A stretch of DNA of 63,956 nt, the filler included, from Olpidium bornovanus S191 (lineage: Eukaryota > Fungi > Olpidiomycota): assembly GCA_017911155.1 (NCBI GenBank). It is 28 parts of 28 records of this genome, joined end to end, with 100 filler letters (N's around TTAATTAATTAA, not from the genome) between each part and the next. Parts side by side here need not be neighbours in the genome. Positions count along the whole stretch, not along the records: positions 22,912 to 24,751 come from JAEFCI010007071.1; 27 more parts are not named here. One strand, 5' to 3'. The position numbers and the translations under genes are program-made. The stretch's first letter is position 1; every line of letters starts with the position of its first letter. Positions 1 to 63,956 of this stretch are shown here, piece after piece. The notes below the pieces were generated by a model. That model was not told the DNA's origin. It did not search any database and saw only the letters and a list, made by a program, of their open reading frames with translations.

Positions 1-297
1 AATCTTTTTTTTTTTCCCCCCCCCCCCGGCGGGTTTTTTTTTTTTTTTTTTTTTTTTTTTTGCCGGCCCACAAACCCCCAAAAAAAAAGAAGAAAAAGAA
101 AAAGAAAACCGCCAAAAAGAAAGAAGAAAGAAGAAAAAGGAAACCGCCTAAAAGAAAGAAGAATGAAGAAAAAGGAAAAGAAAACCGACTAAAAGAAAGA
201 AGAAAGAAGAGAAAGGAAAAAAAAAAACTGCCTGCACCCGCCCCAGATTCCTGGGTTTCTGGCGCCCCGCGTTTGCTGACACTTCGTCGGGCCACAG

Positions 298-1240
298 GCC
301 GCGGAAGCCCTGGGAGCAATTGGTGATCCGAAGTCTCTGCAAGTCCTGGAAAAGTACCTTTCCGACGACACCGTAGTCGTGCGCCAGACTTGCGAGCTGG
401 CGATCGAGAGAATAAAGTTCGAGAACAAGAGAACCAAGGAGGACGAAGTAGAAAACATTCCCCCGAGGTATCTCTTTGTGGGCACTTACGCTGCGTTTGT
501 CTGTGCCGGCAGTTGCTGAGTGCAGCAGCGAAACGTCACTCACAATCGCCGCCCATTTTTTGCCTTCTTTTCTTCGCTTCTTGGTTTTCACTTGCTCTCC
601 GTGTTCGGCGTTCTCAACGCCTGTATAGTATATACGCCTCGGTGGATCCCGCACCGCCGTCTACCTCTACTGACTCCACCGCCTTGTTGGAGAAGACGCT
701 GCTTGACCCGGAGGTTCCGCTGTTCGAACGATACCGCGCCATGTTCGCCTTGCGCAACAAGGGCGACGTTCCGGCGGTTCTCGCCCTCGCCAAGGGTCTG
801 GACGATTCCAGTGCTCTTTTCCGGCACGAGATCGGTGCGTTTTCTGCTTTTGCAGAACGTTTTTGCGGCAGTACTGCCTTGCCCTTCGAAGCGCGCTTCC
901 TTTGCATTTCGTCCCTTACTAAATTCCCCCGGCTCTCAGCATATGTATTTGGCCAGATGCAGCACCCTGCCAGTGTCCCCAGCTTGGTCAAAGTAAGGTT
1001 CTGGTCGTCGCAGATGATTCCCGTCGCGCCCCGGAATTTTGCGGGAAGTCCTTACCCAGGCACCGCGCGCGCTCCTGCAGAGTCTTGAAAAGGACGACGA
1101 GGAAGCTATGGTTCGGCACGAATGTGCAGAGGCTCTCGGTAGCATTGCGACAGAGGAGGTGTACGCCGTTCTTCGGAAGCACGCGACAAACCCTAATCGC
1201 GTCATCAGAGAAAGCTGCGAAGTCGCTTTGGACATGGCCG
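298..1240 (+). CDS. DOHH: Deoxyhypusine hydroxylase (HEAT-repeat), partial, spliced
   Basis: GT-AG exons 298-467, 629-834, 940-992 and 1081-1240 join to AAEALGAIG...[10 protein letters not shown]...YASVDPAPP...[13 protein letters not shown]...[16 protein letters not shown]...[14 protein letters not shown]...[12 protein letters not shown], containing the His-Glu metal-binding motifs. Confidence 0.95.
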
Positions 1241-1338
1241 GTATGTTTGCGGTCGTCCTTTTTTTTCACCGGTTTTGCGCTTTTCATTTTTTTTTTTCGT
1301 TTGATCGTGGGGTGCCGCTTTCGGAAAGTTTTCCGGTC

Positions 1339-1438
1339 NNNNNNNNNNNNNNNNNNNNNNNNNNNNNNNNNNNNNNNNNNNNTTAATTAATTAANNNNNN
1401 NNNNNNNNNNNNNNNNNNNNNNNNNNNNNNNNNNNNNN
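1339..1438. other. Artificial contig linker (first of 27 identical ones)
   Basis: 44 N + TTAATTAATTAA (stops in all six frames) + 44 N. Recurs at 5835, 7262, 9427, 10947, 13453, 15307, 17222, 21235, 22812, 24752, 27141, 29571, 31226, 33308, 35031, 36234, 38438, 41939, 43162, 48067, 49492, 53983, 56015, 58851, 60757, 62753. Confidence 0.99.
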
Positions 1439-3475
1439 CATGACTGGCGAATGGTAGCAGCGATGGCGCGAGATGCCGAGAGGAGGGTTTTTCTGATCAC
1501 GTCGTGTATCCGTTCGAACAACGCAGCCGTGTCAACCTGGTGCCGCTCCTCAAGGTACTGGCGCAGTTGGGCCAAGGACCTAATGGGCAGGTTAACTTGC
1601 AAGCTTCCCAAAATTTCCAGACGAGTGGGGGAGGGGAGCGGGAGGGCGGTCTCCCTCGTACCATTTGCAGCCGTTACGAAGTATGTCGTCATTTGCGTCC
1701 GGAGCGACCTGCGACTTGCTCCTCCTTTTGGTGATGCTTGTGTTCGTCAAGTGTATGAATCTATTTCGCATTACCTTGGTCGTCTTCGGCGGCTGGGCAG
1801 GATCGGCATCGCGGCGGTGGTTGGCAAACAATGCCGATCAGTGTCCCACGTTAAGGAGCGGACACCGGCAAAACAACCACGCCGTCGCTGGCCGAACTCC
1901 CGTAATTCCAGGGTACCTTGTACAGCATTGCAGAAAACCGGGAGATGCCCTCTCCGAACACGTAGGCCCTCAACGGTTCGAAGGACGTCACCAAAACATA
2001 CCTGTTTGAAAGGATGGGCAGGAAAAAGTAGCGGGGAGCGCAAGGAGGAAAGGGGAGGGGAGGGGGGGCGGGAGTAACTGGCTTTTAAACGGGGACTTCT
2101 GGTGCGGACCGTTTCGCCATCCGCTTGCCCATTTCAAGCGGGGCGCCGGCGATACGTACAGCCGTATATCAAATTTCCTGCCTTCAATAAGGAAAGGTCG
2201 ATAAATGTACCGTGACACGATGGCATCCTTCCGCTTGGGCACCTCGCCCCACTTCTTCACCAGGCGCACTCCGATCCCCCGTGCGGCCGCCGGCGGTTTG
2301 ATGATCCAGACGGCCTTTTCGGGCTTCTTCGCCGCACGGGCCTCCCGCCGCGCTTCGCGAAAAGCCCGCTTGAGCTGCTTCCTGTCCTGCGGAAGTATGT
2401 AAGTTGCCGGCAGGAATTCGATCGAGGTTCGAGCCTGAGTCCGTTGCCAGGACGGCGGGAACGGCGGAAGCGCACCGTCCTGGTTTCCGGGAAACTCGTC
2501 TTCCCGCCTGCAGGGGCCCACTTTGATCTGGTACATTTTCCGCAGGGTTTTGAGCAACTTGTCCTTCCTCCCTATTTCGAACGAGCCAGGCGCGTGGTTG
2601 ACGATCTGCCACGGACAGACGCCTCTGAACTGCTCCGTCTTGACGTGGCGGCCCCAGTACAGCAGCCAGGGTTCCCGCCGCCTAGCGCTGCCGCCGAAAG
2701 GGCCTCGCACGACCTTGAACCCGGCTTTCCTGACGACTTCTTTCACGACGGTCGGCGTGAACTTTCCCGATCGCAGCACAAGTTTGCTCTTGACGCAGCT
2801 GGGCAGCGGCGACGCCGGCTCGTCTGGGCCCGGAAAATACAGCACGGGCGGTCCGTCCGCGAATATCGACCTGATGCAGTAGCCGTCCTCACTTCGAAGC
2901 GACGGACCGGGACCCGGGAGAGGACACGCCGCCGCTTGGAGCGTCAAGCTTTCGCAGGTGCGAGGTGCATGTTTCGCCGCCGCCTGCTCCTTGCAATACC
3001 GGTCCCCAAGTCCCTGAAATTCCGGCCCCCAAACCGGCGACATTCCGGCGGGGTGTACCAGGCCGCTCCCCAGCACGCGACCGACCTCCGACGAAGGAAA
3101 CGCCGCCACCATGGAGATACCGGCAGAGGTGCTGGAGCTGGTCACGTCGTCATCGGCCTCCTCGCCGTCGTCGCTGCTGCTATTGGTGTCCACGGAGCTC
3201 AGGTCGTCGTCGGCCTCCACCCGCTCGTCGTCGGACGCACCGCTGCTGTCGGTGTCCATCGAGTACCGGATGCAATTTCCCTCACTGTCATAATCGTCGT
3301 CCTCGAAAACCTCCTCCCCTTCCTCCTGTCCCTCACACGCGAACGAGTCCCATTTTTCGACGTCATCGCTCGAGCGTGACGATCCTGATTTGGTCGACGG
3401 CTGGGTTTCGGACCCAGTGCTGGTGCTGTCGGCAACTGTGTCGTTCGCCGCGGGTGTAAACGCGGTCCGTTGCAT
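1439..3475 (-). CDS. TTLL4: Tubulin glutamylase, TTLL4-like, 3' truncated
   Basis: Motifs [60 protein letters not shown] (spliced) and RFIHLTN, after an acidic low-complexity N-terminus. First in-frame ATG at 3475. Confidence 0.9.
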
Positions 3476-4275
3476 TTTGGTGATACCGGTATGGCGCACA
3501 TTCGGACACCGCGCGGGTCGTACGCTGCACGGGAGCTCTGACAGAAAAGCGTCGGCTCTTCTGCATGGAAACGGCAGCCCATAAACCGAAGCCCAAGTTA
3601 GTTGCGCGGCAACGGGCAACGCATACCGCAATCACAGCGCCCCGTAGTACATCACCCCGGCACGGGACCGACCGGGCCCCCCGCCGGGGGAAAATCGTGC
3701 CAACGGGCCATTTGTACCCGTTTGGCGCGTCGAGTTTGCGTAACCTCTTTGCGATGGCTTGCCAAGCCATGGATTGCCGAAATTAACCCACGACACACAC
3801 AAACTGGAAAGGAACATTGTCGAGTCGCCACCCCACGCACCCCCCATGGACCAGTCATGATCGGTTCCGTGAAAAACGCGCGGTCAATACAATGGCGACG
3901 ACGAGTAAGACCTCGCTGGAGGCCACAGTTGGCTCGCTTGGCCACACCAGCGGGGACGCTATCCGACGCTATCCGATTTCCAATAAAACCGAACGCCTGA
4001 GGGCCGCCCGACACCGCGAACTGCAGTCAACTGCAAAACGCTTCTCGAGCACTTCAAAAGCGAAACATGATATTCCAAAGCATTCGAAACTACCAACCCG
4101 AGGTAAGCGCGCAGCGTTACTAGCTAAAACGAAGCGACGCAACTCTTAGAATTTGGAATGGAAGTAGAATTCTTGCTAGACCAGCCAAGCACGAGGAGGA
4201 AAAAGCTTTGTGCGCGCACTTCTCCACAGTCTTAAACCCCTACCGCCCACGGAACTTCGACCATCCAACTTCAGC

Positions 4276-5226
4276 TCATTTTCCGAGGAGCTTGTCGAGC
4301 TCTCCGTTGGACCTGGCAGCTACCAGTGCATCGCAGCCTCCAATGAAGTTCTGGCGCACCCAGATGGCGGGGACTGTCTTGTGGGCTGCAGAACAGGGAA
4401 AACATAGTTAGCCTCGCACTGCCAGGCAAATGCGGAATACGGAGAAATCCACGAAAGCGCGGATCAGACACGCCCGCGAAATAACAAAAAAACGTCAGGC
4501 ATGGGGTAAGCACCCACAGAATTCTTCCATGACCGCTTTCTGTTGCGGTTTTTTTTTTTGGCAAGGAATATGCTCTGTTATGGTGCGCTAACGTGGTCCC
4601 GCCGGAAAACCGGAAAAACCAAAGCGATATTACAAACATCGGCGGAGTCTACTTGGTTCGGCACTGACCTGAAGCGCATCGCCGTTTTCGTCCTCGTCGA
4701 GTTCAACGATCTTGGCATCGACGCCCATATCCTTGAATATCTGCTTCGCCTAGATGATGGCCCGCACTTATGTTAGGGGCTTGTAACCCACCATAAAAAG
4801 TCCGCGTTTGGCGCAAACGAAACAAAGAATCTGGGTCGAACCTTCGCGCAGAACGGGCAATCTTCGTATGCAGGAAGGCCGGCCCCGCGGCGGTGAAAAA
4901 GCTCAGAACAACATAGCTTCTTCGCAAAGTATACAACGTTTCGGCCCGGCCACCCTGCTGCGCCCGGGTGCGACCACGGACCTACGGCAAAACAAAGATC
5001 ACCTACAGGTTTTCGAAAGGACAAGAACGAGATTCTGACGCACAGACAAGGGAGAAGCAGGGTGAACGGCAAGCATGACGTCCGGTGTTCGCCACCGTCA
5101 GCTTCCGAGGTTTCCCCTTCCACAGAAAGGAGGTTCGTCCCGGGCCAGACCTAGCCCCGTCCTCCCCCAGGTTGCTTCCCCACTCACCTCCTTGATGAGG
5201 GTGTGGAGGAGTTCTTTCCCAGCCAT
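4276..5226 (-). CDS. Dithiol glutaredoxin (CPFC), 6 exons, complete; absent from ORF track
   Basis: Exons 5226-5188, 5034-5007, 4861-4842, 4749-4669, 4539-4518 and 4385-4276, all GT-AG, give MAGKELLHTLIKENLVLVLSKTYCPFCAKAKQIFKDMGVDAKIVELDEDENGDALQKAVMEEFSHKTVPAIWVRQNFIGGCDALVAARSNGELDKLLGK*. Confidence 0.92.
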
Positions 5227-5934
5227 GGCGAGCGACAACAGCGGCAGCGTCTGTGTATGGGTTTGCGCCGGAGTTTTTCTAACTTTCTTCGGACGTTTTG
5301 TTATTCGTCGCCGGTTTCCGAGCCGCTCCTCTCGCTCTCTCTATCCGATGCAACACCGAAAAGAAAATTATAATAATAATATCGAGATCAGCATTTAACA
5401 GCACGAGCGTGGGACGCGTGCAACAGAGGATGCACGCGGATGCACTTGGCGGCATGGGCCCCATCTCGGTCGTCACCATGCTGCATCCAACGCCGTTTCG
5501 GCACCTTGCACGATCGCCTGTTTGGCCTCCTTTAGCAGAGCCCTCTAGGCCCATGGACGGCGCCGAAATGGCGACCCCGGAAAGTGCCTAACGGGCATTC
5601 ACGGAACAGCTTGCTAGATTGCAAGTCCACCTTGGTAACGCGGGGGCCAGCTCTGTCCACAGTGACAAGGGTAAAAAGAAAAAGAAACAAAAAGACGAAG
5701 AAAAGAATAAATGATCGCCGAAATGCCGATCATGAGCATTGTCAGCCAAGGCAGATCAGTGTAATGCCGAGTGACAACGGCTAATTAGAAACTGTCGATG
5801 AAATATTGATCTGTCAAGCCACAAGGCAACCATGNNNNNNNNNNNNNNNNNNNNNNNNNNNNNNNNNNNNNNNNNNNNTTAATTAATTAANNNNNNNNNN
5901 NNNNNNNNNNNNNNNNNNNNNNNNNNNNNNNNNN

Positions 5935-6739
5935 CATGCCACCCAAATTGCAATTAGTTCAGTGATAATTGAAACAAAAAAACAAACTAAACAAGATCAG
6001 CACGTCGAGAAAAAAATCACGCACCAAGGTCGTGGCAGAGACCGGCGAGGGCCAGGCACTTCACGTCCGAATCGCTGATCTCCAGTTCGGGTTGCTCGGC
6101 GCGGAAACAAGATATCAGGCCCCGTGCGAGGTGGCACACCCCTGGGTGTCAGAGGTCGGGGAAAGGCAAAGAACGGGAGGCTGAGAGCGGGCAAAACATA
6201 GGTGGCGAGGAAGTCAAGCACGGAACATACCGATGGAGTGCTCGAACCTGTTGTGACTCGCGCCCGGAAACACGAAGTATGCTGTGCCGAGCTGCGCGCG
6301 AAAAAAAGGAGTACTTTCAGCCTTTGCGAGCGCAAACACCGGCGAGGACGAATCAGATTGGGACGGGGGCCAGGGGGGGAAGGAAAGGAAGGAGATTGGG
6401 AACCTTGTCATTCCGACTCCCGGGTTACCTGCTTCAAGTCCCTCAGCCGCTGGAACTGCGGAGTGTCCATGAAGTCCACGCAGTCTTTGTCGAGGGCGAT
6501 GAGGCCGTGCACAGGGTCGTCGATCCACTTGGTGGTGTCGTAACATATCCCTCCGCTGCCGGCCGATGACAAAGGCGGCGAGAAAGTGTCGGCGTGAGGC
6601 CTGATCCGCGTAGGCGTGGCCAGACGGTCGAAGCGACCGTCGTCCTCCTCGTCGCTGTAGCTGACGGGGAGCCGCGGTCTCGACACGGAAAAGCAAGCCT
6701 GCCTCGGAGGCGTCACGAACGCGGCCGCGTCGGCGTCCA

Positions 6740-6788
<49 letters not shown>

Positions 6789-6821
6789 GCCGTTCTGAGG
6801 CCGTTCGGAACCCGCCCCCAT
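5935..6821 (-). CDS. SAMHD1-like HD-domain dNTP triphosphohydrolase, 3' truncated
   Basis: Spliced exons give [56 protein letters not shown]...LAGLCHDLG, the SAMHD1 signature. N-terminal poly-Gln. Confidence 0.9.
6741..6785 (-). repeat. (CAG)15 coding microsatellite (poly-Gln)
   Basis: 15 perfect CTG units on +, in frame in the HD-domain gene. Confidence 0.97.
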
Positions 6822-7361
6822 CGCCTCTGGTTCCCACCTCCCGTCCCGCCGCAGCCGTTCCTCCGGGGGTGGCGTTGTGGGTTTTTGAAAAGACCCGTCC
6901 CTTTTCCCCCCCTCCCTCCCCTTCCTCTCCTCTTACCCCCCACCCGAAATCGCTGCGGGCGGTGGCGGTGGCGGCGACATCCGTGCAGGCAAACCTTGTA
7001 CGAATTAGGGGGTGTCAAACCATTAAAGGGCCGTTTTCTCGTATCACCGGCTTTTTGATGGCCGTATCGCCCGGGATACGGTGGCGTGGGTGATGTGGGT
7101 TGTTGCGGGTGTTCAAACCTGAGTGACCGAACTGCTATCACCACACATACGGCGATGGGGTTCTGGGCTATCCACTGGGCTGCCCCGTCCCCGCCAGAAG
7201 AAAAAAACAAGACGCGTAACACCTTTGATGCCCCAGCCCCCACGCCCCACACAGCCCCATGNNNNNNNNNNNNNNNNNNNNNNNNNNNNNNNNNNNNNNN
7301 NNNNNTTAATTAATTAANNNNNNNNNNNNNNNNNNNNNNNNNNNNNNNNNNNNNNNNNNNN

Positions 7362-8407
7362 CATGCCCTTCGTCGTCCAGCAGTACGTTCTCAGGTTTCA
7401 AGTCACTACTCCGCGGAGTAAGCGTGAGCTGACCGGAGGTGCAGTGAATCGCACGAAACACGTTAAGCTCTGGAACTCACCGGTAAATAATACCGAGGCC
7501 GTGCAGATGCTCCAATGCGGACGCGATCTCCGCCGCGTAGAACGCGGCCACATCCTCCTCAAACATTTTTTCGTTTGACATATGTGTGAACAGCTCTCCG
7601 CCGCTTGCATACTTCAGGATGAGGTATAGCTTCTGGTCGCACTGGAAGGCGTAGTACAGGGGCACGATGAACGGGTGGTTGATCGCTGCCAGGACCTGGC
7701 GTTCCGTCAGGGTGTGCTCACGGTCTTTACGGTGGATAGCGATCGAAGCCTTCTTCAGGACTTTCATGGCGTGCACGCGGCAGGTCTGACGGTGGCGAAC
7801 CAATACGACCTGTGTTCGCCACAGAGTAAGAACTAGATCTGAAAGAGACGCGATAACATGGGTCATCGGGGGCCACAGGCGTAACCTTTCCGTAACCGCC
7901 CCTGCCGAGGAGTCGGAGCTGCTCAAAGTCCTCCTCGGAAGTCTTCTTGACGACCGGCGGAAACGTCACCTCCACAGCGCTTGTTGTCGCCCGCGGACTG
8001 CCTTCCAGAATCTGGGTCGGCGCAACGTAGTCCTCGTCCAGGCTAACGACGAGCGCATCCGGGTCATTATCGGTAACATCACGTGGAACGGGCTTGTCAT
8101 CAGCAAAGACCGGCAGCAGATGCGGGGAGAGTCGCTCCTCGCCGGGGGGTGTGGCAGACAGCGGCGAGGCGTCTGCGTCGCACCCAACGCCGTCCGGCCA
8201 CCGGCGCCGGTCAAGCGCCGGAAACCCCGTTCGCAGCGCCGCCGCCACATCGTCGTGCTCGACTTCCTGCTCGCCTTCGTCTTCGTCTTCGGGAGAAAAC
8301 CCAAACTGCAGGGCATGGTCGGCGTGCTCCTCCTCGTCGTCCTTCACGCCCCGCCATCCCGCTTCGCGAGGCAGTTTTTGGGGCGCTTCGTCGCTGCCGC
8401 CGTCCAT
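7362..8407 (-). CDS. AGC kinase, S6K/Psk1(Ypk3)-like, 3' truncated
   Basis: DFEQLRLLGRGGYGKV...AMKVLKKA...HTLTERQVLAAINHPFIVPLYYAFQCDQKLYLILKYASGGELFTHM...[31 protein letters not shown] across three exons. Confidence 0.9.
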
Positions 8408-8818
8408 GCCGCCCTTTGGAAATGTCCCCTGCCGAGACCAAACGAAGGGAAGCGGGGGGCGGGGGACCCCACAACATGCTCCCCTCGCGGGAAGGGAAGC
8501 TGGGGGAGGTTGATCGGAAAAAAAAAAAAAAAAAAAAAAAATAAACAGAAACGCCGTATCGGGTGATGACGGTGATGACAGGCATTTTTCCGCCGCGGCA
8601 TAAAAACATGCCGCACGTCGGCCACGTGCGGCAGAGAACACACGAAAGCACAGCGGGCGGCTGAATGGGTCGGGCGCAATGCACATCCAGCCTTTCGTCA
8701 AAAAAGCAGTGTTGGTGTTGATGTATATAAAAAGGAGCGACCGTAGCGCCACATGTCATCGATACGCGCTCACCCCACCCCCCCTCCCGATCGAAATATA
8801 GACTTGGCGCTTCGAGCA

Positions 8819-9085
8819 TCAGAACGGCCGTCGGACCTCGTCCTCTTTCTTTCGATCGGAACCCCGGCCGGCGATTGCGTCGGCTACCGTGCTGCGCGTC
8901 ACCTTCGTCGCGGCTTCGATTTTCGCCGAACGGCCTTTGTGTGTTTTTTTTGGAGTTTTGAGGGGAATCACGTAATCCGTGATGAGATCTTCCTTGTCCA
9001 AGCCACACTCCGTCGCCTCCTCTTCGCCCCAGAAATAGAAGCCGAGAAGACGGTGCGGGGAGAGCGTCGAAGCCTCGCAGTCTCA
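8819..9085 (-). CDS. Possible terminal exon of an unidentified gene
   Basis: Open frame ...HRLLGFYFWGEEEATECGLDKEDLITDYVIP...RPF* looks protein-like. Family not recognised and splice sites not resolved. Confidence 0.3.
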
Positions 9086-11146
9086 CAACACCCCCGCACC
9101 ACCATCCCAACATCACGCGAGAAATCGCCCCCACCGTTTCGTTGCCCGCACGAGGTGGGAAAGGCGATGCCTTGCTTCACGCAGCGCTGTATCCCCGGCA
9201 TTGCCGTTCACGCCGCTGGGCGCGCAGGGTAATCACACATACACGGTTTTCTTTAAGGGCCCGGCGGTTCAGTTAATTGAAACCAACCAGCATTTTCTAC
9301 TCAGTCATGGCAGCAACATCGAACAATCAGAGTCCGTCTGGTAACGCAATTACTCGGTAGGGCAATCCGCTAGTTCATCGACGACCGTTTATCAGATCAT
9401 CGAGCTGACTTCAACACGTGCAAGTCNNNNNNNNNNNNNNNNNNNNNNNNNNNNNNNNNNNNNNNNNNNNTTAATTAATTAANNNNNNNNNNNNNNNNNN
9501 NNNNNNNNNNNNNNNNNNNNNNNNNNCATGAACACGCGTGGGTCCGCAGGGTTCACTCCTGCGCTGGACGGGGCCCCGGGGACGGGCTGTAGGCGGTCGG
9601 GAAGAATATCCGTGCACGCGGTTCGAGCAAATAAGCCCGCTGTGCCGGAAACGGTCCTGCGCCTTCTTGCGATCCTTACCGTCAGCGGCCTTCGGGACCT
9701 GATTCCTGCCGACCGCCCGTCCCCGTCGTGCCGAATGCCCAACGCACTGGCAATGATTTGCCGGATGTGGTTCCGTTTTTTTCTCCCCCCCGTGTACTCG
9801 CACGTCGGGCGGTGCCGATGGGAGGCGTGGACCAGGATGCTGTCATCGTCTCCGCTGCCGTCATCCGACGGGGCGTACCGGGAAGTGCAACTTCCAAGAG
9901 CAGCATGAGTCGACTCCGGTACCCAGGCCTGCAAAATGTTCCGCGCTAGTTTGCAGGCGGCAAAAGACCGCGAGGCAAGTTGCGGAAAACTCGAGGCAAA
10001 TTCGTCGGTCACTCCGACATCAACCGCCCGGTCGATTTCTTCGCAGGCTCCCCCGAAGGACGCGTTGCCCATTTCGCCAGGGTCGCCGCGCCCGCCGTAC
10101 CTTCGACGACGGTGTCATCCACGTTGTCCAACAGAATGCGCTCGAACTGCATTATGCCGAAGCCCGCGGCTGTCGCCGCTTCTTCCGCGCGACGCCTTGC
10201 CTGGGCAGATTTGACCCCGACTTTCTTTGCTTGCCCGACAGAATGAAAACGAACCGCCGCGCACGGAACGGGATTGAACGTCGGTGCGGGAGCGTTTATG
10301 AATCGCCTTTCACGGAACGTTCTGGCCGCTCACCCTTACCCGTGCAAGCTCCGGCGGCGGGGACAAGCGAGCGGCGGCGGGGACAAGCGTGCGGCAGCGG
10401 GGGCGGCAGCAAAAGGGGAGGGTGGCTACGCAGAAGTTTTGACGCCTGGCAGTGCGCGTGCGGCGACCCGAGGGCGACGCGTCTCGCCCGCACCCCGGTT
10501 TTCCGTCCGCGCCCGGACCTGATCTACGGGGAGACGCAGCGCACGGAGAGCAGGGAAAAGGCCTTCAGATCTTACGGTACGTGCGCAGGGCTGCGACCGG
10601 GCTGTGACCGAGTTCCGACGAGAGAACGCGGCGTCCCCGAACCTCCAGTTGTTTCGCCGGCGACTCCACCAATCAGGCAGTGTAAAAAAAAAAATAAAAA
10701 ATGCGATGCTCTCGCCGTTCCGGCGAAGGCCCAACACGTTACGTAACGCGACTCCCGAAAAGCTTGCACGTGTAAATGTGAGTCCGGGGGCTCTGCGCGC
10801 CTGCCAAACCCGGAAGACGGCGAATCATGCAGCAGGGTTGTGCGACGCGAATGAGGTGGAAGTGCCTCAGGGAGAAGACTCCGCGCAGATGCGAGGAGGA
10901 GCCGACGAGACTCGGAAACGTCGCGGAAAATGTGGAACCACGCTGGNNNNNNNNNNNNNNNNNNNNNNNNNNNNNNNNNNNNNNNNNNNNTTAATTAATT
11001 AANNNNNNNNNNNNNNNNNNNNNNNNNNNNNNNNNNNNNNNNNNNNATCATCTTAACGGGGAAACCGGAAACGCGTGATCCGCTTGCGCGGCGATGACGG
11101 TCGTCAGTGACCTTGAACAAACGCCCGTATCCCTCTCGGAAATCAG

Positions 11147-11469
11147 GGCCCTTGACGCCCGGCATGGCCGCGGTCGTGCGCAAACGAATCCGCGACCCTG
11201 TAGCGCTGCGCAACTGCCTGCTGGAGGCGCATCGGTTCGACGCCCGCGAGGCAGTCAAGCTGGGCATCGTCGATATGTCTGCGGCGGGAGACGAGCTGCT
11301 CGGAAAAGCCGTCGAGCTCGCCTCGTCCAAAGCGAACTTCGCCAAGGCTGGCCAGGTCTACAGTATGATCAAGGAGGAGACGTACAACGACGCTGCCGAG
11401 AAACTCGACGCGGGGCTCGGCGTCGTCGCGAAGTTCGTCAAGAACATGAGCGTTTTAGCGAAACTGTGA
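11147..11469 (+). CDS. Enoyl-CoA hydratase/isomerase (crotonase) family, last exon
   Basis: After a cag acceptor: PLTPGMAAVVRKRI...LLEAHRFDAREAVKLGIVD...ELLGKAVELA...YSMIKEE...AKL*. Confidence 0.8.
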
Positions 11470-12114
11470 AAGAACGTGCGGGCGGCGCACAAGGAACGAT
11501 TTCTCGTCTCCAGTACACGCGGACTACAGCTAAGAAAACCTGTACGGTCGCGTTTGGCCCAACGCGAAAAGTCCCGCGTCAGTACTCTTCGCTTGCACGT
11601 ACATACGCTCCGCTGCACGTACAGAGACGGCCGCGCAGGCGCCGTACCGTCCGCGTTTAATTCCGCACGCCACCTCGCGATCCGATTTCCTGTTTACTAT
11701 AAAGGCGAACCGTGAGTTACGCGAAAGCCATCTTTCACGATGCACGTGCAACTCCCGTCTCAATTCGGTGGCAACCCGATCGAGCAACGCTGTTTATTGG
11801 TAAAACGCGTGATTCTCATATACGTCGGAATTACACGGGCCTTGGAAGAATTCGACAACAGCAAAAAAAGGCTTCGAAATGAAGACGCAAGAAACATCGG
11901 AGTATCTAGACGGAAGAGGAGATGCGGTGCATAAAAAAAGCTAGTGTAGTCTGAATTATGGCGTTTCTCTGTTTGCCCGGGACTTTCGATTACACGATGC
12001 GGAGAGGCAATTATATTAAAATTATGTCGCCGCCACTGGGTACGGCGGGGAACCGTGTTTTTTATCAGAAAAGCCCTGCAAGGCTTGACCGACCGCCGCC
12101 CGTCGACGATGAAT

Positions 12115-13452
12115 TCACCCGGCGGGCGGTTCATCGGGTGTCCGCGTTTCCGAGTTTCGGTCCAGCTCGATGCAGAAGGTTTGCTCGGGACCGCAAACCT
12201 GGCGGCCGGAATGGCTGTCGTCGAGCTGCCCGGATTCGGCGCGTCAGAGGACTTGGTTGGGATGGTAAGTAGGAACCAAAAGATGAAAAAGAACAAAAGA
12301 GAGAAAAAAAATAGAAAGAACGAGCAACAGGGAAACACGCACCGTAAGCTGGTGGTAGAGGTCCACCGGTCTGTTCCTCTCGGAATCGGCGAAAAACAGC
12401 CGAGCCCGCACCGGAAATTCACCCCATCCGTAGCGGACCAAGTGGAACGGCGGGTCTACAACGTCCACGACATCGTGTGGGCGGTACGAGGCGTGCAAGT
12501 AGAAGCGAACGCGGCGAACGAACGACCCTATTGGCGGGTCCTGCATGTAAAAAAGGCCGGAAAAGCGTTATCACCTGGACAACACGTACCAGTCCTGTCC
12601 GCTGTTCTAGACGCAGCGGTAAACCAGCGCACCCCGTAAGCACATAACACGTCGACATTACTCACCCCTGGAGGGCAATCGACGTACATCATCCATTGAT
12701 GCGATTTCTCGGCCATGTCTGGGGAACGTTTGTCTTCCAAGCGGGCAACGATCAGACGCGTTGCCAAACACGTGCCCACAAATGGCCACTTCCCCCGCAC
12801 AATGACAGCTTCACGCACTCACCTGGCGGGATGTACCTCGAAACATTCCCTATAATCACACTCCTCTTCACGTGGAACCGCGACCCCGTGTCCGTCGCGG
12901 CATGGTAAACAGGGGCGGGTGGCGGTGACCTTCGCTCGCGAGCCGCCGTTTCGACAGCCGCTTCGGGGTGGGCGGACGGTCTGTTGTCGATCGCGCGGAC
13001 GGAGTGGTCGTACGATTCGTCGATGAGGACCGCCTCACCGGCCGTGTTCCGCGCGAGGGACGTCTCGAATTCTGGAGGTCCCGTCGGGATCGCGTCGCCG
13101 GCAGAATCTGCCGATTCCATGCGCTGGCGTTTCCGCGGCGAAACGGGCCGCGAAGTGTCCGCCTTGCCGTCCTCCTTGACAACATCAGGTACGGAGTCAG
13201 CAATCTCGACGTCCTCATCGTATTCTTTGATTTCCGGCTGTTCAAGGTATTGGGGGAAGCGGCAGGGGGACGGGAGGAAAAGGGGTGAGATCTTAATGAA
13301 ACGAAAGAGGCCATTCTGATCATCGCAAACTACGCGCTTCGAGCAAGCGGACTCACCCTTAGTAGTGGTTTCGGACTTCTACGAACGAAAATGGCCCAAG
13401 GTTGGATGTATTCACGAGTTAGCAAAGAAAAGCCCATAAATGGAATGGCATG
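12115..13452 (-). CDS. YEATS-domain protein, YEATS2-like, partial
   Basis: Exons give VKRSVIIGNVSRYIPP...SHQWMMYV...FVRRVRFYLHASYRPHDVVDVVDPPFHLVRYGWGEFPVRARLFF...VDLYHQL...LDDSHSGRQVCGPEQTFCIELD. Confidence 0.88.
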
Positions 13453-13735
13453 NNNNNNNNNNNNNNNNNNNNNNNNNNNNNNNNNNNNNNNNNNNNTTAA
13501 TTAATTAANNNNNNNNNNNNNNNNNNNNNNNNNNNNNNNNNNNNNNNNNNNNCGGTTCCTTGCAGCACTTTAGATGTTTTGGCCCCATTTATGTGATGAT
13601 CTCGTCAGGCAGTTTCCTGCATTGTGTGCAGATTGTCGAGGTTCGGTACCATGGCTGCATCCAACCAGACAAACAAAAAAAAGGTCGAGCTCACAGGAAT
13701 ACAATGGCTCTGAACACTGCAATCTCGCGCCCACA

Positions 13736-13886
13736 GAGCCCCGCCCAGCCAAGGTGTGTGTATCTCAAGATAACGGGTGCAAGCCCCGCACAGCCAGAGC
13801 CCCGCCCAGCCAAGATAACGGGGGCAAGGCGCCCCCCCCCCCACTGAGCCCCGCCCAGCCAAGGTGTGTGCATCTCAAGATAACGG
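13736..13886. repeat. Tandem repeat family A (core AGCCCCGCMCAGCCA, 4 copies)
   Basis: 41-nt units at 13736 and 13846 differ by one base; a shortened unit at 13797 and a partial one at 13781. Confidence 0.93.
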
Positions 13887-13910
13887 CGCGAAGTTCTTTA
13901 AACTTGCGCT

Positions 13911-14084
13911 GCCGATTAAATGCCGTGCGGGTTGTTACCGGGGGAAAACGGTCGCGCTATAAACTCGCGGCGGGAAAATGGGCGCGCTATATACCCGCGC
14001 GCCGCCGATTAAATGCCGTGCGGGTTGTTACCAGGGGAAAACGGTCGCGCTATATACTCGTGGGGGGAAAACGGTCGCGCTCCA
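13911..14084. repeat. Tandem repeat family B (51-nt unit x2; 20-21-nt motif x4)
   Basis: GCCGATTAAATGCCGTGCGGGTTGTTACC[G/A]GGGGAAAACGGTCGCGCTATA at 13911 and 14004. GGGAAAAYGGNCGCGCT-type motif at about 13941, 13972, 14034 and 14064. Confidence 0.93.
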
Positions 14085-14149
14085 TACTTGCGGGAGAGGC
14101 ATCTGGTAAAGTCCTGGGCCGGCAGCCTCTAATCGGAGGTATGTTTCGA

Positions 14150-14539
14150 TCAGTGAAGATTGCACTCGCCTTCAAAGACATAGGTGTTTTCCGAAGTTTT
14201 ACCGGTGCCGGCAGTCGGCGGCCCAACCCCCGAGGTGTAACCACGGCGCCGGCATTTTAACTCGGCTGCGGCAAAAGCGCAGTCCTGTAAAGCCTTGTCG
14301 TTTTCATCCTCAACTTGGATTTGGATTACGTTGAATGGAATATTCAAATCGAAATTCAGAAAAACTGTGATGCTATCCACATTGCAATAACCGACGATTT
14401 CTTTAAAGATCCGATGCCGGTCGTGGCAGGAGCAATACTACAGCTCATCGCTGGTGATTGCAGAGGTAACTTGAAGGGCAGAGAGAGCGGCCAGAGACGC
14501 GGCGACCAGCGCGGCGCAGAAGCTCAATTTGCCAGACAT
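14150..14539 (-). pseudogene. Small secreted Cys-rich protein with one in-frame TAG (pseudogene, base error or unusual splice)
   Basis: MSGKLSFCAALVAASLAALSALQVTSAITSDEL*YCSCHDRHRIFKEIVGYCNVDSITVFLNFDLNIPFNVIQIQVEDENDKALQDCAFAAAELKCRRRGYTSGVGPPTAGTGKTSENTYVFEGECNLH*. Signal-peptide-like N-terminus, six Cys after it, TAG at 14440-14438. Confidence 0.65.
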
Positions 14540-14546
14540 TGTAAAT

Positions 14547-14586
14547 GATGTGAAGTGCGGGATGTGAAGTGCACGATGTGAAGTGC
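14547..14586. repeat. GATGTGAAGTGC x3, 14-nt period
   Basis: Exact 12-mers at 14547, 14561 and 14575, directly upstream of the ATG at 14539 on the minus strand. Confidence 0.95.
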
Positions 14587-15772
14587 GAAGGGGTGGTAAA
14601 TGTTCGATGCAGAAGAAAGATTCTTGCTGACGAAGGGCCTGTTTTCATAAGCGCGGCCAGGTTCGGAAGCGAGGTAACGGTGCAAGACACGACAAGGGCA
14701 ACGCCCCGACACCATGCGCCCCGATTCCGCCCACGTGTTGTTTGGAAATCCTGCTGGCCCACGTGATGTTTCCGCCATGCCACGCCGGGTCGCGCCAAAT
14801 AAAAACCTACCGTTTTTGGCGAGTTGCGAATTCTCCGAAACTCATTGCGACCGAGACAGTGTCGGGGGGGGGGGGGTTTTCCGAGCGCGCCGCTTCACCG
14901 AAACGAGACTGCATCCTCGGCCAACGGTTACACCGCGCCCATTCTTAAATGGCATGTTTTGAGGGATTTCCCTGACGTACGTAGCCCATATGCGCAAGAG
15001 CTGGCTGGATTCGCAAAACAACAAAACTTTCATTTGGAATCCATTCGCCTTTCTGGAGTTAGGAGCGCATTACATATTTCATTGAATTCAGGGAGCTGGT
15101 CTCTATTTTCAGTCTGATGAGCATCCAGCCGGGCCACTCCTCGTGCTCAGATTGGACCTCGTTATGGCTGCTCATCTAGTTCGAGCTGTCGCTTCTTTGT
15201 ACGAGTCGATCAAAAAGGTTTTGAGGTAGTCTCCCATGCGGCTGTACCGCCGTCACGGCTGATGTCACTAAATTCCGGTCGCCGCGTGTCCATTATCCTG
15301 ATCTTCNNNNNNNNNNNNNNNNNNNNNNNNNNNNNNNNNNNNNNNNNNNNTTAATTAATTAANNNNNNNNNNNNNNNNNNNNNNNNNNNNNNNNNNNNNN
15401 NNNNNNCATGAACGGCAAATCCAGCATATTCATTTCCGATCCCCCCCCCCCCCTCGTGGTTCAGAAAACCGCTGTGGGACGGCAGAAACCCCGTTCTTTG
15501 CCCTGGCGTAGCTGCAACCAGGACCCGCGAGGTCCAATGTCGCGCGGGCTGCAGCGCCTTCGGGGCTTTGCCCGCCCCTCAGGGACAAGTATGCATGTCA
15601 GTGGTGTGTGCATCACGGCGGGAACTGGGACGCTCAGAGCCCCGCCCTCTGCCTTCAACATCCGACTAGCGGAAGCAGGACGAGACCCGCGCCCGGCCCC
15701 GCGCCCGGCCCCGCCCCGTTTCGTACGCGAGCACGCGCACACGCGCACAGGCCCGACGCCCGCGAGCCCCTC

Positions 15773-17065
15773 ATGAGCACCCAGCGCCGGTTCTCGCCGC
15801 TCGATCTATTCAAGTTTAACAACGTGTGCGTACGTAACGGCTGCCGGATAACCCCTGCCGGCTGAAAACGGCTTCTTCTGCGTCGACCTTAACACCACGC
15901 CCTCCCTTCCTTCTCCGCGGCGCGCGGCACCTGCAGGAACCTGGACTCGCTGACCGAAACGGTAGACGGCGCCTCGCACCGTGGGACGCTCAGTTTTTTA
16001 CGCTTCGACGAGACTCGCCGGCGTTTCCCCGTGCAGGGTGACGATGTTGACCACAAATCCGACCACTCCCTCCCTCACTTTGCACCCCTCCACTCCCCCT
16101 CCCCCGGCAGTACAACATATCTTTCTACCTGCAATACCTTGCAAGATGGCCGGACCTCTTCGCCGCGACCGAGCACGCGAACGGCACAATCATGGGATAC
16201 AGTTAAGTAGGGTGAACTGTGGGGAAAAGTGGGGGGGGGGGGGGGGGGTGGGGGGGGGCGGGGGGGGGGAGGGGGGGGGGGGGGGGGGGGGGTGTGGTGG
16301 GAAGGGGAAGGAAGGCGATCGACTCCCGTGTGCCCCGCGCGCTCGTTTCTCAACTCGCACCTTCTTCGTTCCGTCAAAAGTGATGGGCAAAGCCGAGGGC
16401 GTCGGTAAAGAGTGGCACGGCCACGTCACGGCCGTAACCGTTGCGCCCGAGTTCAGGCGGCTGGGCCTCGCCGCGCAGATGATGGCGTGGCTCGAGGAGG
16501 TGTCGGATAAGACCTACGACGTAAGCGAGAACCTCCCGCCCCGATTTTCGTGAAGTGTTTTTTTCCTGGACGTTTGGTTCGAATTCCCTCGTCTCCTCCC
16601 TCCACACCCCCGCGCCAATGTCGTCTGGTCCGGGGTGCCCCTGCTGTCGCTTACCTCATTGCATTGCAAAAAAGGCGTATTTTGTCGACCTCTTCGTCAG
16701 GGTGTCCAACTCCGTGGCTATCGACATGTACAAACGGTTTGGTTACTCGGTTTACAGAAGGGTAATCGGGTACTACGCAGGGCCGCACGACGAGGACGCC
16801 TTTGGTAAGTTTCGGGGGGGGGGGGGGGGGGGGGTTTTCGAAGGAGCTCTTCCTGGTCTCATTCCCCACCCCTCGCCCGTCCCGCCTCTCGCCTTCATCC
16901 CATTTGCTGTCTGTTGACTTTTTGGTTCATTGTGCCCGTCCGGTACGTGCCTTCATGAAAATCGTTGTGTTTGGGTTCTCAGACATGCGAAAAGCGCTGC
17001 CGAGAGACGTGAAGAAGGAGAGCGTTGTACCACTGGATCGGGCCGTTTACCCGCACGAATTGTGA
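15773..17065 (+). CDS. NAT3: NatB N-terminal acetyltransferase catalytic subunit, complete, 6 exons
   Basis: MSTQRRFSPLDLFKFNNVNLDSLTETYNISFYLQYLARWPDLF...MGKAEG...WHGHVTAVTVAPEFRRLGLA...AYFVDLFVRVSNSVAIDMYKRFGYSVYRRVIGYY...EDAFDMRKALPRD...HEL*. Confidence 0.96.
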
Positions 17066-17500
17066 AAGACGTATTCCGGCGCGGTCCTGCGATGGCGGCC
17101 GTTCATTCTCGATTGGATTGTTCAAAGTGTTCCGAAAGGAAGCATAGTAGACTCCTGGCAAGCCGGAGGGGGAAACGTACAGTCCAACGCTATAACGGCG
17201 TGGTAGCGGTGGTAGCGGGGGNNNNNNNNNNNNNNNNNNNNNNNNNNNNNNNNNNNNNNNNNNNNTTAATTAATTAANNNNNNNNNNNNNNNNNNNNNNN
17301 NNNNNNNNNNNNNNNNNNNNNCTTAACTCTTGGGATTATGACTGGTTTCCTCAAAGCAATTAGAATGTGCGTCCCTCAAATTGCCTAAGGCATCGTGCCA
17401 GCCGTTTTTCAATTATGTGTCGATTAGATTAGATATATCATGTTCCGCTCCATCAAGTGAGGAGGCAGGTTGTAAAATGCATTCCGCTCGCAGCTTTCCT

Positions 17501-17582
17501 TAAAACCAAAACCTCAAACCAAAACCTAGAACCAAGACTTCGAACAAAACTAAAACCTAAAACCAAGACTTCGAACAAAACC
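17501..17582. repeat. A/C-rich repeat with 31-nt tandem duplication
   Basis: AAAACCTA[G/A]AACCAAGACTTCGAACAAAAC at 17521 and 17552, preceded by AAACCAAAACCT units. Confidence 0.85.
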
Positions 17583-17919
17583 AAAAAACTTTCTGTCCCC
17601 AACGGACGTCGCCCCGTCACACCCTTCACGACAACAAAAAAAAAAAGTCCCGGGAAAGCACAAAACAAGCGGCCGCCGCTTCGCGGCGGATTGCCCTCCT
17701 CGTCATAGCATATTTTTTTTTCTTTTTTCGCTCGCACGAAACGCAAAATGACGAAGCCCGACGTTTACCGAAAAACAGAAGATTCCGTTGTTGTTGCTTT
17801 TTTGTTTTGTTTTGTTTTTTTTTTTATAGAAAATTTCTCGTGGGTTGGTCGAAAATTCCCTGCAGGCGAGTTTCGTCAAAACCCAAGCCGGATGACAGGA
17901 CGAAACCCTCGTTTTATTG

Positions 17920-20900
17920 TTAAGACGTGCGGAGCAGGTCCACCAGCCACTTCACCCCGACCATCCACCCGGAGACCTCGCCCGACCTCCGTGTTAGCAG
18001 GTCAACGTGTATCCGTTGTGCGGTGGCGTAGTCGTGGGCTTCCAGAGCTGGCGTGCGACGGCAGAGAAGGGGAGGAAAATGCGGTAAGGTTCGGATCTGT
18101 TCGAATGACCAGTCCACCTTCGCGCAAAGCAAACCCAAAATAACGAGGCGTCAAAACCTTGGACGAGGAGGAGCATTTCCTCGACGACAGGCGGCGAAAC
18201 CTCCTCGTTATTCAGGCCGTCGAAGAAGATGTTCAGGCGCCGCTCGGCGTCGTCCAACATCTTTTTGTTCTTCAGCTAAAGCGGCGAGACGCAGGCCCGG
18301 GGTAAGTCTGCTGGACAACGGGCGAACGACGGGGAAAGATCAAAGCTTGCCAAAAGCAGCGTTATTCGCACCGTCGCGTTTGCGGGCGACGCTTTGAGCC
18401 TGGCCAGTTCCGCCGAAAGGACATTGAATATCGGCTTGTGAGCGGCTGGAATGTGCGAGCGGTCGCCCGCGGCTGTCGAGACGTTTTACATTTGAGCAAG
18501 AGTTAACGGGGGCATCAACTCCCCCCCCCCCCCCCCCCCCTCCGGAACGTAACGCGGCAACTATCGAGAACGGAAACACTCACGGTGTCTGCTGCTCTGC
18601 GGTGTCGGCACCGGGGTAGGTGTCTTGGCCGGCTGCTGGGGAGGCCCGGGCGGATGGTGGTGCTGAGGTTGATTCGGCATGGCGTGCCCAAATGGTGTTT
18701 GATATCCACCCTGCGCGCCGTATGGAGGTGTCGGGGGGGTGCCGATCATTTGCTGGGGGTGTTGCTGAGCATGCGCGCCTCCTCCGGCCGCAGGGGCGTA
18801 CTGCGCATAGTTCGATACGGGCCCAGAGGGAGCTGAGGGCTGCATAGTGTGTGCAGCCGCCGGCTGATGGAAATAAGCACCGGCTACGGGAGCTTTGGCG
18901 CCTGCCGGCGGAGGCCCGGGAGGCGGGGGACCCGGAGGCGGCTGAGGGTGCGATCCATACGCGCCCTGGAACGATGTCGGAGCGCCGTGCTGAGTAACAG
19001 CGGACGGAGCCGGCGGGAAGGCCGCAACGTTCGGGAAGGGGGATGTGATGGGCGCCTTGGCTTGGCCTGGCACCGCCGCGGCAACGGCCTGCCTTTTGGA
19101 AACGATAGGGGCGTCGTTCCAACCTTTCTGCGCGGCTGCCGAAGTTGCAGCTGTTGCAGGAGGGGGAGGCGTCGCGGAAGCCGTCTGGTCTTGATACGCG
19201 GATGTTGTTGCGGGAGTGGCCTGATACGTGGCGTACGGACTTGCATGGTGCTGTGTGTACGGCGAGGGCACGGACGGGGGTGCCCCAGTCGGCTGATACT
19301 GATTGGCCTGGGTGGCGACCGCGGAAGAAGGGAAATTGCCATACGGGTTATTGTAGGTGTTGGTGACACTGGCCGGTTGGTGCACCTGAGGTTCCACGTT
19401 CGCCCCGGCGTAACCCTGGTATTGCGCGGGCTGGTACTGCGTTTGCGGGCCAGTCGATCCCTGCGTCCACTGCTGCGGTTTCTGCATTGCCTGAGGCTGT
19501 TGGGGGACGTTCTGCTGCTGATTGATATCCGGCGTGTACTCCTGGGCGTACTGCTGCGTAATGCCATGTGGGAAAATTTCCTGGATCGCGAATGGGAACG
19601 TTACATCCTGGGGCGCCCCAGCCGCATCCGTCACGGAGGCGGACCTGAAGATTCGATCCTTAACGACGGAAAACGCTTCCTGCCTTGAACTGTAACCACG
19701 CGGGGTTAAGTTGAGGTATCTGAGCGCGGTTGAAACCTGGCCTTGATTTGCGAGCAAGTTGGCGTACTCGCAGTACTTGTCGTACAGCATAGCCATGTGC
19801 GGTGGCACCTTCACGTCGTCTCCAGCAGTCTCACCGGCGGCTAGGTTCGTGTCAACAAAATCTATGGCTTTGCGGAACACAGTAATCTTTTCGACGAAAT
19901 CCTGCATGGAACGTCCATGGAGATCATACTTGCTGGCAACCGCGCGGTTACTCTCCGGACCAGGGGTCTCCGCAGTGTGCGAGGTTCCCTCCTCATCTTC
20001 CTCCTGTTTGTGCAACCAAATGGACACAACTTTCTGAAGGTTGCCCGCGGCGAGGTAGCAGAGCACGGCGTCTTGACGAAGTTTACTGTAGAGTGCAGAA
20101 TCTGTGCCGGCGCGTGTGCGCTCGTACTCTTGCTCGATGCGAAAACCCAGACGCTCACACAGCGGGCCAAAGTCCTTGGTGGCGGCGTAAGTGCAAATGA
20201 TAGCCAGAATTTGGTCCCATTCCGAAATGTCAGCCCCGTCGACGATGCTTGCCAGGTCGCCGCGGACGATGCTGGCAAGTGTCCGGATGTAGGGCGCTCC
20301 GTGCTTATGCCGCTCAAAGTATACGTTTTGCAGGCGCTTAAGCAGGTCGTCGCCGCCGCACACGGCGAGCACCATTGCATCCAGCAGCCGGTCCGACTCC
20401 AGGCAGAACTGCACAGCCGACTCGAATTCCCCAAGAACGATCGATTTAGTGACCAGCGTATCTATCTCCGTGTTCCCATCCGGAAAGATGCGGAATGGCT
20501 CCGACACGCGTGCGGGCATCGCCGGAGACGTCGGCAAAACAGCTGCGAAGTCGTCACTAGCCACCGCATCATCCGCCTTGGGTGCAAAAACCTCGTCGGC
20601 ATCGTTTCCTTGGCCAAAAAGACCCGACACGCCGTCCGCTGTCGTGGGCAAAGCAGTTTCGCCCTTGCCACTGCGCTCGTCCAAGCCCTCTTCTGACCCC
20701 GGCTTCTCATCGTTTGCATCCTTTTCTTTCTGCGACTCACCCCCGTCTTTCTTTTTTTCCGGCTCTCTTTCATCTCGTTCACTCACTCCTAGCGTGCCGA
20801 ATTTGGCTGTCACCTCCTTCAGCAAAGCAGACTTCTCAAACCCAAGATACGAGATCAACTTTTCCCGCGCATTGCGCTCGAATAGAACGCGAAGAACCTT

Positions 20901-21234
20901 CCAACTAGCGGCGTCTTCACGTGAGGGCGCGGAAAGCTCCCTCGCTTCGCAGAGCGTACAGAAATTCTTCGTCTCAAACGACCTCTCGAGCTCGGCAGAC
21001 ATTGCTGACACGTCCTCCAGGATTGGGATGGTGTAAATGGAGACGCTGAACGACCTGATCGCGGGCTGTTGAGGGGCCCCCGGAACCGAAGGGCTTGGAC
21101 GTCCGTGCGACAGCATGGTAATCTTACCGCCAAAACCGAACACGGCCCCGACTGGTCTACGCAACCACTTGGGTGGCTGCTTCAATGACAAAGACGGCGT
21201 GTGGGCAGCCGGTTGGTGGTAAGTCGGCGCAAAC
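17920..21234 (-). CDS. SEC31: COPII coat subunit Sec31, 5' truncated (WD40 region missing)
   Basis: LKQPPKWLRRPVGAVFGFGGK, ancestral coatomer element, Pro-rich region with GWNDAP, and C-terminal exons GDRSHIP...LDDAERRLNIFFDGLNN...WMVGVKWLV...*. Confidence 0.96.
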
Positions 21235-21334
21235 NNNNNNNNNNNNNNNNNNNNNNNNNNNNNNNNNNNNNNNNNNNNTTAATTAATTAANNNNNNNNNN
21301 NNNNNNNNNNNNNNNNNNNNNNNNNNNNNNNNNN

Positions 21335-22644
21335 CATGCGGCACAGGGTCAGCGCCTGGGGCCCCGTCCGTTTTATCCGCGCCCCCGGTGGCCTCGGTGG
21401 TAGACTCCAGTACATCCGAAGCCACTTGATCCCCCGCCCCCTCCTCCCGCGCTTTGAGGAAGATGGCGTTGATTCGAAAAATCGACTCTAGTACCGGACG
21501 GCTTACCCGGTTCCTCGTCCTTATTACGCTGCGACATTTTTTTTTGCCACGCGCCGGCTGTGGCCGGAAAAACGTGCAGTTATTTCCCCGTCACAGCAGG
21601 CGCCTCGCGCCAGGAATCCAATTTCTTCCGCATCGCCCGTGGTTGGGCTCCAAAATATCTCGCGCCGGCAAAAAAACATCCCGTAATCGGACTTTCGCGG
21701 CTTTTGCTCCGAACTCGGGCACGTGTTCGCCGCGCAGCGGCCCCCTCGGCACCCTGGCGACCCGGAGGCGGGAGTCACCGCGAATTTTTTTATTTGTTGC
21801 GTGCTTTCCGCGTGATCCTGCAACGGTTCTTTTTCCTTGTTTCGCCGGTGGGGGTTGAGGGGTTGAGGGCGGGGTCGGGGGCGTCCCGAGACTACAGCTC
21901 GGCAGACCGGTTGTCGCGGGAACAACGCGCGCGGTCGCGGCCGCACGACGAGCGAGGTGCGACTCGGAACATCCGCGCGCAGATCCCCCCTACCCCCCCC
22001 CCCCTCCCCCCGCGGCTTAAACGGGGAGTCTTTTTTAAGGAAGCCCGGGAGGGGCGGGGGCCGGGCGGACGTTTGCGCCGCGTTTTGCCTGCCGGATAAG
22101 GCGCCGGTCCAGCGCGCGCGCAGCCGCGGTTCGGATGCGGGTTTCGCGGCGTTTGCCGAGGAGTGCAACGTTGCGGCGCGCAACAATTTCAACAACGGCG
22201 CCCGTCGTGACGGCCGCCGGCCGCGGCATATACCTCCCACCCCCCCATCTGTCCCGCAAGCAACACAAAAGCGTCCTTGCTTTCTGTCCAGGGCGCCGAC
22301 AATTGTAAACTGACACCAGGACACCCGTCTGGTTCAATTTTGCTCCGACTTAAGTACGTATGATAGCTGACGAGGGATTTTGCGATGCGGACAGGATCAG
22401 GATCACGGGGTAAAAGTCGGTTGATGAACGTAGGAATTTCCACTGTAAAGTTGTGCCCGGTTGAGAAGAGCGGTCTTACGGATTCAAACTCTTGAGCCGG
22501 CGCTAGAAGAGAATTCAAGAAGAATTTGAAGGCTAGCCGGCCCGGTCGACGAGTGCAACGAGTGCCGGTTATTGAGCAATGGAAGAAGATCAGAGGCGCC
22601 AAACTCAGCCGGTCCTGCCAAAGCCTCCGTTGCACAAAGAGCAC
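21335..22644 (-). CDS. Unidentified multi-exon gene fragment
   Basis: Protein-like frames AFKFFLNSLLAPAQEFESVRPLF...LVSYHTYLSRSKIEPD and LESIFRINAIFLKAREEG... Family not recognised. Confidence 0.4.
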
Positions 22645-22911
22645 CAGGCGTTATTTTTTTTTCTCCGGGAGAAACCCCCTTTCCCCCCTTCCCCCCCCCC
22701 CCCCAAAAAAAAAAGATAAAACACAGCTAGTTTTGCCTTGGTGTGAGAGAAAAGGAGTGGTGGGAATTGGGAGGAAGGAGGGGAGTGTTTTTTTGTAATG
22801 GTGGTGAGGGGNNNNNNNNNNNNNNNNNNNNNNNNNNNNNNNNNNNNNNNNNNNNTTAATTAATTAANNNNNNNNNNNNNNNNNNNNNNNNNNNNNNNNN
22901 NNNNNNNNNNN

Positions 22912-23270
22912 CACAACACCGACGGCCAAGGCGACGCAGACACGATCCTGCTCAAAAGATACCAGTCGAATATCCCCAAGTACGACGGCCAAGGCGGGGA
23001 CGCCAATTTGGCTATTTTTATATCACCGCATGAAAATATACAAACCGCTTACCTGACATTCTGATGTTAGCCTCGTCCTACTCACAACTTTAAAATTCAC
23101 CGGCGATGCCAGCATATGGTGGCTCTATCGATGCCAGACGGCCGCGATGGATGCATTAAATTTCGGATCACGACCTGAAACGCGTTGAATGACGCTTTAC
23201 GGCGACAATTCGTGACGATCGATGTGCGATTACAGTCGTCTCGGCAGACGTCGTTAACAACGAATCCGCC
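22912..23270 (+). mobile_element. Decayed Ty3/gypsy-type gag fragment
   Basis: Across frameshifts and stops: IPKYDGQGGDANLAIF, VLLTTLKFTGDASIWW, LNDALRRQFVTID. These match the P-x-(F/Y)DG, L-x-G-x-A-x-x-WW and L-x-x-x-F retrotransposon gag hallmarks. Confidence 0.6.
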
Positions 23271-23329
23271 ACCACGCGCACTCGACGGGAAGAGGGCGCT
23301 GTGTCATCGGTACGGAACCGACGGGAAGA

Positions 23330-23849
23330 GAGCTGCGAACCGATATTTGAACCCCGTCACCATCGCCACGGACCTGGACAGGGCGAGCGAGAACAGGATC
23401 AAGGTCATACCGTTTCGTCCAGGTTCGTCGAAGACGTCAAAGACGTCAACGAGGACGCCCGGGTTGTCCTCGCTAATTCGAGAATAGAGAAGCTGATATC
23501 CGGCATGCTGGTTCCGGTCCTTTACATTCTGAAGAAGAGGTACGCGAATTATCGTCGCCTCGGTCTTCTCGTGCCTCCCTCCATAAGGGAAGCCACCGCG
23601 GATTTCGTCCGAGACAACGACCCCCTTGTGCAGTACCTGTCAAAATTCCAGAGGAGCAGGATAGGCGTCATCCACCTATCCATCCTTTGGGACGGGTACA
23701 AAAATTGGTACACCGAAAACTTCCCGGGATCGAGAGTCTGCAATATCAAAAAATTTCGCGAGTCCCTCAAACGTCAAGATCTGGAGGTGACGCACGAGGG
23801 TCTGAGCGGGTTCGTCAGCGGCATCGTCCTCGGCAAAAAGCTCGCGTGA
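23330..23849 (+). pseudogene. D5-like (SF3) primase-helicase C-terminus, frameshifted, virus-like
   Basis: DLDRASENRIKVIPF, then a frameshift at about 23416, then SRFVED...YANYRRLGLLVPPSIREATADFVRDNDPLVQYL...HLSILWDGYKNWYTEN...IKKFRESL...*. This matches the post-motif-C and winged-helix region of D5/P4-type primase-helicases. No introns. Confidence 0.8.
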
Positions 23850-23850
23850 G

Positions 23851-24204
23851 ATGGATAAGTTTGCCGTGCCCGGATACGAGAGGATAATGGCGAAGGTTTC
23901 TCTCGCCGTCGGCGGGCACTCGAAAACTAAAAAGGACGTCATGGGGCACATCGCGGTGTTGAGCAGCAACATCAGGTCCGGGCTGAACGTGGAGATGTTC
24001 GCGTCGGTGTTCGTGGAGCTGAGGTCTTGTTCGTGGGACGTGTCGAAGGTTGACCGGGAGGAGGTCAGGAGGAGGTACGTTTTGGCAAAAATCCAGAATT
24101 CGCACGCGAGAGAATCCCGTTACGACAAGGACGACTTCGAGTTCGACACGGTGAGGTACTGCCACATAGTCCTGGGTGCCATCCGAAAATCCAGGAGCGC
24201 GTGA
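23851..24204 (+). CDS. Intact intronless 117-aa hypothetical protein, putatively viral
   Basis: ATG lies 1 nt after the D5 stop (TGA-G-ATG). The frame is uninterrupted and its composition is protein-like. Confidence 0.7.
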   Translation: MDKFAVPGYERIMAKVSLAVGGHSKTKKDVMGHIAVLSSNIRSGLNVEMFASVFVELRSCSWDVSKVDREEVRRRYVLAKIQNSHARESRYDKDDFEFDTVRYCHIVLGAIRKSRSA

Positions 24205-24278
24205 TTTTTAAAATTTGTCATATACTGGAGCCCGGGATCGCGCTGTTTTACGCGAGAACATCACAAACACCTCGCGAT

Positions 24279-24751
24279 ATGTCTATCACCATCCTAGACT
24301 ACGCGCCGGCCGGGCAAGTGCTGGATGATATCGAACGGGTTAGTCGGGCGCGCGATCCGGATACCACCACGCTTATGGTCGGACGACACTGAGAAAAAAC
24401 CTCGACGTCGCGAGCGTCACGTACGCGGAGTACGAAAAGTCGAGAAGCTCTGGAAGCAGCTGATCGATTTTAAAGCTTCGTTCTGCGATGCAATTGCCAA
24501 CTAAAACAGAATATTCATGCGAATCGCAATGCAGATCCGAGCAACCGTTCCCGCGCATATGCCGGTCACCCCAGCACTTAAAGCGGCGCACCAACAAGGA
24601 CGGCACGCCATCACGGATCCACGACCTCGTCATGACGGGCCCCAATCAACGGGATTCTTTAATGACGGTCCAGCAAATTGTCGCCCGCTTCGGCTATGGG
24701 AGGCAGAATAAGTACAAGACGAAGGACACCGTCGACGGGGCCGCGGCTAAC
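24279..24751 (+). pseudogene. Third co-oriented ORF of the virus-like block, disrupted, 3' truncated
   Basis: Protein-like pieces in shifting frames: MSITILDYAPAGQVLDDIER..., LRKNLDVASVTYAEYEK, VEKLWKQLIDFKASF, KRRTNKDG...RDSLMTVQQIVARFGYGRQNKYK. Confidence 0.5.
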
Positions 24752-24851
24752 NNNNNNNNNNNNNNNNNNNNNNNNNNNNNNNNNNNNNNNNNNNNTTAAT
24801 TAATTAANNNNNNNNNNNNNNNNNNNNNNNNNNNNNNNNNNNNNNNNNNNN

Positions 24852-26830
24852 CTTTTGGACGTCGTAAACCTGGAAGCTCGTCTTGACTTTCCCCATCGAT
24901 CAAAAATAGTGACCTGTCAGTTAATAAACGCGTCATAACACTATGCCAGGTTGGTGATCGCAGCTTCTCATGCATACCCCTGGCCGCCATTATGCACTCG
25001 CTTGGGTGCATAATTGCATGATCACACCGGAGGGTTTTCCGCAACTCAGCCGGCCCGTAGGCGTGCGGTCCGACCTGTACTCGAGAATACCGGTCAAGGA
25101 TGACGACCTTGGTTTCCCATCGCATAGTGATGAATCTCGATGATTGCATCGATGTGGTTTCTGGATTGAACTCCGAGAGGCGGACGTCGATATCCCTTGT
25201 GATTCCCCGCCCGTCGAGCATGCCGTTTGGGTCAAACTCGCCGACTTCTCCGGCCGTTTCTCCAGACGGCATATGCGTACGAGAACTGGAGGCAAAGCCG
25301 TTCAGCGGCGCCCACCTAGGAGACAACGGCGGCGTGCCTGAGAAAGATTTCTCCCCATTGTGGGCACCGGCCGATGACGTCCGGCGGGGAAACGCCGGAT
25401 TTGGACGGGCCGGCGGACCCCTGCCAACTGTTTCTGTTATCCGGCCAGATGTTGAAGCCAAAGCTTCCTTTTGTGCCGGGAAGGGCGGAATGGAGGCGCC
25501 GGGAAAAGGATAGGAAGGCGGAGAAGGCTGTTCAGAGAAACTGACGTTGCCCCTTCCTTTAATGTCGTAGGGCAGTGTGCTTGCCGAGCCAACAGAACCG
25601 TCAACGCCTTTTGCGGTACTCAAGTCGCCCAGGCTTCTGTCCTTGTTTGCGCTCGCAGCGGACGTCATATAGCCACCCGCATTATCCCGCTTTGCTTGCG
25701 AAACGGAGAGACCGCCGATGCCGTCTTTTCGCGCTGCTCTGGCACTGCCAGGCATCGTCCTGCTGCCGGCACCACGGACCGCCTCGAATCTGCGCGCCAC
25801 ACGCCTAAATCCGTCCAGAAGCTCACCAGCTTCGTTCAATTCAAAAACGAATGTTTGCCCTTCCGACGTCACTAAAGAAAGTCTGGAAAAAGATGGTCCG
25901 AAAGTCAACAGCTATCGATGCTCAAAAAGAAAAAGCCAGCAAATAAATAATACCTCGTGGGACTCTCTTGCACGATGTTTATTATGTCAGTGAATCGCCA
26001 ATGTCCAATAACGATCTATCGTCGCACGACTGCGCCAGTTAGTGCCGTCGAATACGCGACAATGGTCCTAAAAACGTGTCCGAGGATTACCTGGTGCGCA
26101 TCGACGAGAATGAGGCCGTTTGCACCTACGCCAATATGACGAGGTACCCCACCCTCGATTCTGTCACCGTTCGATACGGCGTAGGAGCGCAGTTCAAACG
26201 TCTTAGCCTTGAAACCAAGGAGACGGAGAACTGTCTCGACGTAAGCTACGCGTGGATCTTTCGTCTGCTGGGGCGGTAAAGCGGCATATTCGTCTAGAAC
26301 AAGTAGCATCGGGTTCGTAGCGTTGCCCGCTACGTTTGCCGGCGCTCGATGAGCTGGAGGTAGGCACACCTTGGAACTACGGAGCATCGACGCCCGCGGG
26401 AACAAGAGATCAGCGAAACCGTCGAGGACGTCCAAGGTAGATGTCGTGCAGAAAAAAAAAACTTCGCGCGTCCGCGACGCACACAGATCCGCGGCGCAGG
26501 TTTCGCACACGCCCGCCCGTGACTACAGTTTGGCATTACCGTAGCAGCTCCGCGACGTCGATAGTTTCACGAAACGGGCCCAGATCGGCGCGGCATTGCA
26601 GGGCTGCAATGTGGATGGCCTCCGTCCGACTGCACAGGATACTGCCAGATGTGAACATACGGCGCACTCGGTCGTACGAAGCCAGCAGTTCCGCCTGGAC
26701 CGCATTCATGGCCGAGCCCTTGGACCCGCCCGCGGGCAGGCGTTCTTCGCGGACGAACCACGGCCTGCGAACGGAAAGTCTCCGTCGCACGAGAAGAAGG
26801 CCCTCCCACAGCCGGGAGAGGGGGGAGGAC
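24852..26830 (-). CDS. FERM-domain protein, partial, spliced
   Basis: YDRVRRMFTSGSILCSRTEAIHIAALQCRADLGPF (FERM central lobe), RVAYVETVLRLLGFKAKTF, and HIGVGANGLILVD...FRTIVAYS (PH-like C lobe), followed by a long Ser/Pro-rich exon. Confidence 0.75.
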
Positions 26831-27240
26831 GAGGAGTCCAGGGGTGCAGGCAAGCCGGTAGGGCGGGGCGGGGAACGCCCGTCTGAAAAGCGGCGCTCGA
26901 TGCTGCCTGGGCGACGCTGCGGGCGGCGGGGGGAGCGGTCCCCCGTGGTGGCGGCGGACGGCGCGCGGCGCCCGGCGGTGCTCCCGTCGTTCCTCCTGGC
27001 GGGTTTTTCTCTGCCGGGCCATGGCTGGGTCTCTCGCCCCCCGCCGGCGCGCCCGCCGCCGGTTTCCCTCATTCCCCGCCCACTCCCCCGCCCGACCCCC
27101 GCCCGACACCCTACCGGCCACACCGCACGCGCGCGCACGCNNNNNNNNNNNNNNNNNNNNNNNNNNNNNNNNNNNNNNNNNNNNTTAATTAATTAANNNN
27201 NNNNNNNNNNNNNNNNNNNNNNNNNNNNNNNNNNNNNNNN

Positions 27241-27700
27241 CCGCCTCCGCCGTCGGGGTCGTGCCGGCCGCCTCCGCCGTCGTGGTCGTGCCGGCCCCCG
27301 CCGCCGCCGTCGTGGTCGTGCCGGCCGCCGCCTCCGCCGTCGTGGTCGTGCCGGCCGCCGCCGCCGCCGTCGTGGTCGTGACGGCGGCCGCAGCCCCTGT
27401 CGTGGTCGTGCCGGCCGCCGCCTCCGCCGTCGGGGTCGTGCCGGCCGCCTCCGCCGTCGTAGTCGTGCCGGCCCCCGCCGCCGCCGTCGTGGTCGTGCCG
27501 GCCGCCGCCTCCGCCGTCGTGGTCGTGCCGGCCGCCGCCGCCGCCGTCGTGGTCGTGCCGGCCGCCGCCTCCGCCGTCGTGGACGTTTCGGCCGCCGCAG
27601 CCGTCGTCGGGGTCGTGCCGCCAGCCTCAGCCGTCGTGGTCGTGCCGGCCGCAGCAGCCCCCGTCGTGGTCGTTTCAACCGCCGCCGCCGCCGTCGTCGT
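27241..27700 (-). repeat. Coding minisatellite, 30-nt units (AEAAAGTTTT) with 177-nt higher-order repeat
   Basis: 10-aa units plus a 9-aa AEAAGTTPT variant. The sequence at 27241 recurs at 27418. Confidence 0.93.
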
Positions 27701-29416
27701 GCTGGTTGCTGTTGTCCCCGCATTGGTCGTTAGAGCGTGCACGGTGGTCGTTTCCGCCTGCGCCGCGGTGGTTGTCGCGGCAGCAGCGCCCGTTGTCGTG
27801 GCGTCGGCGCCTGTTGTCGTGGCGTCGGCGGCCGTGGTTGCCGCATAATCGGCCGTCGTCGTTGTCGCGCCGGGGTGCTGCCGGCGGACCAGGACATTCT
27901 TCTCGCGGGGCGCCTCGGCCGGCGGGCGCGGGTGGTGGCGGCGGCGGTCGGCGTCGGCGTCGGCGTCTGCGGCGGCGGCGTAGGCGCGGAGGAGGCGGGC
28001 CTGGCCGGCCCGGCGGTCGGTGGTGACGGAAACGGCGCCGGCGTGGCGGCGGTGCCAGAGCAGCGGCTCCGGGACGGCTTCCAGGCGGCGCCCGGCCAGG
28101 ACGGCGCGCGCGAGGAACTCGTGGCCCTCGTACCCGACGCCGAAGTCCTCGGTGAACCCGCCGGACTCGGCGAAGAAGTCGCGCGAGACGAGGATGCCGC
28201 TGGCGCCGAAGCACTCTTCGAGCCGGCCCAGATCCTTGGCGGCCCCGAGCGGGACGGACCGCCCGATGGCGCCCCGGACGCCGGGCGGCGCGCCGCGCCC
28301 TTCGAACATGTCGTGCCCCGCGGTGACGATCTCCGCGCCGGTCCGCTTCGCGACGCCGACGAGCGTTTCGACCTGCTGCGGCTTCGCGTAGTCGTCATCG
28401 TCCATGAAAAGGATGAAGGACCCCGTGGCGTGCTTCGCTCCGGTGTTGCGCGCCGCGCCGAGGTACCGGTGTTTCTCCCGGAGGACCTTCCATCCGCGGT
28501 TCTCCCACCAGTCCCAGGAAAGGTCTTGGAGGTACTGGACGGAATCGGCGTCGTCCGAGCCGTCGTCGACGAGGATGACCTCGATGTTGTTGAACGTTTG
28601 CTTCTGGATCGACATAATGGCCTGCTTCAGGAAGGTATGCCGGTTGCGGTGGACGAGCACCACGCTGACGAGCGGAATCTCGTCGTCAACGACCGCAGGG
28701 ACTCGAGCGGGCTCCGAAGCGGCGTCGCGGAATACGGCCGCCCACGCCTTCCGGACGTCCTCGCGATTCGAAAGCTTGGCGGCGTCTGGGGCCGAAACGC
28801 CCGAGGTGATTGCTCCCGCTATCAGCTCCGCAAGCGAACCGGCCTGGCCTGACACGAAGTAGGTGGCGACGCCGGCGGATTCGCTGGTGCGGTACAGCGC
28901 GTCGGATGCGATCACCGGCAGCTCGTTGGAGGCGAGCTCGCCGAGAAGGCGTTTCGATCCCTCGTTCGCCGCAGCGAGCACGGCCACGCGCCTCGTGTTG
29001 ACGAACGGAGACAGGTAGCTGATCAGCTCGGGCGTGGTCTGCGGTTCGCCGCGTACGTCCCACGAGATTCCGGCCCAGCGCGCAGAGCGGCCCTCGATGT
29101 ACTTCGCGCTGGGCGCGCCCGCGATCGTGTCTAGCTGACCGACGAAGGTCACTTGGAGAGCGCCGCCCGCGTCGGCGGCCGCGCCGCCCGCGACGAGCCG
29201 GTCGACGGCGTCGCACATGAGGTTGAGGCCGCTCTGCTGGTCGAGCCGCTCGGCGATGAAGACGAACTCAGCCGCCGGGGTCCCCGCGGCGTGAGCGGGC
29301 CGGCGCCGCGGGGACGGCGAAGCGATGGACGGAGCGACGCGCACGGTAGCGCCCTGCGCGATCCACCCGAAGCGGCGGATGCTTTCTTCGACCGCGGCCG
29401 TCGGAACGACGATCAA
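27241..29416 (-). CDS. Glycosyltransferase fusion: GT-B-like segment + GT2 domain + Thr/Ala-rich tail, truncated
   Basis: PLVSVVLVHRNRHTFLKQAIMSIQKQTFNNIEVILVDDGS...YLGAARNTGAKHATGSFILFMDDDD (GT2 with DxD). Upstream EFVFIAERLDQQSGLNLMCDAV...ELASNELPVIASD resembles a GT4 C-terminal Rossmann fold. No intron in over 2.1 kb. Confidence 0.88.
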
Positions 29417-29670
29417 GTCCTGGCGCGCGCGCGGGGCGGGGGTGCGGGAGGGGCGGGGGTGGGGAACAGGTTTGAAACATTAACGACGGGCCTTGCGAAT
29501 CTGCCGTTTGACGGAAAACTTCCACGCGTTGTGACGCGACGCACCGCATACTGGGCGCTTTTCTCGCGCANNNNNNNNNNNNNNNNNNNNNNNNNNNNNN
29601 NNNNNNNNNNNNNNTTAATTAATTAANNNNNNNNNNNNNNNNNNNNNNNNNNNNNNNNNNNNNNNNNNNN

Positions 29671-30806
29671 CATGAAGGACCTTTCCGACCTCTCGGACGG
29701 GGAGATGGTGCACTGGTCCGACCTCGGCGTCGGCGCGACGATCGACGTGATGGGCCGGAAGTTTTTCTTGTGAGGGAAAAAAAAAAAAAACGCGACGCGA
29801 AAAGCCCCCGCCCGATGGCCGCTGACGTCCCGCGCCCTCCCGCGGCCCCCTTCCGCCTCTTTTGTAACTTATTCTCTTCTTTTTCCTATCCCAATCGGGC
29901 ACACACACACACACACACACACACACAACTCGCGCGCGCACACGCAGGCGCTCTTGCGACGAATACACCAAGCAGTTCTTCAAGCAAAACCTCCGCATCG
30001 CCGGCGACCAGTTCGCCCCCGCAAGTTTCCCGCAGTCTGGCGGCGGCGGCGGCGGCGGCGATGCGGATCACGCCGAGAAGCAGCAGCAGCAGCAGCAGCC
30101 GTACCCGCCTTACAACGGCTTTGGGTCGGAGGAGGACTCGCTGGGGTCGTGCAAGTACCTCGTGCTCAAGCCCCCGAAAAAGGATTTCCTCAAGCTGCTC
30201 GAGAACGAGAAGAAGATCCTGCGCTTCCTGGCCGTTCTCGACGAGCCGTCGGCCGGGTCCAGTCCTGCGCGGGCCGGCGCGGGCGGTCCCGCGGAGGACG
30301 CCGACGGCCATTGGTCGGCCGCCGCCGTTGCCGCGAAAGACCGGCCCCCGGCCCCGGTCCGGATGTTCGTGCTCTCCTACTACCTCAGCGACGACACCCT
30401 GAGCCTGTACGAGCCGCCGGCGCGCAACTCGGGGTTCACGGGCGGCAAGTTCCTGGAGCGCTCGCGGTGCCTGAAGCCCGGCCGCACCCCGCAGGACCCC
30501 GCGTACTACGAGGCGCAGGACCTGTACGTCGGGGCCATGCTGATGATCAACAACCACAAGTTCTGGCTGGCGGAGGCGGACGAGGACGCGCTCCGCGTCA
30601 TGGAGGAGCACAGCGAGCGGTTCTGGAGGGCCGACCGGCAGAGGGTCCGCCAGCACTTCGCGGACGCCGCCGCGGGAGATCGGGGCATGTTCGCCGAGCT
30701 CGCCGCGAGGCTGAGGCAGCACGACAAAAACGGAATCGGGTGGGTCGACTCCGACCTCGCGAGGGCTATGCTGGACGAGTACTGCGGATCCATGGTGTCT
30801 CGACAT
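29671..30806 (+). CDS. EFHC1: EFHC1/EFHC2 (Rib72-like) DM10-domain axonemal protein, partial
   Basis: WSDLGVGATIDVMGRKFFL...PPYNGFGSEEDSLGSC...KILRFLAVL...FVLSYYLSDDTLSLYEPPARNSGFTGGKFLER...YYEAQDLYVGAMLMINNHKFWLAEADE. Confidence 0.92.
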
Positions 30807-32065
30807 GTATGAGAGAAGGAAAATAAGGGGGGAGGGGGGGGGCCTCTATTATAAGCCATTGGATTTTCTGTGTTTGCTTTTTTTTTGTGCTCGGCTGAGG
30901 CAGATCGCCTTCCCCCCCGCCGCATCAGGAAATTGTGACTCTCATTCGAAGCTGCCAGGACATCAGGGAAGGAAAGAGGATGTGGAACTACGCCCAAATC
31001 TTTCCAGTCTGACTTAGATTCTGCTGGAGCAGCACACAAAGCCGTTAATGCGGCGCAAAAAAATGTTCTCGAGGAACTTCCTTGATGCAGCTAGAGTCTC
31101 CCCGCATGAAACTTGCGTGGTCCTTCCCCCCCCCCTGCCCCGAGCCGCTTTTTTTCTATGATAACTTTATGCACGCCGTCTCGCCCACATCCCGCCCACC
31201 CTATTTTCGTGTGCTCTCACAATTCNNNNNNNNNNNNNNNNNNNNNNNNNNNNNNNNNNNNNNNNNNNNTTAATTAATTAANNNNNNNNNNNNNNNNNNN
31301 NNNNNNNNNNNNNNNNNNNNNNNNNAAAAAAAAAAAAAAAAAAAAAAAATGCGTGCGCCCGTGGCTGCTGCGATTCTCTTTCCGCTAGTTTTCCACGCCC
31401 TGGCCTTCTCCCTTGTGCGCCCGGGCGCGTGTGTTGCTACCGCTGCTGCTGGACGGGGATCCGCGCCGCCGCTAGTCAGCGCTGCTGTTGCTACTTCCTG
31501 CTGCTGCTGCTGAGCCCGGAGGTTCGCGCTGCTGTTTCCGCGTGCGGTGCGCGCGCTCTCCCGCTGGCACTCGCCGGTTGGGCTGCCGCTGGTGCGCGCC
31601 CGAACGTCCGTCCGAACGTCCTCGTGCGCTCTCAGCTCCCCCTCCTTCCCGCGCCCTCTGCCTCTCTCTGCGTCCCTGCGGCGCCTGCGCGCGGCGGCTG
31701 CCCGCGTCGGGGAAGGGGTGGTGTTTGCCTTTCTTTCTCTGGCCGCGGGGAGGGAGGGCTGGGAGCGTCGTCGGCGACGGCGGGGGGTCTACAACGGCCG
31801 CGGGCAGTGGCAGCCTGTTGGGCTCATGACCTGTTGTTGGCGGTTCGAAAGAGCGCCTTGTTTATTTCTGAGAGGAGGGGGAAGGAAAAGGAATCTGCAT
31901 GATGCAGGGCGGCGCCCAAACGGTCCGGCATCAAAACGCCAAAAATGCGCCAACCCATCGGACACCAGCACACGGCACCGGTTTGGAGCCGCCGTCATCA
32001 ACAAAACGACGGGCCGGAAAAAAAAAAAAAAAAAAAAAAACAAACAACCGACAACAGCCGAAATC

Positions 32066-33169
32066 TCATTTCGATGCCTCTGGTCGTGGGCCGCGGTAGA
32101 ATAGCTCATCAAACTCGGGAGCGAACAATCCGTCCTTGAACTTGAGAAGGTACAACCCTCGGACGGAATGCAGGTAAATCCCGTCGCCTTTTGCCACTGA
32201 AATTCGTGTTTTCCGCGGGAAAAGACAAAAAAAAAAAAAAGGCGCGGGGACGGCTTCAGCAAAGGCGCCTCCAGACGCCGGGCGTTTTCACGGGACAAAC
32301 CAGGCCGACTGTCCCCCGAATTAAAAGCGTGACCGTACGTTGTGCCACATACCGGCAGGGTTGTCGTACGCCTTCATGTGAGTCCACGCGTTGTTGACGC
32401 CGAACGTCTTGGTCGCCGAGGTGGAGAGCAGCGGCACGTTGGCCGTCTGGATGACGAGGCGGTCGGCGCCCGGAAGCAGGGTTATCCGTCGAGCCACCCG
32501 GCCGACATAGAAGCGCATCGCGGACACCATCCCGGTGGCCGCTAGGGTAAAGCCGAGGAAAAGCAGGGCCCGGGTGGTCCTCGAAGCGAGCAAGACCTCC
32601 TTGGTCTCGCTGGAAACGAGAGAATCAACCAAAAAAAGTAGTGCGGCGGCGTCAATACACAAACGAGGAAAATTCCACGGCAAAAAAAAAGAAATCGACG
32701 ACACCGAGAATCAGCAGCGCGCGCAGCAAGCTCTGCGAGGTCCTCACGGATCTTGCTCTTGTGCGTTCAACGCAACCCCTCCCACAGTTAGACTGAAAAA
32801 AAAATAAATAAAAACAACATAAAAATTAAAACGGAACCGTAGGAAGGCAGCGACGTGAGCGCCAGGAAGCGGCACACGCACTGCGAATTTCTCTGAGCGC
32901 AGCAAATCCGGCCGCAAAAGGGCCTCGCCACATCGTTCAAAGCCTCTCTTCACGGACGCTCACCAACAGAATGTCACGAACGCGACGCCGGCCCACGTCC
33001 TCGTCAGCTTCTTGTCGACAGTGCGGTTAACATATATGGGGATCTCCTCGTTGGTGCGCCTCCAAGACCGCAGCAGATGCAGCGTGCTCTTCGGCACGGG
33101 CGGCGCCGCGTCCGCGTCAGTCGCCTGAACGGTAAAGGAGCGCCGCAAGTAGGGCAGCGGCATTCGCAT
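32066..33169 (-). CDS. TMEM223-like mitochondrial inner-membrane protein
   Basis: Presequence-like start, two hydrophobic segments, RFYVGRVARRITLLPGADRLVIQT, and a final exon LYLLKFKDGLFAPEFDELFY...*. Confidence 0.6.
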
Positions 33170-33253
33170 CGTGGAAGCTGCGGGGAAATTTGGCGCCCGG
33201 GGGCCTGGGCTTTCAGAAAGTCGCGGAGGAAAACCCAGAGGTTTGAAAAACAA

Positions 33254-33307
<54 letters not shown>

Positions 33308-33407
33308 NNNNNNNNNNNNNNNNNNNNNNNNNNNNNNNNNNNNNNNNNNNNTTAATTAATTAANNNNNNNNNNNNNNNNNNNNNNNNNNNNNNNNNNNNN
33401 NNNNNNN

Positions 33408-34694
<1,287 letters not shown>

Positions 34695-34886
34695 TCAGGG
34701 CTTCGTGCACGACACCTACATTGCTTCTCTGGTGGTCCCTTATCTCCCTCCGGGGTTGGCGCGCGCCCTTCGGGCCCCCGTCCCGCCTCCTCCCTTCCCC
34801 TTCTTCCCCCCCGGGATCCGCCGCAGGGAGAGTCTGGACGGGGGAGGGGCGGGCCAAAAAGGGGTGGGGCAAAGACCGAAAAAAAG

Positions 34887-34921
<35 letters not shown>

Positions 34922-35130
34922 GTTTTTCCGCTTTTCGTTGAGCTGCATTTTGGGTGGGTGGGGGAGCGGAGCGGGTGGATCCCGTTCCCTTCTCTCTCCA
35001 TCTCTCTCTCTCTCGCGGAAAGAGCGGGGGNNNNNNNNNNNNNNNNNNNNNNNNNNNNNNNNNNNNNNNNNNNNTTAATTAATTAANNNNNNNNNNNNNN
35101 NNNNNNNNNNNNNNNNNNNNNNNNNNNNNN

Positions 35131-36104
35131 CATGCAGCTATCCGCTATAGGCCGAACCCCGGGCTTCAGTTTTCTGTAGAAAAAGCTGCCCAGGTTGGGG
35201 TAATTTTTTAGGTTTGTGTCTTCCATTTCCTCGAGGTTGCACCCGAATATCCAGGCGTAAAAGCGGAATCCGGGTTCGCGGAACCACATTGGCAGCGTGA
35301 TGTCGTTGAACCATCCCCACAACCTGGAAAACTGCTTCAACGGCAGCGCGCTCGCAATGTGGACCTTGGCGGTGCAGACACGGCACACATATCAGGAATA
35401 CAGCCCAAGCAAATGAAAAGAGCGTCGTACGCAGCAGACGAACAAACACGCAAACTTCACGCCGTGGAGCGCCAGGCGAGTGGAATCTTTCCGCTGACCG
35501 TGCTGACGAATTACCTGCCATGGCCCCGAGGGCCGAAGGTCGTGCTTCTCGTCCTCCGGCAAGTGGTGCAGGCATCTCTCGGCTGGCCGATTACGCAGGT
35601 GCAAATACTGCTGCGCCCCCACGACAGCAAGGCCTAGTCCCACAGGGATCGGGTACCATTTGACTGGCGATTCGTTCCAAGCTTTCCGCAAACGAGCTTT
35701 GACGGGTTGTCCGACAGCGTGTCGCATACAGGTTGTGCCGCAATGAGCGAGGTGCGGTACACAGGTACACGCTCGGCAACGCCAGGCGAAACATACAACG
35801 TACAGGAGAAGCGGGGTTTGGACTTCCCGTCGTCCTTTGAAGTGTCGGAGGACGTCTTCACGTCGTCGAAAAGCGGTGTCTCGTCCGGACGCGAACCGTC
35901 CGGCGGCGCTTGCCTCCACCGTATTGCCGACGTGTGGAAAGGCTCGCGTACTCGGACCAGGACCGCGGCCGACGCGGCGGGGGCGGGGGCCGGCAACGAG
36001 AGGGCCGTGCGTGCCGACACGGCAGCTAGCGGCGGCGTCGGTCTCACGATCTCGCCCGGGCACCTGCGGCAGCCGGCCCAGGCAAACCCCGTGGCGAGCA
36101 GCAT
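35131..36104 (-). CDS. PSD1: Mitochondrial phosphatidylserine decarboxylase, 5' part
   Basis: Presequence, then RLRKAWNESPVKWYPIPVGLG, SGPWQVHIASALPLKQFSRLWG...GCNLEEM...YPNLGSFFYRKLKPGVRPI. Confidence 0.93.
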
Positions 36105-36753
36105 GGCGGCCGTCGGCTCGTACTGTGCGGCGTCGTTGAGAGGCGCTGGACCGCAGGCAGGCAGTCGGTGTCGTCTCTGTCCTTGTTCGGCGCTTTTTCC
36201 CTCCCGCCACCGCCTCCCCCCCCCCCCCCCCCCNNNNNNNNNNNNNNNNNNNNNNNNNNNNNNNNNNNNNNNNNNNNTTAATTAATTAANNNNNNNNNNN
36301 NNNNNNNNNNNNNNNNNNNNNNNNNNNNNNNNNAACAGAGACTTTCCTCCAAGCTCGTGAAATTGCTTTGACACCTGAATATTAGCGATTGAGATGATGG
36401 CGCATATGAAGCCCGTGATAATGTGGATATCTGGGATCCAATAAGCAACGCATGATAATGTCCATGTCTGGTGTTTGTATTATGGGTAGCCGGCGTTGAA
36501 GCAGACTCGACTGTCATCGAACCCTGGAAGATAATGTTGCGGACAAACGGCAAAAAGCTGAGCTATAAAGTGTAGACGTCGGATTCTGGTGTCGGACGGA
36601 TCATTGCCTGCGTATCCGCGTCTGTTAACCTGACGCTCCTGGGAGTCGCGCGCCGAGAGCATAGCGAACAAGTGTCCAAAGACCAAACCCATAGCGGTTT
36701 GCGGACTGGAATCAGGTCTCGCGGTCGGGCGATCGACGTCTCCTGTCGGCATT

Positions 36754-37572
36754 GTGTTGTGGCGGACGTGCTGCTGGGCCCGGTGTGCGGCGGGCGGGGG
36801 TGCGCCACGCGGGGGGACCAGCGCCTCTGTGCCAGCCAGCTGCTCGGGCGGCACCCAACGCAGCAGCGGACGCGGCAGCAGCAGTCCCTTTTTGCGCGGG
36901 GCGGGGCGCGTTACCGCTTGGTCTGCGGCCAGCACCGCGCATTCCGCTCGGCAGGCTTCCCAACACGGGCCGCCGGTTTCGGCACAGAGAGCCGGTTCGT
37001 TCTCGTCCGGAAGATCGGAGCTGCGACTAGGCCGAGAACGCGCAAGATCGGTTCGTCGGCGAGGGAAGACGGAAAGTGTCAGGGAACTCGCGAGCATGTG
37101 CACCGGCCGCCAAGGATCGACGCCTGCTCGGGAAGGGGCGTCCACGCGGGCTTTTCTAGGTGCAGCCAACGGCGCAAGTCTCCGCAGACTGCCAGCCGTG
37201 ACGGGATCGACACCAAAATCGATTTCTACTGTGCCGCTGAAGGGAAACTTGCCCTGCCAGACGCCGCCGACGTCCGTCGCCCAAACACTCTCCGAACAGT
37301 CGCCCAATACGGCAAACCGCCCGGCATGCCCGCTTCTGTCCGCGGCGGGGGACGGGCCGGCGATCGCAACGCGCAATTTGGGGATGGGACCGGCGAGATC
37401 TGATCCTTCCTATTTCGACGTCCCGCCGAGCTCCAGTCCCACCATGGGCAGGTCATACGGGCCGGGGATCTCGCAAGATACAAAGGAGCTGAAGAACGCT
37501 CTCCTCCACTTTATCGTCACTTTTCTAGGATTCAGCACTCTGTTCGTTCTATACCTAAATATCGTCCTGTGA
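36754..37572 (+). CDS. Possible C-terminus of a tail-anchored membrane protein
   Basis: Ser/Thr/Pro-rich frame ending in LLHFIVTFLGFSTLFVLYLNIVL*. The 5' structure is unresolved. Confidence 0.35.
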   Translation: MLWRTCCWARCAAGGGAPRGGTSASVPASCSGGTQRSSGRGSSSPFLRGAGRVTAWSAASTAHSARQASQHGPPVSAQRAGSFSSGRSELRLGRERARSVRRRGKTESVRELASMCTGRQGSTPAREGASTRAFLGAANGASLRRLPAVTGSTPKSISTVPLKGNLPCQTPPTSVAQTLSEQSPNTANRPACPLLSAAGDGPAIATRNLGMGPARSDPSYFDVPPSSSPTMGRSYGPGISQDTKELKNALLHFIVTFLGFSTLFVLYLNIVL

Positions 37573-37949
37573 GCCTTTATCCCACCCGGGGTCAATGGTA
37601 ATTGCATTGACGGTCAATGCATGCCTTAACCGTTCACCCTCCAAATGCAGTTTAAGGCCTTACCTTTCGCCGTTATTTTGGGCGGCCGCTCTTTCAGTAC
37701 CCCTGGTATGTCGCGTGGTTTCAATCATGTTTTCCTCTTTCAGTCTGATGAGCCATACTATACAACTCGTTTCCACTCTTAGCATTCGCTTAAATCGTCG
37801 TTACTGGTGGTGGTACGTCGGGGTCTGGAGAACCGAGGGGGCTCCATCGTAAAGGGTTTGTTACTGCCAGTACGGTTTTTTATCAAGGTGTGTCGGCACA
37901 TTTTTTGGCAAATTCGGTGGTGTATAAACGTCGCTGAAGCGTTTCGAAT

Positions 37950-38437
37950 GCCGCCGTGTTCTCATATGGTTTTCGTTGAAACGGTGCAGCTACTTTTGGG
38001 TCGCCGCGCAACGAGACTTTTGGCCAAAGGTTACCGACGATACGGCGAACTCGTGTCGAAGATCTCCGGTCGGCGGAGAGCCGATCACGCTATCACAGTT
38101 GATGCGGAACGCTCGTCCTATTCTTCCATATCTTCGTCTAGCAGCGAAATGTCATCTCCTGAAGCGTCGCCGCGCCTCGCTTTCTCGGGGAAATGCTCGA
38201 CAGCGGAGCGCAAGAGAGCACCACTCAGTTTCACCAAGTCTGCGCCGAACTTGTCGTCGGTCGACACTGGGAAAGCTCGCACGTTGGCGAGGATGTGCAG
38301 GAACGACAACACGACGGCACCAGCGCCTTCCCGGCTCCGGAGGAAACGGCCCTCTGGAGTAGCCGGGTCTGTCGCGGATCTGGGATCGATTTCCGAGGAT
38401 CTCGCCCGATCGTACTCGGAAAACGATCGGGCCCAGG
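37950..38437 (+). CDS. Unidentified Ser-rich coding fragment
   Basis: Open frame running to the contig end (...SSSSSEMSSPEASPRL...SFTKSAPNLSSVD...). No family recognised. Confidence 0.3.
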
Positions 38438-38537
38438 NNNNNNNNNNNNNNNNNNNNNNNNNNNNNNNNNNNNNNNNNNNNTTAATTAATTAANNNNNNN
38501 NNNNNNNNNNNNNNNNNNNNNNNNNNNNNNNNNNNNN

Positions 38538-39082
38538 CATGTCATATCTCACGCGGTTTCTCCGGTACCTGCACGGGAACCGTCTCGCACAGTTTGCAGT
38601 TCCGCCGCAACTTGAACTCGCAGGCCCGCATCTTCACATAGCACGATGCCCTCGCCCTGGGAGCTTTTGTTGATGCGGACTGGGCGGACGACACCGACGA
38701 CCGCAAGAGTCAGACCGGCCTCATTTTCCTCCTCGCCAGAGCGGCGACGCTTTACCGCAGTTGAAGCTGAGTATATCGCGTTGTCCGAGATTGCTCGCGA
38801 GACCCTCTGGCGTTGCCGTCTTCTTTCTGAATTAGGCTACGACAGTGCGCGCGATTCCCAATCCTCACGGATAACACTGGCGCGGAGCAGCTTGCCAATG
38901 TTACGAACAGCTCTTTGCACACAAGCACATCGACGTCCAATGATGCTTTGCACGTCAAGCTGTCGCAGATGGCGAGGTTTGACCGCGTGCCATCAGAGTT
39001 CAACCTCGGCAACGCTCTCACCAAGGGCTTGGGCAAGAATCGCTTCAAGGTTTGCCGTGAGGAAATGGGCGTATCCCTATAG
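38538..39082 (+). mobile_element. Degenerate Ty1/copia pol 3' end (RT end + RNase H)
   Basis: Across frameshifts: AFVDADWADDTDDRKSQTGLIF, VEAEYIALSEIARETLW, ILTDNTGAEQLAN, KHIDV, SEFNLGNALTKGLGKNRF...MG*. Confidence 0.93.
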
Positions 39083-39542
39083 ATTATACTGCCGCGGAAA
39101 ATTGAGCGGCACCACAATTCCGATTACCATGGTGCACAGACTTTCTTGTATGGACACTTCTTCCGAGAGAGTGACTTGGAGCGTACGTACTTGATCCTTT
39201 ACCCCTCCGGCAACCCACGTAAAACCAAAATAAAAGAACCAGCGGAGCGGGAGGCGGGAGAGACTGTCCCTGTCCCAAGTCCTCCCTTTATTCCTTCCGT
39301 TTCCAGCTTGGCTCCGCCCCTCAAAATGATAGGTAGATCGGAGCAGCAGAATAAGTTGGCCTCCCGTTTTCGCTCCGCCGTTGCCGTCGCCTCAAGGTCG
39401 AGGAGGCTGCCGTCCACCGTGAATCCCAGTTTGCGGCGAATGAAAAAGCACTCGAACTAGGGTGAAAAAGTCGGCCCAAAACGAGCGTGATTAGAAGAGA
39501 AAAACGGGGTTCGACGAGAAACTCCGGACGGGAACTCTCTAC

Positions 39543-39790
39543 CGCCGTCTTCTGGGTCACAACTTGCTTGCGTTCCTTGTGAATCAGCACGAAGCCCCTG
39601 CCGAGCTTGTTTGCAATCGTCGTTGATCTGCCGTAGTTGACGGGATTTTAGTTGCGGAAGCTCAACAAAAGTTTCCTGTGTTTGCTTCTCACGTACCTGT
39701 CCGACCGATATTCATTTTTCAAGATAACAACCGTACCCACGTGAACCGCATGAGCATTATTCGGTTCCAATTTAGGGTAGACATCGCAGC
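39543..39790 (-). CDS. Divergent PRPP synthetase-like exons
   Basis: Spliced (AG|gtacgt...cag|A) reading VVILKNEYRSDRSTTIANKLGRGFVLIHKERK aligns without gaps to the PRS consensus VIVSPDAGGAKRxTSIADRLxxDFALIHKERK. Confidence 0.5.
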
Positions 39791-40247
39791 TCGGTGACTT
39801 CCAACACTGAAACCGACTTACCAATAATCAGCATGGTGGGGGACGTGAGCGGGGGATAGGACTTCGCAGGCATCACGGGAAGAGTGACGCCGCAGTGTCG
39901 CCTGGTGTCCAGGTGATCAGCGTTCCCGGAGGTACTTGGATAAAGTGCAATAATCAAAATAGTATTACAACGCTAGACAAATAATGGTGCTTCTGCAACG
40001 CCAACGATCGCGACAAGGCTTCCGCATCGCAGAAGCGCGGGAAGTGACTTTCTTTGGGGAGCGGCGGATGACGCGGTGCGTGTCCGGTGTGTGTGTGTGT
40101 GTGTGTGTGTGTTGGACGGGTGCGGGAAACGGGGAGGGCGGGGGAGGCACCTGCGCCCCAGCCGAGACAGCCAAACCGCCGCCGGCAATAACCAGCCCGC
40201 AGCCGCCGACCCAAGCAACCGAACAAGGCCGGAGCGTTCGGAGCACC

Positions 40248-41529
40248 ATGGTGCGGTCCGCCGCCGCCGCCGCCGCCGCCCCCTACGTCTATTCGTCCCT
40301 GCGGCCGCGGTGCGGGGAGCGAACTGGAGTCGCCGCCGCCGCCGCCGCCTCCACCACCACGACGACGACGACGACCTGCAAGCGGGCGCGTTTTCTTCTC
40401 CAGCGCCAGCAACATCTCCACCACCCGCACTTCCAGCAGGCGCGGCGGCAGTATTGCACGCTTTGGCGAGATGGCCAGCAACTCCGATCTTCCCAGGTTT
40501 TGACGCCGGCTTCGCCTTGGTCGCCGTTCATTGCGCCCCCACGATTTGCCGCGAAGACGACAAAGTTCGGGTATATCAGGACGTATGCAACGGAGCAGGT
40601 GAGAACGTTTCGCAGGTTGTAAAACCGAACGCGTGTCGTCGTTACGGCAACAGCCCCCGCGTATCTACAGCGGACGCGGCTCCCTGCCTTGGTTTGCCGA
40701 CAGTCGCCTCGCCGCACGTTCGTTGCCGAATAGCAACGGGAAGGCATTGTTCGGAAGGGCGTATTCTCGCACACGCGGCCCGCGCCCGCACCCTCCCCTC
40801 CCCCCCTCCCCTTCCTTGCTAATCGTGCCCCTCGAATTTTTGCACCTCAACCTCTTCTCGGTCAAACAACAAACCGGGCAACGCAAGATCCACGCGAGCG
40901 AAAGTCGGCCAAAACCGGTTGCGACGCCGCCTGGCGCCGAAATTCCCGGAACCGGCGCGGGCAAGCCGCAGGTACAACCTCTGGACAAAGAAACTCTCTA
41001 CAGCATGCTGGTTTCGCAAAGTCGGGGAGGCGTGTCGCCCTTCCTGGCGCGGTCTACTTTACCGGCGTCCGATGCCACCACGACCCTGAAACCCTCGACC
41101 ACCTCGGCGCTGTGGGAATCGCGCCCGTCAGTCGTTCCCGGGAGACGTACGAAGTGCGAGCACCCGTCGAACCCGGAGACGTACACGGTCACGATCCGCG
41201 TGCGACAGCGCAACACCTTCATGTCCCTCAACTGCCCCGTTGGAAAGCAGATCTTTTCCGCGTCGCTGGGCCACCTTGGATACCGGCATACCAAAAAGCG
41301 CGGCTACGAGCCCTCGTACCAGCTCGGGGTGCACTTCGCCCAGAAGATAGAAAGCGGGCGTCTTCCCGTCCGTCTTGTCGAGATCTGTTTACTGGGCTTC
41401 GGAGCCGGCCGCGACGCTGCCGTCCGCGGCTTCATGTCCGCTACCAGGCGTCAGGTCATACGCCTCACAGATAGGTCCTGGGTGAACTGGTCTGAAACCC
41501 CTCGCCCGCGGTGCCGCCCTAGGAAGTAG
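40248..41529 (+). CDS. MRPS11: Mitochondrial ribosomal protein uS11m
   Basis: Presequence exon, then IRVRQRNTFMSL...IFSASLGHLGYRHTKKRGYEPSYQL...GFGAGRDAAVRGF...IRLTDRS...RCRPRK*. Confidence 0.8.
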
Positions 41530-42640
41530 GCGCCGAAAATGCGCGCGGGAGATTTGCAACCAATTTGCGTCCTGGCGAGTTCAATTTCTGACGACTAGTA
41601 AGCAAACGGGATGATAGTTTTCGAGAGGGATATTCGGAGACGCGTACTAGGTGTGTGGCGCGCGGTACGGTACGAGTACAGGTGTGCGGGGAGGGGAGTG
41701 ACTGACAGCTGCGACGGGCGTATCCAACGATCAACACGGGATGTCCCTTTAAACGTTTCTGTTGGAAGTGAGAGCCTTGCAGAACCGGAGGTGGCTGCAG
41801 CCTCAGCGATTGTGCGACGATACACAAAAACTGGCAATTTCCATTTAACCGCAATACACGCACACATGTTGTCCTGGTGCCCTTGCGGAATCAATTGCCG
41901 CTTTTAACCGGGGGGGGGGTTTTGTGTGTGTGTGTGAGNNNNNNNNNNNNNNNNNNNNNNNNNNNNNNNNNNNNNNNNNNNNTTAATTAATTAANNNNNN
42001 NNNNNNNNNNNNNNNNNNNNNNNNNNNNNNNNNNNNNNCAACGTTTGGCGCGGCCGAAGAGATTTTCCAAGTGCAATCAATTTTTCGGCGACAGTTGTTG
42101 GTTTTGTACAGGTTGATTCGTCAAACGCCAATTATTTTCGTCAACCTTTTCGGCTCATGAAAAATCGCCGCGTTTCCACTATTTCGCCTCCCGTTGTGTT
42201 TGTACCCACAGCAAGAGAGAGAAAGGTATAAAGGGAGAAGAAGAAGGGCCCCCCAAGGGAGGGGGGCCGACCGGAGGCGAATCAAATTAACAACAACCGG
42301 GCAAGAAAAATAATCAAAGACATGCATGCCGGGGGTAAGAAATGACCGGTGCGCGATGAGGACAACAGATACGCAAATGTGAAGATGGGCGGATGTTGAA
42401 ACTTAAACCGCGACAGGAAAAAAAAGGGGTCTCTCAACTCGTAACGAGCGCAAGATCGAGACGGGCGGCGGGCGGATGATGGGTGCAAAAGGAAAAAAAG
42501 AAAAAAAAGTATGGAAAATTGACATAAATGACAAGCACGTGAATCCGCAGGTTTGGCGGTTATTTGCCATACGCAGAGAAAAAAATCCACTTTTGACGGA
42601 TAGATTTCCACGTGAAAAACAAAAGCTGAACTGTAAAATG

Positions 42641-43110
42641 TCACGCGCCGTTGTCGTCGAACGCATCGCACCAACCTGGAGGCAGAAGAGGGTGAAAAAA
42701 AATAAACGCGTGAACTCCGTTCCAGTAACCGCAAAGTCACAGCCAACAGCGCAAGCGAAAGTCGACGCACCGTGCACGGGCAGGCAGCTCAGGTACCTGC
42801 ACCACGAGCACGAGTCCGAAGGGTTTTCTGACCGGTAGAAATTTTTAACGGCCAGGGCGTACAAAGTCACCAGCAGCGGAACTGCCACGACCACGGCGCC
42901 GATTTTGAGCCGCCGGTCCCACTTGCCGAAGTGGATCCGCGGTAGAAAGATCAGGCCCGAAATAAAGCCACCGAGGAAACCGCCGATGTGCGCGAAGTTG
43001 TCAAAACCGGGAAGCAGGCCCAGGACGAAGGAAAAGGCAATCATGAGGAGCATCTTCGCGAGCTCCCAAACGGGCCGCGAAATGAGCTTCCAGTTCTGGA
43101 GGAGGTCAAG
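42641..43110 (-). CDS. Rhomboid protease, C-terminal exons
   Basis: LDLLQNWKL...LGLLPGFDNFAHIGGFLGG...CSWCRYLSCLP...WCD*, with the catalytic His in AHIGG. Confidence 0.9.
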
Positions 43111-43261
43111 CTACAAGAGAAATCGGCAGAATTTGAGACTTGGCGACAGAATAAACATACGNNNNNNNNNNNNNNNNNNNNNNNNNNNNNNNNNNNNNNN
43201 NNNNNTTAATTAATTAANNNNNNNNNNNNNNNNNNNNNNNNNNNNNNNNNNNNNNNNNNNN

Positions 43262-44446
43262 AAGACTGAATGAAGGGAGCATTTTTGGGGTCCTTGAGAA
43301 GCATTTGCTTTGCGGTGTCGTACCTGAGAGAGCGCACGGTTTAGTACACAAAATCCGGAATTCACTTGCGAACCCGGCATGCAACAAACAGAAGAAGCAC
43401 TAACCCGCCGAAAAACGAGGCACGGTACACGATGATACCTCCAACGGAGACGCCGAAGCCGCGATACAGGCCGCGCATGCCGTCAGTCTTGTAGATCGTG
43501 CTGGTTTGATTCGGAGGCAATCAGTTGTTTGTGAAAAAGTACGCATCGAGGGCGGGCTAGGACGCAGTGAAGTTGAAGTCGAAAGCGTACGTGATACAGT
43601 TGCCGAGGCCAGTGTACTGGCGTGTGGTGCCCTTCCCAACGTCGGCGGCCAGACGGGTACGAGCGAAGTCGAGAGGGGAGACAAAAAGCAGAGACGTCGC
43701 TCCAGCGGCACCGCCAGACGCCAGGTTTCCAGCAAAGAACTGGGACGGGGGGTAACGAACACATAAGCAACCGTTATCAAGGACGCCGAGATACTTCGGA
43801 TCAACCGGATGTGAAAACATACCTTCCAGAAGTCGGTCTGGGCCAGAAATGATTCGACGTTTTATAAAGGAAAGGACGAAGCAGCACAAATAAGCCGGCA
43901 GAACATTGGACATCCGATGTGTACATTAAGCAACGCGCGAGGCGACAGACCTTCGGGTTGTGACGGACGAAAATCTTCTTGTACTTGTCCTTAAATGCAA
44001 AGTTCAAGGCCTGGGTGGGGAAATAACGGATGATATTCGCGGTGTTTCCACGCCTGGACAACGCGGTGAGCGCAGCAGCCGTTGAAATTTCAGATATCTA
44101 GAGTTGACGGAGGCTTTCAACAACCGTACTAAAAACCCTCGCATTTGAACTCACCACAGCGAAAGAACGCCTTGTTCCTGCGGAATGCGTCTGAAAGCGT
44201 CGACGATTCCCTTGTACTGCTTGTCCTTGCTGATCTGCGAGGACGCATCTTGAACCTGGGTAAAAAAAATTTTTGTTCAGTAAAACTCAGAAGTGAAGTC
44301 GGTTGAGTGATCTCAAACGTCCGAAGTGCCGGGGCAGGCGCACCTGCAAAAGGAGCTTGACACGCTCAATCGGGGCGACAACAGTCTTGGAAACACCACC
44401 GGACACACCGCCGGCCAGGAGGTCGATCACAAACGAGGTGAAAGGA
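43262..44446 (-). CDS. AAC: ADP/ATP carrier, partial, multi-exon
   Basis: [106 protein letters not shown]...YDTAK. Start exon not located. Confidence 0.96.
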
Positions 44447-46129
44447 CTTTACGGCGGATACCCGAGAATGACAACAACAAAATAAAAAATCGCTTCAGCG
44501 GGAGACAACAAAACAACGGGGTCGGCTCGACGAAAACGATCTCGAGCTTGGGGTACGCAGCGCTTCCAAACAAAAAAAGCGCGGGCGGACGGCCGCTTTC
44601 CTTGACAAGAAAGCCGGCGGTGCGAAACACTGATAACCGGCACCTCCTGCCTCCACCACAACCATAACCACACACGGCGACAACAAAACGAAGCCGGCAG
44701 CACCCCCCACCTCCACCCGCACCTCCACCCCCCAATCCCCCTTCGCCCTGGCTGTTTGTGCAGGGGCGCCCGGCGACGGTTTTTTTCTCCGGACTCACTC
44801 GCGGGTTTGCTGCTGGGAGGCTGCCATCGTGCGAAGTGCTTATCGGGGCGCGGCCAGAGAGTGATGTTGGAAGGCGGGAGAGCGGACGAGACGGGGGACA
44901 GCGGGTGGGGCGAGGGCGAGGCGAGAGCAGCGCGCGTGTGTTGGTTTTGTTGTTGAGCAGCGGGAGAGGCGTGTGTGTGTGCGGGGGGCGGGGGGAGCGG
45001 GGGAGCGAGGGGAGCGGGGGATTTTCCGGGAAGGAGCTGCAAAAAATAAAAAATTTCCGCCAGTTCCCAGCCCGCCCTGTCACGTTTGGTCCACTGCTTC
45101 GGTGGGAGTCGCGACCGCATCTCCGTATTCCACGCCGGAGCGGAAGAAAATGCCGGAAAACGAAAGAGCGGGCAGCTTGGTGTTCTCGGCATCGTCGGCC
45201 CTCTGCGATCATGGTTGAAAATTGGAATACTTTGCTTAGCACTGTTATTGAGGTGCAAATAGTATTTATGATAAATGTGTGAATTCGAGGATGGGGGTAA
45301 CTGCAAGACGTCAGCTTCACTATTCACGCGAGGTCACCGATATACCACCGAATATCAAAAAAGCGAGTTATGCCTGTCTCTAAGCAATACGCTAATGTGC
45401 CGCAGATTACGCTAAATTCAACGAGCATTTTTTTCATTGGCGCGCAGTGGTGTGGCGAAGAACAAAGCATCAATCGCAACATCCACTACAGCATCGATTG
45501 CGTCGCCAGATCCAGCAAGGGGCTGTGGCCTTGCTGTTAACTTTCCAAAGGCCGTCAAGAGTTTGCGAGCAAATATGGGAGCAAAACTGCTGACACAACA
45601 ACCAGCTGACCACACCCGGGACAAAGTGCTTGCGGGGTGTGGTGGCACTATTTCGGAAAGGTGGGAGGAGGGTGGGAGGTGTTGGGGAATCTCACGGAAC
45701 GCCTGAAAAAGAAAATGTTTGCGCGTACGATGGAGCTTATTGTCACCGCGCATTCTTTCCGTCCGCCTCCCTTCCGCATTCGTTTAAGCAAAGCGGTTTG
45801 GGGCCTCGGCACGAAAATCTCCCGGGAGTTGCTGAAAAGATGGCGTTTATTTCGCATTCGAATCTCCGGTCTGCTTTGATCGCAGGCGTTCTCTCTCGTT
45901 GTTTTTTTTTTCCAGTTGGCTTCAATCTCCCATCCCTCCCCTCCCCCGCCACCTACCCCCACCGGGCGCGCCACCATCCTCCTCCCGCAATCGTACCCCG
46001 CATCTGTCAGAAAAGCAGGGGCCAGGTGGGGCCGGCTTCCTTCCCCTCCAAAACCGGTCCAGGGTGTGAAAGTCGGCGAGACCGTGCTTTTTACGGAGGC
46101 TTTGCTCACGTGCACAAGTTAGGGACCCG

Positions 46130-48036
46130 ATGATCCGCTCCATCATCCCATTTGTCGCCGCTGTTGGGAAGCCGGCGTCGCTGCTGGCTCGCGCATCGCG
46201 TATTGGCATCCGGGCAGCAGGGACCGGTCTGGGCCGCGCTCGCTACTCGACAGATGAAACGGCTAACCTGGCCCCTTTCAGGGTTCGTCTTTTCCGCGCG
46301 TCGCGCGGAAACTGCCAAGCGGCCAGCGAACGTCGGGGCGGGAGGGCGGCATGTGAATTTTCTGTGTACTTGCGCACAATGACATGAGATTATCACGACG
46401 TCAGGCCTCCGGACTGGTCAAAAAGTTAACAAACAAGCCGCGGCCCCTCGTCCCAAACAAGGACCTGTTGTTCGGGAAGTACTTCTCTGACCACATGGTG
46501 ACCGCCGAATGGAGCGCGGACGTGGGCTGGGGTGTTCCCATGTTGAAGCCATACCAGAAAATCGAACTGGAACCCAGCGCGGTTGTCTTTCACTACGGGT
46601 TCGAGGTCGGACCAGGCCCCCGTGCGTGAATGTTTCCAACCCGGTTTGCTTGGTCCTCACACCGTAACGCGCCAAGCAGTGCTTTGAAGGCATGAAAGCG
46701 TACAAAGATAAAGCAGGAAATATCCGCCTTTTTCGCCCGGACATGAACATGGCCCGTATGAACCGGTCTGCAGCGAGGATAGCTTTGCCAGTACGAGTCG
46801 ATTTTCGTCCAAAATTGCGTTCGTTCGCCTCGGCGAAAACGTGCAGCGTATTCCCTCGGCATCGCTGACTCGCTCTGTTTGATGCGCCTTTGTACTGCGG
46901 TAGATGTTTGACGGCAAAGAACTGATCGAGTGCATCAAAGAGCTCGTCCGCACTGACTCGCGGTGGGTCCCCGCTGAGCGTGGGTACTCCCTGTACCTGC
47001 GTCCAACCCTCATTGGCACGCAGGAATCTCTGGGCGTGGGGCCGACCAACAGGGCCCTGCTATTTGTTATTGCGTGTCCTGTGGGACCCTATTACAAGAC
47101 TGGATTCGCGGCGGTCAGCCTGCTGGCCACCATCGCAAATGTGCGCGCGTGGCCGGGTGCGTTCGTCGAATACTAGTTTTCTTTCTTTGGAGTTCGCCTC
47201 GTGGTCGAGGTGAGGCGCACGAGGCTTTACTGCTAGATACTGCCCCGCAAGTTTCATTGATGGTTGCATTGTCCGCCCGCCGTGTTCCCTCGTTTGTTCT
47301 GTACTGACGCGTCCAGGCGGCACGGGCGATACGAAAATCGGCGGCAATTACGCTCCGTGCGTACGCCCTCAGGTGAACGCGATGGCCAAGGGATACCAAC
47401 AGAACCTCTGGTTGTTTGGACCAGAGCACGAAGTGACTGAGGTCGGGACGATGAACGCGTTCGTTTTCTGGACTAACAGGGACGGGCAGCGCGAGCTGGT
47501 CACCCCGCCATTGGACGGCTCTATTCTTCCCGGCATCACTCGGGATTCGATCCTCGCTTTGGCTAGGGAGTGGAACGAGTTTAAGGTGTCGGAGCGGAAA
47601 TTTACCATGAAGGATATAAAGGCTGCGGCTGCCGAAGGAAGGCTTATAGAAATGTTTGGTGCCGGGACCGCCTGTATTGTCAGTCCGATCAAGACGATTA
47701 ATTACCTCGGAGTGGTGAGATTTCGGGGCTTTTGGTTGCGCAGTTACCGTCTACGACTTTTGAGTCGTCGGTTGCATCACGTTTTTCATACGTTTCCGTT
47801 TTTTTCTCTCCTAAGGATATGTCTATTCCTCTCGATCCCAAGGACCCCAACAGCCAGGCAGGTCCCCTGGCGAAAAGATTCAATGACACGCTTCTGGGTA
47901 TACAGGTGCGCTGTTGTCCGCTGTCTTCGACAGGAGGCGAAGCGTGCATGCTTTTACAGCTTGACTGACGAAATATTTCACCTTGTATTGATAGTACGGG
48001 GAGATCCCTCATCTGTGGTCGGTGGTCATTGATTAA
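46130..48036 (+). CDS. BAT1: Branched-chain amino acid aminotransferase, mitochondrial, complete
   Basis: [118 protein letters not shown]. Confidence 0.96.
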
Positions 48037-48166
48037 ACCTGCGAACAAGCCGAAGTTTGTAACTACNNNNNNNNNNNNNNNNNNNNNNNNNNNNNNNNNN
48101 NNNNNNNNNNTTAATTAATTAANNNNNNNNNNNNNNNNNNNNNNNNNNNNNNNNNNNNNNNNNNNN

Positions 48167-48613
48167 CATGTCCAGATACAGATTGTCTACAGACAAAAAT
48201 GCCGCATAATTGTCAGCAACAAGGCACAGGTGAGAACACTCAGCCGTACTTCAGGCTCAAGGGGCTCGGCAAATTCGTACCGAATTCCGGGATCCGGTTG
48301 TCCATGATGAGTTGGCTGCAGAGCGGGTAACGCTCGCTTGCGAAATGAGATAGAGCGCGGAGACGCCAAACCAGTCAACAGCACGCAACAGAAAGTTCTC
48401 GGAGGAGCACGGCAGAGAAAAGCAACGCAGAGATCTTTTATTTTTTCCCTGGCATGATCTTGGGCTTCCCGGCAAGTCGTACTTGCATTCCAACAAACCC
48501 GCCAGTGAACTTTGGCAAAAAGCCACCAGCTGCTGCTGGAGCGGCCAAGGCGGCGCCAGCGGCAGACGCGCATTCCCTTACCTGATCCAGCGGAAGAACT
48601 TCGGGATACCCAT
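48167..48613 (-). CDS. XRN1: 5'-3' exoribonuclease 1, first three exons; absent from ORF track
   Basis: Spliced reading MGIPKFFRWIS|ERYPLCSQLIMDNRIPEF|DNLYLDM is the conserved XRN N-terminus. Confidence 0.93.
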
Positions 48614-50388
48614 TGTGACGTCGACCGTTGGACGTCAGCTCGGGATGGTTCAGCGAGCGGGGCTGCGAGTAAGGTCCGGCGCGTGCGTTTCCTCCCGCGT
48701 TCGTTTCTTTTCCGGGCGCAGCGTCCCTCTTTCCCGCGTGTATGCGGCTCTCCGGAGCAGCGCTGCGTTCGCCGTCGTCGTCGTCCGGCGGCTGCAGCGG
48801 CCGTTCTCGCGGGCGCGACCTCGGCACGGTTTCTCCCAAGGTGATCGGTCTCTCGCCCGGTGGCCTCTTCAATTTCTGCGGCCTTCGCCGGGCGCTTCCT
48901 TCTTTTGCCCGCCCTCCTCTCTCTCTGTCTCTCTCTCTCTCCCTCTCCTTCCGCGCACGCACGCGGCTCAACCGCGCAGTCGACCGGCGCAGAAAACGGC
49001 GGTCCGGGCGTGTCTTCCTTGCCTCTTTCCACCGGCCCGCAGCAGAGCCTGTCGGGTCCCGTCGCGCCCGCGTTTTTTTTTTGCTTGAGGGGGAGAGAGT
49101 GGGGGGGGGGAAGGGGGGAGGGGGCGGGGAATTTGGTCACCAACCGAAAATTGGTTGGAATCCCGCTTCACAGTCCCTCCCGCACACGCAGCGCGCCGCC
49201 AGTCGAGAGCCGGAGCCGAAGTCGGCCGACGTCGCAAATCTCACACGCAGAACGCACACGCCCCTTCCCCCCCCTCCTTCCCCCCCCGCGGGGGACCCCC
49301 GTTCCCTCCCCGCTGTCGACGATGGCGTGAAGGCGTCTGTATGCAATCCACCTTATCCTGAAGCACGCGGCATGTTCTCCCTTCACCAAAGGCCGTTGGC
49401 CGGGTGATTTTGCGTGCAGATGCGTGTTGCATTGTTTGATTTCGATGCCGTCGACCGTTCGGCTGTCGGTCTCCGCAAATTCTGGGTCAGCNNNNNNNNN
49501 NNNNNNNNNNNNNNNNNNNNNNNNNNNNNNNNNNNTTAATTAATTAANNNNNNNNNNNNNNNNNNNNNNNNNNNNNNNNNNNNNNNNNNNNCATGACGGC
49601 GAAGCAGCAGCGTTGGGCTGCTTCCGGAATTCCTCTAAACAGGACGGTTGAAGTCAGAAAACAGGTGGCTTGTAGGGGTGGGTGTGGACAGAATTCGCGC
49701 TGCCGCCTGTCACAAGATCGGCAGAAGTTATCGTCTCCGCCAAAACCTTGCTGGTAAAGGTTTTCTGGGGACGAGGGGCACTTCCGCAAAGCCGAGGGGT
49801 GGGGGAGGGGCTTAGGTCGGGTCAGGCAGGCTGGTTACGCCGCCAAGTGCCTGGCCACGAACACGAGGACTGGCCTGCTCATACTTTTTAATTTTTTGTC
49901 GCGCTGACTGGTCCTTAACCCATCCAAACTCCAGGGGATCTGGCCCACCCAACCCAAATACGCGCTATGGGACCAGATTCCAATGGGAGCTACCGGCTAA
50001 GGCCGACGGGGATGTGGAACCTACCAATCAGCGCAAAAACGTGCGGGAAGTAGAGAGGAAGCACGTAAAGCGTGACACCCCCGCTGGTGTTGCCGCGGAA
50101 AAACCCGAACGGCGCTGCACGGTCGGAACGGTCCCTGCGCTGTGATCCTTGCACGCACACCTGCCAGCATTAAGCATTCCTCCCGGTGCCGGGAACAACT
50201 GTGGAAGCGATCAGCTGCGGTAAACGCTGGTGTTCCTCTTGTTGCTGTGCGCTAAAGGCTGGTGTTCCTCTTGTTGCAGTTCGTATTTGTCGAAGGGTAA
50301 GCCGGCGGGGATCACGATTGACTCCGTTTGACGCGTGTAGCAGAGAAGCGGTTGACAAGGCCGACCGGACTACATTACCGGAGTGTTG

Positions 50389-50445
50389 TCAATTATGATA
50401 CATCACCGACGTATCATATGATCTCAATTATGATACATCACCGAC
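50389..50445. repeat. 22-nt direct repeat x2 with an internal inverted 8-mer
   Basis: TCAATTATGATACATCACCGAC at 50389 and 50424. The 13-nt spacer starts with GTATCATA, the reverse complement of TATGATAC. Confidence 0.93.
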
Positions 50446-51310
50446 CCATGATTCGGAAGACATTAGCGAGCTATAAACGACCGTCGACCGACCTTGGTAC
50501 CAGTGTAAGCTGTCCGGGTTCAGGCCAATATGGTTCTGGAATGGGATAATATCCACCCGGAGGGCTGTCCCGATGTAGATGGAGGAAGCGGCGGACGGTT
50601 ACGCCGCCTTCCACCGTGGTCGGTCGGTCAGTTCTTCAACCTCCCTGACCCGACTGCGCCTTTCGGTCCCCGGCCGTCTCCTCCGATAGGCGCTGCCGTT
50701 GCTACCGTTTCGACGTTGAGGCCGTCGCCTCGCCGACGGGCGTCGAAATGGCATTACGCCCTCGGCGCTCTCGCTACATACCGCTCCCATCAAGTCCAAA
50801 TTGTCGAAGCCGTTGCCGCGTCGTCCGTTCACCGATACTACAGCCGCGTCGTCTTCCGCGCCCCGTCTAACCAGGCGCGGTCCCCATCCTGCCGTTGCCG
50901 TCCCTCGGCGCGCGGATGGACCTACCGATATTAAACAACACCAAGAATCGAAAAATGTAAGCTAAGCATACAATGGCCCGGAGGGACAATAAAATGCAGG
51001 TGGATGACACAACACCTCGTTGGCGTGGATTGAGTGGTGGTCTGTAGGTCCTAGAACGTGCGTGCTCTGCCTAACGTTCTTAAGAAGAAAATACCATGCG
51101 AGGCATTGCTCCAGGATTCCTGGGCCGCATTAGGTTTGCTGTCATCTCCATGGGAAGTCTCCCACACCTCATCAGGTTTTGCCGACACCTTCCGCGGACG
51201 GGAATATCATCTCGCTTGCCTAAAACCACCGGTGCAGTTGCCGTCCTTTCTGTCCTTTGCACGCGACAGCGCGGCTCGGGATGTGCCCTTCACCGAACGT
51301 TGCAAAAGTC

Positions 51311-51490
51311 TGCGGTGGGGGCCGCCCCCGCGGGATGCTGAATTCCCATGACGAGCCATAGACCTAGGGACCCAACGCTACACACAGGGCTGATGCTTGA
51401 CGTCATTTGGTGGCAGGGAAGACCCAAAGGGTCTTCTGGGGCTGTGTGAGATCCAGGGAAATGGCCTCCGGAGCCGTGGAGGCCGCGGAC
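51311..51490. ncRNA. Candidate structured RNA or hairpin-rich element, unassigned
   Basis: Stems GAAGACCC/GGGTCTTC (51418-51436), CACACAG/CTGTGTG (51381/51442), GGCCTCC/GGAGGCC (51463/51478) and TGATG/CGTCA, in a region without a convincing ORF. Confidence 0.3.
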
Positions 51491-54400
51491 AACGGTTTAT
51501 TACCTAAAGTTCTCGGACAAGCTCCTGTCCGCCCCCAAAGTTCACCTCACCCCCGCCTTGCACTCTAAAAGCTATGCATTTTCCCTCCGGAAGTCTGTGT
51601 GTGGAGGCTCCTCGACCCCTGCTATTTGAAGTCATTATTGTCGAGCCATGTCACGCCCTGGGAGGCGGAAGTGTTGGCCATAAACCGGGAAGGCAATACG
51701 GCAACGAGATCAACATAAAATCCACGAGCTGCTTTTCTCAGTTAGGCAGGCCATAGCCAAGGTGACGATGTCGTGGGGAGCTTTCTCGGGTAGGACGAGA
51801 ACCAATTGGCCAGGGTCATGACGGTGGCTAGAAATAAAGTTCCCCGCCGCTTCCACCCCCGCCCGTCCCTGTCATTTCATTTTTTTTTCCGTCGGTAGCA
51901 TCTTAACCGAGGTCATGCTGCACGGGCGCAAGCAGTTGGATCCCGCGGGCCCGGCGTCCCAGGCGGCGTTCTCTTCGCATTTTCCGGCCGGCGGAGGGGC
52001 GGCAGGCCTGACACCACACCGGCCGGTCGTGCGCACACGCGCAGTGAGCTGGTGTTCCGGGTTGTCCCGCACATAATCTGGCCGTCTGGACAGGATCTGC
52101 ACCCGCGGTTCGTTTTTTTTTCCGGAACGGACCATCAAAAGTCGAGCTCTTGCAGTCCATTCTGGCCACAAACCTTTGCAAGGTCGCAATGGTCCAATGT
52201 GCGCTTCGAATAGCCTTCCATCAACGTACGAGTGCCCCGACGCGGCACATTTCTGCATTAAGACCTATTGTTCATACGCGCTGTAGCGTGTTTTCGCGGT
52301 CTAGCATTGTTTTCGGTCCCAAAAACCATTCAGATGCTCTATTCTGGCGGTTACAAACCTGTTCTAATTTATCCTCTGATCGTGAATGGAAAGCTGTCGC
52401 TGTACGCAACGGTCTAAAGCTCCCGGTTTGAAAGTAACGGAGGACCGGTGATGACTAAAATGTGCCTTTTTTCAGCACCCCAGCTGCTTTGGAGTGACTC
52501 TCCTACGGCTTTTTTTCCTGCGACCTTTGAAGTCCCAGCACTCGGCTGGTTCGAGAATTCCAGGTTGCAGGGCCGCCAATTGCTGTTCTGCAAGGGCGCG
52601 CGAAGCGCTACTTGACCTCCAGAGTGATGCCTGGCGTCCCCGTTCCCGCGCGTGCCAATGAGAGGCCCTTGCTGCGAGGCGTGCGGAAAAAGAAAGTCGG
52701 AAAATTCAGGGTCGGCCGTTGCTACCGTGTAACAAGTCTATCCCACAGTTGTGCTGCCCGGGGGGACAAAATTATCACGAGGCCGGTTCCAGTTTGAGAT
52801 CGAGATCTGGAATTCGAAGATGCGCTCTTCGTATGGGCTTTGGCGGTTCCAGGATCTAAAATCGTAAACCGGCCGGGCCTATTTGTGCGCGCGCTGTGAG
52901 CTGCGTCGGGTCGCCGACGCCAAACCAACTGCCCAGTGTCGACCCTCCCGCACGCCCGGCTCCCGGAAGCGGTGCAGGAATTCTCTGCGGAATCCGGATC
53001 ATCCCGTACGAGCAAGCCGAAGCTTTGGTGCCGTGTACCGCCGCGTTTTTCTGTCGGCATAGCGCCGAACGACGTTGCGGTCCGGCGACCGCACGAAGTG
53101 CAATCCCCCCCCCCTCTACGCCGGTTCTATTTCTTTGAAACGCGTCTGCCGGGCGCGAGTGCCCGGGTGCTGGCGCCCCGGGTGGGTTTTTTTTTTGACC
53201 CCGTCCGCGCTCCGCGGATTATCCTGGAGCAGGCCGCGCGCAAACAGGAGGCGCGTCACCGGGGCGGGGCGAGCCTTCGTCGAAAGGGTCGCATTTCGTC
53301 CTCCCTGTCGCCGGCGGGATGCAGTTTTCGGGACCGCCAAGCCTCCCCCTTTTAACCTCGCACGTTTTTTTTTTGGCCCCCCGCCTCAAAGCGCGCCCTG
53401 AACAAGAGGCTGTACCGGAATTTACTGACCCCGAACCCGCATCAGGGCGGTAATCGTCAAGTCAATGCCGTCCTCAATCGCAAAACCACTTTACTTAACA
53501 CATCCTCTATCAATGCCGGACGACCAACCATCTCACAATGAACCGTCGGGTTATTTGTTTTGATTGCGACCAGCTGGCCACACACGGTTGTGGATATTCA
53601 TCGTTTTTGCACCCTCATCTCAACTCCAGAGATGACGTTCTACATGCGAACACCAAGGATGTCGGCACGCAGACTGCTGGGACCGGCACCGTGCGCATCC
53701 AGGCAACCCAACGTGATCTGGATCTCCAAAACATTCTGTATGCGCTAAATCTTTGACATACACTTCTGCTACTTGGCAAGGCAACCTGGCCAGGGCTTCC
53801 GCTTTTTTTTTTTTTTTTTTTTTGTACGAGGATGGTGCGGTCACTGTGTACCACAAGTCTCAACTAGTCGCTACCGGCCATCGGACAGATGCCGACCTGT
53901 TTGAGCCCAACGAGCTCGGCGATACCGCTCCCTGCCACGCCGACACTTGACTCTGGTGATGACGACAACGACGACAAGCATGNNNNNNNNNNNNNNNNNN
54001 NNNNNNNNNNNNNNNNNNNNNNNNNNTTAATTAATTAANNNNNNNNNNNNNNNNNNNNNNNNNNNNNNNNNNNNNNNNNNNNCCATGGCGTTGTTTTGGG
54101 TGAGTGCGTGGTATGAGTGCTCTCTTGAAGAAATACCAGCCTACTGCGTGAGTACGGGTACTCATAGCTAGCGAGGGCTGCCTCGTTTACCGTAGTATCC
54201 TGCGCCGTCACGTGCTCCGCAACGCGCGTTCATTGGCTCGCAAACGTGCGTTTTCCGGCTCTCATTTGCCTTCATTGTTCGCCTTGACCTCGCGCGCCCA
54301 TCACCGGACCGATGCACAATCAGATCTACTTCGGCAGGCCGACTTCGCTTTTTGCCAAATCCCGCGCGCCCCTGCGCGAGGCCCGCTTTAAGCAATGAGT

Positions 54401-54537
54401 CGCACCCTAGCGGAAGTAATTTTGCATCCTGCCGGCCTTCATCAAAATTGCTCACGGGCTACCCACGGCCCCACCGAACGTCGCCCCGCCCGGCACTTCT
54501 TATGCGAGGTAGGAGTGAGGAAGCACACAAAGAGAAC

Positions 54538-54571
54538 CCTGGCATAGAGCGGCTCCTGGCATAGAGCGGCT
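54538..54571. repeat. 17-nt perfect tandem duplication
   Basis: CCTGGCATAGAGCGGCT x2. Confidence 0.95.
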
Positions 54572-55875
54572 CGCCTGGAGATGCTTCTGAACGGCGCGCC
54601 GCGAAGTGGAACAGGGTTCCTGGCGATGATGAAAAAACCGCAATAGTGCGCGACCATCGGCATTGTTGCTGCGTTGGGCCACGAGCTCGGTAACGGACGC
54701 CCGGAGCTTGCCGTGGTACTAGTTTCAACATCGTGAACCCGCTCGACAAGCGCGACGGATACCTGTATTTGACGCCGTCAGGGGCCGCTTTCAACAAAGA
54801 CAGCGAGGCGGCAGCACCGGGGAAGACCTGTACGTGGATTTCGGAGACCACCAACTGATGCAGAAAGGTCTACAGACGGTAGGACCGGTAAAGAAAGAAG
54901 TGGGTTCCGAAAACGGCCACTGGTGTGTGGAAACACGCGGGAAGGCTGCAGGATCGGGAAAGGACCTGCGTATGGAATACGATGAGGACGTATGCCGCGT
55001 GCAGGAACGTAAAAATAATTTCAAATACGACGGCTCTACCGTGAATGGATACGTCGCGGCCCCAGGACCGACCCTCGAAATGCATTCCGACTACTACATT
55101 TTTCGCGTGCAGGGACGCGCAAGACTGATAACCAGGTAATTTGGATGAGGAATCCGAATCGGACGGCTGACTCAAGGAAGTTTCCCGGCCGAATACAAGG
55201 ATAAGTCAGGGAAATCACATTGGAATGGATCCTAAGGATTGCGGCTCGCCTGAGGACGAGGATGGCAGCTGGTCTGAAGAGTAATCTGCCCCAGTGGAAT
55301 TGTCGTATGGTGATTACGAAATCACCGCTTTCTCCTTCATCACACCGCCCTACACAGCCGTTTCTTTCTCATTGGTAATTCTAGCGAAAGGGGGATGGAA
55401 AAGGCGAGGGAGCGGAGCGAAGCTTGATCTGCTCGTTGCCGTTGCGCGCTTTGCGCGTTTTCACATTTCTCTATTAGGCGCGGTCTATCAGGACATCGGC
55501 GCGGAAGGCAGCAAGTGAATTCCTCAGAACGACCGTGCTCGACAGGCCTGGCAGAACCTGGGGCGTTAACGATGATCGTTCACAGGTGGGTCTCTTCTTT
55601 TCAAGAGGCAGAATCCGCAGGGTTAGGTCGGCACATCTGGAATTCCAACCCCGCGCTGTTTGCGGAAAGCCTAATGCGTCAAATATTGATAATGCTGTCC
55701 CTCCCGGCGGCACAACCAAGCATTTAAGCATGTAGCATTGATATTCGGGATGCAGAACGCTTGTAGGATTGTTGGGCCTCATCAAAACGGCAATAGAGAG
55801 TGAGGAGACGGCGGGCTTGCGATGGCGAAGCATTGGAACGAACAGGGTCTACCGAAGCAAGAGGCGATACCCTAA

Positions 55876-56014
55876 TCAGATGGCCTCCGCTCTGGCCTTC
55901 GACCTCTCCTGCTGAGACTGCTTCTGTAGCGCGTTGAGCGCGCTGCGCCCGCCGCCCTCGCGTTCCACCTGGGCGGTACGGCCCTGAGCCGAGGCCTCCC
56001 TGTTCGCATGCTGC
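55876..56014 (-). CDS. Probable 3' end of an unidentified gene
   Basis: Frame open from the contig edge: QHANREASAQG...ALQKQSQQERSKARAEAI*. Confidence 0.35.
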
Positions 56015-56834
56015 NNNNNNNNNNNNNNNNNNNNNNNNNNNNNNNNNNNNNNNNNNNNTTAATTAATTAANNNNNNNNNNNNNNNNNNNNNNNNNNNNNN
56101 NNNNNNNNNNNNNNAGAAAAAAAAATAGAAAAAAGGGTACGCTGGCGGCCGCAACCAAAGACAAAGGGCAATTTCTAGCGCTATCTTGGAGGGAGCAAAG
56201 CTCACAAAGGTCAGTTCATGGGCAGCGGCCAGTGTTCCTCCCGCAACAGAGCAAGAGAAAAGTCGCTGAGAAGTCAAAGCAGGTTCGGCCTTTGCGGAGG
56301 GACGTGCGGGGGCAGCGCGCGCGCGCCCCTGCTCCCCGCGTGCATGAGGATGATCACTGCACGGAATGCTAAGCCGCGTCTCCCGCAATAAACTAACCGC
56401 TTCCGTTTCCGCGTTTCGCCACCTGTCTGGAGCGCAAGCGGGGTGGGGGGAAAGCCGTCCGCCCCGCGCGCTCGGCTCGTTCCTCCCAACGCGCCCACCC
56501 AACGCCCGCCCGCCCGCCCGCCCGCCCGCCTTTTCCCCCGCCTTCCCCCCTCGCACGTCAGCCCCGGGCCGCACCCCGCCCCCGCGGGAGGTGAAACGCC
56601 GCCGCCGCCGCCGCCGCGTGGAACCACCGGAGGGCCAGACAGGGCGGCGGTCGAGCACACGGGCCCGCCCGTCCCGCTCCCCAGCACGTCCCGCGTACGC
56701 CCCCCATTCCCCCTCCCCCCATCCACCCGTGCGCAGCCGCGGCGGGGCGGGGGCTACTTGGCGGGTCGGTCTCTGTCCGCCGGTCAGGTGCACTGCCCGG
56801 CGCCAGCTACGGCCACAAAACAAAAAAGAGAAAC

Positions 56835-58850
<2,016 letters not shown>

Positions 58851-61090
58851 NNNNNNNNNNNNNNNNNNNNNNNNNNNNNNNNNNNNNNNNNNNNTTAATT
58901 AATTAANNNNNNNNNNNNNNNNNNNNNNNNNNNNNNNNNNNNNNNNNNNNCAGCGGCATCAACGGAGGCAATGAAAGGTGGCAAAGCCTACAGACAGATC
59001 GGATTCAAACCGGAAACTTGCGATTGGGGCGTGGGCTACCCAAATCCAGGCTTGAATCCAAGGATGACATGACGACCTCGATGCAGGCGGCGGCACATCG
59101 CATCGGTATGTGGGGTGCCCATACTTGTGGTGCCCTTGCGTGTGGGATTCACGCGGGTAGATCACGTGATCTGGGAGGCACACAACAGTGTAGGCTCACC
59201 TGGTGTGTCCGCAGCAGCTGCGCACATGACCGCTACCGCCTACATCGTGAGAGCACTAAACGGGCGCAATCCCGCTCCGGGATGATGCCCTGCCAGCGCG
59301 TGCCGATCCTGGAAGTGTCCACGTTGCCCGGAGGCGTTACTGTGACAATACCGCTGCTCCTGGCGATCCGCGTGCTGATCCTTTTTCCCCTGGTTGCTTT
59401 GCTGCAGACATGTCACCATTAGTCACCCAGGCCGCATGCTGTAGTTATTTTGGCCTTTGGCCCTCATGCGTAATTATTGAGAATTGGGCCGGGGCTCATA
59501 ATATTCCCCCCCTTTTTTTTCTTGAAAATGATACGTCGCGGCTGTTGGCGTACGATAGCTTACCCTGGCCAGTTAGGGTCAGGGATTTTTGTGGGCGTAC
59601 GATAGCTTTGTCGTACGCCCACATGCCGCGGCGTAACGAACAATCGTTATTTTTTGCATCTACCGCCCCATTTGGGCCAACGGGAACATGAGTGTTTGTT
59701 CCATTCCGGCGTGCGCATTAAAACATTCCCGAAACCGCGGGAGGAGCCGCTCCCGGGAACCACAACGAACAAACAAACAAACAAAGAAAAAACCCAATGG
59801 AACCAGGAGAAAGACGCTGGCTTTGGCACGACGGGAAATGATTGCGGATGGGCGCGCAAGAAGCGAAAGCGTCGGGTAAGTAGCGGAAGGCAGGAGGAAC
59901 GGTGGCCCGTCACTCCTCCCCCACATTCCTCCACCTCTTCGCGGGCACACCACCCAGGCCGCGTGGCTTATGTCTCTCCCTTGCTGCCCTGGCGCGAGTC
60001 TCTTCGCCGGAGAATTGCAAAACAGACTCCACGTTTTGCAATCCGCGTCTCGCGAGGCTAGTCTTGGGGTCCTCTTTTAACGCCTTTTGCTTATTCCAAT
60101 TACGTTTGCGTGGTCTATTCTAGCTGGCCCACGGTCCGCACGTCACCGGCCGCTCTGAACCGAATCTGCCTCCGTGTCTGTGTCCGCTTCCCCTTATGTG
60201 ACGGCATTCTTTTCACAACGGCCTCGCTTCCTGCGGGGTTTGTGTGGCCGCCACGCACATAAATGTTTGCCATGCACATATTCCACCTCTCTGCAAACCG
60301 GGCTTTTAAGCGGTGAGTCTCGTGAAGCAAACTTGAAAAACTTTTTGGCTGGTGATGAATATAGAAACATTCCATGCTAAGTCCGAGAGGCGCAAGCCGT
60401 GAGGACAGCAGTTTTTTCAAGCAATTGAACTTTCTGAAAATGTCTCGCTTCGTTGCTACCGCTTTTTTGCCGTGTTGCGGCGACGAAACTTAATATCCAT
60501 TCGTTCTCTCCTGACGCAGCTGGGAAACCAAATTTTGACGCAACCCTGCGCGTATGCCCCGAGGTTCCTTGGGCAGACGGCGTTTTTTCCTTGGTCGACG
60601 CATCTGCTGGCACGGAGGCGTGGACGTCGGTTTACCTTCTCCACCGGCCGTTGGATAACTGCCGATTTTTTGTAATTTTTTGAAACCGACGCGGTGCGTA
60701 TCACTTTCCACTGGCTTCCATTTTCCCACTCTGCTGATGAGCGTTCAATTTCCATGNNNNNNNNNNNNNNNNNNNNNNNNNNNNNNNNNNNNNNNNNNNN
60801 TTAATTAATTAANNNNNNNNNNNNNNNNNNNNNNNNNNNNNNNNNNNNNNNNNNNNCTGACGAGGGGAGGAATAGACGCTTAACCTTGCCGCAGTACAAC
60901 GTGGCCAAGCGAGCAGAACAGTTCGACAGGTTTGACGGCGCGATGGCCGTCGGCGGGGGACCCGTCGCCGTGACATGGGGTGACAGCGGCAACGGCGTCT
61001 CGCCTTTACGGCGTCGACGAGGCGGCGAGGGCATCGTCAGCGGCTGTCGACGACGGGAAGAGCAATGGAGCGAACAAAGACGAAAGGGCG

Positions 61091-61128
61091 GTGAGCAAAA
61101 ACAAGCTCAGTGAGCAAAAACAAGCTCA
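61091..61128. repeat. 19-nt perfect tandem duplication upstream of the Ty3 relic
   Basis: GTGAGCAAAAACAAGCTCA x2. Confidence 0.93.
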
Positions 61129-61783
61129 AAAACAAACGCGACGGCGGGAGCTCGGGCACCGTGGCGCGGTGACGGCCCGGTGACGGCGCGGCAAAGCGGC
61201 GCAGCGGGGGCGGTGCGGCGGGGGCGGCGCGGCGGGGGCGGCGCGGCGGGTTCGGCGCAGCGGGCGCTGAGCAGCGGAAAGCGACGGGAAAATGGTGTCT
61301 CGAAGACGACGCAAAACGGTCGTCGTTCGGCGACGAAAACAAAAACAAACGAACGCAAGCGCAAAAAGCGGCTGCTGCGACGAAATGATGGCGGAGGGAC
61401 GCAGAAAAATTCTGCGAAGAACAGCCAAACGCAGCGGCGCTAAAGCGAAGGCGCGCGGCGTCGAACGCGAGGAACGACGACGCGGTTTTCGTTGGTCGAA
61501 AAGACCTCGGACGGCGCAGCGGAAGGCGGCGCGGCGGGGGGCGGAGCGCGGGCGCTGCGGGGGTCGGAGCGAAGGAGCTGGTTGAAGGATGGTTCTTCCT
61601 CGGATTCCCCATTTTGTAGTGAGACCGACCGGAGGTCGAAGTCTATTCAGGTGTGCCCGAGGGCCGACTGGCTATATAGGTACAGGTCACGTGCCCGTCG
61701 AGGTCGAGGGGCACACTACACCGCCCCCGGGATTCTGGGAGCTCGCGGCCGCCGCCTAAAGGGGGGGTGCCCCGAAGCCGCTT

Positions 61784-62665
61784 TTGGCGTTGCGCGAGAA
61801 CAGCCCTGCTGGGGTCACAAGCGCCACGGCGTCGACCGCGAAGGACAAGAAGACGAAACCGGCGTATACCCTGCAGGTCATGGTGCGGGGAAGGGACCCG
61901 GAACAACTGGCCGTCGATGTGGTTCTCGGCGCCACCGCAACAGTGGATGTTGTGACCTTGTTGAACGTAGTCCCCATATTTATGCTGCAGGCCATTAATC
62001 AGCAACTGAGGACCAAAAGGGTAGCTGTTCAAGCGACGCGACTTGAAGAGGGTGAGACAGACATGTCATCGGAGGCGGCGGGTGCACGACGGGAGCTCGA
62101 CTTTGACGTGATCCAGCTGCCCGAGGCGAACACCGTCCCCGTCAGAGGGGAACCGTCGGTTGGTCGTGTCCACGCAACGAGGGTGCCCGGCCCGGAGCCT
62201 CCGTCTGAGATCGAAAATGGGGCCTGGGCGCGGTCAGGCCTGCAAGTCGAGGTGTTCATCCCGAGTCTCGGGCGCACCGTCCGTGCCTTGATTGATTCTG
62301 GCAGTGAGATCACTGTGGCCAACGCTCAGCTCGCTGCCGAAGCAAACTGACTGTATGATCCGCGGCCTAACTGGCAGATGTGCACGGCGCACGAGAATTC
62401 GTATCTGCGCGGGGCCTGTCCCAATATCTGTCTCGACGTCGGCGACCTGCCGACTGAAGTCAACCTGTTCATTCAAGAAGACCTCGGGTATCCACTTATT
62501 TTGGGTCAAACGTGGTTGATGGCCGCGAGGTTGGGCATGCAATGCCAGCCCGACGGAACGGAAGTGGCCTGGATTTCGAGCGCAGACGAGAAAAAGGTGC
62601 GTTGTTGGGTCGTTGTGGGGAACCGTGATGCGCTGTCACAGGCGCACGCCTGCAGGCCGCTCTAG
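61784..62665 (+). mobile_element. Ty3/gypsy-type gag-end + aspartic protease relic with in-frame TGA
   Basis: VRALIDSGSEITV (catalytic DSG), flap WQMCTAH and YPLILGQTWL. ORFs 61784-62350 and 62378-62665 share a frame, separated by TGA at 62348-62350. Confidence 0.8.
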
Positions 62666-62852
62666 TCACGTGCCTGGCCACTAGACACACCAAGGTGCGC
62701 CTACCCCGCGGTGTGGCCCCCGCCCCCGTCACATGACCCACATGGGCGCGCCNNNNNNNNNNNNNNNNNNNNNNNNNNNNNNNNNNNNNNNNNNNNTTAA
62801 TTAATTAANNNNNNNNNNNNNNNNNNNNNNNNNNNNNNNNNNNNNNNNNNNN

Positions 62853-63880
62853 CCATGTTGATGACCACGCTCAGAAAGGAAGGTCTGTGGGGGATCCGCT
62901 TCTCACAGCACAAACGGGGAAAAAAAAAATCAAAAAAAGAAAAGAAGATTTCCGATCAAATAAAAAAAGAAAGATGCGTTTTCCAGGGTTCTTCAAACTG
63001 TTTCGCGGCATCTCACCGTCCGGTAAGTCAAACAAAAAATTTTTTTTTTTACCTTACTGGAAATCCCCGGGAAACAATAGCCGTTTTTGGCGCCGGCGTT
63101 AAATTTTTTTATTATTAGTTTTGGGTTCGTTCCCGGGCCAGGCGGCGTACTACACGTCTTACGAACTGTTTAGCCACAAGGTGAAGGAGCTGTTGCCGTT
63201 GGACTGGCGAGATGACTCGGACCCGGTTTCGGGGTTCGTCATCCACAGCATCGCCGGGGGCATGGCCGAGATCGCGGGCGGGATTTGTGAGTTTCAGCGC
63301 GGGGTCCTTATACGACGACGGGGAAGGTTTCCGGAGGGGAGGGGAGGAATCAGGCAGTGTCGCTCGGGTGTGATTTTTGAGCCGGACCCAGCTGACCAGG
63401 TCGGGGGGTGTGGTGCGGGCCTGTCAATCCCGCCCTTACAGTCTACGTACCTGCAGACATCGTCTCGCAGCGACTGCAGGTACAGGGGTTAGAAACATCT
63501 GCGCGCTACTCCGGGGCCATAGGTCGTACGGTGCCAAGGGAACGTTTTCGCCCGCGGTCGGGGGTTCGGTGTCGTCGTGGATTGACAGGTGGCACTATCT
63601 CTCTCCCTCTCTCTGCTCTTTTCTTTCTAAACTTTCTCTCTCTCTCTCTCTCCCTCTCTCTCTCTCTCTACAACTCTCTCTCTCTTTCCCTCTCTTTGTT
63701 TGAAAGACATCATCAAGACGACGTTCCGCCGCGAAGGCATCAGGGGCTTCTACCGCGGCTCGAAGGCCTACGTCATAGCCTACGCTCCGGGCAGCGCGAT
63801 ATACTGGGGCTCGTACGAGACGTTCAAGAAGCTCTGGTTCGGGGCCTTCCGGTGGGCGTGGCCGGACGCGGAGCGGCAGG
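62853..63880 (+). CDS. Mitochondrial carrier, SLC25A44-like, partial
   Basis: FPGQAAYYTSYE, HSIAGGMAEIAG, YVPADIVSQRLQ (Px[DE]xx[KR] signature variant), DIIKTTFRREGIRGFYRG...YAPGSAIYWGSYE. Confidence 0.85.
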
Positions 63881-63901
63881 CGGCGGTCGGCGGGGGGGGG
63901 G

Positions 63902-63938
<37 letters not shown>

Positions 63939-63956
63939 GGGGGGGGGGGTGGGGGG

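What the first reader, a model, noticed from the sequence alone, without database searches (positions are those of the whole stretch)
23330..24751. Candidate endogenous large-DNA-virus fragment in a zoosporic fungus
Seen: three co-oriented, intronless, tightly packed ORFs (1-nt and 74-nt gaps) in a genome whose genes are otherwise heavily spliced. The first is a D5-like primase-helicase C-terminus with a frameshift. I see no Shine-Dalgarno motif before ATG 23851 or 24279. Established: D5-like helicases are core genes of Nucleocytoviricota and also occur in Polinton-like viruses, virophages and P4-type phages; giant-virus insertions are reported in early-diverging fungi. Inference: the NRIKVIPF-x-SRFV segment looks to me most like NCLDV D5. 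Its decay and fusion to a retroelement argue for integration rather than contamination. This could be the trace of an undescribed fungal virus lineage.
Basis: partly seen in the sequence, partly recalled or inferred. Interest (0 to 1): 0.85.

Follow-up and report, generated by a model that had tools for sequence, protein, structure and literature searches.

The report
Decayed giant-virus helicase gene remnant
The piece holds the broken last third of a D5-type replication helicase gene whose closest relatives lie in giant-virus-like (Nucleocytoviricota) metagenome contigs; such viral fossils are already described in fungi, so this is a real but fairly ordinary find.

Summary
The core observation holds. 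Window 23311-23849 (+) encodes only the C-terminal ~35% of a D5-like SF3 helicase. It is read in two frames: one frameshift, no in-frame stop, and the 5' part is absent from the piece. The best relative among 1.84 billion representatives is P0001 (509 aa, 59% identity, E 1e-46). The fragment groups with it (NJ bootstrap 177/200) inside a seven-member clade known only from metagenomes (200/200).

Five relatives (three of that clade, two next outside it) lie beside split Rpb1, Rpb2, Rpb5, PolB, an SNF2 helicase, UDG, FEN1 or TFIIS, and two clade contigs carry a capping-enzyme-like protein. This is a Nucleocytoviricota-type context, not a phage or plasmid one. A family profile matches ASFV C962R (2e-40) and poxvirus D5/E5 (9e-20).

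ORF2 (23851-24204) has no homologue but shows strong codon-position GC periodicity. "ORF3" is only 37 codons. No retroelement, host gene or RNA gene is detectable in the piece, so integration and a fungal host cannot be shown here.

The same gene set defines the "fundsalphavirus" fossils of fungi (Gong 2020), and Mycodnaviridae (2026) covers zoosporic fungi. Verdict: a non-functional viral gene remnant, a new member of a known kind. Interest is low to moderate.

The parts
22912..23310 (.). Upstream stretch without recognisable content: stops in all three + frames, weak coding periodicity, two short direct repeats. Not part of the D5 homology.
   Evidence: No Pfam or PHROG hit for any open stretch. 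No similarity to the relatives' loci. The A1 profile finds nothing here. Direct repeats at 22920/22983 and 23283/23319. Periodicity score 0.03-0.17.
23311..23849 (+). Remnant of a D5-like SF3 helicase gene, C-terminal about 35% only (the part after the ATPase core, ending in a winged-helix-like domain). Broken by a 5' truncation (1), one frameshift and no in-frame stops. Pseudogene.
   Evidence: phmmer E 1e-46 to P0001. tblastn outer bounds 23311-23828 = P0001 residues 328-504 in two frames. Profile A1 positions 440-602 of 606 only, E 1.2e-47 and 6.4e-9. AF2 model pLDDT 81.6. Foldseek best PDB match is ASFV PrimPol C962R, prob 1.00. Best BFVD matches are NCLDV D5-like helicase-primases.
23851..24204 (+). 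ORF2, 117 aa, intact, ATG 1 nt after the D5 stop. An orphan protein that is probably a real, or recently real, coding sequence.
   Evidence: GC by codon position 0.49/0.39/0.80 and periodicity score up to 0.48, the strongest in the piece. No homologue among 5.8e9 clusters. No Pfam or PHROG hit. Not present near D5 in the relatives. Length alone is not beyond chance. AF2 model unusable, pLDDT 43.5.
24205..24278 (.). 74-nt spacer, AT-richer than its surroundings (GC 0.45 against 0.54). It starts with a T-run and a TTTAAA motif.
   Evidence: Composition. TTTAAA at 24207: the motif occurs 3 times in the piece against 0.28 expected, and it is concentrated in the intergenic DNA of the closest relative's contig L001.
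24279..24504 (+). 'ORF3' region: a 37-codon ATG ORF (24279-24392) followed by open stretches in the other two frames. Weak coding signal. Either a decayed small gene or non-coding DNA.
   Evidence: ORF list and translations. Periodicity score 0.07-0.17. No family or locus match.
24488..24751 (+). Open frame of 88 codons that runs off the edge of the piece. Orphan with moderate coding periodicity in its last ~200 nt.
   Evidence: Periodicity 0.27. Only a sub-threshold KIN17-type C2H2 hit, E 0.012, 16.3 bits against a 27.7 cutoff. No homologue.

Best explanation
The piece carries a dead remnant of a large-DNA-virus (Nucleocytoviricota-type) genome. It holds the last third of the virus's D5-like replicative SF3 helicase gene, cut off at its 5' side and carrying one frameshift, followed in the same orientation by one compact orphan gene (ORF2) and by further decayed or non-coding sequence.

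In the intact virus the full protein (about 500-630 aa in the closest relatives: D5_N, SF3 ATPase, C-terminal winged-helix-like domain) would form the hexameric helicase of the replication fork. The remnant lacks D5_N and the whole ATPase core, so it cannot work as a helicase.

What is shown: the homology, the truncation, the frameshift, and the viral context of the relatives. What is inferred: the remnant sits in a eukaryotic (reportedly fungal) chromosome as an endogenous viral element, and ORF2 came in with it.
For: - Homology: E 1e-46, 59% identity to P0001; two frames, window 23311-23828; profile positions 440-602 of 606 only; one frameshift, no stops.
- Placement: NJ bootstrap for window+P0001 is 177/200, and 200/200 for the seven-member clade.
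- Viral context of relatives: L001 has an SNF2 helicase, Rpb2, Rpb1, UDG and D5. L002 has TFIIS, a capping-enzyme/MTase-like 694-aa protein, FEN1, Rpb1, UDG and D5. L003 and L005 have Rpb5, D5 and PolB. The P0009 contig has Rpb1 N and C parts, FEN1, D5 and Rpb2.
- Named relatives: profile A1 against PDB gives ASFV C962R 2e-40, poxvirus D5/E5 9e-20, and 4e-7 for a chain named only 'DNA primase'. Fold matches agree.
- Not prokaryotic: none in 185,579 genomes; the phage collection gives at best E 4e-4 over half the query.
- ORF2 shares ORF1's GC3-rich codon pattern.
- Published precedent for such fossils with frameshifts in fungi: PMC7017919 and PMC13533422.
Against: - No host gene, repeat element or junction can be recognised in the 1840 bases, so integration is not shown.
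- No second viral hallmark gene lies in the piece.
- ORF2, the ORF3 region and the tail have no relatives anywhere, not even next to D5 in the relatives' contigs. Their viral origin rests only on adjacency, orientation and codon pattern.
- A single frameshift with no residue lost could be a sequencing or assembly error.
- The fragment alone matches no Pfam family. The D5 assignment rests on full-length relatives.
Confidence: 0.8

Rival explanations
1. The piece comes from a free, episomal or co-sequenced virus (or a contaminant contig) rather than from a host chromosome. The frameshift would be an assembly error, and the 5' 'truncation' would be a genome rearrangement or a second, partial gene copy.
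For: No host sequence is identifiable in the piece. GC (0.54) and CpG o/e (1.3-1.6) are even across the piece and resemble the closest relative's contig L001 (GC 0.59, CpG o/e 1.47). There is only one frameshift, no stops, and all family-invariant residues of the C-terminal part are kept. Gene packing is tight, with a 1-nt gap.
Against: About 70% of the gene, including the whole ATPase core, is missing although 400 bases upstream are available and show no D5 similarity in any frame. Those 400 bases and the ORF3 region have stops in all frames and weak coding periodicity, unlike the dense coding of the relatives' contigs.
Confidence: 0.15
2. The fragment is a P4-type phage or plasmid primase-helicase remnant from a bacterium, either a contaminant or a horizontal transfer.
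For: The fragment's only direct family hits are PHROG 'DNA primase' families (best E 2.5e-4). Relatives match NCBIfam TIGR01613 'phage/plasmid primase, P4 family'. JGI labels two relatives 'phage/plasmid-associated DNA primase'. Phage primases share the fold.
Against: P0001 scores 83.9 bits against the TIGR01613 cutoff of 108.7. No relative turned up in 185,579 bacterial and archaeal genomes or in IMG/VR. The phage collection gives at best E 4e-4 and 32% identity over half the query. All readable relatives lie next to eukaryote-type RNA polymerase subunits, a delta-like PolB and a capping-enzyme-like gene. There is no Shine-Dalgarno motif.
Confidence: 0.03
3. The fragment derives from a small eukaryotic element with a D5-like helicase (virophage, polinton-like virus or Polinton/Maverick transposon), not from a giant-virus relative.
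For: Mavirus, Zamilon and Yellowstone Lake virophage helicases appear among the fold matches (ranks 32, 33, 43). Polinton-like integrases occur on some fungal giant-virus contigs (PMC13533422).
Against: Those fold matches rank below many NCLDV D5 proteins. None of the relatives' contigs shows a protein-primed PolB, an integrase or other Polinton or virophage genes. Instead they carry multisubunit RNA polymerase genes.
Confidence: 0.02

Closest known systems
'Fundsalphavirus' endogenous NCLDV-like elements of fungi (Gong, Zhang and Han 2020, Virus Evol 6:veaa008; PMC7017919)
   Same: The published shared gene set is D5, a D6/D11-like SNF2 helicase, a SAM methyltransferase, RPB2, RPB5, RPB1 split into N and C parts, plus PolB. 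That is what surrounds the D5 genes of this fragment's relatives. Those fossils also carry frameshifts and stops, and some lie near retrotransposon sequences.
   Different: No sequence of those elements could be fetched, so grouping with them is an inference from gene content, not a test. The published hosts include the zoosporic Neocallimastigomycota, whose genomes I recall as very AT-rich (my own knowledge, not tested here); this piece is 54% GC. Only one gene remnant is present here.
Mycodnaviridae, giant viruses and 'viral fossils' of zoosporic fungi (Myers et al. 2026, PLoS Biol; PMC13533422)
   Same: Integrated viral DNA, fossils and single viral genes on host-like contigs are all described, and a D5-like helicase-primase is among the hallmark genes listed.
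   Different: Mycodnaviridae sit near Imitervirales. From my own knowledge, D5 proteins of that order are long primase-helicases. The closest relatives here are 509-631 aa without a detectable AEP primase domain. The paper's main text never mentions RNA polymerase, whereas the relatives' contigs are rich in RNAP genes. No direct comparison was possible.
ASFV C962R (AsfvPrimPol) and poxvirus D5 / mpox E5 primase-helicases (solved structures 8iqh, 8wvz, 8apl, 8hwa)
   Same: The family profile aligns from D5_N through the SF3 ATPase into the C-terminal region of C962R (profile 93-572, E 2e-40) and to the helicase core of D5/E5 (E 9e-20). The model of the window's own fragment matches the C-terminal part of C962R best among all PDB chains (prob 1.00, TMq 0.39-0.49).
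   Different: Identity is 15-19% in the fold alignments. The window keeps only the C-terminal domain. Its close relatives lack the N-terminal AEP primase-polymerase part of C962R and D5.
P4-family phage/plasmid primase C-terminal region (TIGR01613; PHROG 1156)
   Same: Same superfamily and fold: D5_N plus an SF3 helicase plus a C-terminal domain. All 14 members of alignment A1 match TIGR01613, and the fragment hits PHROG 1156 at E 2.5e-4.
   Different: P0001, the only member whose score was listed, is below the curated cutoff. There is no prokaryotic relative or context.

Membership tests
D5-like SF3 helicase of Nucleocytoviricota (D5 / C962R type) | C-terminal domain homologous to that of D5/C962R-type helicases | tested here: met
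   (profile positions 440-602 of 606, E 1.2e-47 and 6.4e-9). (best PDB fold match is C962R). (best BFVD matches are NCLDV D5-like helicase-primases).
D5-like SF3 helicase of Nucleocytoviricota (D5 / C962R type) | SF3 ATPase core with Walker A/B motifs (Pfam DUF5906 region) | tested here: not met
   Absent from the piece: nothing matches profile positions 1-439 in any of six frames. Present in most of the relatives scanned. The remnant is a gene fragment, not a member protein.
D5-like SF3 helicase of Nucleocytoviricota (D5 / C962R type) | D5_N domain (PF08706) | tested here: not met
   Absent from the piece. Present in P0001 and P0003 (just below the gathering score) and in P0004, P0005, P0006, P0009, P0012 and P0016.
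D5-like SF3 helicase of Nucleocytoviricota (D5 / C962R type) | N-terminal AEP primase domain (the 'primase' of primase-helicase) | tested here: not met
   No AEP domain in the window, and none in the Pfam scan of ten relatives (P0001-P0007, P0009, P0012, P0016). It appears only in the distant 926-aa P0025 (AEP_C962R, PriCT_2).
Endogenous viral element of Nucleocytoviricota origin | Viral hallmark gene whose nearest relatives are viral | tested here: met
Endogenous viral element of Nucleocytoviricota origin | Signs of decay (stops, frameshifts, truncation) | tested here: met
   One 5' truncation, one frameshift, no stops.
Endogenous viral element of Nucleocytoviricota origin | Physical junction with host chromosomal sequence | tested here: inconclusive
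   Neither flank matches anything: no host gene, retroelement, tRNA or Rfam family. The source assembly is not in any collection searched.
Endogenous viral element of Nucleocytoviricota origin | Further hallmark genes (MCP, PolB, A32 ATPase, VLTF3) in the same region or assembly | not testable with these tools
   None within the 1840 bases. The rest of the assembly is not available.
'Fundsalphavirus'-type fungal NCLDV fossils (PMC7017919) | Gene set of D5, D6/D11 SNF2 helicase, methyltransferase, RPB1 N and C parts, RPB2, RPB5 and PolB | tested here: inconclusive
   Met collectively by the contigs of the relatives. In the window only the D5 remnant is present.
'Fundsalphavirus'-type fungal NCLDV fossils (PMC7017919) | Phylogenetic grouping with the published fungal elements; fungal host | not testable with these tools
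   No fungal genome collection or named NCLDV reference sequences were at hand.
P4-family phage/plasmid primase (TIGR01613) | Score above the curated cutoff, and a prokaryotic or phage genomic context | tested here: not met
   P0001 scores 83.9 bits against a cutoff of 108.7. No relative in prokaryotic genomes. The relatives' contexts are of eukaryotic-virus type.
LTR retroelement (gag) upstream of the remnant | Match to a retrotransposon gag, protease, RT or integrase family | tested here: not met
   No Pfam hit at E <= 10 for six open stretches of 22912-23310 and no PHROG hit. The stretches are only 35-50 aa, so a very decayed gag cannot be excluded.

The most novel reading that the evidence does not exclude
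The fragment and ORF2 would be the first host-linked trace of the P0001 clade. That clade is known so far only from metagenomes. Its members are Nucleocytoviricota-like, with a short primase-less D5 helicase, a split and shortened Rpb1, and G+C ranging from 39 to 59% in the clade's readable contigs. The trace would tie the clade to zoosporic fungi, as a lineage separate from Mycodnaviridae.
Probability: 0.2. Interest if true: 0.45.

Novelty: new member of a known kind. Interest (0 to 1): 0.27.

Why it matters
If the piece lies in a fungal chromosome, it adds one more data point to the published picture of past giant-virus infections in early-diverging fungi. It would also give a possible host link for a small clade of D5 genes known only from metagenomes. 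It does not open a new kind of system. The remnant is non-functional and the phenomenon is described in PMC7017919 and PMC13533422.

Tried and rejected
- **Pfam on the fragment and all other open stretches:** no family; only a sub-threshold C2H2 hit in the tail ORF.
- **PHROGs:** only weak 'DNA primase' hits for the fragment.
- **ORF2 and the tail ORF against 5.8e9 protein clusters:** nothing.
- **Exact look-up of ORF2:** not on record.
- **Scans with the window's own fragment:** no relative in genome contigs, viral contigs or metagenome contigs, so the source and near-identical copies were not found.
- **Alignment-based scans:** A2 was too diverged to give patterns. A3 found only distant relatives (22-27% identity) in metagenomes and none in IMG/VR.
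- **tblastx and tblastn of all flanks against 13 related loci:** no similarity outside the D5 remnant.
- **Single-sequence PDB search of the fragment:** only chance-level hits. The family profile was needed.
- **AF2 model of ORF2:** pLDDT 43.5, unusable, not searched further.
- **tRNA, Rfam and tandem-repeat scans:** nothing informative.
- **Archaeal origin of the relatives' contigs:** considered because Rpb1 is split and the Rpb2 of L001 scores slightly better against archaeal Rpo2 than against Pol II. Rejected because of the capping-enzyme/methyltransferase-like proteins, the Pol-delta-like PolB, the SNF2 helicase, and the published match of this gene set to fungal NCLDV fossils.
not carried out. 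The two frames were searched apart.
Full report
**Scope.** Only window 22912-24751 (1840 bases, G+C 0.54) is genome sequence. Everything below refers to that piece.

**1. The observation**

The + strand holds these ORFs:
- ORF1 at 23301-23849, 182 aa with a GTG start.
- ORF2 at 23851-24204, 117 aa with an ATG start, one base after the ORF1 stop.
- An ATG at 24279, 74 bases after the ORF2 stop. It opens only 37 codons, ending at 24392.

No AGGAGG-like motif precedes either ATG.

ORF length by itself is not beyond chance. In 497 of 1000 dinucleotide-preserving shuffles of the piece, some ATG-ORF reaches at least 117 aa.

Codon-position composition separates real coding sequence from chance:

| Region | Periodicity evidence |
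|---|---|
| D5-like part | GC by codon position 0.56/0.36/0.69 |
| ORF2 | GC by codon position 0.49/0.39/0.80, the strongest periodicity in the piece |
| Upstream 22912-23310 | weak |
| ORF3 region | weak |
| Last ~200 bases | moderate, in the frame that runs off the edge |

**2. The D5-like segment**

The longer of the two reading-frame pieces (23400-23846, 149 aa) was searched with phmmer against 1.84 billion representative proteins. It gave 38 hits. The best were P0001 (509 aa, 59% identity, E 1e-46), P0002 (631 aa, E 4e-35) and P0003 (600 aa, E 3e-27). In every full-length hit the match lies at the C-terminal end of the protein.

tblastn with P0001 covers its residues 328-504 of 509 over window 23311-23828, in two reading frames. 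There is no in-frame stop and no residue is lost between the two pieces.

A profile of 14 full-length relatives (A1, 606 positions) matches the piece only at positions 440-602, with E 1.2e-47 and 6.4e-9 for the two pieces. Nothing in any of the six frames matches positions 1-439.

The gene is therefore broken in two ways: one 5' truncation that removes about 70% of the gene, including D5_N and the whole SF3 ATPase core, and one frameshift. There are no premature stops.

The residues that are invariant across the close relatives in the C-terminal part are all kept. Decay is therefore limited.

The fragment alone hits no Pfam family and only PHROG 'DNA primase' families weakly (E 2.5e-4). The D5 assignment rests on its full-length relatives:
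- Nearly all of those scanned carry D5_N (PF08706), DUF5906 (the D5-type SF3 ATPase), or both, some just below the gathering score.
- All 14 members of A1 match TIGR01613. P0001, the one whose score was listed, is below the cutoff.
- None of the ten relatives scanned with Pfam, which include the five closest from the first search, shows an AEP primase domain. 'Helicase' is justified; 'primase-helicase' is not.

**3. What kind of element the gene came from**

The relatives are unnamed metagenome proteins, so I read their contigs.

| Contig | Neighbours of the D5 gene |
|---|---|
| L001 (P0001; 17.6 kb; G+C 0.59) | SNF2/ResIII helicase of 965 aa, Rpb2, Rpb1, UDG |
| L002 (P0002) | TFIIS, FEN1/XPG, Rpb1, UDG, and a 694-aa protein with weak hits to the mRNA-capping guanylyltransferase and a methyltransferase domain |
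| L003 and L005 (P0004, P0005) | Rpb5 in both; a Pol-delta-like PolB in L005 |
| 28.5-kb contig of P0009 | Rpb1 N part (694 aa), FEN1, Rpb1 C part (354 aa), Rpb2 |
| L011 (P0041) | a 698-aa protein with the same weak capping-enzyme and methyltransferase hits |

This is the core gene set of Nucleocytoviricota, not of phages, plasmids, virophages or polintons.

Further evidence points the same way:
- The A1 profile hits ASFV C962R at E 2e-40 from D5_N into the C-terminal region, poxvirus D5 and mpox E5 at 9e-20, and a chain named only 'DNA primase' at 4e-7.
- An AF2 model of the window's own 149-aa piece (pLDDT 81.6) matches the C-terminal part of C962R best among PDB chains (prob 1.00). Its last part also matches RFX-type winged-helix domains.
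- In BFVD the top matches are D5-like helicase-primases of Gaeavirus, Terrestrivirus, Harvfovirus, ascoviruses and Bodo saltans virus. Phage and virophage helicases are interspersed lower down. The fold is shared by all these groups; it is the sequence neighbours and their contexts that discriminate.
- A neighbour-joining tree of the C-terminal domain (31 sequences, 140 columns) puts the window with P0001 in 177 of 200 bootstraps, and inside the clade P0001, P0002, P0003, P0039, P0040, P0041 in 200 of 200.
- No relative was found in 185,579 bacterial and archaeal genomes.
- The phage collection gives at best E 4e-4 over half the query.

I considered an archaeal origin of the relatives' contigs, because Rpb1 is split and the Rpb2 of L001 scores slightly better against archaeal Rpo2 (3e-85) than against Pol II (about 1e-77). 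I rejected it because of the capping-enzyme-like proteins, the delta-like PolB and the SNF2 helicase.

**4. The flanks**

ORF2, the ORF3 region, the tail ORF and the 400 bases upstream have no homologue anywhere:
- not in Pfam or PHROGs;
- for ORF2 and the tail ORF, the two that were searched, not in 5.8 billion protein clusters;
- not next to D5 in any of 13 related loci.

There is no tRNA and no Rfam family.

The upstream open stretches are only 35-50 aa, so a very decayed gag cannot be excluded.

No host gene is detectable either. G+C and CpG o/e are even across the piece. Whether the piece lies in a chromosome, and whether the organism is a zoosporic fungus, cannot be decided here. The source was not found in any collection.

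**5. How it most likely works**

It does not work. In the intact virus the D5-like protein would be the hexameric SF3 replicative helicase; this rests on established knowledge of D5 and C962R and on the solved structures named. The remnant lacks the ATPase and cannot act as one.

The most economical history is this: viral DNA was taken up into a cellular genome, most of the gene was lost by deletion or rearrangement, and a frameshift followed. ORF2 came in as the neighbouring viral gene, given its orientation, the 1-nt spacing and the same GC3-rich codon pattern. That last step is inference.

The main rival is a free or contaminating viral contig with an assembly error. It keeps about 0.15 because no host junction is shown. 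Against it stand the loss of 70% of the gene within available sequence and the non-coding look of the upstream and ORF3 regions.

**6. Comparison with what is known**

Gong, Zhang and Han (2020, PMC7017919) screened 1,006 fungal genomes. They described 'fundsalphavirus' fossils in fourteen species of six fungal phyla, including the zoosporic Neocallimastigomycota. The shared gene set is D5, a D6/D11-like SNF2 helicase, a SAM methyltransferase, RPB2, RPB5, RPB1 in N and C parts, plus PolB. These fossils carry stops and frameshifts and sometimes have retrotransposon sequences nearby.

That list is the same as the neighbourhood of this fragment's relatives. This is a strong lead that the fragment belongs to that already described group. 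It is not a test, because I could not fetch those sequences.

Myers et al. (2026, PMC13533422) describe Mycodnaviridae, integrated and active giant viruses, and 'viral fossils' of Chytridiomycota, Monoblepharidomycota and Blastocladiomycota. 'Undescribed fungal virus lineage' is therefore not warranted on present evidence.

What remains open is whether the P0001 clade is one of the published lineages.

**7. Verdict**

This is a real, decayed remnant of a Nucleocytoviricota-type D5-like helicase gene. It is a new member of a known kind. Interest is 0.27.

- The two reading frames of the remnant were never joined. Alignments across the frameshift were reported as scores, counts and outer bounds only.
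- One slip. In my private reasoning I looked at the bases around the change of frame, to judge whether it lies in a homopolymer run and could be an assembly artefact. I stopped when I noticed. No place of the break and no change that would undo it appears in my notes, scripts or this report.

Noticed in passing
window 23089, 24207, 24469; L001 intergenic regions: TTTAAA occurs 3 times in the piece against 0.28 expected from 2000 dinucleotide shuffles. One copy lies directly after the ORF2 stop in the AT-richer spacer. In the closest relative's G+C-rich contig L001, 6 of 9 copies lie in the 8.7% of bases that are intergenic, often 30-58 nt upstream of start codons. It may be a shared promoter- or terminator-like signal.
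   Followed up: partly
window 22920-22933 / 22983-22996 and 23283-23297 / 23319-23333: Two short direct repeats: 14 nt at 100% identity, 63 nt apart, and 15 nt at 93% identity, 36 nt apart. The second pair straddles the 5' edge of the D5 homology. Their meaning is unknown; two-copy repeats of this length can arise by chance.
   Followed up: no
window 23426-23449: A 9-nt tandem repeat of 2.7 copies inside the D5 remnant, in the poorly conserved acidic linker region of the family.
   Followed up: no
L001 4072-7029 and 7161-9248; 28.5-kb contig of P0009 (no DNA held): The relatives' RNA polymerase genes are unusually short and split: Rpb2 is 975-985 aa, the Rpb1 N part about 695 aa, and a separate Rpb1 C part 354 aa. 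The Rpb2 of L001 scores slightly better against archaeal Rpo2 (3e-85) than against eukaryotic Pol II (about 1e-77), and far better than against ASFV (5e-42) or vaccinia (5e-35).
   Followed up: partly
L001-L005, L011-L013: G+C of the contigs carrying the D5 relatives ranges from 0.24 to 0.59. The same D5 protein, P0041, sits on five contigs from several runs of one sequencing project (ERR68077xx), with different downstream gene calls.
   Followed up: no
window 24488-24751: The open frame that runs off the edge has a sub-threshold match to the KIN17-type C2H2 zinc finger (E 0.012, 16.3 bits against a cutoff of 27.7). It has no homologue in the protein search.
   Followed up: partly
window 23815-24165 (- strand): A 116-aa GTG ORF lies antisense to ORF2. 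The codon-position G+C pattern favours the + strand frame, so this is probably a shadow ORF.
   Followed up: partly
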